Of a stretch of DNA of 64,000 nucleotides, positions 1 to 64,000 are shown one piece after another. The DNA comes from a bacterium. Its GTDB lineage: Bacteria; Sysuimicrobiota; Sysuimicrobiia; Sysuimicrobiales; Segetimicrobiaceae. Below the pieces are notes generated by a model. The model saw only the letters and a list, made by a program, of their open reading frames with translations. It was not told where the DNA came from and ran no database searches. The stretch lies in contig DATGFS010000048.1 of the NCBI GenBank assembly GCA_035308905.1, forward strand, positions 17,437 to 81,436, in the 5' to 3' direction. The position numbers and the translations under genes were made by a program. The first letter of the stretch is position 1. Each line of letters starts with the position of its first letter.

Positions 1-333
1 GGTGCGGCCTCCACGGGAGTCTACGTCACGTCGACCCCGCTGCCCCAGGATCAGGCGACCGCCAAGTCGTTCATTACCCGGTACACGGCCCGGTGGAAGC
101 AGGATCCGGGTCCGTACTCCGCTCTCGAGTATGACTCCGTCGGCGTGGTGATCAACGCGATGCAGCGCGCGAAGAGCGCGGACCGGGCGGCGATCATCAA
201 GTCCCTCCATCAGACCGACGCCTTCTCCGGCGCGACCGGCAAGATCACCTTCGATCAGAAGGGCGACCGGAAGCAGGTGCTCTACATCACGTACATGATT
301 AAGGGCGACAAGTTCGTGCCCACCGGAATGTGA
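1..333 (+). CDS. livK: Branched-chain amino acid ABC transporter substrate-binding protein (5'-truncated by window edge)
   Basis: Frame 1 is open from base 1 (GAASTGVYVT...GPYSALEYDSVGVV...FSGATGKITFDQKGDR), a typical LivJ/K C-terminus; lies upstream of livHMGF-like genes. Confidence 0.85.
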   Translation, partial: GAASTGVYVTSTPLPQDQATAKSFITRYTARWKQDPGPYSALEYDSVGVVINAMQRAKSADRAAIIKSLHQTDAFSGATGKITFDQKGDRKQVLYITYMIKGDKFVPTGM

Positions 334-349
334 GGTCTCCGTAGTGCTG

Positions 350-379
350 CGGGGCCGCCCCCGACATGGGGCGGCCCCG
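350..379 (+). terminator. 12-bp GC hairpin between the binding-protein and permease genes (partial terminator or mRNA stabiliser)
   Basis: CGGGGCCGCCCC-cgacat-GGGGCGGCCCCG followed by TTTG. Confidence 0.6.
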
Positions 380-424
380 TTTGCGCTCCGCGGCCCGCGG
401 CAAGCGGGACCACCGTCCTAATCC

Positions 425-1320
<896 letters not shown>

Positions 1321-1324
<4 letters not shown>

Positions 1325-2382
1325 AGACCCGTTCCGTCGCCCTGGCCCGCCCCGCGCAGACGGGGTCCCGGCCGCTGTATCTGGCCGGGCTGACCGCGGC
1401 GGCCGTCGTGGCCGCGATCGCGCTGCCCGCGTTCGGCGACGCCTATCTGATCGACGTCGGCACGCTGGTGCTCGTCTACGTCATGCTCGGACTCGGCCTC
1501 AACATCGTCGTCGGGTTTGCCGGCCTGCTGGACCTCGGCTACGCGGCGTTCTTCGCGATCGGCGCCTACACGACCGCGTACTTCATGGTCAACACGCACA
1601 TGTCGTTCTGGCTGACCCTGCCGATCGCCGCCTGCTTCACCGGGGTCTCCGGCGTCATCATCGGCGCGCCCACGCTCAGAATGCGCAGCGACTATCTGGC
1701 GATCGTCACCCTCGGCTTCGGGGAGATCGTCCGCATCGCCGCCACGAACTTCACGTTTACCGGCGGGCCGGAGGGCATCTACGGCATCCCCCACGCGGCG
1801 CTGGGCGCCCTCGTCATCCGGACGCCCCGGGCGCTGTACTTTCTCGGCATGGCGTTCGCGCTCGTCGTCCTCGTCGGCGGTTACAACCTGTCGACGTCGC
1901 GGCTGGGCCGTGCCTGGCTCGCCATCCGGGAAGACGAGTCCGCCGCCCAGGCGACCGGCATCAACACCGTCTACTTCAAGCTGCTGGCCTACGTCCTCGG
2001 GGCCGTCTTCGCCGGCGCGGCCGGTTCGTTCTTCGCCGTGAAACTCACGGCGATCAACCCGTCGAGCTTCACGTTCATTCAATCCGTGACGATCCTCATG
2101 GCCATCATCCTCGGCGGCCGCGGGAGCCTGCCGGGGGTGATCCTGGGCGCCGCGGTGATCGTCGTGCTGCCGGAAGTGCTGCGCGCGTTCGACCAGGTCC
2201 GCATGCTCGCGTTTGGGATCGGGCTCATCGCGATGATGCTGCTGCGGCCCCAGGGACTGTGGCCCAGCCGGTACGGCCGGATCGAGGCGCGCGAAGTCGC
2301 GGAGTCGGAGGCGGAGGCCGCGGCCGGCGTCGCCGCCGGCGCCGCGGTCGTGGACTCGGCGGCGCCCGGGGCGTCCTCATGA
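1321..2382 (+). CDS. livM: Branched-chain amino acid ABC transporter permease
   Basis: GTG at 1321 overlaps the livH stop; LGLNIVVGFAGLLDLGYAAFFAIGAY and LRSDYLAIVTLGFGEI motifs. Confidence 0.95.
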
Positions 2383-3176
2383 GCGCGTCCCCGGCGGCCG
2401 TCGTGACCGGCGCGATTTTGGCCGTCGACCATCTCACGATGCGGTTCGGCGGCCTGGTCGCCGTCTCGGACGTCTCGTTTGCCGTGAAGCCCCGGGAGAT
2501 TCTGAGCATCATCGGTCCCAACGGCGCCGGGAAGACGACCGTGTTCAACTGCATCACGGGCTTCCTGCGCCCGACGTCGGGCCGCATCACGTTCGAGGGC
2601 AAGGACCTCACCGGGCTGCGCCCCGACCTCGTGGTCAGGCACGGGATCGCCCGCACGTTTCAGATGATCCGCCTGTTCCCCGATCTCGGCGTGGATGAGA
2701 ACGTGATGATCGGCCTCCACGGCCGCATCCGCGCCGGCACGCTCGACTCGCTGCTGCACACCCCGCTGCACCGTCGGGAGGAGGCGTGGGTGCGCGACGA
2801 GACGCGCAAGGGCCTGGCGTTCGTCGCCCTGGAGGCTCACGCGCGCCGGCAGGCGCGCGAGCTGGCCTACGGCAACCAACGCCGTCTCGAGATTGCCCGG
2901 GCGCTCGCCACGGGGCCGCGTCTCCTGATCCTGGACGAGCCGGCGAGCGGCATGAACCCCGCGGAAAAGGCCGGGCTCGTCCGGCTCGTCGGGCAGATCC
3001 GCGACTCCGGGGTGACCGTGCTGCTGATCGAGCACGACATGAGCGTCGTCATGGGCATCAGCGACCGGATCATCGTGCTGGACCACGGCGTCCAGATCGC
3101 GGAGGGCGTCCCGGACGAGATCCAGCGGGACCCGAAGGTGATCGAAGCCTACCTCGGCCGGGAGGACGCGGAGTGA
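2379..3176 (+). CDS. livG: ABC transporter ATP-binding protein
   Basis: ATGA overlap; Walker A GPNGAGKT, LAYGNQRRLEIARAL, LDEPASG, IEHDM. Confidence 0.95.
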   Translation: MSASPAAVVTGAILAVDHLTMRFGGLVAVSDVSFAVKPREILSIIGPNGAGKTTVFNCITGFLRPTSGRITFEGKDLTGLRPDLVVRHGIARTFQMIRLFPDLGVDENVMIGLHGRIRAGTLDSLLHTPLHRREEAWVRDETRKGLAFVALEAHARRQARELAYGNQRRLEIARALATGPRLLILDEPASGMNPAEKAGLVRLVGQIRDSGVTVLLIEHDMSVVMGISDRIIVLDHGVQIAEGVPDEIQRDPKVIEAYLGREDAE

Positions 3177-3895
3177 GCCTGCTCGAGGTGCGGGATCTCG
3201 TCACCGCGTACGGCAGCATCGAGGCGCTGCACGGGCCGTCCTTCCATGTCGAGGAGGGCGAGATCGTGGCGCTCCTCGGGGCCAACGGCGCGGGTAAGAC
3301 GACCGCGCTGCGCACGATCTCGGGCCTCTTGCGCCCGCGCTCGGGCGAGGTGCGCTTCGCGGGGCGGCGGATCGACACGCAGCCGGCGCACGAGATCGTG
3401 CGAGCGGGCCTGACGCAGGTGCCGGAGGGACGCTGGATCTTCACCCTGATGACCGTCGAAGAGAATTTGCGGCTGGGCGCCTACGTTGAATCCGGCGTCC
3501 CGCGGGCCGGTCTCGACCGCGTCTATGCTTTGTTCCCGCGCCTCGCGGAGCGGCGCACCCAGCTCGCCGGTACCTTGTCCGGCGGCGAGCAGCAGATGCT
3601 GGCGATGGCGCGCGCGCTCATGACGAGGCCGCGTATGCTCCTGCTGGACGAGCCGTCGATGGGCTTGGCGCCCGTGCTGGTCCATCTCATCTTTCAGAAG
3701 ATCGGCGAGATCAACCGCGAGGGAACGACGGTCCTCCTCGTGGAGCAGAACGCCAACGCCGCGCTGCGCCTCGCCAAGCGGGCGTACGTGTTGGAAAACG
3801 GCCGCGTGGCTCTCGAGGGGCCGGCCGCGGAGCTGGCGCGCAACGAGGCGGTCCGCCGCGCCTACCTTGGCATCGGCAGCCGGCCGACCGCCTGA
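3173..3895 (+). CDS. livF: ABC transporter ATP-binding protein
   Basis: GTGA overlap; GANGAGKT, LSGGEQQMLA, LLDEPS, VEQN. Confidence 0.95.
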   Translation: MSLLEVRDLVTAYGSIEALHGPSFHVEEGEIVALLGANGAGKTTALRTISGLLRPRSGEVRFAGRRIDTQPAHEIVRAGLTQVPEGRWIFTLMTVEENLRLGAYVESGVPRAGLDRVYALFPRLAERRTQLAGTLSGGEQQMLAMARALMTRPRMLLLDEPSMGLAPVLVHLIFQKIGEINREGTTVLLVEQNANAALRLAKRAYVLENGRVALEGPAAELARNEAVRRAYLGIGSRPTA

Positions 3896-3957
3896 CGGCG
3901 GACTGTCCGGCCACCATGAAATTAAAGCGGACCGGCGGCTGATTGCGGAGGTCTTCG

Positions 3958-4794
3958 ATGCCCGAACCCCCAGCACTGTACGATCGCGGTCCCGGTACGC
4001 CGCTCGACGTCGACCGGGCCTTCTACGGACGGCTGGCCCAGGAGGTGGGGAGCCGCACCCAGGTCGAGCGGTTCGTTATTCCGATCCGGTCGGGCCGGGC
4101 GTGGACCGTGCCGGCGGGCCACCTCTGCCGGATGGTCACCGCCGACGGGCCGCAGGTCGGCGACTTCAACGCCTGGAACCTGCATAACCCCCGCGAGCGC
4201 TTCTGGGCGTCGCGCACCCGGCAGCTGTACGGCACGCACGTGACGACGTTCGACCGGCTCTGGTCGTGCCTGCCGTACCTCCGGCCGATGTTGACGATCA
4301 CCGCGGACACCATCAACTACGGGTTCGACGAGGACGGGGCCGGCTGCCACGACCTGCTGGGCACGCGCTGCGATCCGTACGTGCACAAGATGCTGAACGG
4401 CGAGGAGTTCGACCTGACGTGCCACTCGAACCTGACCCGCGCGGTCGCGCCGTACCATCTCACGGAGCTCGACGTGCACGACGTCCTCAACGTATTCATG
4501 GTCACCGGCCTGCGGAAGGACGGCCGCTACTTCGCGAAGGCGTGCCCCGCGAAGAAGGGCGACTACTTCGAGTTCTTCGCGGAGATGGATCTTTTGTGCG
4601 CGATGTCGACCTGTCCCGGCGGCGACATCTCCAAGCCGATCTTCGGGCCGCATCGCGTCGATCCGCTGTCGGTGTGCCGTCCGCTCACCGTCGAGGTGTC
4701 GCGTCCCGCGCCGCAGCTGCTCGAGGGATGGACGCCGCGTCCACCGGCCGACTACCGGGGAGGGCACGGGTTGCGTTCGCCCGAATCGGCTTAA
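3958..4794 (+). CDS. DUF1989 (urea carboxylase-associated) family protein
   Basis: GPQVGDFNAWN...RERFWASRTR, GCHDLLGTRC, CHSNL, HDVLNVFM, AMSTCPGG pattern; GGAGG SD before ATG 3958. Confidence 0.85.
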   Translation: MPEPPALYDRGPGTPLDVDRAFYGRLAQEVGSRTQVERFVIPIRSGRAWTVPAGHLCRMVTADGPQVGDFNAWNLHNPRERFWASRTRQLYGTHVTTFDRLWSCLPYLRPMLTITADTINYGFDEDGAGCHDLLGTRCDPYVHKMLNGEEFDLTCHSNLTRAVAPYHLTELDVHDVLNVFMVTGLRKDGRYFAKACPAKKGDYFEFFAEMDLLCAMSTCPGGDISKPIFGPHRVDPLSVCRPLTVEVSRPAPQLLEGWTPRPPADYRGGHGLRSPESA

Positions 4795-4796
4795 GC

Positions 4797-5666
4797 ATGA
4801 CCCGTCCCAGGATGCGTTTCGGCATCTGCACGGATCAGAATCTGCCTTGGCCCACGCTCGTCGAGCGGTGGCAGTACTTCGAGCGCCTCGGCTTCGACAG
4901 CGTCTGGGACTGCGACCACCTGAACCAGCCGAGCAACCCGACAGGACCATACTATGAGGGATGGACGCTGCTTGCCGCCCTGGCGGCGCGCACGGAGCGG
5001 ATCCGCCTCGGGGTCCTCGTGAGCTGCAACACGTTCCGCCATCCCGGCGTACTCGCCCAAGAGGCGGTCACGGTTGACCACATCTCGAACGGCCGCCTCG
5101 AGCTCGGCTTCGGGGCCGGGTGGTTCGTTGCCGAGCATGAGCGGTTCGGCATACCCTTTCCGTCGGGCGGCGAGCTGGCTGGGCGGTTCCGTGAGGCGGT
5201 CCAGGTGCTCGACAGCCTCTTGCGCAACGAGACGACGACCTTCGCCGGCAAATACTATCAGCTTCAGGGAGCTTATGTGCGGCCGCGCCCCGTGCAGACG
5301 CCGCGCCCGCCGCTCACGCTGGGGGCCCACGGCCCGCGCATGCTTCGCGTCTGCGCCGAGTACGCCGACGGCTGGAACTCGTTCGGGACGGTGGAGGAGA
5401 TTCGCGAGCGCAACCGGATTCTGGACGAGCACTGCGCGGCGATCGGACGGGATCCCAAGACGATCTGGCGGTCGCTGTACGGCTGGGCAAGTCACATGGC
5501 GAGTCAGGGGCTGCCCGATCCGTGGGCGAGCGTGTCGGCGTTTCGGGACGTCGTCGGCCGGTACAGCGCGGCCGGAATTAACGAGTTCATCATCGACCAG
5601 CCGCGCCCGGAGCAGTTCGCGGTCCTTGAGCGGGTCGCGACCGACGTGATTCCCGAGCTGCGCTAG
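4797..5666 (+). CDS. LLM-class (luciferase-like) flavin-dependent oxidoreductase
   Basis: GFDSVWDCDH, WTLLAALAARTERIRLGVLV, DHISNGRLELGFGAGW, PVQTPRPPLTLG. Confidence 0.9.
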   Translation: MTRPRMRFGICTDQNLPWPTLVERWQYFERLGFDSVWDCDHLNQPSNPTGPYYEGWTLLAALAARTERIRLGVLVSCNTFRHPGVLAQEAVTVDHISNGRLELGFGAGWFVAEHERFGIPFPSGGELAGRFREAVQVLDSLLRNETTTFAGKYYQLQGAYVRPRPVQTPRPPLTLGAHGPRMLRVCAEYADGWNSFGTVEEIRERNRILDEHCAAIGRDPKTIWRSLYGWASHMASQGLPDPWASVSAFRDVVGRYSAAGINEFIIDQPRPEQFAVLERVATDVIPELR

Positions 5667-5718
5667 GCGAAGAGCCACAGCGACATCCTCGTCACGTGGC
5701 ACGCCGCCGCATCCTCGC

Positions 5719-6759
5719 ATGACCGACAACACACGCACGGAGCCACCCGCGGCGGCCGTCCCGCCCCGCGGAGCCGGGGTCGCGCCCGATCTCGCACCGG
5801 CGGACCTCGAGCGTCTCTACTACTACATGATGCTCCAGCGGCTCGCCGAAGAGCGGGTCGTGAAGCTCTATCAGACGGGCCAGATCGTCGGCGCCTGCTT
5901 CACCGGTTGGGGCCACGAGGCGGTCGCGGTCGGCGCCGCGGCGGCGCTCGGGCCGGACGACGTCGCGGCCACCCTGCACCGGGACCTCGGCGCGCGGCTC
6001 GTGCTCGGGATGCCGCTCGGCTACTACTTCGCGAACTTCCTCGGCCGCACAGGCTCGCCGACGCGCGGGCGCGAGGGGAACTTACACATCGGCGGGCTCG
6101 GCCCGCGCATCCTCCTGCACACCGACTTCATCGGCGGCAACGTGCCGATCGCGGCGGGCGCCGCGCTCGGCTTTACCGTCCGCAAAGAGCCGCGCGTGGC
6201 CCTGGCCAACTTCGGCGAGGGCACGCTCGCGACGGGCGAGTTTCATGAAGCGGTGAACATGGCGGCCGTGCTGCGGCTGCCGCTGGCGCTCGTCTGCTGG
6301 AACAACCAGTTCGCGCTGTCCACGCCGCTCGCGCGCGAGGTGGTGGGGCCGCTCGACGTGCGGATGGCCGCGTACGGCATCCACGCGTGTTCGATCGACG
6401 GCAACGACGTGCTGGCCGTGTACCGCGCCGCGCGGGAGGCGGTGGACCGCGCCCGGTCCGGGGGCGGGCCCTCCTTCGTCGAGTGCCGGACGATGCGGGT
6501 GCGGGGGCATTCCGAGGCGGACGACGCCTCGTACGTGCCGCGCGCGATGATCGAGGAAGGCCGCCGCCGCGATCCGGTGGGGCGGTTTGCGCGGCATCTC
6601 GTCGAGGCGGGTGTGGCGACCCCGGCGCGGCTCGAGGAGATGCGCGCGCAGGCGCTCGCGGAAGTGGACGAGGCGCAGGCGTGGGCGGAAGCCAGTCCGC
6701 CGCCCGACCCGTCGGAGCTCGAGCACGGCGTGTACTGCGAGGCGACGCCGTGGCCGTAA
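5719..6759 (+). CDS. ThDP-dependent 2-oxoacid dehydrogenase E1 alpha subunit
   Basis: GHEAVAVG, GEG...NNQFA ThDP motif, RGHSEADD. Confidence 0.92.
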   Translation: MTDNTRTEPPAAAVPPRGAGVAPDLAPADLERLYYYMMLQRLAEERVVKLYQTGQIVGACFTGWGHEAVAVGAAAALGPDDVAATLHRDLGARLVLGMPLGYYFANFLGRTGSPTRGREGNLHIGGLGPRILLHTDFIGGNVPIAAGAALGFTVRKEPRVALANFGEGTLATGEFHEAVNMAAVLRLPLALVCWNNQFALSTPLAREVVGPLDVRMAAYGIHACSIDGNDVLAVYRAAREAVDRARSGGGPSFVECRTMRVRGHSEADDASYVPRAMIEEGRRRDPVGRFARHLVEAGVATPARLEEMRAQALAEVDEAQAWAEASPPPDPSELEHGVYCEATPWP

Positions 6760-7724
6760 TGACCTACCTCGAGGCGATCGCGGACGGCCTGCGCCACGCG
6801 ATGCGCGCGGACCCGTCCGTCATCCTCTTTGGCGAGGACGTGGGCGTCTACGGCGGCGCGTTCAAGCTGAGCAAGGGATTCATCGAGGAGTTCGGGGCGT
6901 CGCGCGTGATCGACACCCCGATCTGCGAGGCGGCGATCGTGGGGACGGCGGTCGGGGCGGCGCTCGTCGGCCTGCGGCCGGTCGTCGAGATGCAGTTTGC
7001 CGACTTCATCTCGAACGCGTTCACGCAGATGGTCAATGTGGCCGCGACGTCATCCTACCGGGCGGGCGGCTGCGTGCCGATGGTGGTGCGCGCGCCGTGC
7101 GGCGCCGGCACCCACGGCGGTCCGTTCCACTCCCAGTCGATCGAAGCCTACTTCTTCCATACGCCGGGGCTCAAGATCGTGATGCCGTCGACGCCCGCCG
7201 ACGCGAAAGGCCTTCTCCTCGGGGCGATCGCGGACCCGAACCCCGTCCTGTACCTGGAGCACAAGGCGCTGTACCGGTCGCAGCGCGGTCCTGTCGAGGA
7301 CGGTCTGGCCGTCGAGCCGCTCGGCCGCGCCGCGGTGCGGCGGCCCGGACGCGATCTCACGCTGCTGACCTACGGGATGATGGCGCACCGGAGCCTCGAG
7401 GCCGCGGAACGCGCGGCGGCAGACGGAATCGAGGCGGAGGTGATCGACCTGCGCACGCTCCTGCCGCTCGATCTCGACGCGGTCGCGAAATCGGTCGCGC
7501 GGACCAGCCGCGTTCTCATCGTCCACGAAGACCGCCTGCGGGGCGGGATCGGCGCGGAGATCGCCGCGCATCTCGGCGAGCATCTGTTCACGTCGCTCGA
7601 CGCCCCGATCTCCCGGATCGGCGCGCCGGACACACCGGTACCCTACGCGCCGCCGCTCGAGACGGCCTATCTCCCGAGCGTGGACCGGATCTACGAGGGA
7701 ATCAGGCGCCTCGCCCGTTGGTAG
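6759..7724 (+). CDS. 2-oxoacid dehydrogenase E1 beta subunit
   Basis: TAATG overlap; GEDVGVYGGAF, DTPICE, EMQFADF, GPFHSQS, EVIDLRTLLPLD. Confidence 0.93.
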   Translation: MTYLEAIADGLRHAMRADPSVILFGEDVGVYGGAFKLSKGFIEEFGASRVIDTPICEAAIVGTAVGAALVGLRPVVEMQFADFISNAFTQMVNVAATSSYRAGGCVPMVVRAPCGAGTHGGPFHSQSIEAYFFHTPGLKIVMPSTPADAKGLLLGAIADPNPVLYLEHKALYRSQRGPVEDGLAVEPLGRAAVRRPGRDLTLLTYGMMAHRSLEAAERAAADGIEAEVIDLRTLLPLDLDAVAKSVARTSRVLIVHEDRLRGGIGAEIAAHLGEHLFTSLDAPISRIGAPDTPVPYAPPLETAYLPSVDRIYEGIRRLARW

Positions 7725-7768
7725 CGGTGAACGGTCTACCGGTCTAACGTGTCTCCCGGCTATCCCGC

Positions 7769-8041
7769 CTATTTGTAGAAGTACGGATCGAGGACGCTCA
7801 CCTGGATGACGTGATCGACGGGGAGCCCGTTCGCCTGTGCCGCGCGCCGGATGGCGTCCGGATTCGGTCCATCGTAGATGCAGTAGGTCTTGGTCTTGTC
7901 TGTGCTCACGTATGAGTGAACCCAGGTGACCCCTTCCGCGCCGTTCTTGCCGACCACGTTCAGGCACGCCTGCGCGCCCTCATCTGTCATCGGGATCTGC
8001 AGGCCGCCGGGAAATGTCCGTTCCACCATGTACCGGGGCAA
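7769..8041 (-). CDS. DUF4242 family small protein (SCO4226-like)
   Basis: TTG start with GGAGG SD; YMVER...GVTWVHSYVS.DK.KTYCIYDGP..DAIRRAA..NGLP pattern. Confidence 0.8.
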   Translation of the reverse strand: MPRYMVERTFPGGLQIPMTDEGAQACLNVVGKNGAEGVTWVHSYVSTDKTKTYCIYDGPNPDAIRRAAQANGLPVDHVIQVSVLDPYFYK

Positions 8042-8119
8042 TTCTCGCCACCTCCGTTGCCGAAAGTACGCGCAGATTCTCGCTTGGATTCGTGCGGCCC
8101 TTCCGATTGCTGAAATGTT

Positions 8120-8884
8120 TTACAGGAAGATCCGGCCCGGATCGAGGCCGCGCAGCAGCGTCAGCTCATGCTCGGTCGGCGCCTCGAGACGCCGGACCTC
8201 CGGGGCGGCCTCCAGCGTGAACCCCGTCTGTTCCTGCACCTGCTCGCGTTCCGCGCCGGGCTGCAGCGCCACGAGCCGCATCCGCCCCGACGTCGGGTCG
8301 AAATCCATCAGCGCGAGGTCGGTCACGACCGCGGTCACCCGTCCGAACAGGAGACCCGCCCCGCGCCGGCCGCCTTCGCCGTCGACCTGCCCCGGGCTGG
8401 TGACGAAGTCCAGCCGCTCCACGAACCGCCGGCGCTCGTGCCGCGTGACGATCATGATCTCCCGGCACAGACACGCGATGTCGCAGGCGCCGCCGCTGCC
8501 GGGGAGGCGCACCTTCGGCCGATCCACCGGTCCGATCACGCTCGTGTTGATGTTGCCGTAGGGATCGATCTGCGCTCCGCCGAGGAAGCCGTAGTCGAAA
8601 TACCCGCGCTGCGCGTACAGGAAGATCTGGGTAATCGGCGGCAACGCGACGGCCCGCCGCGCGCCGCGCATCTCGTTCGTCGAGATCGGGAGGCGCCCGG
8701 GGTCCACTTCCAGGCCGATCGCGCCGCCTTCCACGACGATCGTCAGGCCGGGGGCGTGGGTCACGCGGGCGAGCGCAGACGCGAGCAGCGGGGTGCCGAC
8801 CCCGGCGAACACGACCTTGCCGTCGGCGAGCAGCCGGCTCGCCGACACCGCCAGCAGCTCGGATGGGGAGTAGCTGACGTTCAT
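8120..8884 (-). CDS. CoA-transferase family I beta subunit (GctB-like)
   Basis: VVFAGVGTPLLA, FLGGAQIDPYGNINTS, LPGSGGACD, VVTDLA. Confidence 0.9.
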   Translation of the reverse strand: MNVSYSPSELLAVSASRLLADGKVVFAGVGTPLLASALARVTHAPGLTIVVEGGAIGLEVDPGRLPISTNEMRGARRAVALPPITQIFLYAQRGYFDYGFLGGAQIDPYGNINTSVIGPVDRPKVRLPGSGGACDIACLCREIMIVTRHERRRFVERLDFVTSPGQVDGEGGRRGAGLLFGRVTAVVTDLALMDFDPTSGRMRLVALQPGAEREQVQEQTGFTLEAAPEVRRLEAPTEHELTLLRGLDPGRIFL

Positions 8885-9864
8885 TCGCCGGTCAACTCCC
8901 GCGCCGTCCGGCGCCGTTCGAGCATCCGCGCGGCGCCGAACTTGTCGAAGTACGCCTCGGCCGTTTCGGGTCGGTAGACGTACTCGTCGAGATAGGCCCG
9001 GACCCCGGCGACACCGTCCGTCGCGACGCGCTTGGCGTAGGCGTCGATGTGCTCGAGATCCACATCGTACTGGCCGTACATCTCGTGCGGGTACGCGCCG
9101 TAGGGGGCTTCCACGACGGCGTCCACCGCGAAGAACGGAATCACCGTCCGGTCCGCGGCGCGCCGGATCTGGTCCGGCTCGACGATCTCCTCGGCGCTCA
9201 GCACGACGGTCTGTGCGGCGGCGGCGATGTCCGCGTCCATGTGCGGGTAGCCGTCGATCTGCCCGTTGCCGAAGCGGTCCGCGCGGTGGACGTGGATCAG
9301 CGCGGCGTCCGGAAAAAGCGCGGGCACGAGGCACACCTGCTCCCTTGTGAACGGGCAGGTCATCGTCTTTGCGCCGGTCGTGCGCATGAGATCGGAGCCG
9401 AGCATCGAGAGGGTGGGGAGGAACGGCACGCCCATCGCGCCGGCGTGATAGCGCAGGCCGATCGCGAGATGGCTCCACTCCTCGAAGCGGGCCTGCCCTC
9501 CCTCGACGAACTCGCGCACGATGCGCGACAGGCCCCACGGCAGCCCGATGCCGACCCAGCTCGTGACGATCTCGCGGCAGGCGCCCGCGGCCAGGAACAG
9601 CTCCCCTTCGTAGCACATCAGGCTGCGGGACAGCACGACGTCGCGGCGGCGCTGCCGCAGCACCTCGCGGAGCAGCAGCGTCGGGGTTCTGGAGTACAGG
9701 CAGCCGCCGATCGCGATGTGATCGCCGTCGTGCACGAGGGCGGCGGCCTCCGCGATCGGCATCCGCTTGTCGCGCGGCGCGCGCGACTTGGCCTCGAGCC
9801 GGCGGCGGGCGTCCACGAAGGTCACGGACGGCCGGCCGGCCGCGGGCGCGCCCGGGTTAGGCAT
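8881..9864 (-). CDS. CoA-transferase family I alpha subunit (GctA-like)
   Basis: AAALVHDGDHIAIGG, GAMGVPFLP, PDAALIHVHRAD.FGN, VVLSAEEIV, IPFFAVDAVVEAP.GA.P. Confidence 0.9.
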   Translation of the reverse strand: MPNPGAPAAGRPSVTFVDARRRLEAKSRAPRDKRMPIAEAAALVHDGDHIAIGGCLYSRTPTLLLREVLRQRRRDVVLSRSLMCYEGELFLAAGACREIVTSWVGIGLPWGLSRIVREFVEGGQARFEEWSHLAIGLRYHAGAMGVPFLPTLSMLGSDLMRTTGAKTMTCPFTREQVCLVPALFPDAALIHVHRADRFGNGQIDGYPHMDADIAAAAQTVVLSAEEIVEPDQIRRAADRTVIPFFAVDAVVEAPYGAYPHEMYGQYDVDLEHIDAYAKRVATDGVAGVRAYLDEYVYRPETAEAYFDKFGAARMLERRRTARELTGE

Positions 9865-10825
9865 GCACTCGCCTCGCGCCGGGACGCAGCCGGGGCAGGA
9901 CGTCGTGCGCGATCACCTCGAGCTGCTCCGGCAGGTACTCGCACGGGATGAGGACGATGTGTTCCTCCCCGGCGCCGAGGTGGGCGGCAAGCTGCTCGGC
10001 GCACTGCTCCGGCGTGCCCCTGATCGCGCTCTCCGGCGTCGACTCGCTCCACGGCGCGACGTCGAAGTACCGGCCGATGAAGTCTTTGACGCGGCGGTCC
10101 GCCTCCTCGTACGAGGCCGCCACGCAGATCGGCAGCTGGCTCACGTTGCGCAGTTCCGCCGGATCGCGTCCCTGCTCCTCGGCGAAGCCGCGGATCTTCG
10201 CCCACGTGGCGCGGAACGTCTCGGCCGTGTAGAAATAGGTCAGCCAGCCGTCGCCGTACTTGGCGACGCGCCGCAGCACCCGGTCGACGTAGCCGCCGAT
10301 GAACAGCGGCGGGTGCGGACGCTGGACGGGCCGGGGCAGCATGACGGCCTGGTTGAACACGTAGCCGTCGACCGCCCCGTTGACGCTGTCCGCGGTCCAC
10401 AGCCGCCGCATGATCTCGAGGTTCTTGACGAAGATCCGCCCGCGCTCCGCAAACGGGATGCCGCACGCTTGAAACTCGCGCTCGTACCAGCCGGCGGCAA
10501 GGCCGAGCACCAGCCGGCCCTTCGAGATCTGGTCCAGACTCGCCAGCTCCTTCGCCAGGATGACGGGGTTACGCAGCGGCAGGACGAGGACGCCGATACC
10601 GAGCCGAAGCCGCTGCGTTCTCGCCGCGATCGCGGTGAGGGTCGCGAGCGACTCGAGAAACGGAAATGCCCGCCGGGTGCCGAGCAGGATATGGTCCCAC
10701 GCCCACGCGGAGACGAAACCGAGCGATTCCGCCGTCGCCGCGTAGGCGAGGATCTTGTCGATGCCCGGCTCGCTGGTCGCGGGCGTGAAGTTCTCCAGCG
10801 CGACCCCGAACTGCGGTTCCGGCAT
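9857..10825 (-). CDS. LLM-class flavin-dependent oxidoreductase
   Basis: GFVSAWAWDH, LTAIAARTQRLRLGIGVLVLPLRNPVILAK, GRLVLGLAAGW, PRPVQRPHPPLFIGG. Confidence 0.9.
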   Translation of the reverse strand: MPEPQFGVALENFTPATSEPGIDKILAYAATAESLGFVSAWAWDHILLGTRRAFPFLESLATLTAIAARTQRLRLGIGVLVLPLRNPVILAKELASLDQISKGRLVLGLAAGWYEREFQACGIPFAERGRIFVKNLEIMRRLWTADSVNGAVDGYVFNQAVMLPRPVQRPHPPLFIGGYVDRVLRRVAKYGDGWLTYFYTAETFRATWAKIRGFAEEQGRDPAELRNVSQLPICVAASYEEADRRVKDFIGRYFDVAPWSESTPESAIRGTPEQCAEQLAAHLGAGEEHIVLIPCEYLPEQLEVIAHDVLPRLRPGARRVHA

Positions 10826-13164
10826 CAGCGTTTCCCTCCCTCGTCCGCGGGAGAACCTTCGGCCGCCTTTGGGCCTCCTGCCGCGGCATCGAGCGCGCGG
10901 ACGATCCGCTCCGGAGTCATCGGCAGCTCCGTGAGCCGCACGCCGGCGGCGTTCTGGATCGCGCTCGCGATCGCGGCCGGCGGCGGGCCGGTGGGCGGCT
11001 CGCCGATCCCGCGCGCCTGGAACGGGCCTTTGCCTTCGCCGGACTCGACGATCACGGCCTGCACGTCCGGCAGGTCGAGGGACGTCGGGATCAGGTAGCC
11101 GGCGAACAACGTGCTGAGGTTGTTGCCGTTCTCGACGACGACCTCCTCCGTCAGCGCCTGGCCGATCCCCATCGCGGCGCCGCCCTGGATCTGGCCCTCG
11201 ACGCTCTGCGGATTGATCGCCTGACCGACGTCGTGGCACGCCGCGTACTTGAGCAGGCGGACCGCGCCGGTCTCGGTGTCCACCTCGACTTCCGCGGCGT
11301 GGCAGCCGTACGTGAAATCCGGGAAGGTGCGTCCCTGGCCGGTCTTGAGGTCCACCGGCGGCGCCTGCTCCGCGTGAAAGGTGGCGAGGTGCGCCGCGGG
11401 GACGCCGCGGCGGCCGCACTCCACGACCATCCGGGCGAGTGAAATCCGCCGCTCCGGGCTGCCCGTGACCCCGACGTGATCATCGGCGAAGTCCAGGTCG
11501 GGCTCCGCGGCCTCGAGCAGTGAGGCGGCGACGGGCGCCACCTGCTCGCGCAATTCGCGCGCCCCGCGGAGCACCGCGTTGCCGGACATGTACAACTGGC
11601 GCGTCGCGAACGTGCCGCCGGAGAGCGGCGTGAGCGCGCTGTCGCCGAAGTGGACCGTGATCCGGTCGAGCGAGACGCCGAGCACCTCGGAGGCGATTTG
11701 CGCGAGGGAGGCCGACTGCCCACCGCCGAGGTCGGGCACGCCGGAGCGGATCACGAGCGAACCGTCCGCTTCGAAGCCGAGCCACGCGCTGGCGCGGTCG
11801 CGAAACCAGACCGTTCGCCCGTACGGCTGGATGTTGCAGGCGAACCCGCGGCCGACCAGGCCCGACGGACCTGACGGCCGGCTGCGCTCGCCGAGCGCGG
11901 CGGTGGCGCGCCGCACGAGCTCGGGCAGCGCGACGTGGGTCTCGACGGCCTCGCCGGTCGGGAGGCGGTCGCCCTTCGCCAGGAAGTTGCGCGCCCGGAT
12001 CTCCTCCGGCGCGAGGCCGAGCCGCTCCGCGAGCGCGTCCATCTGCGATTCGTAGGCGAACGTGACCTGCATCGCGCCGAACCCACGCATCGCGCTCGAC
12101 GGCACGTTGTTGGTGAAGGCCGCCCGGGCGTCGATCGCGACGTTCGGCACTTTGTACGGGCCGCTGCCGGTGACGAGCGCCGCGAACAGCACCCGCGGGC
12201 TGAGCAGGGGGTAGGGGCCGGCGTCGGCGACGAGCGAGATCTCCTGCGCGACGAGGCGGCCGTCGCGTGCGGCGCCCGTCTTGTAGCGCATCGTGAAGGG
12301 ATGCCGCTTCGGCCGGGCGAGCAGCGAGTCGTACCGGCTCCAGACCATGCGCACCGGCTGCCCCGTCTTCCAGGCCAGCAGCGCGAGGTACGGCTCGACG
12401 GTCATGTCCTCTTTGCCGCCGAACCCGCCGCCGAGAAACGGCGTGACGACGCGCACGCGGTTGTGGGGTACGCCGAGCATCTCCGCGATCTCGCGGAAGT
12501 GCTCGATCACCTGCGTCGACGCGCGGATGTTGATGACGCCCTGGGCGTCGGTCCAGGCGACGCCCGCCTCCGGTTCCAGGTAGGCGTGGTCCACGCGCTG
12601 CGTGCGGTACGTCTCTTCGACGACGGCGTGCGCGGCCCGGAAGCCCTCGGCGACGTCACCGCGCCGCAGCGTCCAGTGCACGAGCACGTTGTCCCGGTCG
12701 TCGTGGACGCGCGGCGCGCCGGGCCGGACCGCCTCTTCGGCGTCGAACAGCCCGGGCAGCGGCTCGTACTCGATCTCGATCGCTTCGAGCGCCGCCTGCG
12801 CCCGCGCCGCGGAATCGGCCGCGACGAGCGCCACCGGCTCGCCCTGGAAGCAGACCCGGCCCGCGGCGAGGACCGGCGTGGCGAAGCGGATGAGGCCGAT
12901 GCCGGTGGGATCTTCCTCGACCGCGTTGTGGGGGACGTCGTCCGCGGTCAGCACCACCGCGACGCCCGGGAGGGCCCGGGCGCGCGCCGCGTCGAGCCGG
13001 CGGATCCGCGCCGACGCGTGAAGCGAGCGAAGGACGGCGCCCGCGAGCATGCCGGGCAGCTCCCAGTCCGCCGCGTAGCGGGTAGTCCCGCGGATTTTGT
13101 CGACCGCGTCGAAGCGGGGCTGCGGCCTGCCGACGACCCGGTACGCTATGCGCCGGCGATCCAC
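10825..13164 (-). CDS. Xanthine dehydrogenase family molybdopterin-binding (large) subunit
   Basis: RFDAVDKIRGTTRYAAD, HAYLEPE, GGGFGGK, SAMRGFGA, GGTFATR, DVGQAINP..VEGQIQGG, ARGIGEPP (catalytic Glu); GTG start at 13164 inferred. Confidence 0.92.
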   Translation of the reverse strand: MDRRRIAYRVVGRPQPRFDAVDKIRGTTRYAADWELPGMLAGAVLRSLHASARIRRLDAARARALPGVAVVLTADDVPHNAVEEDPTGIGLIRFATPVLAAGRVCFQGEPVALVAADSAARAQAALEAIEIEYEPLPGLFDAEEAVRPGAPRVHDDRDNVLVHWTLRRGDVAEGFRAAHAVVEETYRTQRVDHAYLEPEAGVAWTDAQGVINIRASTQVIEHFREIAEMLGVPHNRVRVVTPFLGGGFGGKEDMTVEPYLALLAWKTGQPVRMVWSRYDSLLARPKRHPFTMRYKTGAARDGRLVAQEISLVADAGPYPLLSPRVLFAALVTGSGPYKVPNVAIDARAAFTNNVPSSAMRGFGAMQVTFAYESQMDALAERLGLAPEEIRARNFLAKGDRLPTGEAVETHVALPELVRRATAALGERSRPSGPSGLVGRGFACNIQPYGRTVWFRDRASAWLGFEADGSLVIRSGVPDLGGGQSASLAQIASEVLGVSLDRITVHFGDSALTPLSGGTFATRQLYMSGNAVLRGARELREQVAPVAASLLEAAEPDLDFADDHVGVTGSPERRISLARMVVECGRRGVPAAHLATFHAEQAPPVDLKTGQGRTFPDFTYGCHAAEVEVDTETGAVRLLKYAACHDVGQAINPQSVEGQIQGGAAMGIGQALTEEVVVENGNNLSTLFAGYLIPTSLDLPDVQAVIVESGEGKGPFQARGIGEPPTGPPPAAIASAIQNAAGVRLTELPMTPERIVRALDAAAGGPKAAEGSPADEGGKR

Positions 13165-13934
13165 GTTCCGAGAGCCGCGACCTCGACGCCCGCCTGTTCG
13201 AGCATGCCTCGGAGGGTGCGCACCGCCGCGCGTGAGGGCGCGTGATCGCCGTGCAGGCAGATCGTGTCCACCTGCACGTCGACGGTCGTGCCGTCCACGG
13301 TGGGGATGCGTCCGTCCCGCACCGCGGCGACGGCCCGGCGGCACATCGCCTCCGGGTCCATCAGCATCGCGTCGGGACGGCGCCGGCTGGCCAGCGTGCC
13401 GTCCGGCATGTAGGCCCGGTCCAGGAAGAACTCGCGCGCCACCCGAAGGCCGGCGGCCCGGACCTCGGCGGCGAGCCGCGAATGCGGCGTCGCCACGACG
13501 GCGAGGTGCGGATCGATGCGCTTGACCGCTGCGGCGATGGCCTTGGCCGTTCCTTCGTCCACCTCGGCCACATTATAGAGCGCGCCGTGGGGCTTCACGT
13601 GCTGGAGCCGTCCCCCGAAGGCCTCGACCATGCCACGCACCGCGGCGACCTGGTAGAGGACGAGATCGTCCACCTCCTGCGGCGTGAGGTCCATCTTGTG
13701 CCGGCCAAACCCGATGAGATCCTGGTAGCCGGGATGCGCGCCGATCGCCACGCGGTGGCGCCGCAGCAGTTCGACCGTCTTGCGGATCGTCGCCGGGTCG
13801 CTCGCGTGAAAGCCGCACGCGATATGGGCCGACGTGAGGTACGGCGCGATCTCCTCATCCTGGCCCATGGGCCAGCGGCCGAGGGATTCACCCATGTCCG
13901 CGGAGATGTCGACGCGCCGCGACGCCGCTGCCAT
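13146..13934 (-). CDS. pxpA: LamB/YcsF family protein, 5-oxoprolinase subunit A-like
   Basis: DISADMGES, SAHIACGFHA.DP, IGAHPGY.D..GFGR, LQHVKPHGALYN, TICLHGD. Confidence 0.9.
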   Translation of the reverse strand: MAAASRRVDISADMGESLGRWPMGQDEEIAPYLTSAHIACGFHASDPATIRKTVELLRRHRVAIGAHPGYQDLIGFGRHKMDLTPQEVDDLVLYQVAAVRGMVEAFGGRLQHVKPHGALYNVAEVDEGTAKAIAAAVKRIDPHLAVVATPHSRLAAEVRAAGLRVAREFFLDRAYMPDGTLASRRRPDAMLMDPEAMCRRAVAAVRDGRIPTVDGTTVDVQVDTICLHGDHAPSRAAVRTLRGMLEQAGVEVAALGTWIAGA

Positions 13935-14127
13935 CGGCGGGCCTCCTTCGATCGAAGATCTGCGGAAGTGCGCAATACGGAACCGACGGGGCCGTTAGTT
14001 CGGCTCCGCGATCGATCAGCCCTCTCCGCGGCCCGGCAAGGCGCGTGCGCGCGCGGCGGAGAACCGTGGTGGGTCGAATGGGGCCGGGGCCGCGGCAGAC
14101 GGCCCGGCATGGGAGGAGTTTGACGGC

Positions 14128-15210
14128 ATGGATTGGGAACGGCGGCGGCGTCCGGTCGACAGCGTGCTCGACACGGCGGGACTGACCCCGCTCGTCAGGC
14201 TTCAGCGGGTCACCCGCGCGGCGTCCCCGGCTGCGCGGCCCAGCGGCCCCGCGCAGTCGGGGGATGGCACGGCCGCGGCCGTGTTTGCCAAGCTCGAGTT
14301 TTTCGGGCCGAGCGGAAGCGTCAAAGATCGCATCCTACCGTACATCGTCGCGGAGGCGGAGCGGCGGGGCGATCTCCGGCCCGGCATGATCGTGATCGAA
14401 GGCACGACCGGCAACACCGGCATCGCCACCGCGATGGTCGGCGCGGCCAAGGGCTACCGGGTGATCATCGTGATGCCCGCGGGCATGAGCCGGGAGCGGC
14501 AGGACGTGATCCGCGCGTATGGGGCGGAGTTGGTGCTGACTCCAGGCGGCGAGAGCGATGTGGATCTCGTCCTCGACAAGGTCCGCGCGCTCAAGGCCGA
14601 GCACGGAACGAACATCTGGGAGGTCGGGCAGTTCACGAACGCCGACAACGTGCGCGCGCACACGCAGACGACGGGTCCGGAGATTTGGGAGCAGACGGAG
14701 GGGCGGGTCGACGCTTTCGTCGCGGCGCAGGGGACCGGCGGCACCCTCACCGGCGTGAGCGCCTATCTCAAAGCGAAGCGTCCGGACGTGCTGTCCTTCG
14801 CGGTCGAACCGGCCGAGTGCGCGATCCTCGCGGGACGCGGCTGGGGGCCGCACCGGATCGAAGGGATCGGGGACGGGTTCATCCCCGAGGTGCTGGACTT
14901 GAAGTGGGTGGACGGCGTCGTGACGGTGTCATCGGACGACGCGATCGCGATGGCCCGCCGGCTCGCGCGCGAGGAAGGCATCTTCTGCGGCATCTCGTCG
15001 GGCTGCAACGTCGCGGCGTGCCTGAAGCTGAGCCGGCGCTACCCAGAGCTCAAGACGATCGTCACGATGATCAACGACAACGGGCTGCGCTACCTGACGA
15101 CGGAGCTGTGCGGCGCAGTGCCCGACCTCGCCGTGCCGGAGCGCGAGCACGCGCCGCGGCCGGACGACGCCCGCCGGCTCGCGGCGAAGCCGCTCACGGT
15201 CGTCGAGTAG
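14128..15210 (+). CDS. PLP-dependent cysteine synthase/cystathionine beta-synthase family protein
   Basis: KLEFFGPSGSVKDR (PLP Lys), TTGNTG, GTGGT, IEGIG, GISSG. Confidence 0.88.
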   Translation: MDWERRRRPVDSVLDTAGLTPLVRLQRVTRAASPAARPSGPAQSGDGTAAAVFAKLEFFGPSGSVKDRILPYIVAEAERRGDLRPGMIVIEGTTGNTGIATAMVGAAKGYRVIIVMPAGMSRERQDVIRAYGAELVLTPGGESDVDLVLDKVRALKAEHGTNIWEVGQFTNADNVRAHTQTTGPEIWEQTEGRVDAFVAAQGTGGTLTGVSAYLKAKRPDVLSFAVEPAECAILAGRGWGPHRIEGIGDGFIPEVLDLKWVDGVVTVSSDDAIAMARRLAREEGIFCGISSGCNVAACLKLSRRYPELKTIVTMINDNGLRYLTTELCGAVPDLAVPEREHAPRPDDARRLAAKPLTVVE

Positions 15211-15243
15211 CCGTCGGGCGCGGCGGTCGGCTGCCGGCCGAGG

Positions 15244-15648
15244 CTACCGGTTCCGCTCGGCTTCGTGCACGATGTTGAGCGCGGTCTGCGCTTCGCCCTC
15301 GACGATCGCCCAGTCGCCGGCCGAGGCAAAGTCGTGATTGGCGTGCTGCGTCACTTCGTAGATGCGCGCCAAGGCGGACTTGACGCGTTCCACCTCCTCC
15401 GCCGCGAGGCGCAGCGCCGAGGCGCCGTCGCCCGCGGCCCCGGCCGCGCCGAGCGCCCGGAGGGCGTCCCGGTAAGCGCGTCGCGCCGCGAGCTCGGAGT
15501 CGGCCGCGGGCGTGCCGCGCCGCCGCGTGCCGCGCCGCGGCTTGGCCGCGGCGGCCTTCCGCGCGGCCGCGATTCGCGCGCTGCTGCGGTCGATCCGCTT
15601 CTGGAGATACAGTCGCACCGCGTCCACCCCGCCGGATCCGCTCTTCAT
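15244..15648 (-). CDS. Hypothetical protein, 134 aa, Arg/Ala-rich and predicted helical
   Basis: GAGGAGG SD before ATG; co-oriented downstream of HAD; no family recognised. Confidence 0.6.
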   Translation of the reverse strand: MKSGSGGVDAVRLYLQKRIDRSSARIAAARKAAAAKPRRGTRRRGTPAADSELAARRAYRDALRALGAAGAAGDGASALRLAAEEVERVKSALARIYEVTQHANHDFASAGDWAIVEGEAQTALNIVHEAERNR

Positions 15649-15694
15649 CGCCGCCTCCTCTGAGATCGCGTCTCGCTCCCCGCCGGACCTGCGT

Positions 15695-16354
15695 TCATGC
15701 GTTCACGCGCTCCGCGAGCTCTGCGAGATCGCGCACGATCACGTCCGGCGCGAACCCCAGCCGCTCCGGTGGGGCGCCGGCCCTGTTGACCCAGGCGACC
15801 GGCAGGCCGAAGGCCTTCGCCCCCGCGGCGTCCCACGCGTTCGACGAGACGAAGAGGATCGCCGAGCGCGTGAGCCCGAGCCGGCGTTCGGCGAGGGCGT
15901 ACACGTCGGGGACCGGTTTGTAAGTCTTGACGGCGTCGACGCTGAGGACGTGCGCAAACAATTGACGAAGCTCCGCGGACCGCAGCGCGCTCTCCACCAT
16001 CGACGGGCTGCCGTTGGACAGCACGGCGAGCGTCTTCGGCGCCATGCGCGCGAGGGCGGCGGGGACCTCGGGGTAGGCGCGCAGCGCCAGCCACCCGTCC
16101 AGCATCCGCCGCCGCGCCTCGGGCGCGACGGAGAGGCCGAGCCGCTCGAGCGTGTAGTCGAGGGCCTCAACGGTGACCGTCCAGAAATCTTCGTACCGGC
16201 CCATCGCGGCCCGGAGCCACGTGTACTCGAGCTGCTTCTGCCGCCACGCCGGGACGACGGCCTCGGATCCCGCCGCTTCGACGCAGAGGCGGTCGAGGGA
16301 GCGGACGTCGAGGAGGGTGCCGTAGAGGTCGAAGGCCAGCGCGTCGACGGTCAT
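15695..16354 (-). CDS. Haloacid dehalogenase type II (HAD superfamily)
   Basis: FDLYGTL, WR.KQLEYTW, LSNG, YKP.P.VY, FVSSNAWD..GA. Confidence 0.93.
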   Translation of the reverse strand: MTVDALAFDLYGTLLDVRSLDRLCVEAAGSEAVVPAWRQKQLEYTWLRAAMGRYEDFWTVTVEALDYTLERLGLSVAPEARRRMLDGWLALRAYPEVPAALARMAPKTLAVLSNGSPSMVESALRSAELRQLFAHVLSVDAVKTYKPVPDVYALAERRLGLTRSAILFVSSNAWDAAGAKAFGLPVAWVNRAGAPPERLGFAPDVIVRDLAELAERVNA

Positions 16355-16391
16355 CCGGTGTCCCCCCGCGGGCGGCGGCCCCGCCTCGGAG

Positions 16392-16940
16392 CTAGATCTC
16401 GTGCCGGCCGGTCTGCTCGGCCTGTCCGAGGCCCAGCATCTCGACGAGCTTGCCGAAGCCGTCGGCAAGCGCCATGAACGCTCCCAACTCGATCAACTCT
16501 TCCTCGGTGAACTGCGTCTTCCAGCGCCGCAGGTGCTCGTCGCCGATCGCCCGGTAGTCCTCGGTGAACAGCGTCGCCATCTCCAGCGCCGCCCGCTCGC
16601 GTGGCGTGAACACGGGATTCTCCGGATCGGACGTGGCATCGAGTTTCGCCTCGCCGAGGCCCATTTGCTCCGCCACGGCGGAGCGGACGTTGCTTCAATA
16701 ACTGCAGGTGCGCAGGCGCGCCATCCGCACGCGCATCAGTTCCTTGAGCGGATGCTCGACGATGCCGCCGTAGAACGCATCCTGCCATCCCGAGTAGAAC
16801 GCGCGCAGCGCCAGCGGGTGCCTCGCGAGAATGCGCAGGAGCGTGGGGTTCGGCGCCCCGCGCTTCGCCGCGTCGGCGAAGGCCCGCCGGACGTCGTCAG
16901 TCAGCGCGGTCTCGGCAACCGGCCCGATGCGAACCGTCAT
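16392..16940 (-). CDS. AhpD/carboxymuconolactone decarboxylase-like protein, probable selenoprotein (C79-S-Y-U82), 182 aa
   Basis: ORFs 16695..16940 and 16392..16676 share a frame and are separated only by TGA 16697-16695; read-through gives KELMRVRMARLRTCSY(U)SNVRSA...FTPRERAALE...FTEEELIEL, one continuous AhpD-like domain. Confidence 0.85.
16667..16684 (-). promoter_or_regulatory. Putative bacterial SECIS element
   Basis: mRNA UGA-AGCAACGUCC-GCUCCGC-CGUG-GCGGAGC: 7-bp stem starting 10 nt after UGA, with a GU-containing tetraloop 17 nt after UGA. Confidence 0.75.
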
Positions 16941-16966
16941 AGCCGTCCTCCTCGTCCTGCGCTTGT

Positions 16967-17689
16967 TTATGCCACCGTGACGCCGCGCACGCCGTGCTTC
17001 TCGATCAGGCGGGCCACGAGTCCCGAGCCCTTCGCCTCGTCGACGAACGCTCCCAGGAATTCCGCTCCGGCGCCCGCACGCCCGCCCGGCGTACCGATCG
17101 ACTGCTGCACCCCGGTCACGCGGCCGTCCAGCACGCGCGACCCCGGCAGCGCGGCGGCAGCGGCGATGAGGCGCGGCGTAAGACAGGCCAGCGCCTCGAG
17201 CTTTTCCTCTTCGAACAATGCGACCGACGCTTCGATGCCTTCGGCGCGCACGAGCGCCGCGCGTTTGAGGGTGCGGCTGAGGAAGAGGTCATACGCGCTC
17301 TTGCCGGAGACCGCGATGCGGACGCCGTCCCGGTCCACGTCCGCGAGCGTCCGGATCGTCGAGCCGGCAGGCACGAGATACGTGACGGGAATCTCGAGAT
17401 AGGCGGGGCTGAACGCGATCTCCGCGGCCCGCTGCGGCTCGTTGCCGAGGAAGGCGATGTCCCAGCGGTTGTCTCTGGCGCCGTCGGCCAGCGGCCCGGC
17501 CTGGGGAAACCGCACGAATTCCAGCGGCACGCCGAGGCGGCGGCCGATTTCCCGCGCGAGATCGGGCGCGATGCCGCGCGGCTCGCCGGCCGGCCCGTCG
17601 GGCAGCACGAGCAGGAAATTCCCGTCGTTCAGGCCGGTGCGCAGGGTGCCCGACGGCGCGAGCGCCGCGCGGACCTCAGGAATGCCCAA
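16967..17689 (-). CDS. ABC-type solute-binding protein (family 3-like); no signal peptide evident
   Basis: LAPSGTLRTGLN, GIAPDLAREI..RLGVP, WDIAFL...P.RA..IAFSPAY, YDLFLSRTLK. Confidence 0.85.
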   Translation of the reverse strand: MGIPEVRAALAPSGTLRTGLNDGNFLLVLPDGPAGEPRGIAPDLAREIGRRLGVPLEFVRFPQAGPLADGARDNRWDIAFLGNEPQRAAEIAFSPAYLEIPVTYLVPAGSTIRTLADVDRDGVRIAVSGKSAYDLFLSRTLKRAALVRAEGIEASVALFEEEKLEALACLTPRLIAAAAALPGSRVLDGRVTGVQQSIGTPGGRAGAGAEFLGAFVDEAKGSGLVARLIEKHGVRGVTVA

Positions 17690-18452
17690 TGTAGTCCATC
17701 CGGCCGCCGTCGACGGTGAGGATCTGCGCCGTCACAAACCCTGACTCGGGCGACGCCAGAAACGCGACCGCGTGCGCAACGTCGTCGGGCGCGCCGACCC
17801 GGCCGACCATTGCGCGGTCGCTGAGCCGTTTGACCGTGTCGCGCAGCTCCTGCTCACTGCGCTCGGCTTTCACCATGTCGGTGATGATGAACCCGGGGGC
17901 CACGGCGTTCACGGTGATGCCGTGCGGCCCGAGCTCCATGGCGAACCGGCGCGTCAGGGTGGATACCGCGGCCTTGGTGGCGGCGTAAAAGGTGGCACCG
18001 GGGAGCGTCGTCCCGTTGGCGGCGGCCGAACTGATGTTGATGATGCGGCCGTACCGCCGCTCCTTCATCGCCGGGACGACCGCGCGCGTGACGTGGATTA
18101 CCCCGTCTACGTTGGTGCGCCGCATCTGCTCGAACCGGCCCGGATCGAAGTCGTCGAGCGTCGCGCGGACGGACACGCCCGCGTTGTTGACCAGCACGGA
18201 GATCGGTCCCAGATCGGCGGCGGTTCGGTCGACCATCGCCGCGACCTGCCCGGGGTCGCCCACGTCCGCCCGCACCGTGATCGCGCGTCCACCCACGGCG
18301 CGGATTTCGTCCACGACGGCCCGCGCCTCATCGGCGCGGCCGCGGTAATTGACGCACACCGCGGCGCCGTGACGCGCCAGCCGGACGGCGATCGCCCGGC
18401 CGAGACCGCGGGATGCTCCGGTGACGAGTGCGATCTGCCCAGTCCAACTCAT
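17676..18452 (-). CDS. Short-chain dehydrogenase/reductase (FabG-like)
   Basis: TGASRGLG, NNAG, YAATK, VNAVAPG. Confidence 0.93.
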   Translation of the reverse strand: MSWTGQIALVTGASRGLGRAIAVRLARHGAAVCVNYRGRADEARAVVDEIRAVGGRAITVRADVGDPGQVAAMVDRTAADLGPISVLVNNAGVSVRATLDDFDPGRFEQMRRTNVDGVIHVTRAVVPAMKERRYGRIINISSAAANGTTLPGATFYAATKAAVSTLTRRFAMELGPHGITVNAVAPGFIITDMVKAERSEQELRDTVKRLSDRAMVGRVGAPDDVAHAVAFLASPESGFVTAQILTVDGGRMDYIGHS

Positions 18453-18504
18453 GGGGCTCAAGATATTCTGCTGCGCGCGGGAATCGCCTGCACCGCGGCG
18501 TGGA

Positions 18505-19155
18505 TCAGGGTGCGGCTTCGTGGTCTAGCCGCTTTCGTATGTGCGCCTTCCAGCTGTCTGGCAGCCCCGGCGCCTGTTCCGCGCGGATCAGCAGGTCCCG
18601 GCCGACCGTTTCGTCCGCATACAATCGGGTAATGTCCGCCACCGTGACGCCGTGCCGGTCCTGCTCGATCAATTCGATCTCGTCGCCCGCCTCCACCGTT
18701 CCCTCGCGCACGACGGCGAGATAGAAGCCGGTGCGGCCGCTGGCGAGGAAACGCCGCACCATGTCGCGCCGTCCGAATTTGACGCCGAGCTTGTAGCACG
18801 GCAGGCGGGGCTGTGTGATCATTATCTCCGCCGAGCCCACGCGATACCGGTCACCGATGTTGACCGCGTCCTCCCGCGCCCACGAGGCGGTGAGGTTCTC
18901 ACCGAACATCCCCCACGGCAGCGCCATCTCCGGAAATTCGTCCCGCCAGAACGCGTAGTGCTCCACAGGGTACACGTACACGGCCTTGTCCGGCCCCCCA
19001 TGAACCGTCAGGTCGGCCTGCCGGTCTCCGTCCAGGTTGAGCGTGCCCAGCCGCACCGGACCGTCGACCGGTTCTTTGAAGATTCCCGTCGTGATGCGGC
19101 GGTCGTTGATGGTGACCTCGCGCGGCAGCGACACGTTGACGGACACGATGTGCAT
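18505..19155 (-). CDS. MOSC domain protein with 3-alpha tail (YiiM-like)
   Basis: TGIFKEPV, GDRQADL.VHGGPDKAVY, FGENLT, QPRLPCYKL, GFYL.V. Confidence 0.92.
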   Translation of the reverse strand: MHIVSVNVSLPREVTINDRRITTGIFKEPVDGPVRLGTLNLDGDRQADLTVHGGPDKAVYVYPVEHYAFWRDEFPEMALPWGMFGENLTASWAREDAVNIGDRYRVGSAEIMITQPRLPCYKLGVKFGRRDMVRRFLASGRTGFYLAVVREGTVEAGDEIELIEQDRHGVTVADITRLYADETVGRDLLIRAEQAPGLPDSWKAHIRKRLDHEAAP

Positions 19156-19325
19156 GGCACGGCTCCCGGTGCGGCGGCGGACTCCAGACTATTTCTCTAC
19201 TTAGTCTTCGCTGCGGCGCCCGCGTTACGTCTGTAACAAAACCGGCCGTCGCGAGACCAATCTAGCAGACAGAATCGAGTGTAGAGAGATCGGGACCGGA
19301 CAAATCGAGAATGGAGGAGTGACAA

Positions 19326-19535
19326 ATGAAGTCGTTCCGCAAGGCGTTCGGGTTCGTTCTGGCAGCGGCACTGGTGGCAGGGGGGGCGGGGTTCGCGGCC
19401 AAGCCCGCGATGCTTCCCGTCGAGCACGACCGCAGCACGGCGCTCATCGTCGAACACGACCACAACAACGCGCTGATCGTCGAGCACGACCGCAGCATGG
19501 CGCTGATCGTCGAGCACGACCACAACAACGCCTGA
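19326..19535 (+). CDS. Small secreted repeat peptide (signal peptide plus 4x VEHD units)
   Basis: GGAGGAG SD; basic N-terminus and hydrophobic stretch; mature part VEHDRSTALI-VEHDHNNALI-VEHDRSMALI-VEHDHNNA. Confidence 0.75.
   Translation: MKSFRKAFGFVLAAALVAGGAGFAAKPAMLPVEHDRSTALIVEHDHNNALIVEHDRSMALIVEHDHNNA
19419..19532 (+). repeat. 30-nt tandem repeat x3.8 in alternating A/B units (60-nt superunit x2), in frame
   Basis: gtcgagcacgac cgcagca(c/t)g gcgct(c/g)atc alternates with gtcga(a/g)cacgac cacaacaac gc... Confidence 0.95.
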
Positions 19536-19550
19536 TCATCCTGAGGCCCG

Positions 19551-19592
19551 CGACGGCCCTCCCAGTCTCCCCCTCCCCCGGGAGGGCCGTCG
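19551..19592 (+). terminator. 13-bp inverted repeat downstream of the peptide gene
   Basis: CGACGGCCCTCCC (19551-19563) and GGGAGGGCCGTCG (19580-19592); no clear U-tract. Confidence 0.5.
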
Positions 19593-19679
19593 GCGCCTCG
19601 GGCCTGCCGCGGCCGCGCCGCGGCGTTCCGGACCTCTCGGCCGGAGGAATCTCTCCCGCGGTTTTGGAACGAGCCTGGC

Positions 19680-20351
19680 GTGCGTGATGGATATGCGGGG
19701 CCCGGGTCCGCCCTGCGGCCGTCCGATGCGGACGCGGGGATGGTCGCGCGCCTCCGCGCCGGGGACGAGGCGGCGTTTCTGAGCCTCGTCGAACGCCACG
19801 GGCCGGCGATGCTGCGGTTGGCCTCGATGCATCTCTCCCGGGCGGTGGCGGAGGAGGTCGTGCAGGATGCTTGGGTCGGCGTGCTGCAGGGCATCGGCCG
19901 GTTCGAGCAGCGCAGCGCGCTCAAGACCTGGATTTTCACGATCCTGATGAACCGCGTGCGGACGCAGGCGCAGCGGGAAGGGCGCAGTCTTCCATTCTCC
20001 GCCCTCGACGGCGCGGAGGGCGGCGCCGAGTCCGCGGTGCCGGCCGATCGGTTTCTTCCGGCGGATCATCCGCAGTGGCCGCATCACTGGGCCGCGCCGC
20101 CGAAGGACTGGGGCGGTTCTCCCGAAGATCGGCTGCTGTCGGCGGAGGTCCGGACGGAGATTCAGCGCGCCATCGACGCGTTGCCGCCGGGCCAGCGCGA
20201 AGTGATTACGCTGTGTGACGTCGAGGAGTGGTCCGCGGAGGAGGCGTCCGAATTGCTTGGGATCACGCCAGGCAACCAACGCGTGCTGCTCCACCGCGCC
20301 AGGTCGAAAGTCCGGCGCGCGCTCGAGCGATATTTCGAGGAGGTCGAGTGA
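19680..20351 (+). CDS. ECF RNA polymerase sigma factor
   Basis: GDEAAF..LV, AEEVVQDAW, KTWIFTILMNR, IDALPPGQREVITLCD.E, NQRVLLHRAR; exact start uncertain. Confidence 0.92.
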   Translation: MRDGYAGPGSALRPSDADAGMVARLRAGDEAAFLSLVERHGPAMLRLASMHLSRAVAEEVVQDAWVGVLQGIGRFEQRSALKTWIFTILMNRVRTQAQREGRSLPFSALDGAEGGAESAVPADRFLPADHPQWPHHWAAPPKDWGGSPEDRLLSAEVRTEIQRAIDALPPGQREVITLCDVEEWSAEEASELLGITPGNQRVLLHRARSKVRRALERYFEEVE

Positions 20352-20608
20352 TGGCGGCTTCAAACGAGATGAGCTGCCAGGAACTGGTCGAGCTGGTCAC
20401 CGACTATCTGGAGGCCGCGCTGCCGGCGGGGGACCGCCGACGATTTGAGGAGCATCTCACGGAGTGCCCGCCCTGCCGGGCGTATCTGGAGCAGATGCGC
20501 CACACGATCGGCGCGCTCGGCAGACTGCCGCGCGAATCGATCTCCGACGACGCCAAACGCGGCCTGCTCGACGTGTTTCGCGACTGGAAGAAGCGCACGC
20601 CGACGTAG
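20351..20608 (+). CDS. Soluble zinc-finger (zf-HC2/ZAS) anti-sigma factor
   Basis: TGATG overlap; SCQELVELVTDYLE...EHLTECPPC (HxxxCxxC). Confidence 0.9.
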   Translation: MAASNEMSCQELVELVTDYLEAALPAGDRRRFEEHLTECPPCRAYLEQMRHTIGALGRLPRESISDDAKRGLLDVFRDWKKRTPT

Positions 20609-20660
20609 CCCGCTCCGTAGAGGACCGGGCCCGCGCGGCTGCGAACACCCGATCCTGCCC

Positions 20661-21644
20661 ATGCCCAAGCCGCGCATTTATCTCACCCAGCCGATTCCCG
20701 ACGGGGCGCTGGCGCGTCTCCGGGGCCTGGGGCCGGTCGACATGTACGACGACCCGCTCACGATCGCGCCCCGCGACCGGCTGCTGGCGGGCGTGCGCGA
20801 GGCCGACATCCTCTTCTGTCTCCTCCACGATCGCATCGACGCCGAGATCATGGACGCCGGTGGGCGGTTGCGCCTCGTCGCCTGTATGGCGATCATTCCC
20901 GCAAACATCGATCTGGCGGCGGCGACCGCGCGCGGGATCCCGGTCACCGTGATTCCGCCGCTCGTGACCGAGGCGACCGCCGACGTCAACATGGCGCTGC
21001 TCCTCGCCGTGGCGAGGCGGATCGTCGAGGGTGACCGGCTGCTGCGGGCGGGCGTCTTTCCCGGCTCGCAGTCGATGCATCTCGTCGGCGGCACGGTACA
21101 CGGCAAGACGCTCGGCATCGTGGGGCTCGGCGCGATCGGACGCGAGGTGGCGAAGCGCGCGCGGGGCTTCGGGATGCGGGTGCTGTACTTGAAGCGCCGG
21201 CGGCTGCCGGAGGCGGAGGAGCGCGCACTCGGCATCGAGTGGGCGCCGCTCGACGACCTGCTGCGAGAGGCGGATTTCGTATCGGTGAACGCGCTCTTCA
21301 CGCCGGAGACGCGGCACCTCATCGGCGAGCGCGAACTCGGCCTCATGAAGCCGACGGCGTACATCGTCAATACCTCGCGTGGCCCGCTTATCGATGAAGC
21401 GGCCCTCGCGCGCGCCCTGCGGGAGCGCCGAATCGCCGGCGCCGGCCTCGACGTGTACGAGGACGAGCCGCGGGTCACCCCGGAATTGATCGACCTGCCG
21501 AACGTGGTGCTGACGCCCCACGTCGGCAGCGCCGACCGCGAGACCCGCGAGCGGATCGCCGGCGTCGTCGTCGACAACATCGAGGTGTGGCTGCGCGGGG
21601 ACCGCCCGCCGAACGTCGCCAACCCCGAGGTCTACGCGCGGTGA
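20661..21644 (+). CDS. D-2-hydroxyacid dehydrogenase (glyoxylate/hydroxypyruvate reductase-like)
   Basis: GIVGLGAIG, NTSRG, LDVYEDEP, TPHVGSA. Confidence 0.92.
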   Translation: MPKPRIYLTQPIPDGALARLRGLGPVDMYDDPLTIAPRDRLLAGVREADILFCLLHDRIDAEIMDAGGRLRLVACMAIIPANIDLAAATARGIPVTVIPPLVTEATADVNMALLLAVARRIVEGDRLLRAGVFPGSQSMHLVGGTVHGKTLGIVGLGAIGREVAKRARGFGMRVLYLKRRRLPEAEERALGIEWAPLDDLLREADFVSVNALFTPETRHLIGERELGLMKPTAYIVNTSRGPLIDEAALARALRERRIAGAGLDVYEDEPRVTPELIDLPNVVLTPHVGSADRETRERIAGVVVDNIEVWLRGDRPPNVANPEVYAR

Positions 21645-21675
21645 GCGCGCGCCGGCGGCCGCGCGAGGTGGGCGC

Positions 21676-23334
21676 ATGCTGACGGTCAGAGAGGCGCTGG
21701 AGCTCGACGTGCTGCGCGACGTGAAGATCGTCGCCGGTCGTGAGGGCCTCGGCCGGCGGATCCGCTGGTGCCACATCATCGACAATCCCGAGATCGTCCG
21801 CTGGATCCAGGGGGGCGAGCTCCTGCTCACGACCGGCTACGGCTGGCCGGAGACGGAGCAGACGAGCCGCCGGACCATCCGGGCGCTCAACGGCAAGGGG
21901 CTGGCGGCGATTCTCTTCGATCCCGGGCCGTTCCTGGGAGAGATTCCGGTCAACGTCGTCGACGAGGCGGGGCGCCTCGAGCTGCCGGTGCTTGTCGCGC
22001 CGCGGAAGCTGCGGTTCGCCGACGTGACCGAGGCGGTCGGCCGCGAGCTGAGCCGGCGGCAGTACGCGATCATCGAGCGCGCCGACCGGTATCACCGCCA
22101 GATCACCGCCGCGGCCGTGGAGGCGCGCGACCTCAACGACATCGCCCGCACGGTCTGCGGCCTGACGCGCCGGTCCGTGACCATTGAAGACGCGGAGTTC
22201 CGGCCGCTCGCGCGGGCGGACCCGCCGGGGGCGGACTCGCCCGCAACGATGAAATTGCAGCGGGCGGACCCCCCGTCCCCGCGCGACGGGGCGGAGGCGC
22301 GGGCGCTGCGCGAACGGCTCCGGGAGGCCGACGGCGCCGTGCGCCAGGACGGCCGCGTAGCGTGCGCGATCAGGGCGGGCACCGAGCTGCTCGGCTACCT
22401 GTGGATCCTCGAAGGCGACGCGCCCCTCGGCGATCTCGAGCTGCGCGTGGCCGAGCACGGCTCGATGGTCGCGGCGCTGCACATCCTGCGCCAGCGTTCG
22501 CAGGCCGCGGTCGAAGCGAGAATCGGCCACACCGTCGTCGACGCGCTGATTCGCGGCGACGTTCCGGAGGAGGACCTGATCGAGCGGGCGCGTCTGCTCG
22601 GGTTCGACCCGGACGGCGATTACGTGGTCATGATGGTGTCGCTCATGGACCGCGCCGCCCGGGGCCGCAAGTGGCCGCTGACCAGCCGCGACGAGTATTA
22701 TCGGCGCGAGCACGCCGCGCAGGTGCTGCGCCGGCTGCTGGCACAGGACCGGCTTCCGATTCTGTGCACGTACTCGCTCAACCGGATCGTCTGTCTCCTG
22801 TCGGTGAATCGGATGCCGGATGCGCCCGAGTGGCCGCGCCAGTTCGCGCGACGGCTGCACGAGCATCTGGCCGGCGCGGACGGCCTCCCGCCGGTGCTCG
22901 TCACCTTCGGCACCGCGCACGCCGGGCTGTCGGGCGTGTCCAAGGGGTATTGGGAGGCCGACCGGGCGCTCGCCCTCGCCAAGGACTCGGACCGCGTCCT
23001 GTTCTTTGAGGACCTGACACTCGCCCATCTGCTCGCCCAGATCTCGGACACGGACTCGCTGCAGGCGATGTACGCGCGGACGCTCGGGCCGGTGCTCGCC
23101 GGCCCGGGGGGCCGCGTGCTCCGAGAGACGCTGTGGGCGCTCGTCGACGCCGGGTTCAACAAGGAGACCGCGGCGGCGGCGCTCGGCATCCACCGCAACA
23201 CGATGCGCGGACGGCTGGAGCGGGTGCAGGCGCTGCTCTGCCGGCCGCTCGGCGACCCCGACGTTCGCCGCGACCTCGCGGTCATCAAGGAGATCGAACA
23301 TCTCCTGGTCCCCGAACCGCGCCTGACGATCTGA
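21676..23334 (+). CDS. PucR/CdaR family transcriptional regulator
   Basis: N-terminal PucR ligand domain (VAGREGL.R.IRW.H, GGELLLTTG); C-terminal HTH (TAAAALGIHRNTMR.RL). Confidence 0.92.
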   Translation: MLTVREALELDVLRDVKIVAGREGLGRRIRWCHIIDNPEIVRWIQGGELLLTTGYGWPETEQTSRRTIRALNGKGLAAILFDPGPFLGEIPVNVVDEAGRLELPVLVAPRKLRFADVTEAVGRELSRRQYAIIERADRYHRQITAAAVEARDLNDIARTVCGLTRRSVTIEDAEFRPLARADPPGADSPATMKLQRADPPSPRDGAEARALRERLREADGAVRQDGRVACAIRAGTELLGYLWILEGDAPLGDLELRVAEHGSMVAALHILRQRSQAAVEARIGHTVVDALIRGDVPEEDLIERARLLGFDPDGDYVVMMVSLMDRAARGRKWPLTSRDEYYRREHAAQVLRRLLAQDRLPILCTYSLNRIVCLLSVNRMPDAPEWPRQFARRLHEHLAGADGLPPVLVTFGTAHAGLSGVSKGYWEADRALALAKDSDRVLFFEDLTLAHLLAQISDTDSLQAMYARTLGPVLAGPGGRVLRETLWALVDAGFNKETAAAALGIHRNTMRGRLERVQALLCRPLGDPDVRRDLAVIKEIEHLLVPEPRLTI

Positions 23335-23351
23335 GCGCGCCGCCCGGCGGC

Positions 23352-23397
23352 TGTGCGCCACGCACATTCTCCGCCCGCAGATGGTGCACTAAGCACC
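23352..23397. promoter_or_regulatory. Two GTGC-N5-GCAC inverted repeats 31 bp apart; candidate PucR operator
   Basis: TGTGC-gccac-GCACA (23352-23366) and GGTGC-actaa-GCACC (23383-23397), between pucR and the LVIVD operon. Confidence 0.6.
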
Positions 23398-23456
23398 TTG
23401 AATCTCCCATCTTGCCCTGGCATGCTCAACAACACATCCCGTCCGCGGTCGGTGAC

Positions 23457-24596
23457 ATGGTGCGAAGCGCCCGGCAGCTCGTCGCGAGGTTCGAGCCGGT
23501 GGGGCATCTCGCGTTGCCCGGTGGGGGACAGATCGTGGTCGACGGCGCCTACGCGTATGTCGGCCATATGGCGCCGCCCCACGGCACCTCGATCCTTGAC
23601 GTGGCGGACCCGGCGAATCCCCGCGTGCTCGCGCGGCTGACGGTTCCGGACGATATTCACTCGCACAAGGTGCGCGTCGCGGGCGATGTCATGCTGGTGA
23701 ACTACGAGCGGTACCCCGAGGGCGATCTCAGCCGCACGCCCGACGTGGGCCTCAAGATTTTCGACATCGCGGACCGCCGCCGGCCCCGTGAGATCGCGTT
23801 CTTCCGCACCGCCGGCCGCGGCGTCCATCGTTTCGATCTCCAAGGGACGCACGCGTTTCTTTCCACCGAGTGGCCGGGGTTCCGGTCCAACATCCTGCTG
23901 ATCCTGGACGTGGCGGATCCCGCGCGGCCCGCCGTCGCCGGCCGGTGGTCGTTCGCCGGCCAGGAGGCCTCGGCGTCCCCGGAACCGCTGCCGGTCGACC
24001 ATTGGGTCCATCTCGCGCTGGCGCGCGGGAACCGCGCGTATGCCGCGTGCGGCCACGCGGGCGTCATGATCGTGGACATCTCCGACGTGAGCAGACCGCG
24101 CACGGTGAGCGCCGTGGCGTGGGATCCGCCGTACGTGAACCCGACGCACACGTTTCTGCCCGTGCCGCACCTCATCCGGGGCCGCCGCTTCGCCGTCGTG
24201 ACCGACGAGGACGTCACCGACGACGTGCTCGAGGACCCGCCGGCGTTCATGTGGGTGCTCGACATCACGGAGGAGACCCGGTCGGTGCCGGTGGCCACGT
24301 ATCAGGTGGAGCCGGACGGGCTCGTGGTGCCGGGGCAGCGCTTCGGCGCGCATCAGCCCTGGGAGCACATCCGCGAGGACAACATCGTGTTCCTCGCGTG
24401 GTTCAGCGGCGGCGTCCGCGCGGTGGACATCTCCGATCCGTACCGCCCGCGCGAAGCGGCGGCCTACGTGCCGCCCGCGGGGGCGGGCCGGCCGGCCGCG
24501 CAGACCAACGACATCTTCGTCGACCGGCGCGGGTTCGTCTACGCGATCGACCGGTACGAGGGCCTGAGCGTGCTCGAGTTTCGACGCAGCGACTAG
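23457..24596 (+). CDS. LVIVD-repeat beta-propeller protein (copy 1)
   Basis: Repeated ILDVADP.NP, IFDIAD, IVDISD, AVDISDP blades; no signal peptide. Confidence 0.85.
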   Translation: MVRSARQLVARFEPVGHLALPGGGQIVVDGAYAYVGHMAPPHGTSILDVADPANPRVLARLTVPDDIHSHKVRVAGDVMLVNYERYPEGDLSRTPDVGLKIFDIADRRRPREIAFFRTAGRGVHRFDLQGTHAFLSTEWPGFRSNILLILDVADPARPAVAGRWSFAGQEASASPEPLPVDHWVHLALARGNRAYAACGHAGVMIVDISDVSRPRTVSAVAWDPPYVNPTHTFLPVPHLIRGRRFAVVTDEDVTDDVLEDPPAFMWVLDITEETRSVPVATYQVEPDGLVVPGQRFGAHQPWEHIREDNIVFLAWFSGGVRAVDISDPYRPREAAAYVPPAGAGRPAAQTNDIFVDRRGFVYAIDRYEGLSVLEFRRSD

Positions 24597-24661
24597 GAGG
24601 GCGGCGGGGAGAGCGACCGGCAAGGGACTTGCATCCAACGCGTGATGAGGAGGGGGACCTG

Positions 24662-25978
24662 ATGATGCGTTGCGGCCGTCTCGTGGCTGGAGTGATCGCA
24701 GTACTGGCGATGTGCCTTGGAGCGGGAATGCCCCGCGGGGCCGGGGTGCCGGCGGCGACCGCCGCGGCCGGCGGGTGGGTGCTGCCGGCCGGGCCGGTAA
24801 CGCTCAACGAATGGGACGGCGGCGACGGCACCAAGTCGGCGCTGCTGCGTCAGCTGATCGCGGACTACGAGAAGCTACACACGAACGTCAAAGTCAACTT
24901 CGAGACCGACGTCAAGTCCCTGAAGGTCGCCGCGGCGATCGCCTCGGGCACGGCGCCGGAGATCTTCGAAGCCTCCGACGCGAACCTCCAGAAGTACATC
25001 GTGGCCAAGGCGGTGGAGCCGCTGCCGCCCGCCGCGTGGGGCCAGCCGAACGTGGACGGCGTGCTGGCGCTGTATTTGCCGCACGTGCTGGATGCCGTCA
25101 CCGCCGGCCACAGCCTCTACGCGGTGCCGGACCAGCTGAACGCCCACAGCCTCTACATTAACAACCGGATGTTCCGCGCCGCGGGCCTCGATCCGGTGAA
25201 GGACGCGCCGAAGACCTGGGACGACGTCGCGCGCCTCGACAAGGTCCTGACCAAGAAGCAGGGCGACCGGATCACCCAGAAGGGGTTCGAGTTCCGCTAC
25301 ATCTGCGACGACGGCCACTGGCAGGCGCACATCTTCCACATCCTGACGTACCAGGCCGGCGGCGACGTGATCAAGGACGGCAAGCCGGTCTTCAACAGCG
25401 AGGCCGGCCTCACGGCGCTCCGGGTCTGGAAGAGCCTCGTCGTCGCGCCGGGCGTCACGCAGAACACGTGCTCGTCTCCGTATCAGGACTTCGCGGTGGA
25501 GCAGGACGCGATGACGTTCGCCGGCCCGCACGTCGGCAAGATCGTCGAGCAGATCAACCCGGCGATGAAGGGCAACTACACGGTCGTGCCGCTGCCGCAG
25601 CTGCACCCCGACCACCCGGTCACCCTCATCTACTCGTTCAACTGGAGCGTGAACGCGCGCGCCTCCTCCGATCAGAAGCGCGTCGCCTGGGACCTGATCC
25701 ACTTCATGAGCGCCCGGCCGGAGTTGTGGTGGTCCCGGATCCAGTTCCTGCAGGGGACCAAGGGCTGGCTCGGCATGCCGGTGGCCCGGAACACGCCGTT
25801 CATGTCGGCGTATACCCACGACCTCTCGGTCGGCCGGCCGCTCGGCCGCACCACGTACTATGCGGACTTGCAGACCATCATCGCGCGCATGGTCGACAAG
25901 GTCGTGCTGAAGGACGTGGATCCGAAGTCGGCGCTCGCCGAGGCGTCGGACGAGTTCATCCGCGCGTCGGCCAAGTAG
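24662..25978 (+). CDS. CUT1-family ABC transporter substrate-binding protein
   Basis: Signal peptide; YAVP......LYINNRMF..AGLD....PKTWDD. Confidence 0.9.
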   Translation: MMRCGRLVAGVIAVLAMCLGAGMPRGAGVPAATAAAGGWVLPAGPVTLNEWDGGDGTKSALLRQLIADYEKLHTNVKVNFETDVKSLKVAAAIASGTAPEIFEASDANLQKYIVAKAVEPLPPAAWGQPNVDGVLALYLPHVLDAVTAGHSLYAVPDQLNAHSLYINNRMFRAAGLDPVKDAPKTWDDVARLDKVLTKKQGDRITQKGFEFRYICDDGHWQAHIFHILTYQAGGDVIKDGKPVFNSEAGLTALRVWKSLVVAPGVTQNTCSSPYQDFAVEQDAMTFAGPHVGKIVEQINPAMKGNYTVVPLPQLHPDHPVTLIYSFNWSVNARASSDQKRVAWDLIHFMSARPELWWSRIQFLQGTKGWLGMPVARNTPFMSAYTHDLSVGRPLGRTTYYADLQTIIARMVDKVVLKDVDPKSALAEASDEFIRASAK

Positions 25979-26046
25979 GCCATGGAATCGCAACAAGCGA
26001 GCTCGGCGGCATCGCCGCGCGCGCGCGGGTCCGCGATCCCAAGAGG

Positions 26047-27060
26047 ATGACGCCGCGAACGATCGACACGCACTTTCACGTCGTCCCGCCGGAGTTCTAC
26101 GAGGCGGTGCGGCGCGGGGCGTTCCGCCAGTCGGTGGAGATCGAACGGCGGGGCGGCGCGGAGCACATGGTGTACCACGCGCCGCCCGGCGTGGTGCTGG
26201 AGCCGGGCAATGAGATCGACACGCGGTGCTCCGACGTCCGCCTGATGCTCGAGGGGCTCGACCGGCGGGGACTGGACGCCGCGGCGATCGGGCCGTCGCC
26301 GGGCCAGTTCTACTACTGGGCCGATCCCGAGCTCGCGGAACAGGTCGCCCGCGTGATCAACGACGGCATCGCCGCGCTGGCCCGGGCGCACCCGGACCGG
26401 ATGTTCCCGATGGGCTCGCTGCCGATGCAGGACGGCGAGCGGGCCGCGCGCGAGCTGGAGCGCGCGGTCACGCGGCTCGGCATGCGGGCGTTTGAAATCT
26501 GCACGCACATTAACGGCGCGGACCTCGACGATCCGCGCTTTGCGCCGGTGTTCGCCGCCGCGGCGCGGCACGGGACGCCGATCTTTCTGCATCCGCAGAA
26601 CTGGGGCGAGATGCGGCGCCTGAAGGAATACCATCTCTGGAACCTGGTGGGCTTCCCGTACGAAACCGGCCTGGCCGCCGCGCGCCTCGTCGCCGGCGGC
26701 GTCTTCGAGCGGAATCCGGAGCTCAAGATCATCCTCGCGCACGGCGGCGGCTATTTCCCGTACCAGATCGGCCGCCTCGACCACGGGTACAAGGTGCGCG
26801 GAGAGCTGCACGACCGGCTGCCGAATCCGCCGAGCGCGTATCTCGGCGGCATCTACTGCGACACCTTGACCCACAACACCACGGCGCTGCGGTTCCTCGT
26901 GGAGCGGATGGGGGACGACCACGTGGTGATCGGCACCGACTACCCGTTCGACATGGGCGACGAGACGCCGGTCGAAAGCGTACGGGCGTGCCGGCTGGGC
27001 GCGGAGCGCGAGGCCAACGTCCTCGGCCGCAACATGCTGCGTCTGTTGGGGGCCGCCTAG
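26047..27060 (+). CDS. Amidohydrolase_2 family (ACMSD-like) protein, copy 1
   Basis: DTHFH, IFLHP, AHGGG, IGTDYPFD. Confidence 0.9.
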   Translation: MTPRTIDTHFHVVPPEFYEAVRRGAFRQSVEIERRGGAEHMVYHAPPGVVLEPGNEIDTRCSDVRLMLEGLDRRGLDAAAIGPSPGQFYYWADPELAEQVARVINDGIAALARAHPDRMFPMGSLPMQDGERAARELERAVTRLGMRAFEICTHINGADLDDPRFAPVFAAAARHGTPIFLHPQNWGEMRRLKEYHLWNLVGFPYETGLAAARLVAGGVFERNPELKIILAHGGGYFPYQIGRLDHGYKVRGELHDRLPNPPSAYLGGIYCDTLTHNTTALRFLVERMGDDHVVIGTDYPFDMGDETPVESVRACRLGAEREANVLGRNMLRLLGAA

Positions 27061-27063
27061 CCG

Positions 27064-28032
27064 ATGCGGGCCCTGGACGCGGGGACGACACCGGCCGGCA
27101 TGCCGGCCCGGACGGGTTCCCGCGTAATCAAAGCCCCCCGCCGGCCGCTGGCGCGGTGGCTGCGTTCCGCGGAGGCGCGGCACCAGGCCTGGGGCTATTT
27201 GTTCCTCGCGCCGATGTTTCTGCTGCTCGTCGTCTTCAAGTTCATCCCGATGTTCCAGGCGCTGTATCTCAGCCTCACCAACTACGATTTGCTGAGCCCG
27301 CCGAAATTCGTGGGCCTCAAGAACTACGGGACGCTGCTCCGGGATCCGCTGTTCCATCAATCGGTCGGCGTCACCCTGTACTACGTCTTCGGCACGTGCG
27401 TGTTCATCTGGTTTCTTTCGCTGGCCATGGCGCTCGTGTTCAACGCGCCGCTGCCCGGCAAGAACCTGCTGCGGACGGTCTATTTTCTGCCGGCGATCGT
27501 CCCGGTCGTCGTGTACGCCGTCATCTGGCAGTTCCTCTTCCATCCGTACGGCCTGCTGAACGTCGCGCTTCACGCGTTCGGCGTCCGGCCGATCATGTGG
27601 CTCACGGACAGCCGCGCGGTGATGCCGGGGTTCATTCTCGCGGGGCTGTGGCGGTTCGTGCCGTACTTCATGATCGTCTACCTGGCCGGGCTGCAGAACA
27701 TCCCGCACGAGTACTACGAGGCCGCGGCGATCGACGGGGCGGCGGGGGGACAGGCGTTCCGGTACGTGACGCTGCCGCTGCTGCGGCCGACGGTGCTGCT
27801 CGTGGTGGTGATCTCGCTGATCTTGATGTCGAAGGTCTTCACGAACGTCCTGATCATCACCGGCGGCGGGCCGGACGGGGCGACGCGCGTGCTGTCGCTG
27901 TTCATCTACCAGACCGGCTTTCAGTTCTTCAAGATGGGTCTCGCCAGCGCGGCGTCGATGTTTCTGCTGCTCGGGACGATGATGTTCACGCTCCTGCAGC
28001 TGCGGTTCTTCCGGGAGGACGCGCGTGGATAG
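27064..28032 (+). CDS. CUT1 ABC transporter permease
   Basis: FVGLKNY; EAA loop YYEAAAIDGA; VTLPLLRP. Confidence 0.93.
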   Translation: MRALDAGTTPAGMPARTGSRVIKAPRRPLARWLRSAEARHQAWGYLFLAPMFLLLVVFKFIPMFQALYLSLTNYDLLSPPKFVGLKNYGTLLRDPLFHQSVGVTLYYVFGTCVFIWFLSLAMALVFNAPLPGKNLLRTVYFLPAIVPVVVYAVIWQFLFHPYGLLNVALHAFGVRPIMWLTDSRAVMPGFILAGLWRFVPYFMIVYLAGLQNIPHEYYEAAAIDGAAGGQAFRYVTLPLLRPTVLLVVVISLILMSKVFTNVLIITGGGPDGATRVLSLFIYQTGFQFFKMGLASAASMFLLLGTMMFTLLQLRFFREDARG

Positions 28033-28852
28033 ACGCGCGGGCGCCGTCTACTGGATCGGCGTGCTGCTGGTCGCGGCCTGGGGGCTCGTCCAGATGGCGC
28101 CGATTCTCTGGATGATTTCGACGTCGCTGAAACCGCTGCGCGACGTCTTCGCGCTGCCCATTCAGTGGATCCCGCGCCCGCCGCAGTGGGCCAACTATCC
28201 CGCCGCCTGGGACGAGTTTCCGTTCGCGCGGTACTTCGCCAACAGCTTCATCGTCTCGCTGTCGGTCACGGTGCTGAACGTGGTGCTCGCCGGCATGGCG
28301 GGGTACAGCCTGGCGAAGTACCGGTACTTCGGCCAGCGCGCCCTCTTTCTCGCGGTGCTGAGCACGCTGATGCTGCCGATCGAAGTGCTGATGGTGCCGA
28401 CCTTCCTCATCGTGAAGAACCTCGGCTGGCTCAACACCTATCAGGGGATGATCGTCCCGGTCGTCGCGGACGCGTTCGGGGTCTTCCTGATGCGGCAGTT
28501 CATGCTGAGCCTGCCGGACTCGCTGGTCGAGGCCGCCCGCATCGACGGCGCGGGCGAGCTCGCCACCTACTTCCGGATCGTCGTGCCGCTGACGTGGCCG
28601 GCCGTGCTGACGCTCGCGATCTTCACCTGGCGGGAGACGTGGGACGCCTTCGTCTGGCCGTACCTCATCATCACCTCAGACGCCCTCCGCACGATCCCGA
28701 TCGGGCTGCAGCGGTTTCAGGAGCAGTACGTCACGACCTACAACTCGGTCATGGCCATCTCGACGATCGCGATGGTGCCGATGGTGCTGTTGTTCTTCTT
28801 CTTCCAGCGCGCCTTCATCCGCGGTATTGCGCTATCCGGCCTCAAGGATTGA
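28025..28852 (+). CDS. CUT1 ABC transporter permease
   Basis: QWANY..AW; YFANS; EAARIDGA. Confidence 0.93.
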   Translation: MDRRAGAVYWIGVLLVAAWGLVQMAPILWMISTSLKPLRDVFALPIQWIPRPPQWANYPAAWDEFPFARYFANSFIVSLSVTVLNVVLAGMAGYSLAKYRYFGQRALFLAVLSTLMLPIEVLMVPTFLIVKNLGWLNTYQGMIVPVVADAFGVFLMRQFMLSLPDSLVEAARIDGAGELATYFRIVVPLTWPAVLTLAIFTWRETWDAFVWPYLIITSDALRTIPIGLQRFQEQYVTTYNSVMAISTIAMVPMVLLFFFFQRAFIRGIALSGLKD

Positions 28853-28878
28853 CGTCTCGCGAGGCCGAGGTGCCGGCG

Positions 28879-29889
28879 ATGCGACCGACCGATCTTCCGA
28901 GCGCGACCCAGAGCCCGCGCTTCTCGGGCATCCGCACGTTCATGCGGCTGCCGTGGACCGCTGATCTGAAGCAGGCCGGCGCGCAGGTCGCCATCATGGG
29001 CATCCCGTTCGACACCGCGGCGAGCTTCCGGACCGGCGCGCGCTTCGGGCCGTCGGCGATCCGCGACATCTCCGTGCTGCTGCGGCCGTCCAACCAGTAC
29101 CACCGGATCAACGCGCTCGAGGCGCTGCGCGTCGTCGACCGCGGCGACGTCGCCGTCGTGCCCGGCGATATCGCGCGGACCTACGCGAACATCGAGGCGG
29201 AATGGGCCGAGTGCGCCGCGGCGGGGGCGATCCCGATCGGCCTCGGTGGAGACCACTCCGTCACGCTGGGGGAATTGCGCGCGATGGCCCGGCGCCACGG
29301 GCCGCTCGCGCTCGTCCAGTTCGACTCGCACACCGACACCTGGGACAACTACTGGGGGGTGCGCTACACGCACGGCACGGGGTTCCGGCGGGCGTGCGAG
29401 GAGGGGCTCCTCGACACCGCCCGCTCGATCCAGGTCGGGCTGCGCGGCAGCGAGTACGCGCCGGGCGATCTCGACGAGAACCGGCGGCTCGGCTTCGAGG
29501 TGCTGCTGGCGCCGGACCTGCTGACGATGTCGCCGGCCGATGTCGCGGCGGCGATCCGGCGGCGGGTGGGGGCGGGGCCCGCGTTTCTCAGCTTTGACAT
29601 CGACTTTTTCGATCCGGCGTTCGCGCCCGGCACCGGCACGCCGGAAGCCGGCGGGCCCACGAGCGCTTTCGGGCTGCAGGTCCTGCGCCACCTGACCGGG
29701 GTGCCGTTCGTCGGCTACGACGTGGTGGAGGTGCTGCCCGCCCACGACTCCGCCGCCATCACGGCGCTGCTCGCGGCCACCGTCGTCTTCGAGTTTCTGG
29801 CACTGATCGCGCTCTCAAAGCCGGCTGCGCTCTCGGGTGCGGCCGCGCAGCAGCCGATCGGCACGGCGGGGGGCGACGGGAATGCGTAA
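28879..29889 (+). CDS. Ureohydrolase (agmatinase/guanidino-acid amidinohydrolase family)
   Basis: PRFSGIRTFMRLP, GARFGP.AIR, GGDHS, FDSHTD, HGT, SFDIDFFDP, PGTGTPE.GG. Confidence 0.93.
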   Translation: MRPTDLPSATQSPRFSGIRTFMRLPWTADLKQAGAQVAIMGIPFDTAASFRTGARFGPSAIRDISVLLRPSNQYHRINALEALRVVDRGDVAVVPGDIARTYANIEAEWAECAAAGAIPIGLGGDHSVTLGELRAMARRHGPLALVQFDSHTDTWDNYWGVRYTHGTGFRRACEEGLLDTARSIQVGLRGSEYAPGDLDENRRLGFEVLLAPDLLTMSPADVAAAIRRRVGAGPAFLSFDIDFFDPAFAPGTGTPEAGGPTSAFGLQVLRHLTGVPFVGYDVVEVLPAHDSAAITALLAATVVFEFLALIALSKPAALSGAAAQQPIGTAGGDGNA

Positions 29890-29954
29890 TCAGGCCGCGG
29901 ACGAGTACGCCGCGGCGTACAGGTAGGGACGTGGAGCTCCGCGCGCGGGGCGGA

Positions 29955-31118
29955 TCATCCGTCCTGACCGGACCGCCGGAACGCCGCCGCCGGGCCGACC
30001 GCGGCGGCCGCGAGCCCGATCGGCAGCGCCAGCAGGAACGGCGCCGTGAGGCTGGCGCGCGCGACCGTTGCGCCCAAAAGGGGCCCGGCGAACAGGCCCA
30101 GGTCGATGGCGCTGTTGAACACGCTCATCGCCGCTGTGTACCGATCGGGCGGAACGCCCCGCGTCACGAGCATGGCGAACATGACGGGCATGATGCCCCA
30201 GGCCGTTCCGTAGACGGCCCCCGCCGCCAGCAGGAGCGGCACCGTGTGCACGAGCGGGACGGCGAGGACGGTGCCGGCGGTCCCGGCGATCGCGGCGAGC
30301 ATCAGCCACCGGCCGTGGCCCCGGGCGACGAGCCGGCCGGTGGGGACCTGCATCACGGCGTACATGCCGCCCTGGATCGCGAAGATCCAACCGATGAACA
30401 GAACGGAGGCGCCCTGCCGGGACGCGTACAGGGGCAGGAACGTGGTCCAGATGCCGGCCACGCTGTAGCAGAGCAGGATGGCGACGCCGAGGCGCGCGAC
30501 CGATGCGGTTGACAGATACACGATGAAGTCGCGAAAGGACGCGCGCGCCGGGGCGCGCCCGGGCATCGGCCGGCCGGCCAGGAGCGGGATCGCGGCCAAG
30601 CTGAAGAGCGCGGCGGCCACGAAGGGCGCGCGCTCGCCGATGCGAGATGCCGCGAACCCGCCGAGCGCGGGCCCGGCGAGGGCGGCGAACGACGTGCACA
30701 GCCAGAAGGTGCCGAAGGCCCGTCCGTGGTCCTCCGGCGTCGCCGAATCGGCGACGGTGGCGTGCAGCGGGGGAATGAGCACGCCCCGCGCGGCGCCGAC
30801 CGCCGTGAGGGCGACGGCAACGAGCGCGCGGGCCTCGCCGGCCGCGGCGGCGCCGAGGCAGAGCGCGTTCGCGACGAGGGCGCCCAGCAGCTGGCGGCGG
30901 CGCCCGATCGCGGCGGCGATCACGCCGGCCTGCAGCTCGACGAGGCCCATGCTCAGGCTGAATGTGCCGACCACGACCCCGATCTCGGCGATGCCGAAGC
31001 CGATGTGCGCAAGGTGGAGGGAGAGGATGGGGACCACGACCTGCCAGGACATGCTCGCGCAGAATCCGGCGGCGCTCAGCGTGAGGCTCGGCGCCCAACG
31101 CCGAGAGGCCGTGCTCAT
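29955..31118 (-). CDS. MFS transporter
   Basis: About 12 hydrophobic segments; GP.LGG.A and GRLV..G.GRW loops. Confidence 0.88.
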   Translation of the reverse strand: MSTASRRWAPSLTLSAAGFCASMSWQVVVPILSLHLAHIGFGIAEIGVVVGTFSLSMGLVELQAGVIAAAIGRRRQLLGALVANALCLGAAAAGEARALVAVALTAVGAARGVLIPPLHATVADSATPEDHGRAFGTFWLCTSFAALAGPALGGFAASRIGERAPFVAAALFSLAAIPLLAGRPMPGRAPARASFRDFIVYLSTASVARLGVAILLCYSVAGIWTTFLPLYASRQGASVLFIGWIFAIQGGMYAVMQVPTGRLVARGHGRWLMLAAIAGTAGTVLAVPLVHTVPLLLAAGAVYGTAWGIMPVMFAMLVTRGVPPDRYTAAMSVFNSAIDLGLFAGPLLGATVARASLTAPFLLALPIGLAAAAVGPAAAFRRSGQDG

Positions 31119-31229
31119 CCTGACGTGTCGAGTTCACCCGGCCCGCGACCGTTTCCTCGGTTGCCGCGGCCCGACGGGCGCCCGGTCGCATGCCGCCGTA
31201 AAGGCCAATTCCAGCGTGGAGGTGTGTTC

Positions 31230-32243
31230 GTGAGACCGACCGTCTTCGTCAGCCAGCCCATTCCCGAGCCGGGCCTCGAGATTCTGCGCGAGGTCGCGGA
31301 GGTCAAAGTGTTCCCGCGCACCGACCGCAACATGACCGAGGAGGAATGGATCGTTGCCGCCTCGCGCTCCGACTACCTCTTCGTCATGGGCGGGAACATC
31401 ATCAGCGGCGACGTCATCAAGGCGAACCCCAAACTGAAGGGCATTTTCATCGTGCACCGCCGGCTGCCCCAGAACCCCGCGATCGACCTCGATACCGCGC
31501 GCGCGCTCGGCGTGCCGGTCGTGTTTCAGGCGCCGTGGGAACCGATCTACGACCACATCGCGGACGCCACCGCCGATCTCACCATCGCGATGCTGCTCGG
31601 CCTCGCCTACCGGATGGTCGATGCCGACCGCTACACCCGCTCCGGCCGCTCGCTCCAGGAGCACACGATGGCGCTCATGGGCCCGGGCGTCGTCGGGAAG
31701 ACCGTCGGACTGTTCGGCCTCGGCATCGTCGCGAAGAAGATGGCGCCCCGGCTCCGTCCGTTCCGCGTGGAGCTCCTCTATACGAAACGGACGCGCCTCG
31801 CGCCCGATCAGGAGCGCGAGATGGGGCTCGCCTGGGTCGCGGACAAGGACGAACTGCTCCGGCGCAGCGACTTCTTCTGCCTCGAAGTCGACTACAATCC
31901 GAACAACCACAAGATCATCGGCGAGCGGGAATTCGCGCTCATGAAGCCGACGGCGTACTTCATCAACACCGCGCGCGGCCGCCTCGTCGACGAGCCGGCG
32001 CTGGTGCGGGCGCTGCAGAACCGCACGATCGCCGGCGCCGGATTGGACGTGTTCTGGCACGAGCCGCCGGGGTCGCCGGAGATGGCCCCGAGCCCGGAGT
32101 TCTTCACGATGGAGAACGTCATCCTCGCGCCGCACAACGGCGGCGCCACCTGGCTCGCCCGCGGCGAGCTGGCGAAGGGGACGGCGCGGCAGATCGTCGC
32201 GATGATCGAGGGCAAACGTCCGGAAGGCCTGGTGCTGGATTAG
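31230..32243 (+). CDS. D-2-hydroxyacid dehydrogenase family protein
   Basis: GTG with GGAGG SD; ATADLTIAMLL, INTARG, LDVFWHEP, APHNGG. Confidence 0.88.
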   Translation: MRPTVFVSQPIPEPGLEILREVAEVKVFPRTDRNMTEEEWIVAASRSDYLFVMGGNIISGDVIKANPKLKGIFIVHRRLPQNPAIDLDTARALGVPVVFQAPWEPIYDHIADATADLTIAMLLGLAYRMVDADRYTRSGRSLQEHTMALMGPGVVGKTVGLFGLGIVAKKMAPRLRPFRVELLYTKRTRLAPDQEREMGLAWVADKDELLRRSDFFCLEVDYNPNNHKIIGEREFALMKPTAYFINTARGRLVDEPALVRALQNRTIAGAGLDVFWHEPPGSPEMAPSPEFFTMENVILAPHNGGATWLARGELAKGTARQIVAMIEGKRPEGLVLD

Positions 32244-32247
32244 CGCC

Positions 32248-33252
32248 GTGCACTCGATCGACGTCCACTTTCACGTCGTGCCGCCGGGGTTCGTCGACGC
32301 CGTGCGGCGCGGGACGTTCGCGGACACCGTCGAGCTCACACGCGACGGCGGCACCGACCGCATGGTGTACCATGCCCCGCCGGACGTCGCGCTCGAGCCC
32401 GGCACGACGCTGCCGCGGCACCTGTACGACGAGCGCCTGATTCTGGAGGCGCTGGACCGGCGCGGGCTGGACGCGGCCGCGCTCGGCCCGTCGCCCGAGG
32501 AATTCTACTACTGGGCGCCGCCGGCCGTCGGCGCCCGCATCGCGGCGATTCAAAACGACGGCATGGCCGAACTGGTGCGCTCGCATCCGGATCGCTTCGC
32601 CGGCCTGGCCACGCTGCCGATGCAGGATCCCGATCGGGCCGCCGCCGAGTTGGACCGCGCGGTCACGGAGCTAGGACTGCGCGGCGCGGAGATCTGCACC
32701 CACATCAACGGCCGCGATCTCGACCATCCCAGCCTGCGGCCGGTGTACGCGGCGGCGGAGCGGCTCGGCGTGCCGCTGTTTCTGCATCCGCAAAACTGGG
32801 GGGACATGCGGCGGTTTCACGATTACGCGCTGTGGAACCTCGCCGGCTTCCCGCTCGAGACCGCGCTCGCGGCGTCCCACCTCATCATGGGCGGCGTCTT
32901 CGAGCAGTTTCCGGGGCTCCGCGTCATCCTGGCGCACGGCGGCGGGTACCTGCCGTACCAGGTCGGCCGGCTCGACCACGGCTATGCCGCGCGGCGCGAG
33001 GTGCACGAACGGCTGCCCCGCCGTCCCAGCGAGTACCTCGGGAATTTGTACTGCGACAGCCTGACGCACAGCGCGCTGTCCCTGCGGTTTCTGCTCGACC
33101 GCATGGGCGACGACCACATCGTGATCGGCAGCGACTACCCGTTCAACATGGGGGACGAGCGGCCCGTGGACACCGTGCGGGCCCTGCGCCTCTCACCGGA
33201 CGTCGAAGCGAAGGTGCTGGTGAAGAATCTCGCGGGACTGCTCGGCCTATGA
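32248..33252 (+). CDS. Amidohydrolase_2 family protein, copy 2 (close paralogue of 26047..27060)
   Basis: DVHFH, LFLHPQNWG, AHGGG, IGSDYPFN. Confidence 0.9.
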   Translation: MHSIDVHFHVVPPGFVDAVRRGTFADTVELTRDGGTDRMVYHAPPDVALEPGTTLPRHLYDERLILEALDRRGLDAAALGPSPEEFYYWAPPAVGARIAAIQNDGMAELVRSHPDRFAGLATLPMQDPDRAAAELDRAVTELGLRGAEICTHINGRDLDHPSLRPVYAAAERLGVPLFLHPQNWGDMRRFHDYALWNLAGFPLETALAASHLIMGGVFEQFPGLRVILAHGGGYLPYQVGRLDHGYAARREVHERLPRRPSEYLGNLYCDSLTHSALSLRFLLDRMGDDHIVIGSDYPFNMGDERPVDTVRALRLSPDVEAKVLVKNLAGLLGL

Positions 33253-33274
33253 CAACAGCCCTGGGGGTGTCGGC

Positions 33275-34582
33275 ATGTTAAGATCGTGGCTCGTACGGGT
33301 CGCCGTTCTGGTGGCGCTTGCGCTTCCCGCCTCGCTGCTGGCGGGCGGCGGGATCGCCGCGAACTCCGCTCCGTCCGGATTCCCGGCGGGGAACATTACC
33401 CTGACGATGTTCGGCAGCGACGAGGCGCCGGGGTTCCACATCGAAGAAGGCCTGATTGCCGAGTGGCAGAAACAACATCCGAGCGTCACCGTGCAGGCGG
33501 CGCAAACGCCGCTCGGCCCGGGGTTCCAGAAACTTTCGACGCAGCTCCCAACCGGCGGCGGTCCGAGCCTGTTCGCCGTCTTCGAGCCCTGGATTGAGGG
33601 GTTTATCCCGTACATGGCGCCCGCGATCCCGGCGGCGTTCGGCGTGGCCAGCATGCGACAGATTAGCGATCTGTACCTGCCGCACGCGCTCGAGGCCCAG
33701 AGCCGCGGCGGCGCGATCTACTGCCTGCCGGTCTCCGCTCCGTCCTGGAGTCTGCTCGTCAACCGGCCGAAGTTCCAGGCGGCCGGGCTCAAGATCCCGC
33801 AGGACGTCCCCCACACGTGGGCTCAGGTCGCGGCCCTGCAGAAGAAACTGACCAAGTATGATGCCAACGGCCAGCTCGCGCAGCGCGGCTTCGGCGTCCG
33901 GTACACCGCCGGCCCGCAGTGGTACGCGATGCTGTTCGTGGCGTCGGTCGAGTCACAGGGCGCGCGCGTGCTCGACCGGGACGGCAGCCCGCTCCTGACC
34001 TCGGCGGCCGCCGCCAACGCGATGCAGATCTTTAAGGATACCGCCGTCGCCCCGACGATCACCAAAGACGTGCAGACGTCGCCCTATCAGGACTTCGCCG
34101 ACGGGCTCGACGTGATGTCGTACGGCGGAGCGAACGCCCTGAGTTTCGCGATCCGGCTCAATCCGGATCTGAAGGGCAACATCTACGTCTCGCAGCTGCC
34201 GAGCATCTCGGGACAGCCGGGCGGGTCGCCGAAGTACTCGTTCGACTTCTGCGTCAACAAGCACGCGTCCGCGGCCGAGCAATTCGCGGCGTGGAGCCTG
34301 ATCGACTACATTACGAGCCGCGGCGTGGTCCGCTTTGTGAACACCGGCAGCCTGACGCCGCGCAAGGTGGTCTTCGAGGCGCCCGAGGTCAAGGCCACGC
34401 CGTTCATCGACGTGTTCAAGACCGAACTGACCTACGCCCGGCCGCTGCCGCAGACCAGCCACTGGGGCCAGCTGCAGGGCGCGATTCAGAACGGCGTGCA
34501 GAAGGTCGTGTTCAAGAACGTGGCCATTCCGCAGGCGCTCCAGGAAATGCAGCAAGAATACCTTCAGGCGATCGGCAAGTAG
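33275..34582 (+). CDS. CUT1-family ABC transporter substrate-binding protein
   Basis: Signal peptide; IYCLP.....WSLLVN..KF..AGL.....P.TW; similar to 24662..25978. Confidence 0.88.
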   Translation: MLRSWLVRVAVLVALALPASLLAGGGIAANSAPSGFPAGNITLTMFGSDEAPGFHIEEGLIAEWQKQHPSVTVQAAQTPLGPGFQKLSTQLPTGGGPSLFAVFEPWIEGFIPYMAPAIPAAFGVASMRQISDLYLPHALEAQSRGGAIYCLPVSAPSWSLLVNRPKFQAAGLKIPQDVPHTWAQVAALQKKLTKYDANGQLAQRGFGVRYTAGPQWYAMLFVASVESQGARVLDRDGSPLLTSAAAANAMQIFKDTAVAPTITKDVQTSPYQDFADGLDVMSYGGANALSFAIRLNPDLKGNIYVSQLPSISGQPGGSPKYSFDFCVNKHASAAEQFAAWSLIDYITSRGVVRFVNTGSLTPRKVVFEAPEVKATPFIDVFKTELTYARPLPQTSHWGQLQGAIQNGVQKVVFKNVAIPQALQEMQQEYLQAIGK

Positions 34583-34619
34583 CGGCGACGATCGCGCGCC
34601 GGGGGGAGGAGCAGGGTCG

Positions 34620-34651
34620 CCCCGGCTCAGGGAGGCACCCCTGAGCCGGGG
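34620..34651 (+). terminator. 13-bp hairpin after the binding-protein gene
   Basis: CCCCGGCTCAGGG-aggcac-CCCTGAGCCGGGG. Confidence 0.6.
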
Positions 34652-34666
34652 TCGATCCGCGGTACC

Positions 34667-35614
34667 GTGAGTAGCGAGCACACGGCGCCTGTCGCCGTCA
34701 ACCGCGCCTGGCCGGCGGAGCCTCTTCTGAACAGAATGCGCCGGCGGTGGTTCGGTCCCACCCAGCCGTGGTGGGGCTTCGCCTTCACCGTGCCGATCCT
34801 CGTCCTGCTCGTGTGCTTCAAGTTCTGGCCGATGGCCTACGCCGCGGGACTGAGCCTCACCAACGCGAGCCTCACGGAACGGACCTGGCGCTTCGTCGGC
34901 GTCGCCAACTACGCGCGGCTGGCTCGAGACACCGCGTTCGCCGGGGCGCTCGCGACGACCGGGCGCTACGTCGGCGCGACGATCGCGCTGTCGATGGTCC
35001 TCGGACTCGGCCTCGCGGTGCTGCTGAACCAGAAGGTCCCGGCCCGGGGACTCTTTCGCACGCTGATGTTCCTTCCGGCCGTCGTGCCGATCATCGTCGC
35101 ACCGATCCTGTGGCAGTTTCTTTTCCACCCGTACGGCCTGGTCAACAACGCGCTTAAGGCGGTCGGGTTGCAGCCCGTGAATTGGCTGCTCTCACCTCAG
35201 GGCGCGGTGGCAGCCCTCGTGGTGGCGACGGCCTGGCGGCTGACCCCGCTGTGCATGGTCATCTACCTGGCCGGACTGCAGTCGATCCCGGGCGAGCTGT
35301 ACGAGGCCGCGAAGGTCGACGGCGCCGGCGCCCCGCGGCGATTTCGGTCGATCACGCTGCCCATGCTCAAGCCGACGTTTCTGGTCGTGCTCGTGTTCGC
35401 GATCACGCTGACCGTCCAAAACTTCGTGCTCGCCCTCGTCATGACGGGCGGGGGGCCCGACAACGCGAGCACCACGCTGTCGCTGTTCGTGTACCAGACC
35501 GGCTTCCTGGGCTTCCAAATGGGCTACGCGTCCGCGGCCGCGCTGGTGATGCTGCTGATCATCGTCGTCTTTACGATGCTGAGCCTCCGCGCGCTCCGGA
35601 GCGAGGAGGGATGA
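34667..35614 (+). CDS. CUT1 ABC transporter permease
   Basis: FVGVANY; LYEAAKVDGA; ITLPMLKP. Confidence 0.93.
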   Translation: MSSEHTAPVAVNRAWPAEPLLNRMRRRWFGPTQPWWGFAFTVPILVLLVCFKFWPMAYAAGLSLTNASLTERTWRFVGVANYARLARDTAFAGALATTGRYVGATIALSMVLGLGLAVLLNQKVPARGLFRTLMFLPAVVPIIVAPILWQFLFHPYGLVNNALKAVGLQPVNWLLSPQGAVAALVVATAWRLTPLCMVIYLAGLQSIPGELYEAAKVDGAGAPRRFRSITLPMLKPTFLVVLVFAITLTVQNFVLALVMTGGGPDNASTTLSLFVYQTGFLGFQMGYASAAALVMLLIIVVFTMLSLRALRSEEG

Positions 35615-35618
35615 GCCG

Positions 35619-36491
35619 ATGAGCCTCGCGCCCGCGGCCGTCCGCCCTTCGCGGCGAGGGGCCGCCCGGGTCCGGGCACACGCGGCGACGATCGGGCTGC
35701 TGCTGCTGCTCAGCGGCGTGACCGTCCTCTTTCTGATGCCGATTTTTTGGATGGTCTCGACGTCGCTGAAAAGCAACCGGCACGTGTTCGACCTGCCGAT
35801 CCAGTGGTTTCCGCACCCGGCGCTGTGGCGCAACTACCCGGCGGCGTACTCGACCGTCCGCTTCACGCGCTATTTCGTCAACAGCGCCATCGTCACGGGC
35901 AGCGTCACCGTGCTCAACGTGCTGCTCTCGGCCCTCGCGGGCTACGGCCTCGCGAAGTACCGCTTCCTCGGCCGCCACATCCTGCTGGTCCTCATTCTCG
36001 CCACGTTGATGCTGCCGCTCGAGGTGGTCATGGTGCCGCTCTATCTCACCGTGCAGCGCCTGGGCTGGCTCAACAGCTACCAGGGCATGATCGTCCCCGT
36101 GGCCGCGAACGCCCTCGGCGTCCTGATGATGCGGCAGTACTTCCTGTCGCTGCCCGACGACCTGATCGCCGCGGCGCGCATCGACGGCGCGGGCCACGTC
36201 AGCACGTTTCTCCGCATCGCCGTCCCGCTGGCCTGGCCGGCGCTGCTCACGGTCGCGATCCTGATCTTCCAGTCGACGTGGGACGACTTCGTCTGGCCGT
36301 TCCTCATCATCAGCAACACGTCGAAGGCGACCGTCCCGCTCGCCGTACAGACGTTTCAGTCCGCCGAGACGTCGGAGTTCCCCATGCTGATGGCCGTGTC
36401 GGCGATCGCCTCGGTGCCGCTGACGGCGCTCTTCTTCGTGTTCCAGCGGCAGATCATCACCGGGGTCGCGACGACCGGGATGCGCCACTGA
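35619..36491 (+). CDS. CUT1 ABC transporter permease
   Basis: LWRNY; YFVNS; AAARIDGA. Confidence 0.93.
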   Translation: MSLAPAAVRPSRRGAARVRAHAATIGLLLLLSGVTVLFLMPIFWMVSTSLKSNRHVFDLPIQWFPHPALWRNYPAAYSTVRFTRYFVNSAIVTGSVTVLNVLLSALAGYGLAKYRFLGRHILLVLILATLMLPLEVVMVPLYLTVQRLGWLNSYQGMIVPVAANALGVLMMRQYFLSLPDDLIAAARIDGAGHVSTFLRIAVPLAWPALLTVAILIFQSTWDDFVWPFLIISNTSKATVPLAVQTFQSAETSEFPMLMAVSAIASVPLTALFFVFQRQIITGVATTGMRH

Positions 36492-36504
36492 TGCTCCCGC
36501 ACCC

Positions 36505-37233
36505 ATGCTGAGGCACACGGCGCTCTTTCTCCACCGGGACACGATCAGCGAGGACCAGAAACTCGCGATGCGGCGCGGCCTCGCGTTCCTCCGCATGGAG
36601 TGCGCCGGGGTGCGCGCCGGCGACTACGGCGAGGACCTCTTCGGCGGCTCGGCCCCGCTGCTCGCGGTGCCGCCGTGGAAGCGCACGCCGCGCTGGCGCG
36701 CGCGCCGGGAGGGGCCCACGGGCAACTACGACATCGCGCTCCACCTCGACTTCGACGACGAGGCGGCGCTCGCACGGTACCTTGCCGACGACCGCCGGCG
36801 CGCCGTCGCGCGCCGGAACGCCGCGGTCAACGTCCCGGACCTCACCGCGCGCATCGACTGGCGGTACGACGGGCCCCCGCTGATTCGCCGCGGATTCGTC
36901 CGCCACACGGCGATGTTCGTCTGGGCCGGCGAGGCCGGCGCCGCCGCGCGCTCGCGCGCCCTCTCCGCGGCCCGGAGCCTGGCCGACGCCCCGGGCGTCG
37001 TGTCCGCGGTCGCGGGCTTGAATTACATGGTTGCCGGGAGCGCAGCGGACGGCGAGAATGCGGTAGGCCCCGCGGCCAACTTCGATTGGATCCTCGACGT
37101 GCAGATGCCGGACCCGGCGGCGGCGCGCGCCCTCGTCGAGGGGCCCGAGTACGCCGGCGCGATGGAGATCATCGCGTCCGTGACCAAGCACGAATGGACC
37201 GCGCGGGTCACGCACGTGATGCGGGGGTACTAG
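36505..37233 (+). CDS. Tandem Dabb (stress-responsive A/B barrel)-like protein A
   Basis: Two repeats of RH..LF ... G.D ... NYDIAL.LDF.D...L..Y...H-type units. Confidence 0.7.
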   Translation: MLRHTALFLHRDTISEDQKLAMRRGLAFLRMECAGVRAGDYGEDLFGGSAPLLAVPPWKRTPRWRARREGPTGNYDIALHLDFDDEAALARYLADDRRRAVARRNAAVNVPDLTARIDWRYDGPPLIRRGFVRHTAMFVWAGEAGAAARSRALSAARSLADAPGVVSAVAGLNYMVAGSAADGENAVGPAANFDWILDVQMPDPAAARALVEGPEYAGAMEIIASVTKHEWTARVTHVMRGY

Positions 37234-37237
37234 GCGG

Positions 37238-37918
37238 ATGACGATCTCACCCCACTTGCGTGGGAGTAGCCCGCGGGATGCGCAGGCGTCGCCGGTCCTG
37301 CGGCGCGTCGTTCTCTGGCGCTGGAACGATCGCGCGACGCCGGAGCAGCGGCTCCGGGCGAAGGAAGGCCTCGCCTACATCAGCTACGCAAGTCCCGTGC
37401 ACGCCGTCGACTTCGGCGAAGACATCGGCTTGACAGACGGCAACTACGATCTCGTGCTTCTCCGGGACCACGGGAACAAAGCGTCCTGGGACGAGTACAG
37501 CGGCGACCCGCACCACGCCCGGGTCGGGGGCTTCATCGACACGATCACGCACGAAGAAATCACGGCCAGGGCCGACTACCTCTACAAGGGCCCGGCGTCG
37601 GTCCAAGGCCGGGTGCGCCACCTGGCGCTCTACGTTTGGCGTGAGGGAATCGACGAGCGCAGGAAGCGCGACGCGCGGCGGGCGCTCGCCGCCCTGCGCG
37701 CCGAATGCGACGCCATCTACGCGCTCGAGGTCGCCGGCGATTTGGGATGGGCGAAGATGGGGCGAGCCGATCTGGTGCTCGAGGCGCACTTCGCGGACGA
37801 AAGCGGCGCCGCGGCCTTCTTGGAGCACCCCGCGTACCGCGAGGCCGCCGAACTGCTCGCCGGGCTGACGCGCGTGGAGCGAACCGCCCTCATCCAGCAC
37901 CGGATGAAGACCGGGTGA
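37238..37918 (+). CDS. Tandem Dabb-like protein B
   Basis: RRVVLWRW...DFGEDIG...NYDLVL...Y..DPHH and RHLALYVW...DLVLEAHF.D....FLEHPAY. Confidence 0.7.
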   Translation: MTISPHLRGSSPRDAQASPVLRRVVLWRWNDRATPEQRLRAKEGLAYISYASPVHAVDFGEDIGLTDGNYDLVLLRDHGNKASWDEYSGDPHHARVGGFIDTITHEEITARADYLYKGPASVQGRVRHLALYVWREGIDERRKRDARRALAALRAECDAIYALEVAGDLGWAKMGRADLVLEAHFADESGAAAFLEHPAYREAAELLAGLTRVERTALIQHRMKTG

Positions 37919-37926
37919 GCCGGGTG

Positions 37927-38619
37927 CTACGGGCCGCGCATCACGTGCGACAGACGTGCCGTCCACTCGTACTTCGTCGCAGCGGCGACCGCGTCCATTG
38001 CGCGGGCAAAGTGCGGGCCTGCCAGCAGCCGCTCCGCCGCGGCGCGATCGGGCGTTTGCACGTCCATGATCCAGTCGTAGTCGCTGACCAACTGGCCGAC
38101 ATTGTGACCCAGCGCGACCGCCTCCACGTCCGGGGCGGCGCCGAGGGCCCGGACGGCGTCGAGGGCCCGCTGCTTGGCCTGCTCCGAGACACCGTCGGCC
38201 CAGACGAACATCGCCACGTGCGTGACGTGTCCCCGCCGGGTCGGCGTCTCGCCGTCGAAGTACCAGTCCACCCGCGCCGTGAGCTCGTCCCACGATACCG
38301 CGCCGTTGAAGACCGAGCCGGCCTTGTGGGCGGGATGCGGGCTGTACTGCCGGTACGCGTCCCAGTCGTCGAAATCGAGGTGGAGCGCCACGTCGTAGTT
38401 GGCGGGAGGGCCGTCCGCTCCGCGGTGCCAGACGGGCGATGCCTCGAAGGGCGGCGGGTCGTCGAACCGCCGGGAGCCGCCGAAGAGATCGTCGCCGTAA
38501 TCGCCCGACCGTACCATCGGGCACTCCATGCGGAGGTACGCCAGGCCTTCCAGCATCTCCGTTTGCAGCGCCGGTGTCGTGGTGTCGCGCAGCCGCCAGA
38601 TCACAGAGTGACGCAACAT
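37927..38619 (-). CDS. Tandem Dabb-like protein C (close paralogue of A)
   Basis: LRMECPMVRSGDYGDDLFGGS, NYDVALHLDFDD...Y..HPAH, EWTARLSHVMRG. Confidence 0.72.
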   Translation of the reverse strand: MLRHSVIWRLRDTTTPALQTEMLEGLAYLRMECPMVRSGDYGDDLFGGSRRFDDPPPFEASPVWHRGADGPPANYDVALHLDFDDWDAYRQYSPHPAHKAGSVFNGAVSWDELTARVDWYFDGETPTRRGHVTHVAMFVWADGVSEQAKQRALDAVRALGAAPDVEAVALGHNVGQLVSDYDWIMDVQTPDRAAAERLLAGPHFARAMDAVAAATKYEWTARLSHVMRGP

Positions 38620-38722
38620 GACCGTGGTATTTCTCGCCGCCGGGCGGCGCGGCCTGCGCGGGTAGGAGAGCGGTAGTTATCGAAGGGGAAATCGCACGAT
38701 ACCCCAAGGGGAGGGGAGCCAC

Positions 38723-39718
38723 GTGTCACTCGGATGGGGCATCATCGGGACCGGCGGCTTCGCCGGCAGCGCCACCGCGCCGGCGATCAAGGCTCTGGGT
38801 GAGCGGGGCACGCTGGTCGCCGCGGTCAGCCGCGACCGGGGGCGCGCCGACGCCTTCGCGGCGCAGCACGGTGCCAAGCGGGCGTATACGGACTACGCGG
38901 ACCTGCTGCGCGACCGCGAGGTCGACATCGTGTACATTTCGACCCCGAACGCGCAGCACGCGGAGCAGGCCCTCGCCGCGGCGCGCGCCGGCAAGCACGT
39001 CCTCTGCGAGAAGCCGCTCGCGCTGTCGGTGGGCGACGCGCGGAGGATGGTCGACGCGTTCGAGGCGGCGGGCCTGAAGCTCGGCACGCACTTCCAGACG
39101 CGCCACCATACCGCGTTCGCCGAAACGAAGCGTCTGCTGCAGCAGCGCGCGATCGGGGACGTGATCCTGATACAGATCGAGGTGAGCTCCGGCGTGAACC
39201 AATTCCGGTCGTGGCGCGCCGACCCGCAGCTCGCGGGGCTCGGCTCGATCAACAACATCGCGGTCCACCCCTTCGATCTGGTGCGCTACCTGTTGGGGGC
39301 CGAGGTCCGGGAAGTGACGGCGATCACGGACGTCGGCCGGGCCGCGGACCTGGAGCATATGGTCCTCGCGCTGCTTCGCTTTCAGAACGAGACCTTGGCC
39401 TACGTCAACGCGAACCAGAAGGTGCCGAACTTCCAGCCGGACATCGCTATCTACGGCACGGAGGGCCGCATCCTCGGCATCGATTGCACGCGGCCGTTCC
39501 TCGACGGCGAGCTGCGGGTCCTCACCGCGTCCGGCGAGCAGGTCACCAAGCATTCCAGCAGGGACGCGGTCGTGCGGTCGATGGCCGCCTTCAACGACGC
39601 GGTCGCGCACGATCGCGAGCCGAACGCGTCCGGGTTGGACGGCCTGCGCAGCGTGCAGCTGACCGACGCCGTGATCCGGTCGGCGCGCGAGGGACGCCTG
39701 GTCGAGGTCGCGTATTGA
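38723..39718 (+). CDS. Gfo/Idh/MocA family oxidoreductase
   Basis: WGIIGTG, DIVYISTPN..H, GKHVLCEKP, GG-like NIAVH..D. Confidence 0.93.
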   Translation: MSLGWGIIGTGGFAGSATAPAIKALGERGTLVAAVSRDRGRADAFAAQHGAKRAYTDYADLLRDREVDIVYISTPNAQHAEQALAAARAGKHVLCEKPLALSVGDARRMVDAFEAAGLKLGTHFQTRHHTAFAETKRLLQQRAIGDVILIQIEVSSGVNQFRSWRADPQLAGLGSINNIAVHPFDLVRYLLGAEVREVTAITDVGRAADLEHMVLALLRFQNETLAYVNANQKVPNFQPDIAIYGTEGRILGIDCTRPFLDGELRVLTASGEQVTKHSSRDAVVRSMAAFNDAVAHDREPNASGLDGLRSVQLTDAVIRSAREGRLVEVAY

Positions 39719-40932
39719 CCTGGTCGCGCGGCGCGGGGGCCGCGGACTACGAGGCGCGCGTCGACATGGCGCGCCTGCGCGCCGGACGGGTCGAGCGCGC
39801 GCGGCAGGCGATCGGGGCGGCGGACCTCGACGCGGTACTCGTCTGGAAGGAAGAGAACGTCCGCTATCTCACGAGCCTGCGCCCGCAGATCATCGCCGGC
39901 AAGAACGGCGTACTGAACGGCGCGCTCTGCACGCGCGACGGAACCACGGCACTCCTCGTCTCCGGCGGAGATCGCGACCGCGCCGAGGCCACGATGCCGT
40001 GGGTCGGCGATTGGGAGACAATCCCCATCCTCGAAGAGCCCGGCCTCATCCGTCACGTCGCCTCGGAAATTATCCCGGGCCTGCTGCGCCGCCGGGGGCT
40101 CCGCGGCGCGCGCGTCGGCATCGACCTGGCGAGCAAGCTGCTGATGGACGCGCTGGCGGAGACGTGCGCCGACATCCGCTGGGTGGACGGCGACGCGGCG
40201 ATGCAGGCGGCCCGGCGCATCAAGACGGCGGAGGAGCTGGCGGTGATCGAGGAAGCGACGGCGATCGCCGAGGCGGTCACGGCAACCGCGACCGCCGCCG
40301 TCCGCGAAGGGGTGCGGGAGTGCGAGGTCGCCGGCGAGGCGCTGCGCACGCTCCACCGGCTCGGCGGCGAGTATCCCCACGTGACGACGCCGTTCGTGGC
40401 GAGCGGCGAGCGGATGTCGCCGCCGACGCGGCTCGCGACCGACAAGCTGATCCGCGAGGGCGACCTCGTGTTCATCGACATCGGGGCGATGTGGAACGGC
40501 TACTTCGGCGATATCGGCCGGACGGTGGTGTGCGGGGAGCCGTCGCCCGAGCAGCGGCGGATCTACCGCGCGGTGTGGGACGGGCTGCAGGCGGGCATCG
40601 CGGCGATGCGCCCCGGCGCGACGAACGCCGAGGTGACGACGGTGATCCGCGACCGCGCGGCGTCGCACGGCGTCGGCGAGCGCTTTCTCAGCCTGTTCAT
40701 CGGCCACGGGATCGGGTGCGGCTCGAACGAGCCGCCGTATATCGGCGAGGCCTTTCCCGGCGCCGCCACGGTGACCCTCGAGGCGGGGATGGTGTTTGCG
40801 GTCGAGCCGCTGATCTGGCTTCCGGACGTGCCGGGAGGCGGGGGCGTCCGGCTGGAAGACATGGTGGCCGTGACCCCGGCCGGAGCGCGCCGGATCTCGC
40901 GAAGCCCGTACTGCGCGGCGCTGCTCGCCTAG
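39715..40932 (+). CDS. M24 family (Xaa-Pro peptidase/creatinase fold) protein 1
   Basis: TTGA overlap start inferred; FIDIG...GYFGD.GRT, GHGIG, AVEP, VRLED metal ligands. Confidence 0.88.
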   Translation: MTWSRGAGAADYEARVDMARLRAGRVERARQAIGAADLDAVLVWKEENVRYLTSLRPQIIAGKNGVLNGALCTRDGTTALLVSGGDRDRAEATMPWVGDWETIPILEEPGLIRHVASEIIPGLLRRRGLRGARVGIDLASKLLMDALAETCADIRWVDGDAAMQAARRIKTAEELAVIEEATAIAEAVTATATAAVREGVRECEVAGEALRTLHRLGGEYPHVTTPFVASGERMSPPTRLATDKLIREGDLVFIDIGAMWNGYFGDIGRTVVCGEPSPEQRRIYRAVWDGLQAGIAAMRPGATNAEVTTVIRDRAASHGVGERFLSLFIGHGIGCGSNEPPYIGEAFPGAATVTLEAGMVFAVEPLIWLPDVPGGGGVRLEDMVAVTPAGARRISRSPYCAALLA

Positions 40933-41037
40933 GCACCGGTCGATAGACTCGCGGGAGCGATAAGACGAGTGCGTCGGAGCGACCCCGGCTACGCGGGGCG
41001 GGGCGCCTGGCGCGAACGCAAAAGGGGGGCCACATCG

Positions 41038-42294
41038 ATGACGTACCACCCGTTTATTGCCGGGCAGCACGAGCTCCAGCCCCGGCGCGTCTTCAGCACG
41101 TCCGGGACCGATTGGCAGGGCCGCGTCAACTTCGACCGGCTGCGCGGCGAGCGGCTGGCGCGCGCGCGCGAGATGATGGACAAGCACGATCTCGGCGCGC
41201 TGATCCTGTTCGTCGGCGAGAACGTCCGCTACGTCACCGGCGTGTACCAGGGCAACTGGAAGAACAACATCTTCATCCGCTACGCGGTGCTGCCGCGCGG
41301 CAAGGATCCGGTGCTGTTCGAGACGGTCGGCAGCGACATGGTCTGCGCGCAGATGGACGCGCCGTGGCTGACTGAGGTCCGGCCGGCGATCACCTGGAAG
41401 TGGTCCGAGGGCGCGGAGGGGGAGATGGCCGCGCGCATGGCCGGGTCGATCGCGGACGTGCTGCGCGAATCCGGCGTGCACAAGGAGAAGATCGGCATCG
41501 ATATCATGGACATGGTCGCCTACCAGTCGCTGACGAAGGAAGGGCTCAACATCACGAACGGCTGGCCGGCGATGTCGCAGGCGCGGGTCATCAAGACCCA
41601 GGACGAGCTGGAGTGCCACAAGATCGCCGCGGCCCACGGCGACGCCGCGATGTATATGGCGAAGCATGAATGGGCCAGGCCCGGCGTCCGGGAGGCCGAG
41701 GTCTGCGCGAAAGTCAACGAATACCTGTACCGCAGCGGCTTCGACTTCGTCTACGATATCATCGTCGCGTCCGGCGGCAACACCAGCCCCTACCGCCGGT
41801 GGCACACCGACAAGATCATCCGTCAGGGCGACCTCATGATCATCGACATCAACGCGGTCGGCCCGGGCGGCTACTTCATCGACTTCGTGCGCTGCTGGAA
41901 AGTCGCCGCCAAGCCGACCCAAAAGGAGAAGGACCTCTACAAGGAGTGCTACGATTCGCTCTACGCGGCGATCGGCGCGGTCCGCGCCGGGGCGACCTCC
42001 GCGGACGTCGCGAAGCACTTCCCCGTCTACGACGATGACAAATACGGCAGCGTCTCGCTGCAGCAGTTCGCGCACAGCATCGGGCTCAGTCTGTACGAGG
42101 GGATGTGGATCTCCCGCGCGTACTCGCTCAAGTACCCCGCGGAGCTCAAGAAGAACATGTATTTCGCGATCGAGACGTTCGCGGGGCATCCGGGCCTCGA
42201 GCAGACCGTCCGCCTCGAGGAGAACATCGTCGTGACCGACAGCGGCCACGAGCGGTTCACGCTGTGCGAGCACGCCGACGACATGATGGCGTAA
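41038..42294 (+). CDS. M24 family protein 2
   Basis: DWQGRVNFDRLRGERL; IIDIN...GYFIDFVR, AHSIG, AIET, VRLEE. Confidence 0.9.
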   Translation: MTYHPFIAGQHELQPRRVFSTSGTDWQGRVNFDRLRGERLARAREMMDKHDLGALILFVGENVRYVTGVYQGNWKNNIFIRYAVLPRGKDPVLFETVGSDMVCAQMDAPWLTEVRPAITWKWSEGAEGEMAARMAGSIADVLRESGVHKEKIGIDIMDMVAYQSLTKEGLNITNGWPAMSQARVIKTQDELECHKIAAAHGDAAMYMAKHEWARPGVREAEVCAKVNEYLYRSGFDFVYDIIVASGGNTSPYRRWHTDKIIRQGDLMIIDINAVGPGGYFIDFVRCWKVAAKPTQKEKDLYKECYDSLYAAIGAVRAGATSADVAKHFPVYDDDKYGSVSLQQFAHSIGLSLYEGMWISRAYSLKYPAELKKNMYFAIETFAGHPGLEQTVRLEENIVVTDSGHERFTLCEHADDMMA

Positions 42295-42313
42295 CGTACC
42301 CCGCCGGCGCCGC

Positions 42314-43297
42314 ATGATTGTCGACGTTCACAGCCACGTCTTTCCGGAGCGGTTCCTGGCCGCCCTGGACCGGGTCGGCGCCCGGCACGGCGTCAAGGTG
42401 GAGACGCGCGGCGGCGAGCGGATCGTCTGGAGCAGCCCGCGCCAGCGCTCCGCGATCGGGCCGGTCTTCTGGGATGTCGCGGAGCGCCTGGCGGCGCTCG
42501 ACCGCTGGGGCATCGCGGTCCAGGCGCTGTCGCTTTCTCCGCCGATGCTGTACTGGGCGCCGCCGGACGTCGGGCGCGAGCTGGCCGCGGTGTTCAACGA
42601 CGAGATCGCCGCGATCAGCCGCGCGCATCCCGGGCGGTTCCTCGCGTTTGCGACGCTGCCCCTTCAAGATCTCGCCGCGGCGGTGGCGGAGGCGGAGCGG
42701 GCCGCCCGCGCCGGCTGCCGGGCGCTGTACGTCGGCACGAACGTGAACGGCCGCTACCTCGACGACCCGTCGTTTGAGCCGCTGTGGGAGTGCGCGGTGC
42801 GGCGCCGGCTGCCGGTCTTCACCCATCCATTGAACAACGCCGGCGAGGAGCGCATGGGCGAGTGGCACCTCGGCAACTCCGTCGGCAATCCGAACGAGAC
42901 CGCGCTCGCCGCCGCCCGCCTGATCATGGCCGGCGTCCTCGACCGGCACCCCGATCTCGAGATCGTGCTCGCGCACGGCGCAGGCTCGCTGCCGTTTCTC
43001 TTGGGACGGCTCGACCACACCTACGCGGTGCGCCCGGAGGTCCAGGGCGCGCTCCGCCGGCCGCCGTCGGCGTACCTCAAGCGCTTCCACGCCGACACGA
43101 TCACGCACGGCGACCGCGCCCTCGCCTTCCTGATCGAGGCCGCCGGACCGGACCGCGTGCTCCTCGGCACGGACCTGCCGTACGACATGGCGGACCCTGA
43201 TCCGGCGGGCCGCCTGCGGCGCCTAGCCCTCGCGCCGGCCGACGCCGCGGCGATCGAGGCCGGCAACGCGGCCCGGCTCCTCGGGCTCGAGCTCTAA
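42314..43297 (+). CDS. Amidohydrolase_2 family protein, copy 3
   Basis: DVHSH, VFTHP, AHGAG, LGTDLPYD. Confidence 0.9.
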   Translation: MIVDVHSHVFPERFLAALDRVGARHGVKVETRGGERIVWSSPRQRSAIGPVFWDVAERLAALDRWGIAVQALSLSPPMLYWAPPDVGRELAAVFNDEIAAISRAHPGRFLAFATLPLQDLAAAVAEAERAARAGCRALYVGTNVNGRYLDDPSFEPLWECAVRRRLPVFTHPLNNAGEERMGEWHLGNSVGNPNETALAAARLIMAGVLDRHPDLEIVLAHGAGSLPFLLGRLDHTYAVRPEVQGALRRPPSAYLKRFHADTITHGDRALAFLIEAAGPDRVLLGTDLPYDMADPDPAGRLRRLALAPADAAAIEAGNAARLLGLEL

Positions 43298-43306
43298 GGC
43301 CCGGCC

Positions 43307-44167
43307 GTGGGCGCGTCGTTCTACCTGCAGCAGGCGCTCAACGGTCTCTCCTTCGGCGCCCTGCTGTTCCTGCTCGCGAGCGGGCTCACGCTCATCTTCG
43401 GGCTGATGCGGGTGGCCAACATCGCGCACGGCTCCTATTATCTGCTCGGCGCGTACGTCGGGCTGTCGGTCATGCGCTGGACGGGCGTCTTCCCGCTGGC
43501 GATCGTGGCCGGCGGGGCCGCCGTCGCGGCCATCGGCATCGTGATGCAGCGGTGGTTCCTGGCGCGGTTCCATCAGCAAACGCTGCCTCAAGTGCTGCTG
43601 ACGATGGGGTTCGCGTTCTTCTTCTCCGACCAGGCGCTGCTGGTGTGGGGCGGCGATCCGCAGAGCATCCCGGTCCCGAAGGTGCTCTCCGGCACGCTGG
43701 TCCTCGGCCCCGTGTACTTTCCGGCGTACCGCCTGTTCGTGATCGCGGTGGGGCTCTGCGTCTTTGTGGGATTGTGGCTGTTGCTCGAGCGCACGCGCCT
43801 CGGCGCGACCGTGCGGGCGGCCGTCGACGACGCCGAGATGGCGCGCGGCCTCGGCATCAACGTCGGGCGGGTGATGACCGGCGTGTTCGCGCTCGGCGCG
43901 TTCCTCGCGGCCGCGGGCGGGGTGATGGGCGGCGCGTTCCTCTCGATCTACCCCGGCGCCGACTTCGACGTGCTGCCGCTGACGTTCGTGGTCGTGATCA
44001 TGGGCGGCCTCGGGAGCCTCAAGGGCGCGCTGATCGGCAGTCTCCTCGTCGGGCTGCTCGACAATTTCGGCAAAGCGATGTTCCCCGAGCTGTCCTATTT
44101 CACACTCTTCGCGCCGATGGCGCTGATCCTCGCCGTGCGGCCGACGGGCCTCTTCGGACGGGCCTAG
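43307..44167 (+). CDS. HAAT-family ABC transporter permease (LivH-like)
   Basis: LNGLSFGALLFLLASGLTLIFG.M...NIAHG; MGGLGS.KG. Confidence 0.93.
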   Translation: MGASFYLQQALNGLSFGALLFLLASGLTLIFGLMRVANIAHGSYYLLGAYVGLSVMRWTGVFPLAIVAGGAAVAAIGIVMQRWFLARFHQQTLPQVLLTMGFAFFFSDQALLVWGGDPQSIPVPKVLSGTLVLGPVYFPAYRLFVIAVGLCVFVGLWLLLERTRLGATVRAAVDDAEMARGLGINVGRVMTGVFALGAFLAAAGGVMGGAFLSIYPGADFDVLPLTFVVVIMGGLGSLKGALIGSLLVGLLDNFGKAMFPELSYFTLFAPMALILAVRPTGLFGRA

Positions 44168-44170
44168 CGT

Positions 44171-45160
44171 ATGTGGCGGTCCTACGGCGGTCTCGCCGCC
44201 GGCACGGCCGTTATCGCGGCCCTGTGCGCGCTGCCGGCGGTTGCGCCGACCTACTACCTGCACCTGCTCACGCTCACGTTTTGCTACGGGATCATGGCGA
44301 TGAGCCTCGACCTGCTCGTCGGCTACACGGGACTGGGGTCGCTCGGCCACGCCGCCTATTTCGGCGTCGCCGGGTACGTGGTCGGGGTGCTGGCCACGAC
44401 GCACGCGTGGGGGTTCTGGCCGGCCGCCGCGGCCGGCGTGCTCGCGGCCGCGTTCACGGCGGCGCTGTTCGGGCTGCTGGCGATCCGCGCGACCGGCCCG
44501 TATTTCTTGATCATCACGCTCGCGCTGGGACAGGTCGTCTGGGGACTGGCCTACCGGTGGGTGTCGGTGACCGGCGGCGACAACGGGCTGCGCGGGATCG
44601 CGCGGCCGGTGCTGGCGGCCGGGCTCAGCATGGGCCGGATTCAGGTCTTCTACTATTTTGCGATGGCGCTGACGCTCGTCGCGGCCCTCGTGATGCATCT
44701 CATCGTGACGTCCCCCTTCGGCCTCTCGCTGCGCGGGATCCGTGAGAGCGAGTCCCGTATGCGCGTGCTCGGCTACAACGTCTTCCTCCACAAATACCTG
44801 GTCTTCATCCTCGCCGGCACGTTCTGCGGCCTGGCCGGCGTGCTGTACGCGTACTACAACGGCTTCGTCTCGCCCGCGGACGTGCACCTCGTCGCGTCCG
44901 CGAACGCGCTGCTCATGGTGATTCTCGGCGGCTCCGGCACGCTCTTCGGGCCCCTCGTTGGCTCCGCGCTGCTCGTCTTTCTGCAAAACATGCTCAGCGG
45001 CATCACGCAGCGCTGGCTGACGATCCTCGGCGCGATCCTCATCCTGGCGGTGATGTACGCGCCCCGCGGCGTGGTCGGCGCCGCGCGAACGCTGCTCGCC
45101 CGCGGGGCCCGCGTACGCGGGACCCGGGTTTCGGCCGTCGAACAATCGCACACCACGTAG
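44171..45160 (+). CDS. HAAT-family ABC transporter permease (LivM-like)
   Basis: SLDLLVGYTGL.SLGHAAYFG; GPYF.IITLA.GQ; SPFG..L.GIRESE. Confidence 0.93.
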   Translation: MWRSYGGLAAGTAVIAALCALPAVAPTYYLHLLTLTFCYGIMAMSLDLLVGYTGLGSLGHAAYFGVAGYVVGVLATTHAWGFWPAAAAGVLAAAFTAALFGLLAIRATGPYFLIITLALGQVVWGLAYRWVSVTGGDNGLRGIARPVLAAGLSMGRIQVFYYFAMALTLVAALVMHLIVTSPFGLSLRGIRESESRMRVLGYNVFLHKYLVFILAGTFCGLAGVLYAYYNGFVSPADVHLVASANALLMVILGGSGTLFGPLVGSALLVFLQNMLSGITQRWLTILGAILILAVMYAPRGVVGAARTLLARGARVRGTRVSAVEQSHTT

Positions 45161-45183
45161 AACCGGCCACGGAGGTGGGGGGC

Positions 45184-46464
45184 TTGGCAAGACATCGCAT
45201 CATGCGGCGGACGCTTCTCAAGGGAGGCCTCGCGCTGGCGGGAGCGGCGGCCGCCGGGGGGCTCGATCGCCTCCGCCCCGTCGTGTACGCTCAGCCGTCG
45301 CCGGCGTTCCGCATCGGCTTCATCGCGGATGTCACGGGCAACGTCGCGCCGAGCGGCCGCGATATGCTCGACGGCTTCCAGATGTACCTGTCCGAGAAGA
45401 ACTCGATGCTCGGCGGAAAGCAGGTCCAGTTGATCGTCGAGGACGCGGGCGGCGTGCCGGCCAACGCGCTGACCAAGGCCCGCAAACTGGTGGAGCAGGA
45501 CCGGGTCCACCTGCTGACCGCGCCGCTGCTGGCCAACGAGGCCTACGCGGTCCGCGATTACGTCGCGGAGCGGGGGACGCCTATGATCTTCATGGTCGCG
45601 TCCGCGGACGATCTCACCCAGCGGAAGGGCGCGCCGAACTTCGTCCGCGTCGGATGGTCGAGCAGCCAGCCCTCGCACCCGTTCGGCGAATACGCGGCGA
45701 CGACGCTCAAGTACAAAAGGATCGCCGTCATCGGCAGCGACTACGCCTTCGGCTACGAGGTGGTCGGCGGGTTTCAGAAGACGTTCGAAGAGCACGGCGG
45801 CCAGGTCGTGCAGAAGATCTGGACGCCGCTCGGCACGCCGGACTTCAGCCCGTATGTCACGCAGCTGCGCCGGGACGTCGACGCCGTCTACGCGACCGAG
45901 ACCGGCGTGGACGTGATCCGCTTCGCCAAGGCGTACCGGCAGTACGGCCTGAAAGACAAGATCCCCCTCATCGGCGGCGCGCTGCTGTCTGATGAGAGCC
46001 TGCTCCGCGGCATGGGCGCACCGGAGGACGCGACCGGCATCATCACCTGCCTGCACTGGGCCGCCGGCCTGACCACGCTCGCGGCGAAGAAGTTCGTCGA
46101 CGCCTACAACGCCAAGTATAAGAAGGACCCGTCGTACTACGCGGAGACCAACTACACAGGCGGCATGTGGATCGATACGGCCGTGCAGCGCATCGACGGC
46201 AAGGTCGACGACCGCGCCGCCTTCCTACGCGCGATGCTGGCCGTCCAGCTGCCGAACGCGCCGCGCGGACCGGTCCGGCTCGACAGCTACCACAACCCCA
46301 TCCAGAACGAGTACGTGCGAAAGGTCGAGTACCAGAACGGGCGCCTGGTCAACACCGTGATCCACACCTTCCACAACGTCTCGCAGTTCTGGACGTTCGC
46401 GCCCGCGGAGTTTCTGAAGCAGCCGGTGTACGACCGCAACTATCCGCCCTGCCGGTACTGTTAG
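45184..46464 (+). CDS. HAAT-family substrate-binding protein with twin-arginine-like signal
   Basis: MRRTLLKGGLALAG; VEDAGG.P...L.KARKLVEQD.V; SDYAFG; start TTG 45184 (GGAGG SD), alternatives 45175 and 45202. Confidence 0.9.
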   Translation: MARHRIMRRTLLKGGLALAGAAAAGGLDRLRPVVYAQPSPAFRIGFIADVTGNVAPSGRDMLDGFQMYLSEKNSMLGGKQVQLIVEDAGGVPANALTKARKLVEQDRVHLLTAPLLANEAYAVRDYVAERGTPMIFMVASADDLTQRKGAPNFVRVGWSSSQPSHPFGEYAATTLKYKRIAVIGSDYAFGYEVVGGFQKTFEEHGGQVVQKIWTPLGTPDFSPYVTQLRRDVDAVYATETGVDVIRFAKAYRQYGLKDKIPLIGGALLSDESLLRGMGAPEDATGIITCLHWAAGLTTLAAKKFVDAYNAKYKKDPSYYAETNYTGGMWIDTAVQRIDGKVDDRAAFLRAMLAVQLPNAPRGPVRLDSYHNPIQNEYVRKVEYQNGRLVNTVIHTFHNVSQFWTFAPAEFLKQPVYDRNYPPCRYC

Positions 46465-46489
46465 CAGGCGGGCGCCGGCCGGCACGACG

Positions 46490-47254
46490 GTGACGGGGCA
46501 GGCCGTTCTGGAGCTCGACCGGATCTGCCGCCGGTTCGGCGGCCTCGAAGCGATCCGGGACGTCTCCATGTCCGTGCCGGAAGGGTCGCGCCGCGCGATC
46601 ATCGGGCCGAACGGCGCCGGCAAGACCACGCTGTTCAACATCATCACGGGCGAGCTCGCCGCGACGTCGGGACGCCTCAGGCTCTTCGGCCGCGACGTGA
46701 CGGGCCTGCCGGCGCACCGGCGGGCCGCGCTCGGGCTCGGGCGCACGTTTCAGATTACCAACCTCTTCGGGCCGCTTACGGTCGAGGACAACATGCTGCT
46801 CGCGGTGCAGGCGCTCGGGCCCTCGAAGTACGCGATGCTGCGGCCGCTGCGCCGCGACCGGACGGTGCTCGACCGCGCACGGGCCCTGCTCGAGCCGGCG
46901 GGGCTCTGGGAGAAGCGCGACACCGAGGTCCACGTGCTCTCCTACGGCGAGCAGCGGCAGCTGGAGGTGCTGCTGGCGCTGGCCGGGCGTCCGCGGCTCC
47001 TGCTGCTGGACGAGCCGGCGGCCGGGCTGTCGCCGGGCGAACGGCGGGAGATGGCGCAGTTCATCAAGGCGCTCGATCCGGGGCTGACGCTCCTGCTCAT
47101 CGAGCACGACATGGACGTCGCGTTCGAGATCGTCGACGCGATCACGGTGCTGCATTTCGGCTGTGTGGTGGCGGAAGGGACGAAGGAGGCCGTGCGCGCG
47201 GATCCGTCCGTTCAGGAGATCTACCTCGGCGCCGAGGCGGACGCGCATGCCTGA
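46490..47254 (+). CDS. ABC ATP-binding protein (LivG-like)
   Basis: GPNGAGKT, LSYGEQRQLE, LDEPAAG, IEHDM. Confidence 0.94.
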   Translation: MTGQAVLELDRICRRFGGLEAIRDVSMSVPEGSRRAIIGPNGAGKTTLFNIITGELAATSGRLRLFGRDVTGLPAHRRAALGLGRTFQITNLFGPLTVEDNMLLAVQALGPSKYAMLRPLRRDRTVLDRARALLEPAGLWEKRDTEVHVLSYGEQRQLEVLLALAGRPRLLLLDEPAAGLSPGERREMAQFIKALDPGLTLLLIEHDMDVAFEIVDAITVLHFGCVVAEGTKEAVRADPSVQEIYLGAEADAHA

Positions 47255-48008
47255 GCCCGTCCCGTCTGACGCGGGACCGTCTCGCGGGATGCGCGAGCCT
47301 GCCGTGCTGGCCGTCGACGACATCCACACCTATTACGGCGACTCCTACGTGCTGCAGGGTGTCAGCCTCGAGGTGCGGCCCGGCGCCGTCACGGCGCTCC
47401 TCGGCCGGAACGGCATGGGCAAGACGACGCTGATCCGGTCGGTGGTGGGGTTCGCGCGGCCGCGGCGGGGCCGCGTGATGTTCGGCGGCCGTGACATCAC
47501 CCGCGCGCCGAGTCACGAGATCGCGCGGGCCGGCATCGGGCTCGTCCCGCAGGGCCGCCGCATCTTCCCGTCCCTCACCGTGCACGAGAACCTGACGGTC
47601 GCGGCGCGCGACGCGAACGGTGCCGGCGGCACGCCGTGGTCGATCGAGCGGGTCCTCGGCCTGTTTCCGCGGCTCGGCGAGCGCGCCGGGCACCGCGGCA
47701 ACATGCTCTCCGGCGGAGAGCAGCAGATGCTCGCGATCGGCCGCGCGCTCATGACGAACCCGCGCGTGCTGCTGATGGACGAGCCATCCGAAGGCCTCGC
47801 GCCGCTGCTGGTCCGGTATCTCGGCGACGCGATCGTCCGCCTCCGCGAGGAAGGGCTGAGCATCCTGCTCGTCGAGCAGAACCTGCCGATGGCCCTCCGG
47901 GTCGCCGGCGACGTGTACGTACTCAGCAAAGGCCACGTGGTCTATCACGGCGCGCCGGCGGACCTCGCCGCCGATTCGGCCGTCACGCACCGGTACCTGG
48001 GGGTCTAG
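47247..48008 (+). CDS. ABC ATP-binding protein (LivF-like)
   Basis: GRNGMGKT, LSGGEQQML, MDEPSEG, VEQN. Confidence 0.94.
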   Translation: MPEPVPSDAGPSRGMREPAVLAVDDIHTYYGDSYVLQGVSLEVRPGAVTALLGRNGMGKTTLIRSVVGFARPRRGRVMFGGRDITRAPSHEIARAGIGLVPQGRRIFPSLTVHENLTVAARDANGAGGTPWSIERVLGLFPRLGERAGHRGNMLSGGEQQMLAIGRALMTNPRVLLMDEPSEGLAPLLVRYLGDAIVRLREEGLSILLVEQNLPMALRVAGDVYVLSKGHVVYHGAPADLAADSAVTHRYLGV

Positions 48009-48010
48009 CG

Positions 48011-48841
48011 ATGACCGAGATTGTCGACCGCCGTCCGTTCGTTGACGCGATCCGCGCGCAGCTGCGTCTCGATCCCGCGAAGACCGCCGTGCTCGCGGTG
48101 GACGTCCACCGCGGCCATCTCGACCCTGAGGTGGCAACGATGCCGGTCTCCGCCGCCGACGCGCGGCGCGTGCGCGCCGCGGTGGCGCGCCTGCTGGGCG
48201 GCGCCCGGGCGGCCGCCGTGCCGGTCGTCTACGTGCTGCTGACGTACCGGCGTACGACACCGCCGGGGCTGGAGAGCATGGTCAACCCGTTCTGGAAAGC
48301 GGTCGAGGCCGCGCGCGAGTCGATGACGCCGGGGCGGCGCAGCACGATCGTCCGCCATAATCAGGAAGGCTCGGTGCAGACCGAGCTGCCGCCGGAACTC
48401 GCGGCCCAGCCCGGCGACTACGTGATCCGCAGCAAGAAGCGGCTCAGCGCGTTCTACGGCACCGACCTCGAGACGCTGCTGCGGGCGCTCGGGACGGAGA
48501 CCGTGGTGATTTGCGGCATCAACACCAACACCTGCGTGCTCTGCACGGCGTTCGACGCCTTCAACCGCGATCTGCGGGTCGTCGTCGCCGCGGACGGGGT
48601 CGCCAGCATGTACGGCGACGACCTGCACGTGCTCGGCCTGGAGAACATTCAGCGCTGCCTCGGCTGGGTGCTCCCGGTGGAGAAGATCCTCGCGCAGTTC
48701 GGCGGAACGGTCGCCTCACGCGGCGTGCCCAAGACCGGCGCGGCGGAACGCTCCGGCTCACGCCGTAGGCCTGCGCCGGCGTCGCCCCGCTCGCCCGGCA
48801 CCAGCCGGCGGAAGGCGCCGGCGTCGCACCGGTCACGGTGA
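48011..48841 (+). CDS. Isochorismatase-family cysteine hydrolase with a basic low-complexity tail
   Basis: Asp-Lys-Cys triad AVDVH, SKKR.SAF, GINTNTCV; D..ASM. Confidence 0.9.
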   Translation: MTEIVDRRPFVDAIRAQLRLDPAKTAVLAVDVHRGHLDPEVATMPVSAADARRVRAAVARLLGGARAAAVPVVYVLLTYRRTTPPGLESMVNPFWKAVEAARESMTPGRRSTIVRHNQEGSVQTELPPELAAQPGDYVIRSKKRLSAFYGTDLETLLRALGTETVVICGINTNTCVLCTAFDAFNRDLRVVVAADGVASMYGDDLHVLGLENIQRCLGWVLPVEKILAQFGGTVASRGVPKTGAAERSGSRRRPAPASPRSPGTSRRKAPASHRSR

Positions 48842-49869
48842 AGGCGCAGCTCCTCGACGCCTGGGGCGGACCGCTCCGGTACGGCGAGCACCGCGATCCG
48901 GCCGCCGGGCCGGGCGAGGTCCTCGTCGCGGTCCGCGCGTGCGGCGTCGGCTTGACCGTCGTGAACTACATGGGCGGCAGTCTCGGCCGGCCCGAGTCCC
49001 TGCCGCGGGTGCCCGGACACGAGTTCACCGGCGTCGTCGTCGAGGCCGGACCGGGCGTGACCGGCCTGCGTCCGGGGGACCGCGTGATGAGCTACTTCTA
49101 CCTGACGTGCGGCCGCTGTGAGTGGTGTCGGGCCGGCCGCGAACCTCTCTGCCGGAGCCACGGCGGGTACGTCGGCGTGCACCGCGACGGCGGCTACGCG
49201 GAGCTGGTCGCGCTGCCCGAGGCCAACGTGCTGCCGCTGCCGGACGGCGTGCCGTTTGTCGGCGGCACGGTGATCCCGGACGCGGTCGCGACCCCCTACC
49301 ATGTGTGCGCGTCCCGGGCGGCGGTCCGGCCCGGCGACCGCGTGCTCGTCGTCGGCGCCGCGGGCGGCGTCGGCATCCACATGACGCAGATGGCGCGGCT
49401 GTTCGGTGGGCGCGTCGTGGCCGTGGACGTCGACGACGGGAAGCTGGAGCACTGCCGGCGCTTCGGCGCGGACGCGACGGTGAACATCACGGCGCCGGAC
49501 GCGCACGACCGGGCGCGGGCGGCGTTGGACGACGGCGCCACGGTGGCGATCGACCTGGTCGGCAGCCGCGAGACTCTCGCGTGGACGTTTGGACTGCTCG
49601 GCCCGGCGGCCCGCATGATCATGCTGACGACGTTCGAAGGGGCCGGCCTCGACGTGGCGCCGCGTCAGATGGTGATGGGCGAGCTCACGCTGCTCGGATC
49701 GCGCTACTGCTCCCGGGCGGAGGTGCTCGCGGCGGCGCGGCTGGTCCGCCACGGGCAGATCACGCCGGTCGTCTCCGAGGTGCGGCCGCTCGAGGACGTC
49801 GAGGATCTTCACGGCCGGCTGCGTGCCCGCTCGCTGTTCGGGCGCGGCGCGGTCATGATGGAAGCCTAG
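48838..49869 (+). CDS. MDR alcohol dehydrogenase-like protein with degenerate catalytic Zn site
   Basis: GHE and structural Zn CGRCEWC..G.E.LC present, but ACGVGLTV replaces the usual CGVCxxD. Confidence 0.85.
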   Translation: MKAQLLDAWGGPLRYGEHRDPAAGPGEVLVAVRACGVGLTVVNYMGGSLGRPESLPRVPGHEFTGVVVEAGPGVTGLRPGDRVMSYFYLTCGRCEWCRAGREPLCRSHGGYVGVHRDGGYAELVALPEANVLPLPDGVPFVGGTVIPDAVATPYHVCASRAAVRPGDRVLVVGAAGGVGIHMTQMARLFGGRVVAVDVDDGKLEHCRRFGADATVNITAPDAHDRARAALDDGATVAIDLVGSRETLAWTFGLLGPAARMIMLTTFEGAGLDVAPRQMVMGELTLLGSRYCSRAEVLAAARLVRHGQITPVVSEVRPLEDVEDLHGRLRARSLFGRGAVMMEA

Positions 49870-49881
49870 GCGGAGGGACCC

Positions 49882-50979
49882 ATGCGGGCGATGGCGGTCG
49901 TAGAATACGGCGCGCCGCTGCGGCTCCTCGATCTGCCGCGGCCGGCGCCCGGTCCGGGACAGGTGCTGGTGCGGGTGCTCGGCTGCGGAGTCTGCCGGTC
50001 GGATCTCAAGATCGCCGACGGGGCGATGCCGTTCTCGTCCTCGCTCCGCCTGCCCCACGTGCCCGGGCATGAGATCGCGGGCGAGATCGTCGGGTTCGGA
50101 CCGCCGGAGCCGACCGGGGCTACCGGGACGGGGGGCGCCGGCGGCGGGGCCGCCGCGCCCGGCCGTGGCGGTCTGCGGACCGGCGATCGCGTCGTCGTCT
50201 ACAATTACTGGGGCTGCCGGACCTGTCCGCACTGCCAGGCCGGCGAAGAAAATCTCTGCGAGCGCCTCCGCGGATGGACGGGGTTCACGTCGCCCGGCGG
50301 CTTTCAGGAGTATCTCGTCGTGCCGGAGGACTGCGTGCTCCCCTTGCCGCCGAACGTGCCGCCCGAGCACGGCGGCCCGCTGTCGTGCGCGCTCGGGACG
50401 GCCTACCACGCAGTGGTCACGCAGGGCGCCGTGCGCGCCGGCGAGAGCGTGGCGATCCTCGGCGCCGGTGGGGTGGGGCTGCACGCGGTCCAGGTCGTGC
50501 GCGCCGCGGGGGGGCGCGCGCTTGCGGTCGATCTCCAGCGGCACCGGTTGGACGCGGCGCGAGTGGCCGGGGCGGAGGGGGCTTTTCCCGCGGGGGCCGA
50601 CGCGGGCGGAGCGGTGCGCGAGGCGACGGGCGGCCGCGGCGCCGATATCGTCGTCGATACGGTGGGGCATCACGGATCGCTGCTCGCCGCGGCGGACCTC
50701 GTGCGGACCGGCGGGCGCGTCGTCCTCGTGGGCTATACCGTGGCCGCCGCGGACTACCCGCCGCTGCCCACCGAGCGCGTCGTGCTCGGCCAGATCACCG
50801 TGATCGGCTCGCGGTACGTGACGCGGCGCGAACTGCGCCGGGCGTTCGACCTGGTGGCGCGAGGCCTCGTGCATCCGATCGTGGCGGAAGAAGTCCCGCT
50901 CGAGCGCGCCAACGACGCGCTCGCGATGGTCCGTGAGGACCGCGTGACGGGGCGCGTGGTCGTCCGCGTGGGGCGATGA
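49882..50979 (+). CDS. Zn-dependent MDR alcohol dehydrogenase
   Basis: CGVCRSD, GHE, CRTCPHC..G.ENLC, LSCA..T, GAGGVG. Confidence 0.92.
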   Translation: MRAMAVVEYGAPLRLLDLPRPAPGPGQVLVRVLGCGVCRSDLKIADGAMPFSSSLRLPHVPGHEIAGEIVGFGPPEPTGATGTGGAGGGAAAPGRGGLRTGDRVVVYNYWGCRTCPHCQAGEENLCERLRGWTGFTSPGGFQEYLVVPEDCVLPLPPNVPPEHGGPLSCALGTAYHAVVTQGAVRAGESVAILGAGGVGLHAVQVVRAAGGRALAVDLQRHRLDAARVAGAEGAFPAGADAGGAVREATGGRGADIVVDTVGHHGSLLAAADLVRTGGRVVLVGYTVAAADYPPLPTERVVLGQITVIGSRYVTRRELRRAFDLVARGLVHPIVAEEVPLERANDALAMVREDRVTGRVVVRVGR

Positions 50980-52337
50980 TCGATCTCGCGGTGCGGGGGG
51001 CGACCGTCGTCGGTCCGCGCGGGCGGTACCGCGCCGACCTGCACGTCGACGGCGGCAGGATCGTCGCACTCGGCACGCTCGAGGTGCAGGCGCGCGAGGT
51101 CGTCGACGCCGCGGGCCTCGTCGCGATCCCCGGGGTAGTGGACACCCACGTCCACTTCATGGATCCCGGCGAGACGGAGCGGGAGGACTTCATCACCGGC
51201 AGCGCCGCGGCCGCGGTGGGCGGCACGACCACGGTCGTCGAGCACACGCACGCGGCGCCGGTGCGCACCGCGGCCGACCTCCGCGGCAAAGTGAGCCACC
51301 TCGCCGAGCGATCCCTCGTCGACTTCGCGCTGGCCGCGCACGTGTGGCCCGATCAGGTGCCGCATCTCGACGACCTCTGGGCCGCGGGGCCGGCGTACCT
51401 CAAGATCTTCACGTGCGAGACCCACGGCGTGCCGGCCGTGCCGGCCGGGCATCTGCTGCGCGCCTTCCACGACGTCGCGCGGTGGAACGGCATCGTGCTC
51501 GCGCACTGCGAGGACGATGCGATCACCCGGGACCGGGCGGAGACGCTGCGGGCGGCCGGGCGCACGGACGGCGGCGTCATCCCGGAGTGGCGCGCGCGCG
51601 AGGCAGAGGCGGTCGCGACCGACGAGGTGGCGGCGCTCGCCCGCCTCACCGGCGCGCGCGTCGTGATCGCCCACACGAGCCACGCGCCGATCGTCGATCT
51701 GATCGCGGCGGCGCGGCGGGCCGGGGCGCGGCTGTGGGTGGAGAGCTGTCCGCAGTACTTCTACCTCGAGGAGCGCGAGGTGCTCGAGCACGGCCCCTTC
51801 CGCAAGTTCACCCCGCCCGCGCGCATTCGGACGCCCGAAGACGCCGACGCGATGTGGGCGCGCCTCGCGTCCGGCGCCGTCACGCACGTCAGCACGGATC
51901 ACGCGCCGGCCACCCGGGCGCAGAAACAGCACGGGGACATCTGGGCGTGTCCGTTCGGGCTGCCGGGCGTCGAAACGACGCTCTCGCTGATGCTGACCGC
52001 GGCCGCGAACGGCCGCGTCACGCTCGAGCGGGTCGTGGACGCGCTGTGCGAGCAGCCCGCGCGGCTGTATGGATTCTATCCGCGCAAGGGGACGCTCGCC
52101 CCCGGGGCCGACGCCGACATTACGCTCGTCGACCCCGCCCGCCGGCGGCGGCTCGCCGACGCCGGCGTCGTCAGCAAGGCGGGGTGGACGCCGTACGCGG
52201 GCCGCGACGTGACCGGCGCCCCGGTGATGACGTTCGTGCGCGGCCGCCTGGTCGCGCGGGACGGACGGCCGGTCGCGGAACCCGGGTGGGGGCGGTGGCT
52301 GCCGGGCGCGGGCGCACGCGAGGGGGCCGCCCCGTGA
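50976..52337 (+). CDS. Cyclic amidohydrolase (dihydroorotase/allantoinase family)
   Basis: DTHVH, AAVGGTTT, YLKIF (carbamylated Lys), AHCED, AHTS, STDHAP, GLPGVET. Confidence 0.9.
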   Translation: MIDLAVRGATVVGPRGRYRADLHVDGGRIVALGTLEVQAREVVDAAGLVAIPGVVDTHVHFMDPGETEREDFITGSAAAAVGGTTTVVEHTHAAPVRTAADLRGKVSHLAERSLVDFALAAHVWPDQVPHLDDLWAAGPAYLKIFTCETHGVPAVPAGHLLRAFHDVARWNGIVLAHCEDDAITRDRAETLRAAGRTDGGVIPEWRAREAEAVATDEVAALARLTGARVVIAHTSHAPIVDLIAAARRAGARLWVESCPQYFYLEEREVLEHGPFRKFTPPARIRTPEDADAMWARLASGAVTHVSTDHAPATRAQKQHGDIWACPFGLPGVETTLSLMLTAAANGRVTLERVVDALCEQPARLYGFYPRKGTLAPGADADITLVDPARRRRLADAGVVSKAGWTPYAGRDVTGAPVMTFVRGRLVARDGRPVAEPGWGRWLPGAGAREGAAP

Positions 52338-52945
52338 GCCTCGACTTTCTCGTCACATCGCTGATCGTGGTCGTGTCGCCCGGCACCGGGGTGCTGTATA
52401 CGCTGGCGGCCGGCCTGTCGCGCGGCTCACGCGCAAGCGTCGTCGCCGCGTTCGGCTGCACGCTGGGCATCGTCCCGCACATGGCCGCGGCGATCATGGG
52501 GCTGGCGGCGCTCCTGCACGCGAGCGCCGTGGCCTTCCAGGCCCTCAAGTATCTGGGCGTGATCTATCTACTGTATATGGCCTGGAGCGCGCTGCGGGAT
52601 CGGGGCGCGCTCCGCGTAGAGGAGACGCCCGGCGCCCGCTCGGCGGCGCAGGTGATCGTCACCGCGATCCTGATCAACATTCTCAATCCGAAGCTGTCGA
52701 TCTTCTTCTTCGCCTTCCTGCCGCAGTTCGTGAGCGCCAGCGAGCCGCACGCGCTCTCGCGAATGCTGGAGATGAGCGCCGTGTTCATGCTGCTGACGTT
52801 TGTCGTCTTCGTGGGATACGGGCTGTTCGCCGCGTCGGTCCGCAGGCACGTCATCTCGCGTCCCCGCGTGTTGACGTGGATGCGGCGCACGTTCGCCGGC
52901 GCGTTTGTCGCGCTCGGCATCAAACTCGCGTTCGCCGATCGCTAA
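52334..52945 (+). CDS. LysE/RhtB family translocator
   Basis: VSPG.G, LKYLG..YL.Y, NILNPK..IFF.AFLPQF. Confidence 0.93.
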   Translation: MSLDFLVTSLIVVVSPGTGVLYTLAAGLSRGSRASVVAAFGCTLGIVPHMAAAIMGLAALLHASAVAFQALKYLGVIYLLYMAWSALRDRGALRVEETPGARSAAQVIVTAILINILNPKLSIFFFAFLPQFVSASEPHALSRMLEMSAVFMLLTFVVFVGYGLFAASVRRHVISRPRVLTWMRRTFAGAFVALGIKLAFADR

Positions 52946-54204
52946 CCCGGCAGTTCGCTCAGGCGCTTTTGCAGAAACCGCCGCTCCGGCTCCTGCCCCA
53001 CGAGCGCGAGGGCTCGAGTATACGACGCGCGGGCGTCCGCGGTTCTGCCCAGCCGCCGGCAGAGGTCCGCGCGCGCCGCGTGCGCGAGATGGTAGTCGCC
53101 GAGGTCCCCGCGCGCCAGCAGGGCGTCGATGAGCGCCAGTCCGGCCGCGGGGCCTTCGCGCATCGCCACGGCCGCGGCGCGGTTCAGTTCCACGACCGGC
53201 GACGGATACGCGGCCTGCAGCACGTCGTAGAACCCGACGATGCGGCCCCAATCGGTCGCCGAGGCGGACGGCGCTTCCGCGTGCACCGCCGCGATCGCCG
53301 CCTGAAGCGTGTAGGGGCCGACGCGCCGCGACGCCAGGGCCCGTTCCACGAGGGCCACTCCCTCGGCGATCTGCTCCCGGTTCCAGAGCGAGCGGTCTTG
53401 ATCGTCGAGCAGCACCAGCTCGCCCGACGGTGAGGTGCGCGCCGCGCGGCGCGACTCGTGCAGCAGCATCAGCGCGAGCAGCCCCATCACCTCGGGCTCC
53501 GGCAGCAATTCTAAGATTAGGCGGCCGAGACGGGTCGCTTCGGCGGAGAGGTCCGCCCGCACGAGCGACGGACCGGCCGACGGAGCGTACCCTTCGGTGA
53601 ACACGAGGTAGACGACGCGCAGCACGCTGTCCAGGCGGGCGGGCAGATCCTCCTTCGGCGGCACCTGGTAGGGGATCCGCGCGTCGCGGATCTTCCGTTT
53701 GGCGCGGACGATGCGCTGCGCCATCGTGGGGGCCCCGGCGAGGAAGGCGCGCGCGATCTCCTCGGTTGTAAGTCCGCAGACCTCGCGCAGCGTGAGCGCC
53801 GCCTGCGCCTCCGGCGCGAGCGCAGGGTGGCAGCACGTGAAGATCAGCCGGAGCCGGTCGTCCTCGAGCTCGCCGTGCTCCCGTCCGGCCGCGTCGGCGG
53901 CGCCGAGTTCGAGGTCCTCGGCGATCTTGACGAGCGACGCGTCGAACCGCGCCCGCCGGCGCAGCGTATCGACCCCCTTGAAGCGGCCCGTCGAGACGAG
54001 CCACGCGCGCGGGTTGGCCGGCACGCCGTCGCGGGGCCACTGCTCGACCGCCGCGGTGAAGGCGTCGTGCATCGCTTCCTCGGCGAGGTCGAAGTCGCCC
54101 AGCAACCGGATCAGGGTGGCGAGGACGCGCCGCGACTCGGCGCGGTACACCATATCGACCGCCTCACGCGCCTGTTCGGCAGAGTTTCCACTGTGCGGCT
54201 TCAT
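52942..54204 (-). CDS. ECF42-type sigma factor with C-terminal TPR extension
   Basis: VLATLIRLLGDFDLAEEA, DDRLRLIFTCCHPAL, ALTLR..CGLTT.EIARAF, QDR.LW, PY.LQAAIAA.H, LNRA.A; adjacent DGPF genes. Confidence 0.92.
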   Translation of the reverse strand: MKPHSGNSAEQAREAVDMVYRAESRRVLATLIRLLGDFDLAEEAMHDAFTAAVEQWPRDGVPANPRAWLVSTGRFKGVDTLRRRARFDASLVKIAEDLELGAADAAGREHGELEDDRLRLIFTCCHPALAPEAQAALTLREVCGLTTEEIARAFLAGAPTMAQRIVRAKRKIRDARIPYQVPPKEDLPARLDSVLRVVYLVFTEGYAPSAGPSLVRADLSAEATRLGRLILELLPEPEVMGLLALMLLHESRRAARTSPSGELVLLDDQDRSLWNREQIAEGVALVERALASRRVGPYTLQAAIAAVHAEAPSASATDWGRIVGFYDVLQAAYPSPVVELNRAAAVAMREGPAAGLALIDALLARGDLGDYHLAHAARADLCRRLGRTADARASYTRALALVGQEPERRFLQKRLSELPG

Positions 54205-54225
54205 CGACAGCGCAATCACGGTCCT

Positions 54226-54501
54226 TTACCCCGGCTCCTCAACCGGCCGGATCTCGATGCTGCCAAACTGGGCTTCCGGCATCCTGGCCGCGACCCGGAC
54301 GGCGTCGTTGAGGTCGCGGGCCTGGATCAGGACAACGCGGTGCAGCCGTTCCTCGGGATCGGCGGCGGGGCCTTCGGCGGCGGGGCCTTCGGCGGCGGAC
54401 AGCCTGCCGTTCCGAACCCGGACGGTCAGGGCGTCCCGGCCGTGCGCCGCCGCCCCATCAGGGTCTTTCTTCTTATTGTAAATCAGGCACGCGTATTTCA
54501 T
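54226..54501 (-). CDS. Shortened, degenerate YciI/DGPF-family protein
   Basis: MKYACLIY start and LIQARDLNDAVRVAARMP....GSIEIRPV end match DGPF proteins; central helix missing; DGPF replaced by duplicated AAEGP; GAGGGAG SD. Confidence 0.65.
   Translation of the reverse strand: MKYACLIYNKKKDPDGAAAHGRDALTVRVRNGRLSAAEGPAAEGPAADPEERLHRVVLIQARDLNDAVRVAARMPEAQFGSIEIRPVEEPG
54359..54398. repeat. 15-nt tandem repeat x2.6 inside the degenerate DGPF gene
   Basis: tcggcggcggggcct tcggcggcggggcct tcggcggcgg. Confidence 0.85.
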
Positions 54502-54535
54502 AGCTCCCTCGGATAGAAGCGGTAACCGCATACAG

Positions 54536-54564
54536 TAGTCGTTTGGAGAGGTGTCGGATCGACA
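54536..54564 (-). promoter_or_regulatory. ECF42-type promoter 1 (degenerate DGPF-sigma operon)
   Basis: Minus strand TGTCGA-N17-CGACTA. Confidence 0.75.
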
Positions 54565-54602
54565 TGCAGGGCCGGCCCAGGCCGGCGGTAGGCCGGCGGG
54601 CA

Positions 54603-54630
54603 TGTCGATTTCGCGCCGCGCGTACGACTA
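54603..54630 (+). promoter_or_regulatory. ECF42-type promoter 2 (doxX-PNPOx-like genes)
   Basis: TGTCGA-N16-CGACTA (CGTACGACTA). Confidence 0.75.
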
Positions 54631-54682
54631 TAGAGTGGAAGAAGAACGGAGAGGAGCTTCTGAAGAAGGGGTGCGTGCCGGC

Positions 54683-54993
54683 ATGTGGACCCGGTACCTG
54701 GTGCCGCTGGGCCGCGTAGCGTTTGCCGCGGTCTTCATCGTGTTCACGCCGCCCGATTTCACGCCGCAGGGCATCGCCGAGGCCGCGCAACAAGGGGTGC
54801 CGCTGGCGCCGGTCTTGGTGCCGCTGGCCGGTCTGATCGCGCTGGCCGGCGGGGCGAGCGTCATTTTGGGGCGCAGTTTGGGTTCTTTCTGGCCAACACA
54901 TCGAGGATCGGCACCGCGCTGCTCATCGCGTATTTCGGGGCGGGGCCGTTCAGCCTCGACGAGCGCGCCGCGGCGCCGCGGCCAAAGGACTGA
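54683..54993 (+). pseudogene. DoxX family membrane protein, frameshifted with internal deletion
   Basis: MWTRYLVPLGRVAFA.VF...GVPLA.VLVPLAGLIALAGG.SVILG in one frame; FLAN.S.IG.ALLIAYFGAGPFSLD in another frame; break near 54870. Confidence 0.75.
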
Positions 54994-55020
54994 CCGGCGC
55001 CGGGCCCAAAAGCACCCGGC

Positions 55021-55611
55021 ATGGCCGACCCGATTCAGGAGATCGTGCAGGAACGCGAGCGGGCACGGGAGCGCGGCGATCCGCTCGCCGAGGTGTGCTA
55101 CCTGGTCACCGTGGCGTCGGCCGACCGCGCGGAGGCGCGCGCCCTGACGCTCCGGGACATCACCGAACGCGGCATCGGCGTCATGGTCAACCGCACGAGT
55201 CCCAAATGGCTGCAGCTGTCGCAGACCGAGACCGCCACCGTGCTGATCCACTGGCCGAGCGTGCGGCGCCAGTACCGGATCTGGGGAACGGTCGCGCCGA
55301 TGGAGCCGGAGCGGGTCGACGCGTACTGGCGGCGCAAGACCCACGGCTCCAAGCTGCTGGAGTACTACTATACGGAATTCCAGCCCCAGAGCGGGACGAT
55401 CGCCTCGCGCGAGGAGTTTCTGGCGGGGATCGAGGCGCTGCGCCGGCGCTATCCGAACCTCGACGCCGTGCCGCCGCCGCCCAGTCTGGCGGGGATCTAC
55501 GTGGTGCCCCGCGAGATCGAGCTCTGGCACGGCTCGGAGGAGCGGCTCCACGACCGCCGGCGGTACCGCCGGTCCGGCGCGGACTGGGAGTGCACGACGC
55601 TCGTTCCGTGA
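55021..55611 (+). CDS. Pyridoxamine 5'-phosphate oxidase-like (split-barrel flavoprotein)
   Basis: CYLVT, AR.L.LRD, SPKW.QL, IHWP...RQYRI.G, YW..K, P.EIELW.G...RLHDR. Confidence 0.78.
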   Translation: MADPIQEIVQERERARERGDPLAEVCYLVTVASADRAEARALTLRDITERGIGVMVNRTSPKWLQLSQTETATVLIHWPSVRRQYRIWGTVAPMEPERVDAYWRRKTHGSKLLEYYYTEFQPQSGTIASREEFLAGIEALRRRYPNLDAVPPPPSLAGIYVVPREIELWHGSEERLHDRRRYRRSGADWECTTLVP

Positions 55612-55640
55612 TGTCGAAAACGGCCCCGCCCGTTCGACTA
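55612..55640 (+). promoter_or_regulatory. ECF42-type promoter 3 (DGPF gene pair)
   Basis: TGTCGA-N17-CGACTA (CGTTCGACTA), upstream of GGAGGAG SD and ATG 55676. Confidence 0.78.
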
Positions 55641-55675
55641 CATGACGAACGAGACGCGCGAACGGAGGAGAACAG

Positions 55676-56104
55676 ATGCGGTTCATGATGCTGATGATCC
55701 CGAAGGGCTACGAAAAGGCGCACCCCGGCGCGGTGCCGAGCGCCGAGGCGGTCGACGCGATGATGAAGTACAACGAAGCGCTGCGGACGGCCGGCGTGCT
55801 GCTGGCGCTCGACGGGCTGCACCCGCTCTCGGCGGGCGCGCGGGTGGAGTTCTCCGGCGGCAAGCACATCGTGACGGACGGGCCGTTCATCGAGGCGCGG
55901 GAGGCTCTCGGCGGGTACTGGATGATCGACGTGCCGTCGAAGGCCGAGGCCGTCGCGTGGGCGTCGCGGTGTCCGGGAGACGACTGCACGATCGAGGTCC
56001 GTCAGGTGTTCGAGATGTCGGAGTTTCCGGAAGACGTCCAGAAGGTCGCGGCCAAGTACCCCGAAGTCGGGCGGCACGTGGAGCAGCGGAAGGAGAAGAA
56101 ATGA
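55676..56104 (+). CDS. YciI/DGPF family protein
   Basis: MRFMMLM, GLHP.S.GARV, VTDGPF.EAREALGGYW, EVRQVFE. Confidence 0.92.
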   Translation: MRFMMLMIPKGYEKAHPGAVPSAEAVDAMMKYNEALRTAGVLLALDGLHPLSAGARVEFSGGKHIVTDGPFIEAREALGGYWMIDVPSKAEAVAWASRCPGDDCTIEVRQVFEMSEFPEDVQKVAAKYPEVGRHVEQRKEKK

Positions 56105-56457
56105 AGTACATGCTTTTGGTCTACGGGAACGAACAGGCCTGGGATGAGGCCGAGCGAGAGCAGTGCTATAAGGATTCCGCGCAGGTGGCGCACGATCTCA
56201 GAGCGGCCGGCCTGGACGCCGTCGCCGCCCCCCTGCATCCGGTCGCAACGGCGACGAGCGTGCGCGTGCGGGAGGGCAAGCGGTTCGTCACCGACGGACC
56301 GTTCGCGGAGACGCGCGAGCAGCTCGGCGGTTACTTCATCGTCGACGTTCGGGATCTGGACGACGCGATCGCGATCGCCGGCCGGCTCCCGAGCGCGCGC
56401 CTCGGCACGATCGAGATCCGGCCGATCATGGAGATCCCCGGCCTGCCCTCGCACTGA
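56101..56457 (+). CDS. YciI/DGPF family protein
   Basis: MKYMLLVY, LHP..TATSVR, VTDGPFAETREQLGGYF, GTIEIRPI. Confidence 0.93.
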   Translation: MKYMLLVYGNEQAWDEAEREQCYKDSAQVAHDLRAAGLDAVAAPLHPVATATSVRVREGKRFVTDGPFAETREQLGGYFIVDVRDLDDAIAIAGRLPSARLGTIEIRPIMEIPGLPSH

Positions 56458-56475
56458 GCGGAGCGGCGGCGGCGG

Positions 56476-57075
56476 TCAGCGCGCCGGTCCCGCCGGACTG
56501 GGCCCTCGAGCCGGAGCGCGATGGTGCGATCGGTAGGCCTGCGCCTTCATGCGGTTCCCGCAGATCGACATGACGCACCACCGGCCGGAGCGGTTTTTCG
56601 AGTGGTCGTAGAACGCCCAGTGGCAGCGCCGGCACGCCTTCAGCCGGTCCCACGTCCCGTCCATCTGCGCGGCCATCGCGGCGGCCAGCAGGCGTCCCAG
56701 CGCGCCGACCACCCCCGCGGCCTCCGGTTCCAGCCGCATCGTCCCGTCGCGCCGGAACCGGATGACGAGGCGCGCATCCCGGGCGAGACGGCCGAGCGCC
56801 GCGGCGGCCGCGCCGCCCGCGGGCACGCGGTTGTGTGCGAGGGTGAGCCGCCGAAGGGCTTCGCGGACCTCCAGCGCGCGCCGCAGATCGGCGCCGCCGA
56901 CGCGCGCGGTGCGCTCGAGCAGCCCGTGCGCCGCCAGCCACCGGCGGAGATCGGCCGGTGCGACGAACTCGTCCGTGCGCAGGCCGAGGTGCGACCGCTC
57001 GACGTTGTAGGTGTTGATGAACTGCTGCACCAGGCGCAGCGCTCGCGGCGCCGGCCGCCGTCCCCCCGGTTCCAT
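56476..57075 (-). CDS. CGNR zinc-finger / ABATE domain protein (putative regulator)
   Basis: LVQQFINT; RLKACRRCHWAFYDHSKNRSGRWC.M..CGNR.K; ATG 57075 has GGAGG SD. Confidence 0.92.
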   Translation of the reverse strand: MEPGGRRPAPRALRLVQQFINTYNVERSHLGLRTDEFVAPADLRRWLAAHGLLERTARVGGADLRRALEVREALRRLTLAHNRVPAGGAAAAALGRLARDARLVIRFRRDGTMRLEPEAAGVVGALGRLLAAAMAAQMDGTWDRLKACRRCHWAFYDHSKNRSGRWCVMSICGNRMKAQAYRSHHRAPARGPSPAGPAR

Positions 57076-57138
57076 CCGCACCCCTCCGTTCTGCCGGTCC
57101 CATCGTAGCACGGCCGACGGGCGCCGGAGCAGGAGGGA

Positions 57139-57165
57139 TAACCTATGTTATAAAATTGATGGTTA
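57139..57165. promoter_or_regulatory. AT-rich TAACC-N17-GGTTA inverted repeat in the divergent promoter
   Basis: TAACC-tatgttataaaattgat-GGTTA, strikingly AT-rich against the GC background. Confidence 0.5.
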
Positions 57166-57190
57166 CTTGAACCGTGCGAGGTCCAGGCGT

Positions 57191-57979
57191 ATGCGACGGC
57201 TGGTGGCGCTGCTTCTGGTTGTTGCCGCACTTCCGTTCACCGCCCGTTCCGGCAGGGCCCAGGACGTGAGCGGTCTCTATCAGGCGACGGCGATCGTTAC
57301 GGGCTCGGACCGGCGCTACCGCAATGTCGGATTCGCGCGGTGCCTGCGGGAGGTGCTGGTGAAGGTCTCCGGGGAGCCCCGGCTCGGCCGCGATCCGCGG
57401 GTCGACCGGCTGGCCGCGGAAGCGAATATCTTCATCGGATCCTTTACCTACGTGGATCAGATGGCCGGCATCAAGCACAAAGACGACCAGGGAACCTATG
57501 ATCGGCCGTTCGATCTCACCGTGCGCTTCGTCCCGGCGCTGATCGACAAGATCCTCGCGGATCTGGGAGAACGGCCGTGGCCCGGTGCGCGGCCGGCGAT
57601 CGTGCCGGTGCTCACGATCCGCGGCTACAGCACCGCCTACGCGCTGACCGCGGAGACGCCCGCGGGAGCCGACCTGCGGACCTCCTTCGCCGCCATCGGG
57701 CGCGACTTCGGCATGCGGGTGCGGTTCCCGGCCGCGTCCGAGTTCGACGCCGCGGGCGCGGCGGGCCCCTCGACGGGGCAGTCCTCACCCGGCGACGCGG
57801 TCGTCGCCGGCACGCTGGTCTTCGAACGGACGCTCCCGGGGTGGGTCGGGGCGTGGCAGATGCGGTACGGCGGGGTCGACTACGCGTGGGGCATTCGCGG
57901 CGTCAACTTCGACGAGGCGTTCCGCGACGTCGTGCGCGGCGTGGTGCGGGTCGCATCCGGGCACGGCGCGCCGGATTGA
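57191..57979 (+). CDS. DUF2066-like secreted protein
   Basis: Signal peptide; LYQATAIVTG...R..GFARCLREVLVKVSG, L.VRF....ID..LA.LG..PW...RP. Confidence 0.7.
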   Translation: MRRLVALLLVVAALPFTARSGRAQDVSGLYQATAIVTGSDRRYRNVGFARCLREVLVKVSGEPRLGRDPRVDRLAAEANIFIGSFTYVDQMAGIKHKDDQGTYDRPFDLTVRFVPALIDKILADLGERPWPGARPAIVPVLTIRGYSTAYALTAETPAGADLRTSFAAIGRDFGMRVRFPAASEFDAAGAAGPSTGQSSPGDAVVAGTLVFERTLPGWVGAWQMRYGGVDYAWGIRGVNFDEAFRDVVRGVVRVASGHGAPD

Positions 57980-58023
57980 CCCAGGACGGATCCCGATCGC
58001 GGGCGTCCTAACCGCGCGTCAAT

Positions 58024-58263
58024 CTACGCGTCGTCGTATCGGTCGTATCCCGAGGGATCTTTCACGATCTTCGCCGGTTTCTCGCCGAGCACTTTCTTCA
58101 GGAGGTCGAGCGCGTTCCGTTTCGATTCTTCGGCGCTCTCGTCCATCGCCTTGCCCGCTTCCTGGAAGGTCTTGTTGGTGACCGACTTTCCTGTGGGTTC
58201 GGCTCCGGCGTGCCCCGCTCCCATGGGGTTGTCCGGCATCTTGCATCCGCAGTTGTAACACAT
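58024..58263 (-). CDS. Small Cys-rich hypothetical protein (MCYNCGC...), 79 aa
   Basis: Clean high-complexity ORF; N-terminal CxxCxC; ATG 58263 (GTG 58281 alternative). Confidence 0.7.
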   Translation of the reverse strand: MCYNCGCKMPDNPMGAGHAGAEPTGKSVTNKTFQEAGKAMDESAEESKRNALDLLKKVLGEKPAKIVKDPSGYDRYDDA

Positions 58264-58402
58264 CGCTTTACCCACCCCCAACCGGTTTCCGGCGCGGCCC
58301 GACCGTCGCGCCTGGACTCGCTTGTACTTTCTCCTTCGGCGTCGATGATTAACCGACCCTCAACCGAGGACGTCGCACCGCGCCCGGCGTATCTGATCCG
58401 GC

Positions 58403-59569
58403 ATGAAGAACAACGCAGCCCGCGCGTCGCAGTTCACAAGGATCGGTTACCTCGACATCCCCGGCGGCGGCCAGGTAGTTGTCGACGGCCGCTGGGCCTA
58501 CGTCGGGCATATGGCGCCGCCGCACGGCACCAGCATCATCGACGTCGCCGACCCGCGCGCGCCGCGGCTCGTGGCGGAGATCTCGATCCCGGGCAACATC
58601 CACTCACACAAAGTGCGCGTGCTCGGCGATCTCATGCTGGTCAACCACGAACGGTACCCGTCGCACGGCGCGGGCCCGTCGGGCGCCCCCGTGGATGAGC
58701 CCGCGGTGGGCCTCACGCTCTACGACATCGCGGATCGCGCGAAGCCGCGTCCGATCGGCCGGTTCCCCACCGCGGCCCGCGGCGTCCACCGCTTCGACCT
58801 CGCCGGGACGCGCGTCTTTCTCTCGACGGAGTGGGAAGGCTTCTCGACCAACATCCTCTCCATCGTGGACGTGGCGCGCCCGGCGCATCCCGAGCTGGTG
58901 AGCCGGTGGTGGCTGCCCGGCCAGCACGTCGCAGCCGGTGAGCGGCCGCCGATCGGCGGCCGCCATTATTGGATGCACCTAGCGCTCGCCCGCGGCGAGC
59001 GGGCCTACGCGGCGTGCGGGCAGGCCGGCGCTGTGATCATCGACATCTCGGATCTGCGCGCGCCCCGTACGATCGGCTCGGCGGCCTGGAACCCGCCGTA
59101 CACGTCTCCGACGCACACCGTCCTGCCGCTGCCGCATTCGATCCGCGGCCGCCGGTTCGCCGTTGTCACCGACGAAGACGTCACGGACGACGTCCTCGAG
59201 GATCCGCCGGCGTTCATGTGGGTGCTCGACATCACGAACGAAGCGCGCCCGGTGCCGGTCGCGACCTATCAGGCGGATCCGGAGGGTCTCGTCGTGCCGG
59301 GCCGCCGGTTTGGGGCGCACCAGCCGTGGGAGGACGTGGGACCGGACAACGTCGTCTTTCTCGCCTGGTTCAGCGGCGGCGTGCGCGCGGTCGACGTCTC
59401 GAACCCCTACGCGCCGCGCGAGGTGGGCTGCTACGTGCCCCCGGCGCCGGACGGCGAGCCCGCGCCGCAGACCAACGACATCTTCGTCGACGGCCGCGGC
59501 CTCGTCTATGCGATCGACCGGTACCGCGGTCTCAGCGTCCTCGAGTTCGCCCCGTACGCGGCCAGGTAA
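58403..59569 (+). CDS. LVIVD-repeat beta-propeller protein (copy 2)
   Basis: Collinear with 23457..24596, sharing HSHKVRV, GVHRFDL, THT.LP, FGAHQPWE and QTNDIF. Confidence 0.87.
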   Translation: MKNNAARASQFTRIGYLDIPGGGQVVVDGRWAYVGHMAPPHGTSIIDVADPRAPRLVAEISIPGNIHSHKVRVLGDLMLVNHERYPSHGAGPSGAPVDEPAVGLTLYDIADRAKPRPIGRFPTAARGVHRFDLAGTRVFLSTEWEGFSTNILSIVDVARPAHPELVSRWWLPGQHVAAGERPPIGGRHYWMHLALARGERAYAACGQAGAVIIDISDLRAPRTIGSAAWNPPYTSPTHTVLPLPHSIRGRRFAVVTDEDVTDDVLEDPPAFMWVLDITNEARPVPVATYQADPEGLVVPGRRFGAHQPWEDVGPDNVVFLAWFSGGVRAVDVSNPYAPREVGCYVPPAPDGEPAPQTNDIFVDGRGLVYAIDRYRGLSVLEFAPYAAR

Positions 59570-59981
59570 CGACCCGCACCGGCGTGACGGCGAGCACGGG
59601 GCGCTCTTCGAGGCGCATCGTCCGGTACTGACGGTACTTCAGCCGGAGCGCACGCAGCGCCGCGGCATGCCCGGCCGCGCCCGGCCGCAGCACGCGCGCG
59701 GTGCCGAAGACGAGGACGTACCAGAGGCGCCGCCAGTCCTCCCGATACGCGTCGACGACTAGGGCGACGTGCGGATTGGCGACGATGTTGCGGACCCGCT
59801 TGAGGCGCAACGGGGCCGCGCGCTTCGGTTTCTCGTCGATCGGGGTGTAGAGGCGCCGGCCGACGGCCGCGAAGCAGATCGGAACAACGTGCGGACGGCC
59901 GCGCCGGTCCGCGGTGGCGAGCCGAGCCACGCGCGCGCGGGCGAGGACGATCCGCAGACCCGCTACGCGGAGCCCAGCCAC
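59532..59981 (-). CDS. PPOX-class (Rv0121-like) split-barrel oxidoreductase, possibly F420-dependent
   Basis: VARLATAD..G.PHVVPICFA, YTPIDEKPK, R.RNI.ANP.VAL.VD.Y.EDW..LW.V; start uncertain. Confidence 0.85.
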   Translation of the reverse strand: MAGLRVAGLRIVLARARVARLATADRRGRPHVVPICFAAVGRRLYTPIDEKPKRAAPLRLKRVRNIVANPHVALVVDAYREDWRRLWYVLVFGTARVLRPGAAGHAAALRALRLKYRQYRTMRLEERPVLAVTPVRVVTWPRTGRTRGR

Positions 59982-60850
59982 CGCTCGGCCAATGTGATGA
60001 GGGCGGTGTGGTCCTCGGCGGCCAGACCGGCCTGAGATGCGGCCCGCCAAGCCTGCCGCACCACCTCGCCCAGGATCATCGGGACGTCGAGACCCGCGGC
60101 CACGTCGAGGCAGATGTCGAGGTCCTTCAGGTACTGCGCGACCGTGAAGCCGGCGGTAAAGCGGCGCGGCAGCATGTGCTGGGCGACCTTGTTCTCCGTC
60201 GTGTAGCTGCGGCCGGTCGAGCGGTTCACGGCCTCGAGCATCCGCTCGGGCGCGAGTCCCGCCCGCCGGGACAGGGCGACGGCTTCGACGGCGCTCCAGA
60301 TCGTCGTCGCGGACATGAGGTTGTTGATCGTCTTGGCGACGTCGCCGTCTCCGGGCGCGTCGCCGACGTGGACGATCCGGCCGAAGACTTCCAGGACCGG
60401 CCGCTGCGATTCGAGGAGCGCCGCGGGCCCGCCCACCATCACGCACAGCGTGCCCTGCTCGGCGCCCCGCACGCCGCCGGAGACCGGCGCGTCCAGGACG
60501 CCGACGCCGCGGCCGGCGAGGTCTGCCGCCAGCCGGCGCGTCACGCCCGGATGCGAGGACGTCATCTCGAGGAGCGTCTGCCCGGCGCGGACGGCCGCCA
60601 CCAGGCCGTCTTCGCCGTACACGGCGCGCTCCACCGCCGGGCCGTCCGGCAGCATCGTGATGATCACGCCGGCGCGGCCGATGGCGTCGCCGATGCTCCC
60701 CGCGGCCGCCGCGCCGCCGGCGCGGGCGGCCGCGACCGCCTCCTCGCGAATGTCGTAGGCCGCCACCTCGTAGCCGGCGCCGATCAGGCGCCTGACCATC
60801 GGCTGTCCCATCCGGCCTAATCCGATAAACCCGATCCGGTTAGTCACCAT
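59963..60850 (-). CDS. NAD(P)-dependent beta-hydroxyacid dehydrogenase (MmsB/GarR family)
   Basis: GFIGLGRMG, DAPVSGG..GA..GTL.VMVGG, K.INN, KDL. Confidence 0.93.
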   Translation of the reverse strand: MVTNRIGFIGLGRMGQPMVRRLIGAGYEVAAYDIREEAVAAARAGGAAAAGSIGDAIGRAGVIITMLPDGPAVERAVYGEDGLVAAVRAGQTLLEMTSSHPGVTRRLAADLAGRGVGVLDAPVSGGVRGAEQGTLCVMVGGPAALLESQRPVLEVFGRIVHVGDAPGDGDVAKTINNLMSATTIWSAVEAVALSRRAGLAPERMLEAVNRSTGRSYTTENKVAQHMLPRRFTAGFTVAQYLKDLDICLDVAAGLDVPMILGEVVRQAWRAASQAGLAAEDHTALITLAERWLGSA

Positions 60851-60936
60851 AGCGCCTGTATTTCTGTGCCGCGCGGATCAGTTCATGCGGGGACGGCCGT
60901 ATCGGGTCGGGACCCTATGCGGCGTCACGGCAAATC

Positions 60937-60968
60937 GCCATCCCAGGCTGGCGGCCTTTCGGGATGGC
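60937..60968 (+). other. Bulged hairpin in the leader of the cupredoxin operon
   Basis: GCCATCCC-AGGC-tggcg-GCCT-ttc-GGGATGGC. Confidence 0.35.
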
Positions 60969-61060
60969 CGCGGGCCGCCCCGGGACTAGAGTACAGATAA
61001 CGGCGGTGGGAACAGCGCCGCTCGAGACGCACCGGTCCACCATAGAGAGGGGAGACGGCC

Positions 61061-61600
61061 ATGATGACGGCGAGACTGGCAAGAGTGATCCAGCGGGGGC
61101 TCGTAGTGGCGGTCATCGCCGGAGCCGTGGCGATGGTTCCGGGGACGGCGGGCCTGGCCGCCGCGGCGCATACCGTCGACATCTCGATCGTCGCGGGGAA
61201 AGACGCGGCCGGTGGGGGGTTCGATTTCAACGGCTACCGCAACGGCGCGATGACGATCACCGTGCCCGTCGGCTGGCAGGTCGCCGTGCACTTTGTGAAC
61301 GTCAACGACCTGCCGCACAGCGTGGCCGTGCTGGCGGTCGGCGCGGACAAGTCGCCGGCGCCGGGCGGGAGCCCCGTCTTCTCGGGCGCCACGACCAAGG
61401 ACCTCGCCGGCGGACTTCCCAAGGGCGGGAAGCAGACCTTTACCTTCGAGGCCTCAAAGGCCGGGACGTACGAGTTCGTGTGCGGCGTGTCCGGACATGC
61501 GGTCGCCGGGATGTGGGACAAGCTGGTCGTCTCGGCCTCGGCCGAGGCGCCGAGTGTGACGCCGGCCGGCGCGGCGACGCTCACGGTGGGCGGCAACTAA
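61061..61600 (+). CDS. Sulfocyanin/rusticyanin-like type-1 blue copper protein, exported
   Basis: Signal peptide; FDFNGY..G.M.I.VP.GW.V, LPHS, YEFVCGVSGHAVAGM (Cx4Hx4M). Confidence 0.9.
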   Translation: MMTARLARVIQRGLVVAVIAGAVAMVPGTAGLAAAAHTVDISIVAGKDAAGGGFDFNGYRNGAMTITVPVGWQVAVHFVNVNDLPHSVAVLAVGADKSPAPGGSPVFSGATTKDLAGGLPKGGKQTFTFEASKAGTYEFVCGVSGHAVAGMWDKLVVSASAEAPSVTPAGAATLTVGGN

Positions 61601-61618
61601 GTCGAGAACGGAAGCGGG

Positions 61619-61658
61619 GGGCCCGGCGGGGGCCGCGCGTCGCGCGCCCGCCGGGCCC
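61619..61658 (+). terminator. 12-bp GC hairpin after the sulfocyanin gene
   Basis: GGGCCCGGCGGG (61619-61630) and CCCGCCGGGCCC (61647-61658). Confidence 0.55.
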
Positions 61659-61688
61659 GGTTACACCAAGCTGAGGGGAGGCAGGCTG

Positions 61689-62147
61689 ATGAGAGGCCGA
61701 CGGTACCTGGCGATGGTGGCGGGCGGGGTGATCCTCGTGGCCGGTCTCTTCGCGGTCCGGCTGGGCGCCTCTCCGCTGCCGCACCCGCGGACCATCACGC
61801 TCGAGGCATCGCAGTGGCGGTACACGCCCGGCATCGTGACCGTGAACGAGGGCGATCCCATCACCCTCATTATCAAGGCCAGCGACGTGACGCACGGATT
61901 CTACCTCGACGGCTACAACGTGACCGAAACGGTCGTGCCCGGCCAGACGATCACCGCGCGGTTCGTGGCGACACGGAGCGGGCGGTGGATGTTCCGCTGC
62001 GCCGTGACCTGCGGTCCGTTCCATCCCTACATGATCGGCTGGCTGCGGGTGCAACCCAACGTCACGCTGCGCTTGGGCCTGCTGGCGCTCGGCGCGATCG
62101 GCGCCACCGCGCTGTACGCGGCGTGGGAGGAGGGAAGCGGACGATGA
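61689..62147 (+). CDS. CuA-type cupredoxin (Cox2-like domain) with N- and C-terminal hydrophobic segments
   Basis: DVTHGF...FRCAVTCGPFHPYM (H...CxxxCxxxHxxM). Confidence 0.88.
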   Translation: MRGRRYLAMVAGGVILVAGLFAVRLGASPLPHPRTITLEASQWRYTPGIVTVNEGDPITLIIKASDVTHGFYLDGYNVTETVVPGQTITARFVATRSGRWMFRCAVTCGPFHPYMIGWLRVQPNVTLRLGLLALGAIGATALYAAWEEGSGR

Positions 62148-63613
62148 GCGCGGAGAAACGGGTGGTGGCCCGCACGGCGACGGCCGAGGCGGTGGACGCG
62201 CCGGCGGCGCCGCGCGACGTCTTCCTCGGATTCGTGCCGGTGGACGCGCGCCTCGAGCTGACCAAGGCGCCGTGGCTGCGGCGCCTGCTGCGAAGCCGCT
62301 GGACGACCTTTCTGCCGACGGCGCTGAACCTCTTTCTGTTCCTCGTGATCCTCGCCGCGGGCATCGTGGGGACGCCCGTCGGCAACGCGAACATCGCGAT
62401 CGTCTTCATCTGGATTTTGTGGTGGTCCGCGCTGATGCTGGTGCTCGTGCCTTTCGCGTCCCGCCTGTGGTGCGGGATGTGCCCCCTGCCGGTGCTCGGC
62501 GAATGGGTGCAGCGGTTTTCGCTGGTGGCGCGCCGGTGGCACAAGCCGCTCGGCCTCTCGATCAAATGGCCCAAGAAGCTCCGCAGCATGTGGCTCGTGA
62601 ACGGCGTGTTTCTCGGCGTCGCCGCGTTCAGCGGGATCATCACCACACGGCCCTGGGCGACCGTGGCGCTCCTCGGCTCGATCATGGTCCTCGGCACGGG
62701 ACTCTTCCTCGTCTACGAGCGGCGGACGTTCTGCCGCTATCTCTGTCCCGTCGGCGGCTTCCTCGGCCTGTACGCCAACTTCGCCGCGATCGAAATCCGG
62801 CCGAAGAGCCAGCCGGTCTGCGTGGGCCACAAGTCCAAGGAGTGCATCCTCGGCAGCATGGCGGGGCACGGCTGCCCGTGGCTCGAGCAGCCGACCAACC
62901 TCAAGCGCAATACCTACTGCGGGATGTGCTTCGAGTGCTTCCGCTGCTGCTCGCAGGACAACATGGGCCTGTACGTCCGGCCGTTCGGCACGGATCTGCT
63001 CGTGGAGTCGCACCGCGGCCTCGACGAGTCCTGGAAGGCCTTCATCATGCTCGGCGCGGCGGCCGTATACTCCGCGACGATGATGGGACCGTGGGGCACG
63101 CTCAAGGACATGGCAAACTTGCGGTCGTTCGGCGGGTGGGCGCTCTTCGCCGTCGGGCTCATCACGGTGCTGGCCGGCGTGCTGCCCGCGCTGCACGGCG
63201 CGTCCGCCTGGCTGTCCTGGCGTCTGGCGGGGCGCACCGTGCCGCTCAAGAAAGTGTTCACGAACTTCGCCTACCACCTGGTGCCGATCGGCCTGCTCGC
63301 GTGGATCGGATTCAGCTTCGCGATCCTGCTGCCGAACGGATCCTACGTGATCCGGGTCATCTCCGATCCCTTCGGCTGGGGCTGGAACCTCTTCGGCACG
63401 GCGCACTTTGCCTGGACCCCGGTGCTGACGAGCTGGCTGCCGGCGCTGCAGGCCGCCTCGCTGCTGTTCGGGTTCGTCTACTCGCTCGATGTGGCGTGGA
63501 AGATCGCCCGTCAAACGTTCCCCGCGCCGGCCGCCGCGGCCCGCGCGGTGGTGCCGCAGATCGTGCTGCTGGGCGGGATCACGGCGGCGTTCCTCTGGCT
63601 CTTCGTCGGGTAA
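62144..63613 (+). CDS. Membrane-bound polyferredoxin (NapH/MauN/NosR C-terminal-like 4Fe-4S binding protein)
   Basis: Many TM helices; WCGMCP and FCRYLCP (CxxxCP) motifs; CVGH...C, GCP, YCGMCFECFRCC. Confidence 0.88.
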   Translation: MSAEKRVVARTATAEAVDAPAAPRDVFLGFVPVDARLELTKAPWLRRLLRSRWTTFLPTALNLFLFLVILAAGIVGTPVGNANIAIVFIWILWWSALMLVLVPFASRLWCGMCPLPVLGEWVQRFSLVARRWHKPLGLSIKWPKKLRSMWLVNGVFLGVAAFSGIITTRPWATVALLGSIMVLGTGLFLVYERRTFCRYLCPVGGFLGLYANFAAIEIRPKSQPVCVGHKSKECILGSMAGHGCPWLEQPTNLKRNTYCGMCFECFRCCSQDNMGLYVRPFGTDLLVESHRGLDESWKAFIMLGAAAVYSATMMGPWGTLKDMANLRSFGGWALFAVGLITVLAGVLPALHGASAWLSWRLAGRTVPLKKVFTNFAYHLVPIGLLAWIGFSFAILLPNGSYVIRVISDPFGWGWNLFGTAHFAWTPVLTSWLPALQAASLLFGFVYSLDVAWKIARQTFPAPAAAARAVVPQIVLLGGITAAFLWLFVG

Positions 63614-63624
63614 AGGAGGCCGAG

Positions 63625-64000
63625 ATGCGAACCTTCATGAGGGCGGTATCGATCTGGGGACGGCGGAGGCTGTTCCAGCTCCGCGCGGTCGGAACCGGCG
63701 AGATCGTCGCGCTGGCCGTCGTGGCGGTGGTCCTCGTGGTGGGCCCGGCGAGCGTCTTCGCGTACGGGCGGTGGATGGACCGGCACGTCGCCGTGGTGCA
63801 CGCGCGGCAGTGGCAGTACGCGCCCAATGTGCTGCACGCGACGGCCGGGGTGCCGCTGCGGATCCGGCTGGAGTCGGACGACGTCGTGCACGGATTCAAG
63901 GTCATCGGGCTGGACGCCCAGGTGACCCAGCTGATTCCCGGGAAATCAATGGAGTTGACCGTGACGGCGCCGAAGCCCGGTACCTACCTCTACATGTGCA
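63625..64000 (+). CDS. Second Cox2-like cupredoxin (3'-truncated by window edge)
   Basis: AAGGAGG SD; one TM helix; ARQWQY.P, SDDVVHGF, PGTYLYMC at the edge; not in the ORF track. Confidence 0.85.
   Translation, partial: MRTFMRAVSIWGRRRLFQLRAVGTGEIVALAVVAVVLVVGPASVFAYGRWMDRHVAVVHARQWQYAPNVLHATAGVPLRIRLESDDVVHGFKVIGLDAQVTQLIPGKSMELTVTAPKPGTYLYMC

What the first reader, a model, noticed from the sequence alone, without database searches (positions are those of the whole stretch)
16392..16940. Hidden selenoprotein: AhpD-like CxxU gene split by the ORF caller at an in-frame UGA
Seen: the 81-aa ORF ends ...RLRTCSY-TGA, and the same frame continues SNVRSAVAEQMG... for 100 codons to the real stop. 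Joined, the halves form one 182-aa AhpD/CMD-like domain. The TGA sits exactly where the second Cys of the AhpD CxxC lies. A 7-bp hairpin GCUCCGC-CGUG-GCGGAGC begins 10 nt after the UGA, with a GU-containing loop 17 nt away. Known: bacterial SECIS elements lie directly 3' of UGA with an apical G(U), and AhpD-like selenoproteins have been described. Inference: Sec is inserted, this organism has the Sel machinery, and standard annotation will miscall the gene as two fragments or a pseudogene.
Basis: partly seen in the sequence, partly recalled or inferred. Interest (0 to 1): 0.85.

Follow-up and report, generated by a model that had tools for sequence, protein, structure and literature searches.

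The report
AhpD-like selenoprotein gene split by annotation
A small redox-enzyme gene of an uncultured soil bacterium almost certainly reads an internal "stop" codon (UGA) as selenocysteine; this kind of selenoprotein has been known since 2005, so the call is correct but ordinary, and public annotation still cuts the gene short.

Summary
On the minus strand, 16940..16392 is one 182-codon AhpD/CMD-fold gene. It has a single in-frame TGA (16697..16695) in the motif C-S-Y-U, at the second Cys of the family's CxxC.

- **Conservation of the TGA:** 37 homologues of 52-90% identity, from at least four phyla, all carry TGA at this codon. The nearest Cys forms are only 37-43% identical. Among the 79 metagenome loci that cover the codon, 52 have TGA, 27 have TGC/TGT and none has another residue.
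- **Selection:** dN/dS after the TGA (0.08-0.29) matches that before it (0.09-0.33).
- **Hairpin:** every Sec form has a 5-9 bp hairpin whose G-containing loop starts 17-20 nt after UGA. It shows compensatory changes (8 of 8 pairs) and suppressed synonymous variation. The Cys forms checked lack it.
- **Not an error or a changed code:** TGA is unchanged in four DNA metagenome assemblies and two metatranscriptome assemblies, and it is the commonest normal stop codon in the window.

The window holds none of these genes.

Verdict: a real selenoprotein gene and a new member of the known AhpD-like CxxU kind. Public gene calls cut it to an 81-residue 'hypothetical protein'. Interest is low to moderate.

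The parts
16392..16940 (-). Complete 182-codon AhpD/CMD-fold selenoprotein gene: ATG at 16940..16938, Sec codon 82, TAG stop at 16394..16392.
   Evidence: sequence and translation; PF02627 across the TGA; AlphaFold2 pLDDT 85.7, TM 0.80 to 2prr; dN/dS 0.08-0.33 in both halves.
16695..16697 (-). In-frame UGA, codon 82, read as selenocysteine (inferred). It takes the place of the second Cys of CxxC.
   Evidence: TGA stands at the same codon in L001-L017 and L020-L041. It is unchanged in the contigs of runs X1, X2, X3, X5, X23 and X24.
16704..16706 (-). Codon 79, TGC: the first Cys of the C-x-Y-U motif, the presumed partner that forms the selenenylsulfide.
   Evidence: It is invariant in alignments A1 and A5. 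The strain variant G>A at 16704 is the synonymous change TGC>TGT.
16667..16684 (-). SECIS-like hairpin GCUCCGC-CGUG-GCGGAGC: 7 bp, with loop CGUG at 16677..16674. The stem starts 10 nt and the loop 17 nt after UGA. It is encoded by codons 86-92 (R-S-A-V-A-E-Q).
   Evidence: the nucleotides are nearly invariant in 15 clade members; lowest synonymous diversity in the gene, and the only two variable synonymous sites covary; covariation in the equivalent hairpin of 25 other Sec forms.
16946..16953 (-). Shine-Dalgarno-like GAGGAGGA, 5 nt upstream of the ATG.
   Evidence: Read directly from the sequence (+ strand tcctcctc at 16946..16953).
16967..17689 (-). Upstream gene on the same strand, 26 nt away: a 240-aa SBP_bac_3-like protein. 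It is the conserved partner in the window's clade.
   Evidence: PF00497, 43.1 bits; a homologue lies directly upstream in WIN, L004, L005, L020 and L022.
15695..16354 (-). Downstream gene on the same strand, 37 nt after the TAG: a HAD-family hydrolase, probably in the same operon.
   Evidence: PF00702, 86.8 bits; conserved downstream in WIN, L004 and L020.

Best explanation
16940..16392 (minus strand) is one intact gene for a 182-residue thiol/selenol oxidoreductase with the AhpD/carboxymuconolactone-decarboxylase fold. Its active-site motif is Cys79-Ser-Tyr-Sec82.

**Proposed mechanism.** The UGA at codon 82 is recoded as selenocysteine by the standard bacterial route. A hairpin in the mRNA sits 10-28 nt after the UGA, within codons 86-92. 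[quoted passage not shown] SelB then delivers Sec-tRNA(Sec) to the ribosome in competition with release factor 2. In the protein, the selenolate of Sec82 would be the attacking nucleophile on a peroxide, disulfide or other electrophilic substrate, and Cys79 would resolve the intermediate as a selenenylsulfide.

**Shown here:**
- the gene structure and the fold;
- the Sec/Cys pairing at codon 82;
- conservation of the TGA;
- purifying selection downstream of the TGA;
- conservation and covariation of the hairpin;
- a genome-wide code change excluded;
- a sequencing or assembly error made very unlikely;
- truncation of the gene in public annotation.

**Inferred, not shown:**
- that SelA, SelB, SelC and SelD exist in this genome;
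- that selenium is actually incorporated;
- the catalytic roles of U82 and C79;
- the physiological substrate.
For: 1. **Sec/Cys pair.** TGA stands at the same codon in 16 homologues from genome and ENA/JGI contigs: candidate phylum ANGP1, high-GC Bacillota MAGs, Acidobacteriota, Acidimicrobiia, Nitriliruptorales and Thermoflexus. It also stands there in the 21 close metagenome homologues that cover the codon (54-90% identity). Cys forms exist at 37-43% identity: P0005 with CGYC, and L042/L060. Of the 79 metagenome loci covering the site, 52 have TGA, 27 have TGC/TGT and 0 have another residue.
2. **Translation continues past the TGA.** Against ten homologues, dN/dS for codons 83-182 is 0.08-0.29, compared with 0.09-0.33 for codons 1-81. 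Strain variants fall mostly at third codon positions on both sides of the TGA.
3. **SECIS hairpin.**
 - All but one of the Sec-form sequences examined has a 5-9 bp hairpin with loop CGUG or GGY starting 17-20 nt after UGA. One more has the same stem one base pair short. Four Cys forms do not have it.
 - In 25 Sec forms with different stem sequences, 91% of cells are paired, against 26-60% in the slid controls. All 8 pairs show compensatory changes, and 0 of 500 shuffles reach this. The two loop Gs are invariant.
 - In the window's clade, codons 86-92 have the lowest synonymous diversity in the gene (0.27 against 1.02 bits). The only variable synonymous sites covary: Ser87 TCC/TCT with Ala90 GCG/GCA.
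 - The local folding energy of Sec forms averages -12.3 kcal/mol, against -8.3 for Cys forms at equal GC (Mann-Whitney p = 2e-6). P0005 encodes the same S-N-V-R-S peptide without the hairpin.
4. **Not an error and not a changed code.**
 - TGA is unchanged in Logan contigs of four DNA metagenomes from four studies.
 - It is also unchanged in two metatranscriptome contigs that span the whole gene.
 - TGA ends 24 of 50 composition-supported ORFs in the window.
5. **Fold.** PF02627 matches above its cut-off. The AlphaFold2 model has pLDDT 85.7 and pTM 0.83. TM is 0.80 to the AhpD-like structures 2prr and 6k40. In the PA0269 alignment, CSYU lies on CAYC.
6. **The kind is established.** AhpD-like (COG2128, CxxU) and CMD-domain (PF02627, CxxU) selenoproteins are listed in PMC1088965, PMC2398784, PMC9312934 and PMC13188914. 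The Sec-decoding trait is reported in Firmicutes/Clostridia, Actinobacteria, Chloroflexi and Acidobacteria (PMC1794560).
Against:
 - The window has no tRNA gene and no Rfam match.
 - tblastn with E. coli SelA, SelB and SelD found nothing in the window or in about 500 kb of related loci. The one exception is an EF-Tu-like GTPase match next to tRNA-Thr in L017.
 - This is weak evidence against, since sel genes need not be linked to selenoprotein genes.
- **Single-sequence hairpin unremarkable.** Its folding energy is ordinary for this GC content (z = -1.1).
- **No Rfam family matches the hairpin**.
- **Contigs, not reads.** The read evidence consists of assembler contigs, which drop rare variants.
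- **Non-independence.** The covariation counts and the Sec-versus-Cys energy test treat related sequences as independent.
- **No direct evidence for selenium in the protein.**
Confidence: 0.9

Rival explanations
1. The UGA is read through, but not as selenocysteine. A near-cognate or suppressor tRNA would insert Trp, Cys, Gly or Arg. The hairpin would act only as a generic read-through stimulator or ribosome pause site.
For: The Sec machinery was not demonstrated in this genome. The downstream frame is clearly translated, and any read-through mechanism would explain that.
Against: - The codon sits exactly at a catalytic Cys position, and Cys is the only alternative residue among 79 relatives. 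That is the signature of Sec/Cys exchange.
- The hairpin has the geometry of bacterial SECIS elements: it lies directly 3' of the UGA and has a small apical loop with conserved G (PMC1088965).
- TGA is a frequent normal stop in the window, and no other gene there has an in-frame TGA.
- The phyla that carry the gene are known Sec decoders (PMC1794560).
Confidence: 0.04
2. The UGA terminates translation. The cell would make an 81-residue N-terminal fragment and perhaps a separate C-terminal polypeptide from an internal start (GTG at codon 89 or ATG at codon 93). The two might assemble into a split AhpD-like protein.
For: Gene callers produce exactly these pieces. A GTG (16676) and an ATG lie shortly after the TGA in the window.
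Against: - Codons 83-88, between the TGA and any internal start, are among the most conserved in the family (V85, R86 and S87 are invariant). They would not be translated under this model.
- The internal Met/Val is not conserved in the acidobacterial or Thermoflexus homologues.
- A split protein would lack the residue at the second catalytic position.
- A single compact fold is predicted across the junction.
Confidence: 0.03
3. The gene is a pseudogene, or the TGA is a sequencing or assembly error (TGC>TGA).
For: A single in-frame stop in a MAG is often an artefact.
Against: - The same TGA is present in six independent public assemblies of near-identical strains.
- It is present in all 37 close homologues across at least four phyla.
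- The region downstream has dN/dS 0.08-0.29.
Confidence: 0.01

Closest known systems
AhpD-like (COG2128/YciW, TIGR01926 'peroxidase-related enzyme') and CMD-domain (PF02627) CxxU selenoproteins, predicted from Sargasso Sea and GOS metagenomes and some genomes (Zhang, Fomenko & Gladyshev 2005, PMC1088965; Zhang & Gladyshev 2008, PMC2398784; reviews PMC9312934, PMC13188914)
   Same: - Same fold superfamily.
- Same CxxU motif, with Sec at the second Cys position.
- A bacterial SECIS-type hairpin directly after the UGA, with G in the apical loop.
- Cys-containing homologues exist.
- The function is unknown but presumed to be redox.
   Different: - The window protein scores below the curated cut-offs of the specific models: TIGR01926 37.2 against 81.8 bits, and NF053654 72.7 against 310 bits. 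It is therefore a separate subfamily inside the superfamily.
- All 37 members found at 52% identity or more have Sec.
- It comes from soil, groundwater and sediment bacteria of high GC content (ANGP1/Bacillota-like, Acidobacteriota, Actinomycetota, Chloroflexota), not from marine plankton.
- The motif is C-x-Y-U followed by x-x-V-R-S.
NCBIfam NF053654 'GroundWater_YciW: YciW-related (seleno)protein'
   Same: It is the best-scoring curated family. The match runs nearly end to end (residues 4-164 on model positions 3-164 of 179) at E = 3e-20. It is also a family with a Sec or Cys active site.
   Different: The score of 72.7 bits is far below the equivalog cut-off of 310. The window protein is a homologue, not a member.
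Pseudomonas aeruginosa PA0269 (PDB 2o4d, 2ijc, 7xw1) and the other solved single-domain AhpD-like 'peroxidase-related' proteins (2prr, 2gmy, 3c1l, 6k40)
   Same: - They are the closest solved relatives by sequence (E = 1.4e-9) and by fold (TM 0.65-0.80).
- The CxxC motif lies at the same place.
   Different: - These proteins use Cys at both positions.
- They are only 17-28% identical to the window protein over the aligned part (Foldseek %id).
Mycobacterium tuberculosis AhpD (PDB 1gu9), the AhpC-reducing alkylhydroperoxidase
   Same: It is the founding member of the fold and has a CxxC active site. From memory, the second Cys (Cys133) is the reactive nucleophile, which would fit Sec at that position here.
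   Different: - The structural match is only distant (TMq 0.36-0.41, E > 1).
- No ahpC, or lipoamide-system gene was identified among the ten neighbouring genes I scanned.
- There is no evidence that the window protein serves a peroxiredoxin.
Bmp8, the thiol-dependent debrominase of the AhpD fold (PDB 6ohi, 6ohj)
   Same: It is as good a structural match as the peroxidase-related proteins (TM 0.80-0.81). This shows that the fold supports reductive chemistry other than peroxide reduction.
   Different: It is 17-18% identical and Cys-based. Its gene context is different (a bromopyrrole biosynthesis cluster, from memory). Nothing links the window gene to halogenated substrates except a neighbouring HAD-family hydrolase, which is a weak cue.

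Membership tests
Bacterial selenoprotein decoded by SelB/SECIS | An in-frame UGA that aligns with Cys in homologues (a Sec/Cys pair). | tested here: met
   P0005, L042 and L060 have Cys. Of 79 metagenome loci, 52 have TGA, 27 have Cys and 0 have another residue.
Bacterial selenoprotein decoded by SelB/SECIS | The reading frame is conserved and under purifying selection on both sides of the UGA. | tested here: met
   dN/dS is 0.09-0.33 upstream and 0.08-0.29 downstream; the frame is intact in all homologues.
Bacterial selenoprotein decoded by SelB/SECIS | A stem-loop immediately 3' of the UGA with a small apical loop containing G (bacterial SECIS; PMC1088965, PMC9312934). | tested here: met
   The loop starts 17-20 nt after UGA. 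The loop G is conserved (invariant in the 25-sequence GGY alignment). Compensatory changes are present. The hairpin is absent from the Cys forms checked.
Bacterial selenoprotein decoded by SelB/SECIS | selA, selB, selC (tRNA-Sec) and selD are present in the same genome. | not testable with these tools
None of these genes lies in the 64-kb window.
Bacterial selenoprotein decoded by SelB/SECIS | Selenium is incorporated at the UGA position (75Se labelling or mass spectrometry). | not testable with these tools
   This needs an experiment.
AhpD/CMD superfamily (Pfam PF02627) | A match to the CMD profile above the gathering score. | tested here: met
   33.1 bits against a cut-off of 23, over residues 42-123.
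AhpD/CMD superfamily (Pfam PF02627) | The all-helical AhpD fold, with the CxxC-type motif at the conserved site. | tested here: met
   (pLDDT 85.7, all helices). (TM 0.80 to 2prr and 6k40). (CSYU aligned to CAYC of PA0269).
TIGR01926 'peroxidase-related enzyme' (the model cited for the AhpD-like selenoprotein family in PMC13188914) | A score at or above the curated cut-off of 81.8 bits. | tested here: not met
   37.2 bits. The protein is related to this subfamily but is not a member as defined.
NF053654 GroundWater_YciW (seleno)protein | A score at or above the curated cut-off of 310 bits. | tested here: not met
   72.7 bits.
AhpC-coupled AhpD (M. tuberculosis type) | Genomic or functional coupling to a peroxiredoxin (ahpC) and close structural similarity to 1gu9. 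| tested here: not met
   the neighbours are an SBP_bac_3 protein, an SDR, a MOSC protein, a HAD hydrolase and a cysteine synthase (PALP domain; named); there is no peroxiredoxin among them. TMq 0.36-0.41 to 1gu9, 1lw1 and 1me5.

The most novel reading that the evidence does not exclude
The 182-residue C-x-Y-U...V-R-S clade may be a distinct subfamily that always uses Sec, shared by soil and subsurface bacteria of at least four phyla. Every one of its 37 members found here has Sec, and it has no curated model.

Its job may not be peroxide defence. It may instead be a selenol-dependent reductive step in the breakdown or uptake of nitrogen-containing compounds. The gene directly upstream is repeatedly one of the following:
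- a creatinase/prolidase-like M24 enzyme;
- an amidohydrolase;
- an isochorismatase-like hydrolase;
- an S15 hydrolase;
- a xanthine/uracil permease;
- a solute-binding-like protein.

The fold also matches the reductive debrominase Bmp8 as well as it matches the peroxidase-related proteins.
Probability: 0.12. Interest if true: 0.5.

Novelty: new member of a known kind. Interest (0 to 1): 0.27.

Why it matters
**Annotation.** In the public gene calls I could see, this gene is truncated at the TGA. The 90% cluster of the N-terminal fragment has 26 members, and all 15 listed are 81 aa. GenBank relatives call it a 'hypothetical protein'. One caller read the UGA as Trp. No curated NCBIfam model reaches its cut-off for the subfamily, so automated pipelines will keep missing it.

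**Biology.**
- It extends the AhpD-like selenoproteins, mostly described from marine plankton, to little-studied high-GC soil, groundwater and sediment lineages.
- It implies that those lineages, including candidate phylum ANGP1, decode Sec.
- It offers a clean natural series of SECIS hairpins in two registers for studying what SelB requires.

None of this changes what is known about the mechanism. The value is a correct call and a well-documented subfamily, not a discovery of kind.

Tried and rejected
2. **Walking along the window's own 263,643-bp contig.** The look-up of encoding contigs returned only a 2-kb JGI contig for a window protein.
3. **tblastn with genuine E. coli K-12 SelA, SelB and SelD** (fetched) against the window and all loci. 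The only hit was an EF-Tu-like GTPase beside tRNA-Thr in L017. No tRNA-Sec lies in the window or in 17 loci.
4. **Searching the 5.8-billion-protein collection with E. coli SelA or SelD** to find the machinery of relatives. I considered this and did not run it. The hits would rank by likeness to E. coli and could not be tied to this genome, so the cost was not justified.
5. **Rfam.** There was no match at gathering score in the window and only chance-level matches over the hairpin. Bacterial SECIS elements are too varied for these models.
6. **Other selenoprotein genes.** None turned up in the window or in the flanks of related loci. The other same-frame TGA junctions look like ordinary adjacent genes.
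7. **One common hairpin structure for all homologues.** Rejected, because the stem sits in at least two registers. I therefore counted covariation separately for each register.
8. **A TGA code change.** Rejected.
9. **Conserved synteny across phyla.** Not found. Only the window's own clade keeps the SBP-like, selenoprotein and HAD gene order.

Full report
**Observation**

The feature lies on the minus strand. The ORF at 16940..16695 encodes 81 residues ending ...RLRTCSY, followed by TGA at 16697..16695. The same frame then runs SNVRSAVAEQMG... for exactly 100 more codons to TAG at 16394..16392.

- Read through, the product is 182 residues.
- A GAGGAGGA Shine-Dalgarno-like sequence lies 5 nt before the ATG.
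- The Pfam CMD/AhpD domain PF02627 matches residues 42-123, straight across the TGA, above its gathering score.
- In the alignment to the solved AhpD-like protein PA0269, C79-S-Y-U82 lies on C-A-Y-C.
- The hairpin GCUCCGC-CGUG-GCGGAGC is at 16684..16667. It begins 10 nt after the UGA and its loop begins 17 nt after it.

Taken alone, the hairpin is not unusual for a 69% GC sequence: the z-score is -1.1. The case therefore rests on comparison with relatives.

**Homologues**

A search of the large protein collection returned pieces that stop or start at exactly this point. It also returned one 182-aa protein with 'W' at the position, and one Cys form, P0005, with CGYC.

- The DNA shows that the 'W' is a TGA that the gene caller read as Trp.
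- The truncated proteins are followed by an open, conserved frame.
- The 90% cluster of the window's own 81-aa fragment has 26 members. All 15 listed are 81 aa, named 'hypothetical protein' or 'alkylhydroperoxidase family enzyme'. The predicted mis-annotation is therefore real in the public gene calls I could see.

A scan of species-representative genomes found 14 orthologous loci that cover the codon (55-88% identity). They come from MAGs labelled ANGP1 ('Bacillati bacterium'), Firmicutes/Bacillota, Acidobacteriota, Acidimicrobiia, Nitriliruptorales and Candidatus Thermoflexus. Every one has TGA at the same codon, in the motif C-x-Y-U.

A metagenome scan added 80 loci, 79 of which cover the codon.

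- All 21 close homologues (54-90% identity) that cover the codon have TGA.
- Remoter subfamilies carry either TGA (CHYU, CQLU and others) or Cys.
- Overall, 52 have TGA, 27 have TGC/TGT and none has another residue.
- One of the two search patterns did not include the codon, so the scan could find either form.

**Is the TGA translated?**

Against ten homologues of equal length, dN/dS for codons 83-182 is 0.08-0.29. For codons 1-81 it is 0.09-0.33. In both cases dS is 0.5-1.7. The part after the 'stop' is thus held as protein-coding, in frame, to the same degree as the part before it.

TGA is not reassigned in this genome. It ends 24 of 50 composition-supported ORFs in the window, and no other credible in-frame TGA exists there.

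The TGA is not an assembly error.

- Logan contigs from four DNA metagenomes of four different studies cover the site. Strain variants occur elsewhere, mostly at third codon positions, but none at 16695..16697.
- Contigs from two metatranscriptome runs of one study (groundwater and sediment samples), from a strain about 97% identical, span the whole gene across the unchanged TGA.

**The hairpin**

In all but one of the Sec-form sequences examined, a 5-9 bp hairpin follows the UGA, and its apical loop starts 17-20 nt after the UGA. One further sequence has the same stem one base pair short. The loop is CGUG in the window's clade and GGY in most others. The stem sequences differ completely between subfamilies, and the helix sits in at least two registers.

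For 25 Sec forms with the GGY loop:

| Measure | Result |
|---|---|
| Cells forming standard pairs | 91% |
| Same measure when partners are slid | 26-60% |
| Pairs with compensatory double changes | 8 of 8 |
| Shuffles reaching the observed values | 0 of 500 |
| The two loop Gs | invariant |

In the window's clade the 19 nt of the hairpin are almost invariant, although synonymous sites elsewhere are near saturation. Codons 86-92 have the lowest synonymous diversity of any 7-codon window in the gene, 0.27 against 1.02 bits. The only two synonymous sites that vary are Ser87 TCC/TCT and Ala90 GCG/GCA. They pair with each other and change together in L001, L003 and L008.

Cys forms lack the structure. 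P0005 encodes the same S-N-V-R-S peptide with different codons and has no hairpin at this position. The local folding energy averages -12.3 kcal/mol in 50 Sec forms and -8.3 in 24 Cys forms at equal GC content. Relatedness inflates both statistics, but the pattern is the classical one for a bacterial SECIS. Such an element lies directly 3' of the UGA and has a small apical loop containing G (PMC1088965, PMC9312934).

**Fold and likely chemistry**

An AlphaFold2 model built from 24 homologues is confident (pLDDT 85.7, pTM 0.83) and all-helical.

- It matches the single-domain AhpD-like 'peroxidase-related' structures 2prr, 6k40 and 2pfx at TM 0.78-0.82, normalised either way.
- It matches PA0269 at TM 0.82-0.86, normalised to the shorter target.
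- It matches the AhpD-fold debrominase Bmp8 equally well, at TM 0.80-0.81.
- M. tuberculosis AhpD itself is only a distant match.

I infer a thiol/selenol oxidoreductase in which Sec82 is the nucleophile and Cys79 resolves the intermediate. The assignment of roles rests on my recollection of the M. tuberculosis AhpD mechanism and was not tested here. The substrate is unknown.

**Context**

The gene sits on one strand between an SBP_bac_3-like gene, 26 nt upstream, and a HAD-family hydrolase gene, 37 nt downstream. This order is kept only in the window's own clade. In other phyla the gene directly upstream differs, but it is repeatedly a hydrolase or transporter gene:

- M24 creatinase-like enzyme;
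- amidohydrolase;
- isochorismatase;
- S15 hydrolase;
- xanthine/uracil permease.

No peroxiredoxin is adjacent.

**What could not be done**

- The 64-kb window has no tRNA gene, no Rfam match and no homologue of E. coli SelA, SelB or SelD.
- The roughly 500 kb of related loci have none either.
- This says little, because sel genes need not be linked to selenoprotein genes.
- The phyla that carry the gene are reported Sec decoders (PMC1794560).

**Comparison with what is known, and verdict**

AhpD-like (COG2128/YciW, CxxU) and CMD-domain (PF02627, CxxU) selenoproteins were described from the Sargasso Sea in 2005. They rank among the most abundant selenoprotein families in the GOS data and appear in current reviews and catalogues (PMC1088965, PMC2398784, PMC9312934, PMC13188914).

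The window protein belongs to this kind but not to any curated equivalog. It scores 37.2 bits against TIGR01926 (cut-off 81.8) and 72.7 bits against NF053654 (cut-off 310). Earlier notes of this scan report many similar cases in other genomes. They agree with this reading but are not independent evidence.

I conclude with about 0.9 confidence that this is a genuine selenoprotein gene. It is a new member, and arguably a well-defined Sec-only subfamily, of a known kind. It matters mainly as an annotation correction and as a sign that these soil lineages use selenocysteine.

Noticed in passing
C-terminus of the protein: window 16392-16420 (-); homologues L001, L006-L008, L010-L015: Most homologues end ...Q-x-C-x-x-E-[I/L]-stop, for example QHCEYEI, QTCTFEI, QVCKFEI and QSCQVEI. 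The window's own clade has Gly or Ser at that position (QTGRHEI, QTSRREI). This would be a third, tail-borne Cys on a low-confidence C-terminal tail (pLDDT below 50). It may be a relay or resolving residue that this clade has lost.
   Followed up: partly
16-37 nt after the UGA in window, L001-L017 and L020-L081: The SECIS hairpin occurs in at least two registers.
- In the window's clade the loop is CGUG and starts 17 nt after UGA.
- In Acidobacteriota, Thermoflexus and the remoter CHYU/CQLU subfamilies the loop is GGY and starts 20 nt after UGA.
- L012, L014, L030 and L031 are intermediate.

The helix has moved along the mRNA while a G about 21 nt after the UGA is kept in nearly all.
   Followed up: partly
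Genes directly upstream of the selenoprotein gene in L011, L012, L013, L015, L016, L027, L033, L035; also L103 (Cys form): The neighbour changes with phylum but is repeatedly a hydrolase or transporter gene:
- Peptidase_M24/creatinase-like (L015, L033, L035, and beside the Cys form in L103);
- Amidohydro_1 (L027);
- isochorismatase (L016);
- S15 hydrolase (L012);
- xanthine/uracil permease (L011; the homologous upstream gene in L013 was not scanned).

This may be a functional link or just chance.
   Followed up: partly
window 16967-17689 (-): The 240-aa SBP_bac_3-like protein directly upstream is the one neighbour conserved throughout the window's clade (WIN, L004, L005, L020, L022). By eye, its N-terminus (MGIPEVRAALAPSG...) does not look like a signal peptide, so it may be a cytoplasmic protein with a solute-binding fold. 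The signal peptide was not tested.
   Followed up: no
L001:1-15039 and L006:9632-9717: The copy in L001/L006 (identical proteins) lies right after a tRNA-Leu gene (seen in L006). In L001 it sits among resolvase, terminase, IS110/ISL3 transposase and reverse-transcriptase genes. In that lineage the gene therefore borders or rides on a mobile region.
   Followed up: no
L072:1651, L080:1735, L081:1735: Some remote Sec-containing CMD-family genes lack the first Cys of the motif (S-P-F-U and V-A-Y-U). They would be single-selenol forms without a resolving Cys three residues upstream.
   Followed up: no
window 10825-13344 (-), 13146-13934 (-), 21676-23334 (+): The neighbourhood holds three notable genes: a xanthine-dehydrogenase-family molybdopterin enzyme, a LamB/YcsF (5-oxoprolinase-type) gene and a PucR-family regulator. 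From memory, some molybdenum hydroxylases of this family use a labile selenium cofactor. That would also need SelD. I did not examine this further.
   Followed up: no
window 16425-16434 and 16704-16710: Strain variants in public metagenomes and metatranscriptomes fall in runs spaced 3 nt apart, at third codon positions, on both sides of the TGA. This is population-level evidence that the whole 182-codon frame is under selection.
   Followed up: yes

Follow-up and report, generated by a model that had tools for sequence, protein, structure and literature searches.

MrpX/BcrX, described in Azospira suillum and Brucella melitensis, is a methionine-rich periplasmic peptide built from MXKDX repeats (PMC4436054, PMC8315932). 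Methionine accounts for 20% of its residues and charged amino acids for 44%, its regulon comprises four genes, and it is oxidised by hypochlorite (PMC4436054, PMC8315932). In Caulobacter vibrioides, copper in the periplasm is buffered by the bufferins (BufA, DUF2282), whose genes adjoin those for SigF/NrsF (PMC11626156). In a stretch of 64,000 nucleotides, referred to here as the window, we analysed a gene for a 69-amino-acid peptide with repeated Glu-His-Asp (EHD) triads that lies upstream of an ECF sigma factor and a zinc anti-sigma factor (ZAS). The scope of the work is one lineage of uncultured soil bacteria, and the functional role proposed below is a lead rather than a result.

Like MrpX/BcrX, the EHD peptide is a small (and here predicted) Sec-exported protein that consists of a short tandem motif of reactive and charged residues, and it would likewise be the main output of a very small regulon of an adjacent ECF sigma factor with TGTAAC as the −35 element. 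The reactive residue, however, is methionine in MrpX and histidine flanked by glutamate and aspartate here, and the EHD peptide contains no MXKDX repeats. MsrP/YedYZ are not linked to the locus, the anti-sigma factor is a soluble zinc-finger protein rather than the six-helix NrsF (DUF1109) of ECF16, and the two peptides share no sequence similarity (no NCBIfam or Pfam match). With the bufferins the peptide has in common a small product with predicted Sec export to the periplasm, an adjacent ECF sigma factor and, as proposed here, a part in buffering metal stress. Unlike bufferins (BUF_6/12Cys), whose cysteines are converted to thiooxazoles, the EHD family has no cysteine, no linked modifying enzyme and no predicted fold, and neither MNIO (DUF692) nor DUF2063 occurs among the flanking genes in the window and related loci.

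SilE and PcoE, which are small and exported, have an intrinsically disordered chain in which short metal-ligand motifs recur, and they act as an induced first-line defence. Plasmid-borne in enterobacteria and under two-component control, they bind Ag(I) and Cu(I) with Met/His motifs. The EHD peptide is like them in its proposed role but lacks the Met/His motifs, and we know of no sequence similarity between them. Its regulators, in turn, resemble the SigR–RsrA, SigH–RshA and SigL–RslA pairs in combining Sigma70_r2 and r4_2 regions with an HxxxCxxC anti-sigma factor, which is soluble as is RsrA, but the host is a diderm non-actinobacterium and the sigma factor has a linker of around 50 amino acids between regions 2 and 4. 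An exported repeat peptide as the leading cistron is not known from any described ECF/zinc anti-sigma pair. As judged from sequence, the EHD peptide resembles MrpX, bufferins and SilE in its proposed role and is a member of none of these groups.

The repeat peptide and its predicted export

The peptide gene, delimited by its sequence, by family searches and by codon comparison, occupies positions 19326–19535 of the forward strand (stop codon included). It is preceded by the Shine–Dalgarno sequence GGAGGAG (19313–19319, forward strand), which lies 6 nt 5' of the ATG and of which GGAGG is kept in all aligned loci. The open reading frame translates as MKSFRKAFGFVLAAALVAGGAGFAAKPAMLP-VEHDRSTALI-VEHDHNNALI-VEHDRSMALI-VEHDHNNA, followed by the stop codon, with the four tandem units encoded at 19419–19532 of the same strand in a 30-nt period and a 60-nt super-period. 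For 19418–19537, Tandem Repeats Finder reported both a period of 30 with 4.0 copies (82% matches, score 163) and a period of 60 with 2.0 copies (93% matches, score 210). All of the elements named in the original prediction, namely the 69-amino-acid frame, strong Shine–Dalgarno sequence, signal peptide, four VEHD units and 30-nt repeat, are thus present in the sequence.

The N-terminus (encoded at 19326–19400, forward strand) resembles a signal peptide on the basis of its sequence, an AlphaFold helix and family-wide N-terminal conservation. Its basic residues are K2, R5 and K6, it has a hydrophobic core, and signal peptidase might cut it at GFA|A. Every family member likewise combines basic residues at the N-terminus with a hydrophobic core, and has small residues at −3 and −1; in several members, proline directly follows the most apparent cleavage site. 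These sequence features, which agree with the earlier proposal that the peptide is exported, fit a Sec signal peptide, and the protein is probably both exported and cleaved. The putative mature part of around 45 residues, with its VEHD motif, is acidic (pI of around 5.5, net charge of around −5) and contains 13% histidine and two methionines.

The host assembly is 4.0 Mb long with 69.4% GC. Its genome contains an Omp85/BamA gene and lacks WhiB, which indicates that the host is diderm and not an actinobacterium, and so places an exported peptide in the periplasm, its probable location.

As a separate observation, the VEHD tetrapeptide is also known from the caspase literature as a synthetic caspase substrate; the tetrapeptides (V/L/W)EHD are the optimal recognition sequences of caspases 6, 9 and 1. 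No gene for an Asp-specific protease is linked to the peptide gene, and in a soil bacterium the likeness is probably a coincidence.

Conservation and coding constraint in the EHD-repeat family

Around 45 relatives of the peptide, each with two to eight units, were recovered from soil metagenomes and from genomes of the same genus. A profile matched 29 proteins in a word-indexed search of 5.8 billion proteins, and HMMER, run exhaustively against 1.84 billion cluster representatives, contributed about a dozen further true members; the other HMMER matches were eukaryotic low-complexity proteins and were discarded. A loose DNA-pattern scan of the genome contigs returned chance matches only, with no true family member after screening. 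Four of the five other genomes of the genus carry a homologue, and all four homologues were read from the DNA. Their units differ: G003 has five to six 9-amino-acid VEHDRNALI units, G004 has three units, G005 has VEHDRSMA cores separated by spacers of 4–5 amino acids, and G001 has eight 12-amino-acid VEHDSNQASAPF units.

Tabulating the 177 units of 43 members yielded the motif [L/V/P][I/F/V][V/Y/I]-E-H-D-[R/S/N/H]-[N/R/S]-x-A. Glutamate is present in 158 of the 177 units, histidine in 168 and aspartate in 146, and every unit (177/177) has either Asp or Glu; in some units histidine is replaced by arginine or lysine (YERE, VEKD). No cysteine occurs in any of the 43 members. Units recur with a period of 9, 10, 12 or 13 amino acids (27, 30, 36 or 39 nt), the frame is always kept, and many members show a two-unit super-repeat of 19–20 amino acids in which short and long polar turns alternate. 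In 40 of the 43 proteins the stop codon falls 2–4 residues past the last EHD, that is, at a unit boundary. Repeat number therefore varies among the homologues with the frame retained, which is the opposite of the outcome that the original prediction had named as counting against it.

We then compared the codons of 37 core motifs from eight loci with the reference GTCGAGCACGAC. The differences comprised 18 at third positions, four at first positions (all changing V to I or M) and none at second positions, bearing out the suggestion, made from synonymous variation among the window's repeats, that selection acts on the protein. The antisense frame is also open in 8 of 8 loci, as is common at 69% GC, and in that frame the observed changes are non-synonymous. 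Together, the third-position pattern, the in-frame length variation and the existence of homologues demonstrate that the open reading frame is a real, lineage-restricted gene whose E-H-D residues are under protein-level constraint.

The family had been described as unrecognised, and this agrees with what we found. Searches of Pfam, NCBIfam and PDB sequences with the peptide gave only sub-threshold low-complexity matches, with no NCBIfam match at E ≤ 1; positions 18000–21000 had no match in Rfam; and we found no paper describing the EHD-repeat family in the literature. The exception is one member, P0007, that carries a precomputed match to PF27509.1, and if this entry describes the EHD-repeat family, the claim that the family is undescribed is weakened.

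AlphaFold2, supplied with family alignments, modelled the window protein with a pLDDT of 52 and the most regular member with one of 48. Apart from an N-terminal helix over residues 3–20, the models were disordered, and no strands were predicted. The combination of an invariant short core with spacers that vary in length and sequence likewise suggests that a linear motif recurs along a disordered chain, and speaks against a folded repeat. On this modelling, the mature part would be an intrinsically disordered chain carrying four copies of an eight-residue linear motif, each consisting of a hydrophobic triad, Glu-His-Asp and two polar residues.

These predictions bear on whether the peptide might instead be a structural, self-assembling component of the envelope, made of strand–turn–strand rungs that are possibly bridged by metal, or held by an uncleaved N-terminal membrane anchor. 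In length the 19–20-amino-acid super-repeat matches a curli-type rung, the hydrophobic triads are conserved, and the proline at +1 of the likely signal peptidase site in several members could be read in the same way. Both AlphaFold runs, however, lack strands, the unit length varies from 9 to 13 amino acids, one clade has Pro-rich spacers, and no nucleator or secretion genes are linked. The functional amyloids curli CsgA, FapC and chaplins, which are marked by regular strand–loop–strand repeats folded into a beta-solenoid and by linked genes for nucleation and secretion, differ from the EHD peptide on the same grounds, as it has no predicted strands, irregular units and no csg- or fap-like neighbours. 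The self-assembling beta-repeat put forward in the original prediction therefore finds no backing in the models, and we consider an envelope component very unlikely.

The ECF sigma factor module and its proposed function

Downstream of the peptide gene on the forward strand are an ECF sigma factor of 223 amino acids (19680–20351), which has Sigma70_r2 and r4_2 domains joined by a long linker between regions 2 and 4, and a soluble zf-HC2 anti-sigma factor of 85 amino acids (20351–20608), in which C9, H35, C39 and C42 include the HxxxCxxC motif. The zf-HC2 start overlaps the stop codon of the sigma factor (TGATG). Pfam matches identified the sigma factor (PF04542, 4e-12; PF08281, 2e-16) and the anti-sigma factor (PF13490, 3e-11; zinc site HLTECPPC), so that the neighbours have the features of an ECF/ZAS pair, namely Sigma70 regions 2 and 4 and a zf-HC2 domain with HxxxCxxC. 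The anti-sigma factor, whose nearest solved structures are RslA (3hug_B) and RsrA (5frf), has no membrane segment, and the signal that it receives must therefore be cytoplasmic. The neighbouring genes in the window encode a MOSC protein, the ECF sigma factor, the zf-HC2 protein, a 2-hydroxyacid dehydrogenase and PucR. The peptide gene is adjoined by neither a metal transporter gene nor one for a metal sensor.

Between the peptide and sigma genes, a GC-rich stem-loop was identified at 19540–19602 (forward strand) by folding and by its conserved position. Its core is GACGGCCCTCCC / GGGAGGGCCGTC, with a C-rich loop and no T-run. It folds with −65.8 kcal/mol over 111 nt (z = −3.5), none of 200 shuffled sequences folded as well, and its position is constant across all aligned loci. 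The hairpin is probably either a leaky terminator that attenuates read-through or a 3'-end stabiliser of the upstream message. Stem-loop folding and the Pfam domains thus agree with the order that had been read from the letters, a hairpin followed by an ECF sigma factor and a zinc anti-sigma factor.

Upstream of the peptide gene we found a bipartite motif, TGTAAC-N14-CGAGACCAAT (19232–19261, forward strand), which is conserved in seven of the eight aligned loci. In general form it reads TGTAA(C/T)-N14-CGAGAC(T/C)A and lies 70–95 nt 5' of the start codon; it is also present in G001, G002, L165, L169 and L170. The 4.0-Mb genome of the window contains exactly one copy. A loose genome-wide search produced one promoter look-alike (C32:792), which was left out of the regulon owing to its different spacing. 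Conservation and uniqueness suggest that the motif is probably the promoter of a peptide–sigma–anti-sigma operon, with a putative assignment of its halves to −35 and −10. The −35 half reads exactly as the ECF16 element does (TGTAAC), and the spacing matches no published ECF consensus. Since the motif is single-copy, the regulon would consist of this one operon if the neighbouring sigma factor reads it. The same motif precedes whichever small gene lies ahead of the sigma factor in G002, in the decayed locus of G001 and, in part, in G006, and its retention before differing small genes is the pattern expected of the promoter of an autoregulated operon.

The order peptide, hairpin, sigma factor and 85-amino-acid anti-sigma factor is found in the window's genome (G000), G003, G004, G005/L155, L023, L026, L165, L168 and L170. 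For four further members a sigma orthologue is probably on the same contig, as the longest contigs of the peptide and sigma clusters are equally long. The sigma family itself is very large, with at least 7,992 proteins at E ≤ 1e-20 (8,000 candidates scored). In other lineages, sigma orthologues at 60–70% identity have upstream of them a gene for an MGWYRCSCGF protein, an OsmC gene or no gene at all, which suggests that the peptide is a young addition confined to roughly one genus. In the sister genus (L153, L156), the sigma factor is preceded by a conserved cytoplasmic open reading frame of 75–90 amino acids, MGWYRCSCGF...HLHRAARVDG, and in G006, also of the sister genus, a partial motif stands before an unrelated cytoplasmic small open reading frame.

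Several loci have lost part of the module. In L024/L025, the hairpin runs straight into the last 15 codons of the anti-sigma gene; both assemblies, which are independent, show this clean scar of a deletion. L169 retains the promoter motif and hairpin and has no sigma or anti-sigma gene within 2.5 kb downstream, and in L171 there is an insertion sequence upstream and the sigma/anti-sigma pair is gone. At all of these loci the peptide frame is intact despite the missing pair, indicating that the peptide may not need this sigma factor; among all loci examined, only G001 lacks an intact frame. That locus (L152, 1255–1745; contig C122) is a decayed module from which the repeats and the sigma start have been deleted, so that what remains, namely the promoter motif, the ribosome-binding site and the signal peptide, is joined in frame to a sigma gene that has an internal deletion and a TGA. 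Two other loci, in G002 (L150) and GCA_035945995.1 (L157), have the same motif and a homologous signal peptide with a non-repeat mature part, an unrelated sequence of 48 amino acids that is rich in Ala, Pro, Gly and Thr and ends in DRDHEFNR. Different cargo in the same slot suggests that the mature part evolves fast.

The earlier suggestion that the peptide is linked to the ECF sigma factor accordingly stands in part. Gene order, upstream motif and hairpin recur in most loci, but the association does not extend beyond about one lineage of genus rank, at least two deletions have removed the sigma/ZAS pair and spared the peptide gene, and the paralogues described below are linked to Crp/Fnr. The same findings could be taken to mean that the gene is young and dispensable with little or no function, a translated repeat expansion in the leader of a sigma operon that is being lost piecemeal. 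Its confinement to about one genus, the decay of the G001 locus into a signal peptide fused to a truncated sigma gene, the repeated deletions of the sigma/ZAS pair and the replacement of the mature part in G002 would all suit such a history. Set against this, E-H-D has been kept across two subfamilies with different regulators and through independent repeat expansions, the codon differences show the third-position pattern, and the frame is intact at every examined locus other than that of G001, all of which makes a dispensable gene improbable in our view.

By analogy with MrpX/BcrX and the bufferins, the interpretation that we tentatively favour is that the peptide is made under stress and serves as a sink in the periplasm, with divalent transition-metal ions as its most likely target. 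The peptide gene would be the first cistron of a self-contained module of promoter motif, peptide, hairpin, sigma factor and soluble zinc anti-sigma factor. A cytoplasmic signal would inactivate the anti-sigma factor at its Cys-His-Cys-Cys site, likely in the form of an oxidant that reacts with thiols, an electrophile or a thiophilic metal, and the sigma factor would then transcribe the module, with the hairpin letting the peptide message accumulate in excess over that of the regulators. After Sec export into the periplasm and probable cleavage of its signal peptide, the peptide would bind Zn, Cu(II), Ni or Co through its Glu/His/Asp triads. Zn, Ni, Co and Cu(II) are usually coordinated by a ligand set of histidine with aspartate or glutamate; the acidic, His-rich loop of ZnuA is an example. 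Metal binding is our first choice because Glu, His and Asp are all conserved, which suits this ligand set and exceeds what a scavenger would need. Weighing against this reading are the units in which arginine or lysine takes the place of histidine, the loss of the sigma/ZAS pair at several loci, the Crp/Fnr-linked paralogues, the non-repeat cargo of G002 and the lack of a metal transporter or sensor gene beside the peptide gene. The conserved hydrophobic triad that precedes EHD is left unexplained by simple chelation, as it is by every other reading considered here.

The peptide could alternatively sacrifice itself as a scavenger in the periplasm, with histidine in the part that methionine plays in MrpX; its histidines would be consumed by hypochlorite, singlet oxygen or reactive aldehydes, agents that would also trip the cytoplasmic zinc anti-sigma factor. 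The MrpX/BcrX-like architecture, with a signal peptide, a short tandem motif of a reactive residue plus charge, a tiny ECF regulon and a TGTAAC-type −35, is in keeping with this proposal, as are the resemblance of the anti-sigma factor to the oxidation-sensitive RslA and RsrA, the OsmC gene directly upstream of an orthologous sigma factor elsewhere and a putative AhpD-like selenoprotein gene 2.4 kb away. Yet Glu and Asp are as conserved as His, although a pure His scavenger would not need them, no linked repair enzyme comparable to MsrP/YedYZ is present, and the mature part contains 9–13% His as against 20% Met in MrpX. We regard the scavenger as possible but doubtful, again by analogy.

If the peptide is indeed a sink, it would be the third and a chemically distinct case of an ECF sigma factor paired with a small exported peptide that absorbs the stressor, using a plain Glu-His-Asp triad with no modifying or repair enzyme where MrpX uses methionine and the bufferins thiooxazoles. 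Slippage within the tandem repeat could then tune the capacity of the sink, and the motif would offer a simple, synthesisable sequence of 8–10 residues for studies of metal or oxidant capture.

Paralogous peptides with predicted export and a linked Crp/Fnr-type regulator

A paralogous subfamily with the N-terminus METIRKAIG includes the eight-unit gene of G001 and a 106-amino-acid gene in the window's own genome. Genes of this subfamily are divergent from a Crp/Fnr-type regulator, lie behind a TGTGA-N6-TCACG site (L007, L160) and have downstream of them the gene for another small exported peptide, the third of the set (MNTIRKALG...), with a repeat-free mature part. In the window's genome, this second locus is on contig C48 at around 234,700–236,000 (L002, 970–2500), around 154 kb past the window end. 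Halfway along the 106-amino-acid paralogue there, its two to three EHD units give way to four APAGFGSE(L/V)RG units; the non-repeat MNTIRKALG... peptide comes next with 61 amino acids, and the same type of hairpin follows each peptide gene.

This hairpin type, GGCCCT(C/T)CC / C-rich loop / GGGAGGGCC, occurs in the genome only after the three related small-peptide genes, which suggests that the duplicated unit comprises signal peptide, cargo and hairpin. The peptide and its two paralogues have the signal peptide and the probable terminator hairpin in common and carry completely different cargo. Separately, the loops after all three genes are C-rich (CUCCCCCUCCCCC or CCCCCCACCCCC) and contain CCUCC (19563–19578 for the window loop). 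As CCUCC is complementary to GGAGG ribosome-binding sites, a long-range pairing or regulatory role is conceivable.

The variable cargo raises the question of whether the peptide is a multi-core precursor, exported by Sec and cut between its units into peptides of 9–13 amino acids of the (A)LIVEHDRN type that would act as diffusible signals or unmodified metal carriers. Termination at a unit boundary in nearly all members, a copy number of 2–8, a conserved N-terminus ahead of a highly variable mature part (including the non-repeat version of G002 and the third related peptide gene) and the hairpin after the gene, as in peptide operons, where one after the precursor gene is common, are all compatible with such processing. 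However, the units within one protein differ, no conserved cleavage dipeptide stands out, and no protease, maturase, transporter or receptor gene is conserved beside either subfamily, in contrast to the multi-core RiPP precursors (graspetide, cyanobactin). With no maturase or dedicated protease gene in its support, the precursor proposed in the original prediction appears unlikely.

In a specific form of this idea, the peptide would be an unmodified multi-copy metal carrier or signal. Following Sec export, housekeeping periplasmic proteases would release four to eight LIVEHDRN-type peptides, each with a Glu-His-Asp triad, with the copy number tuning the dose and the cytoplasmic redox- or metal-sensing sigma/anti-sigma switch controlling production. 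We give this version little credence. If it were true, the peptide together with its two paralogues would define a new class of bacterial cassette that joins a conserved leader to a hypervariable exported peptide.

On contig C32, at around 880–1300, the window's genome encodes another exported low-complexity protein, in which a signal peptide and a hydrophobic segment accompany roughly twelve PSAPSQ repeats; upstream of it, a ACCAGTAACGCG element is present in duplicate.
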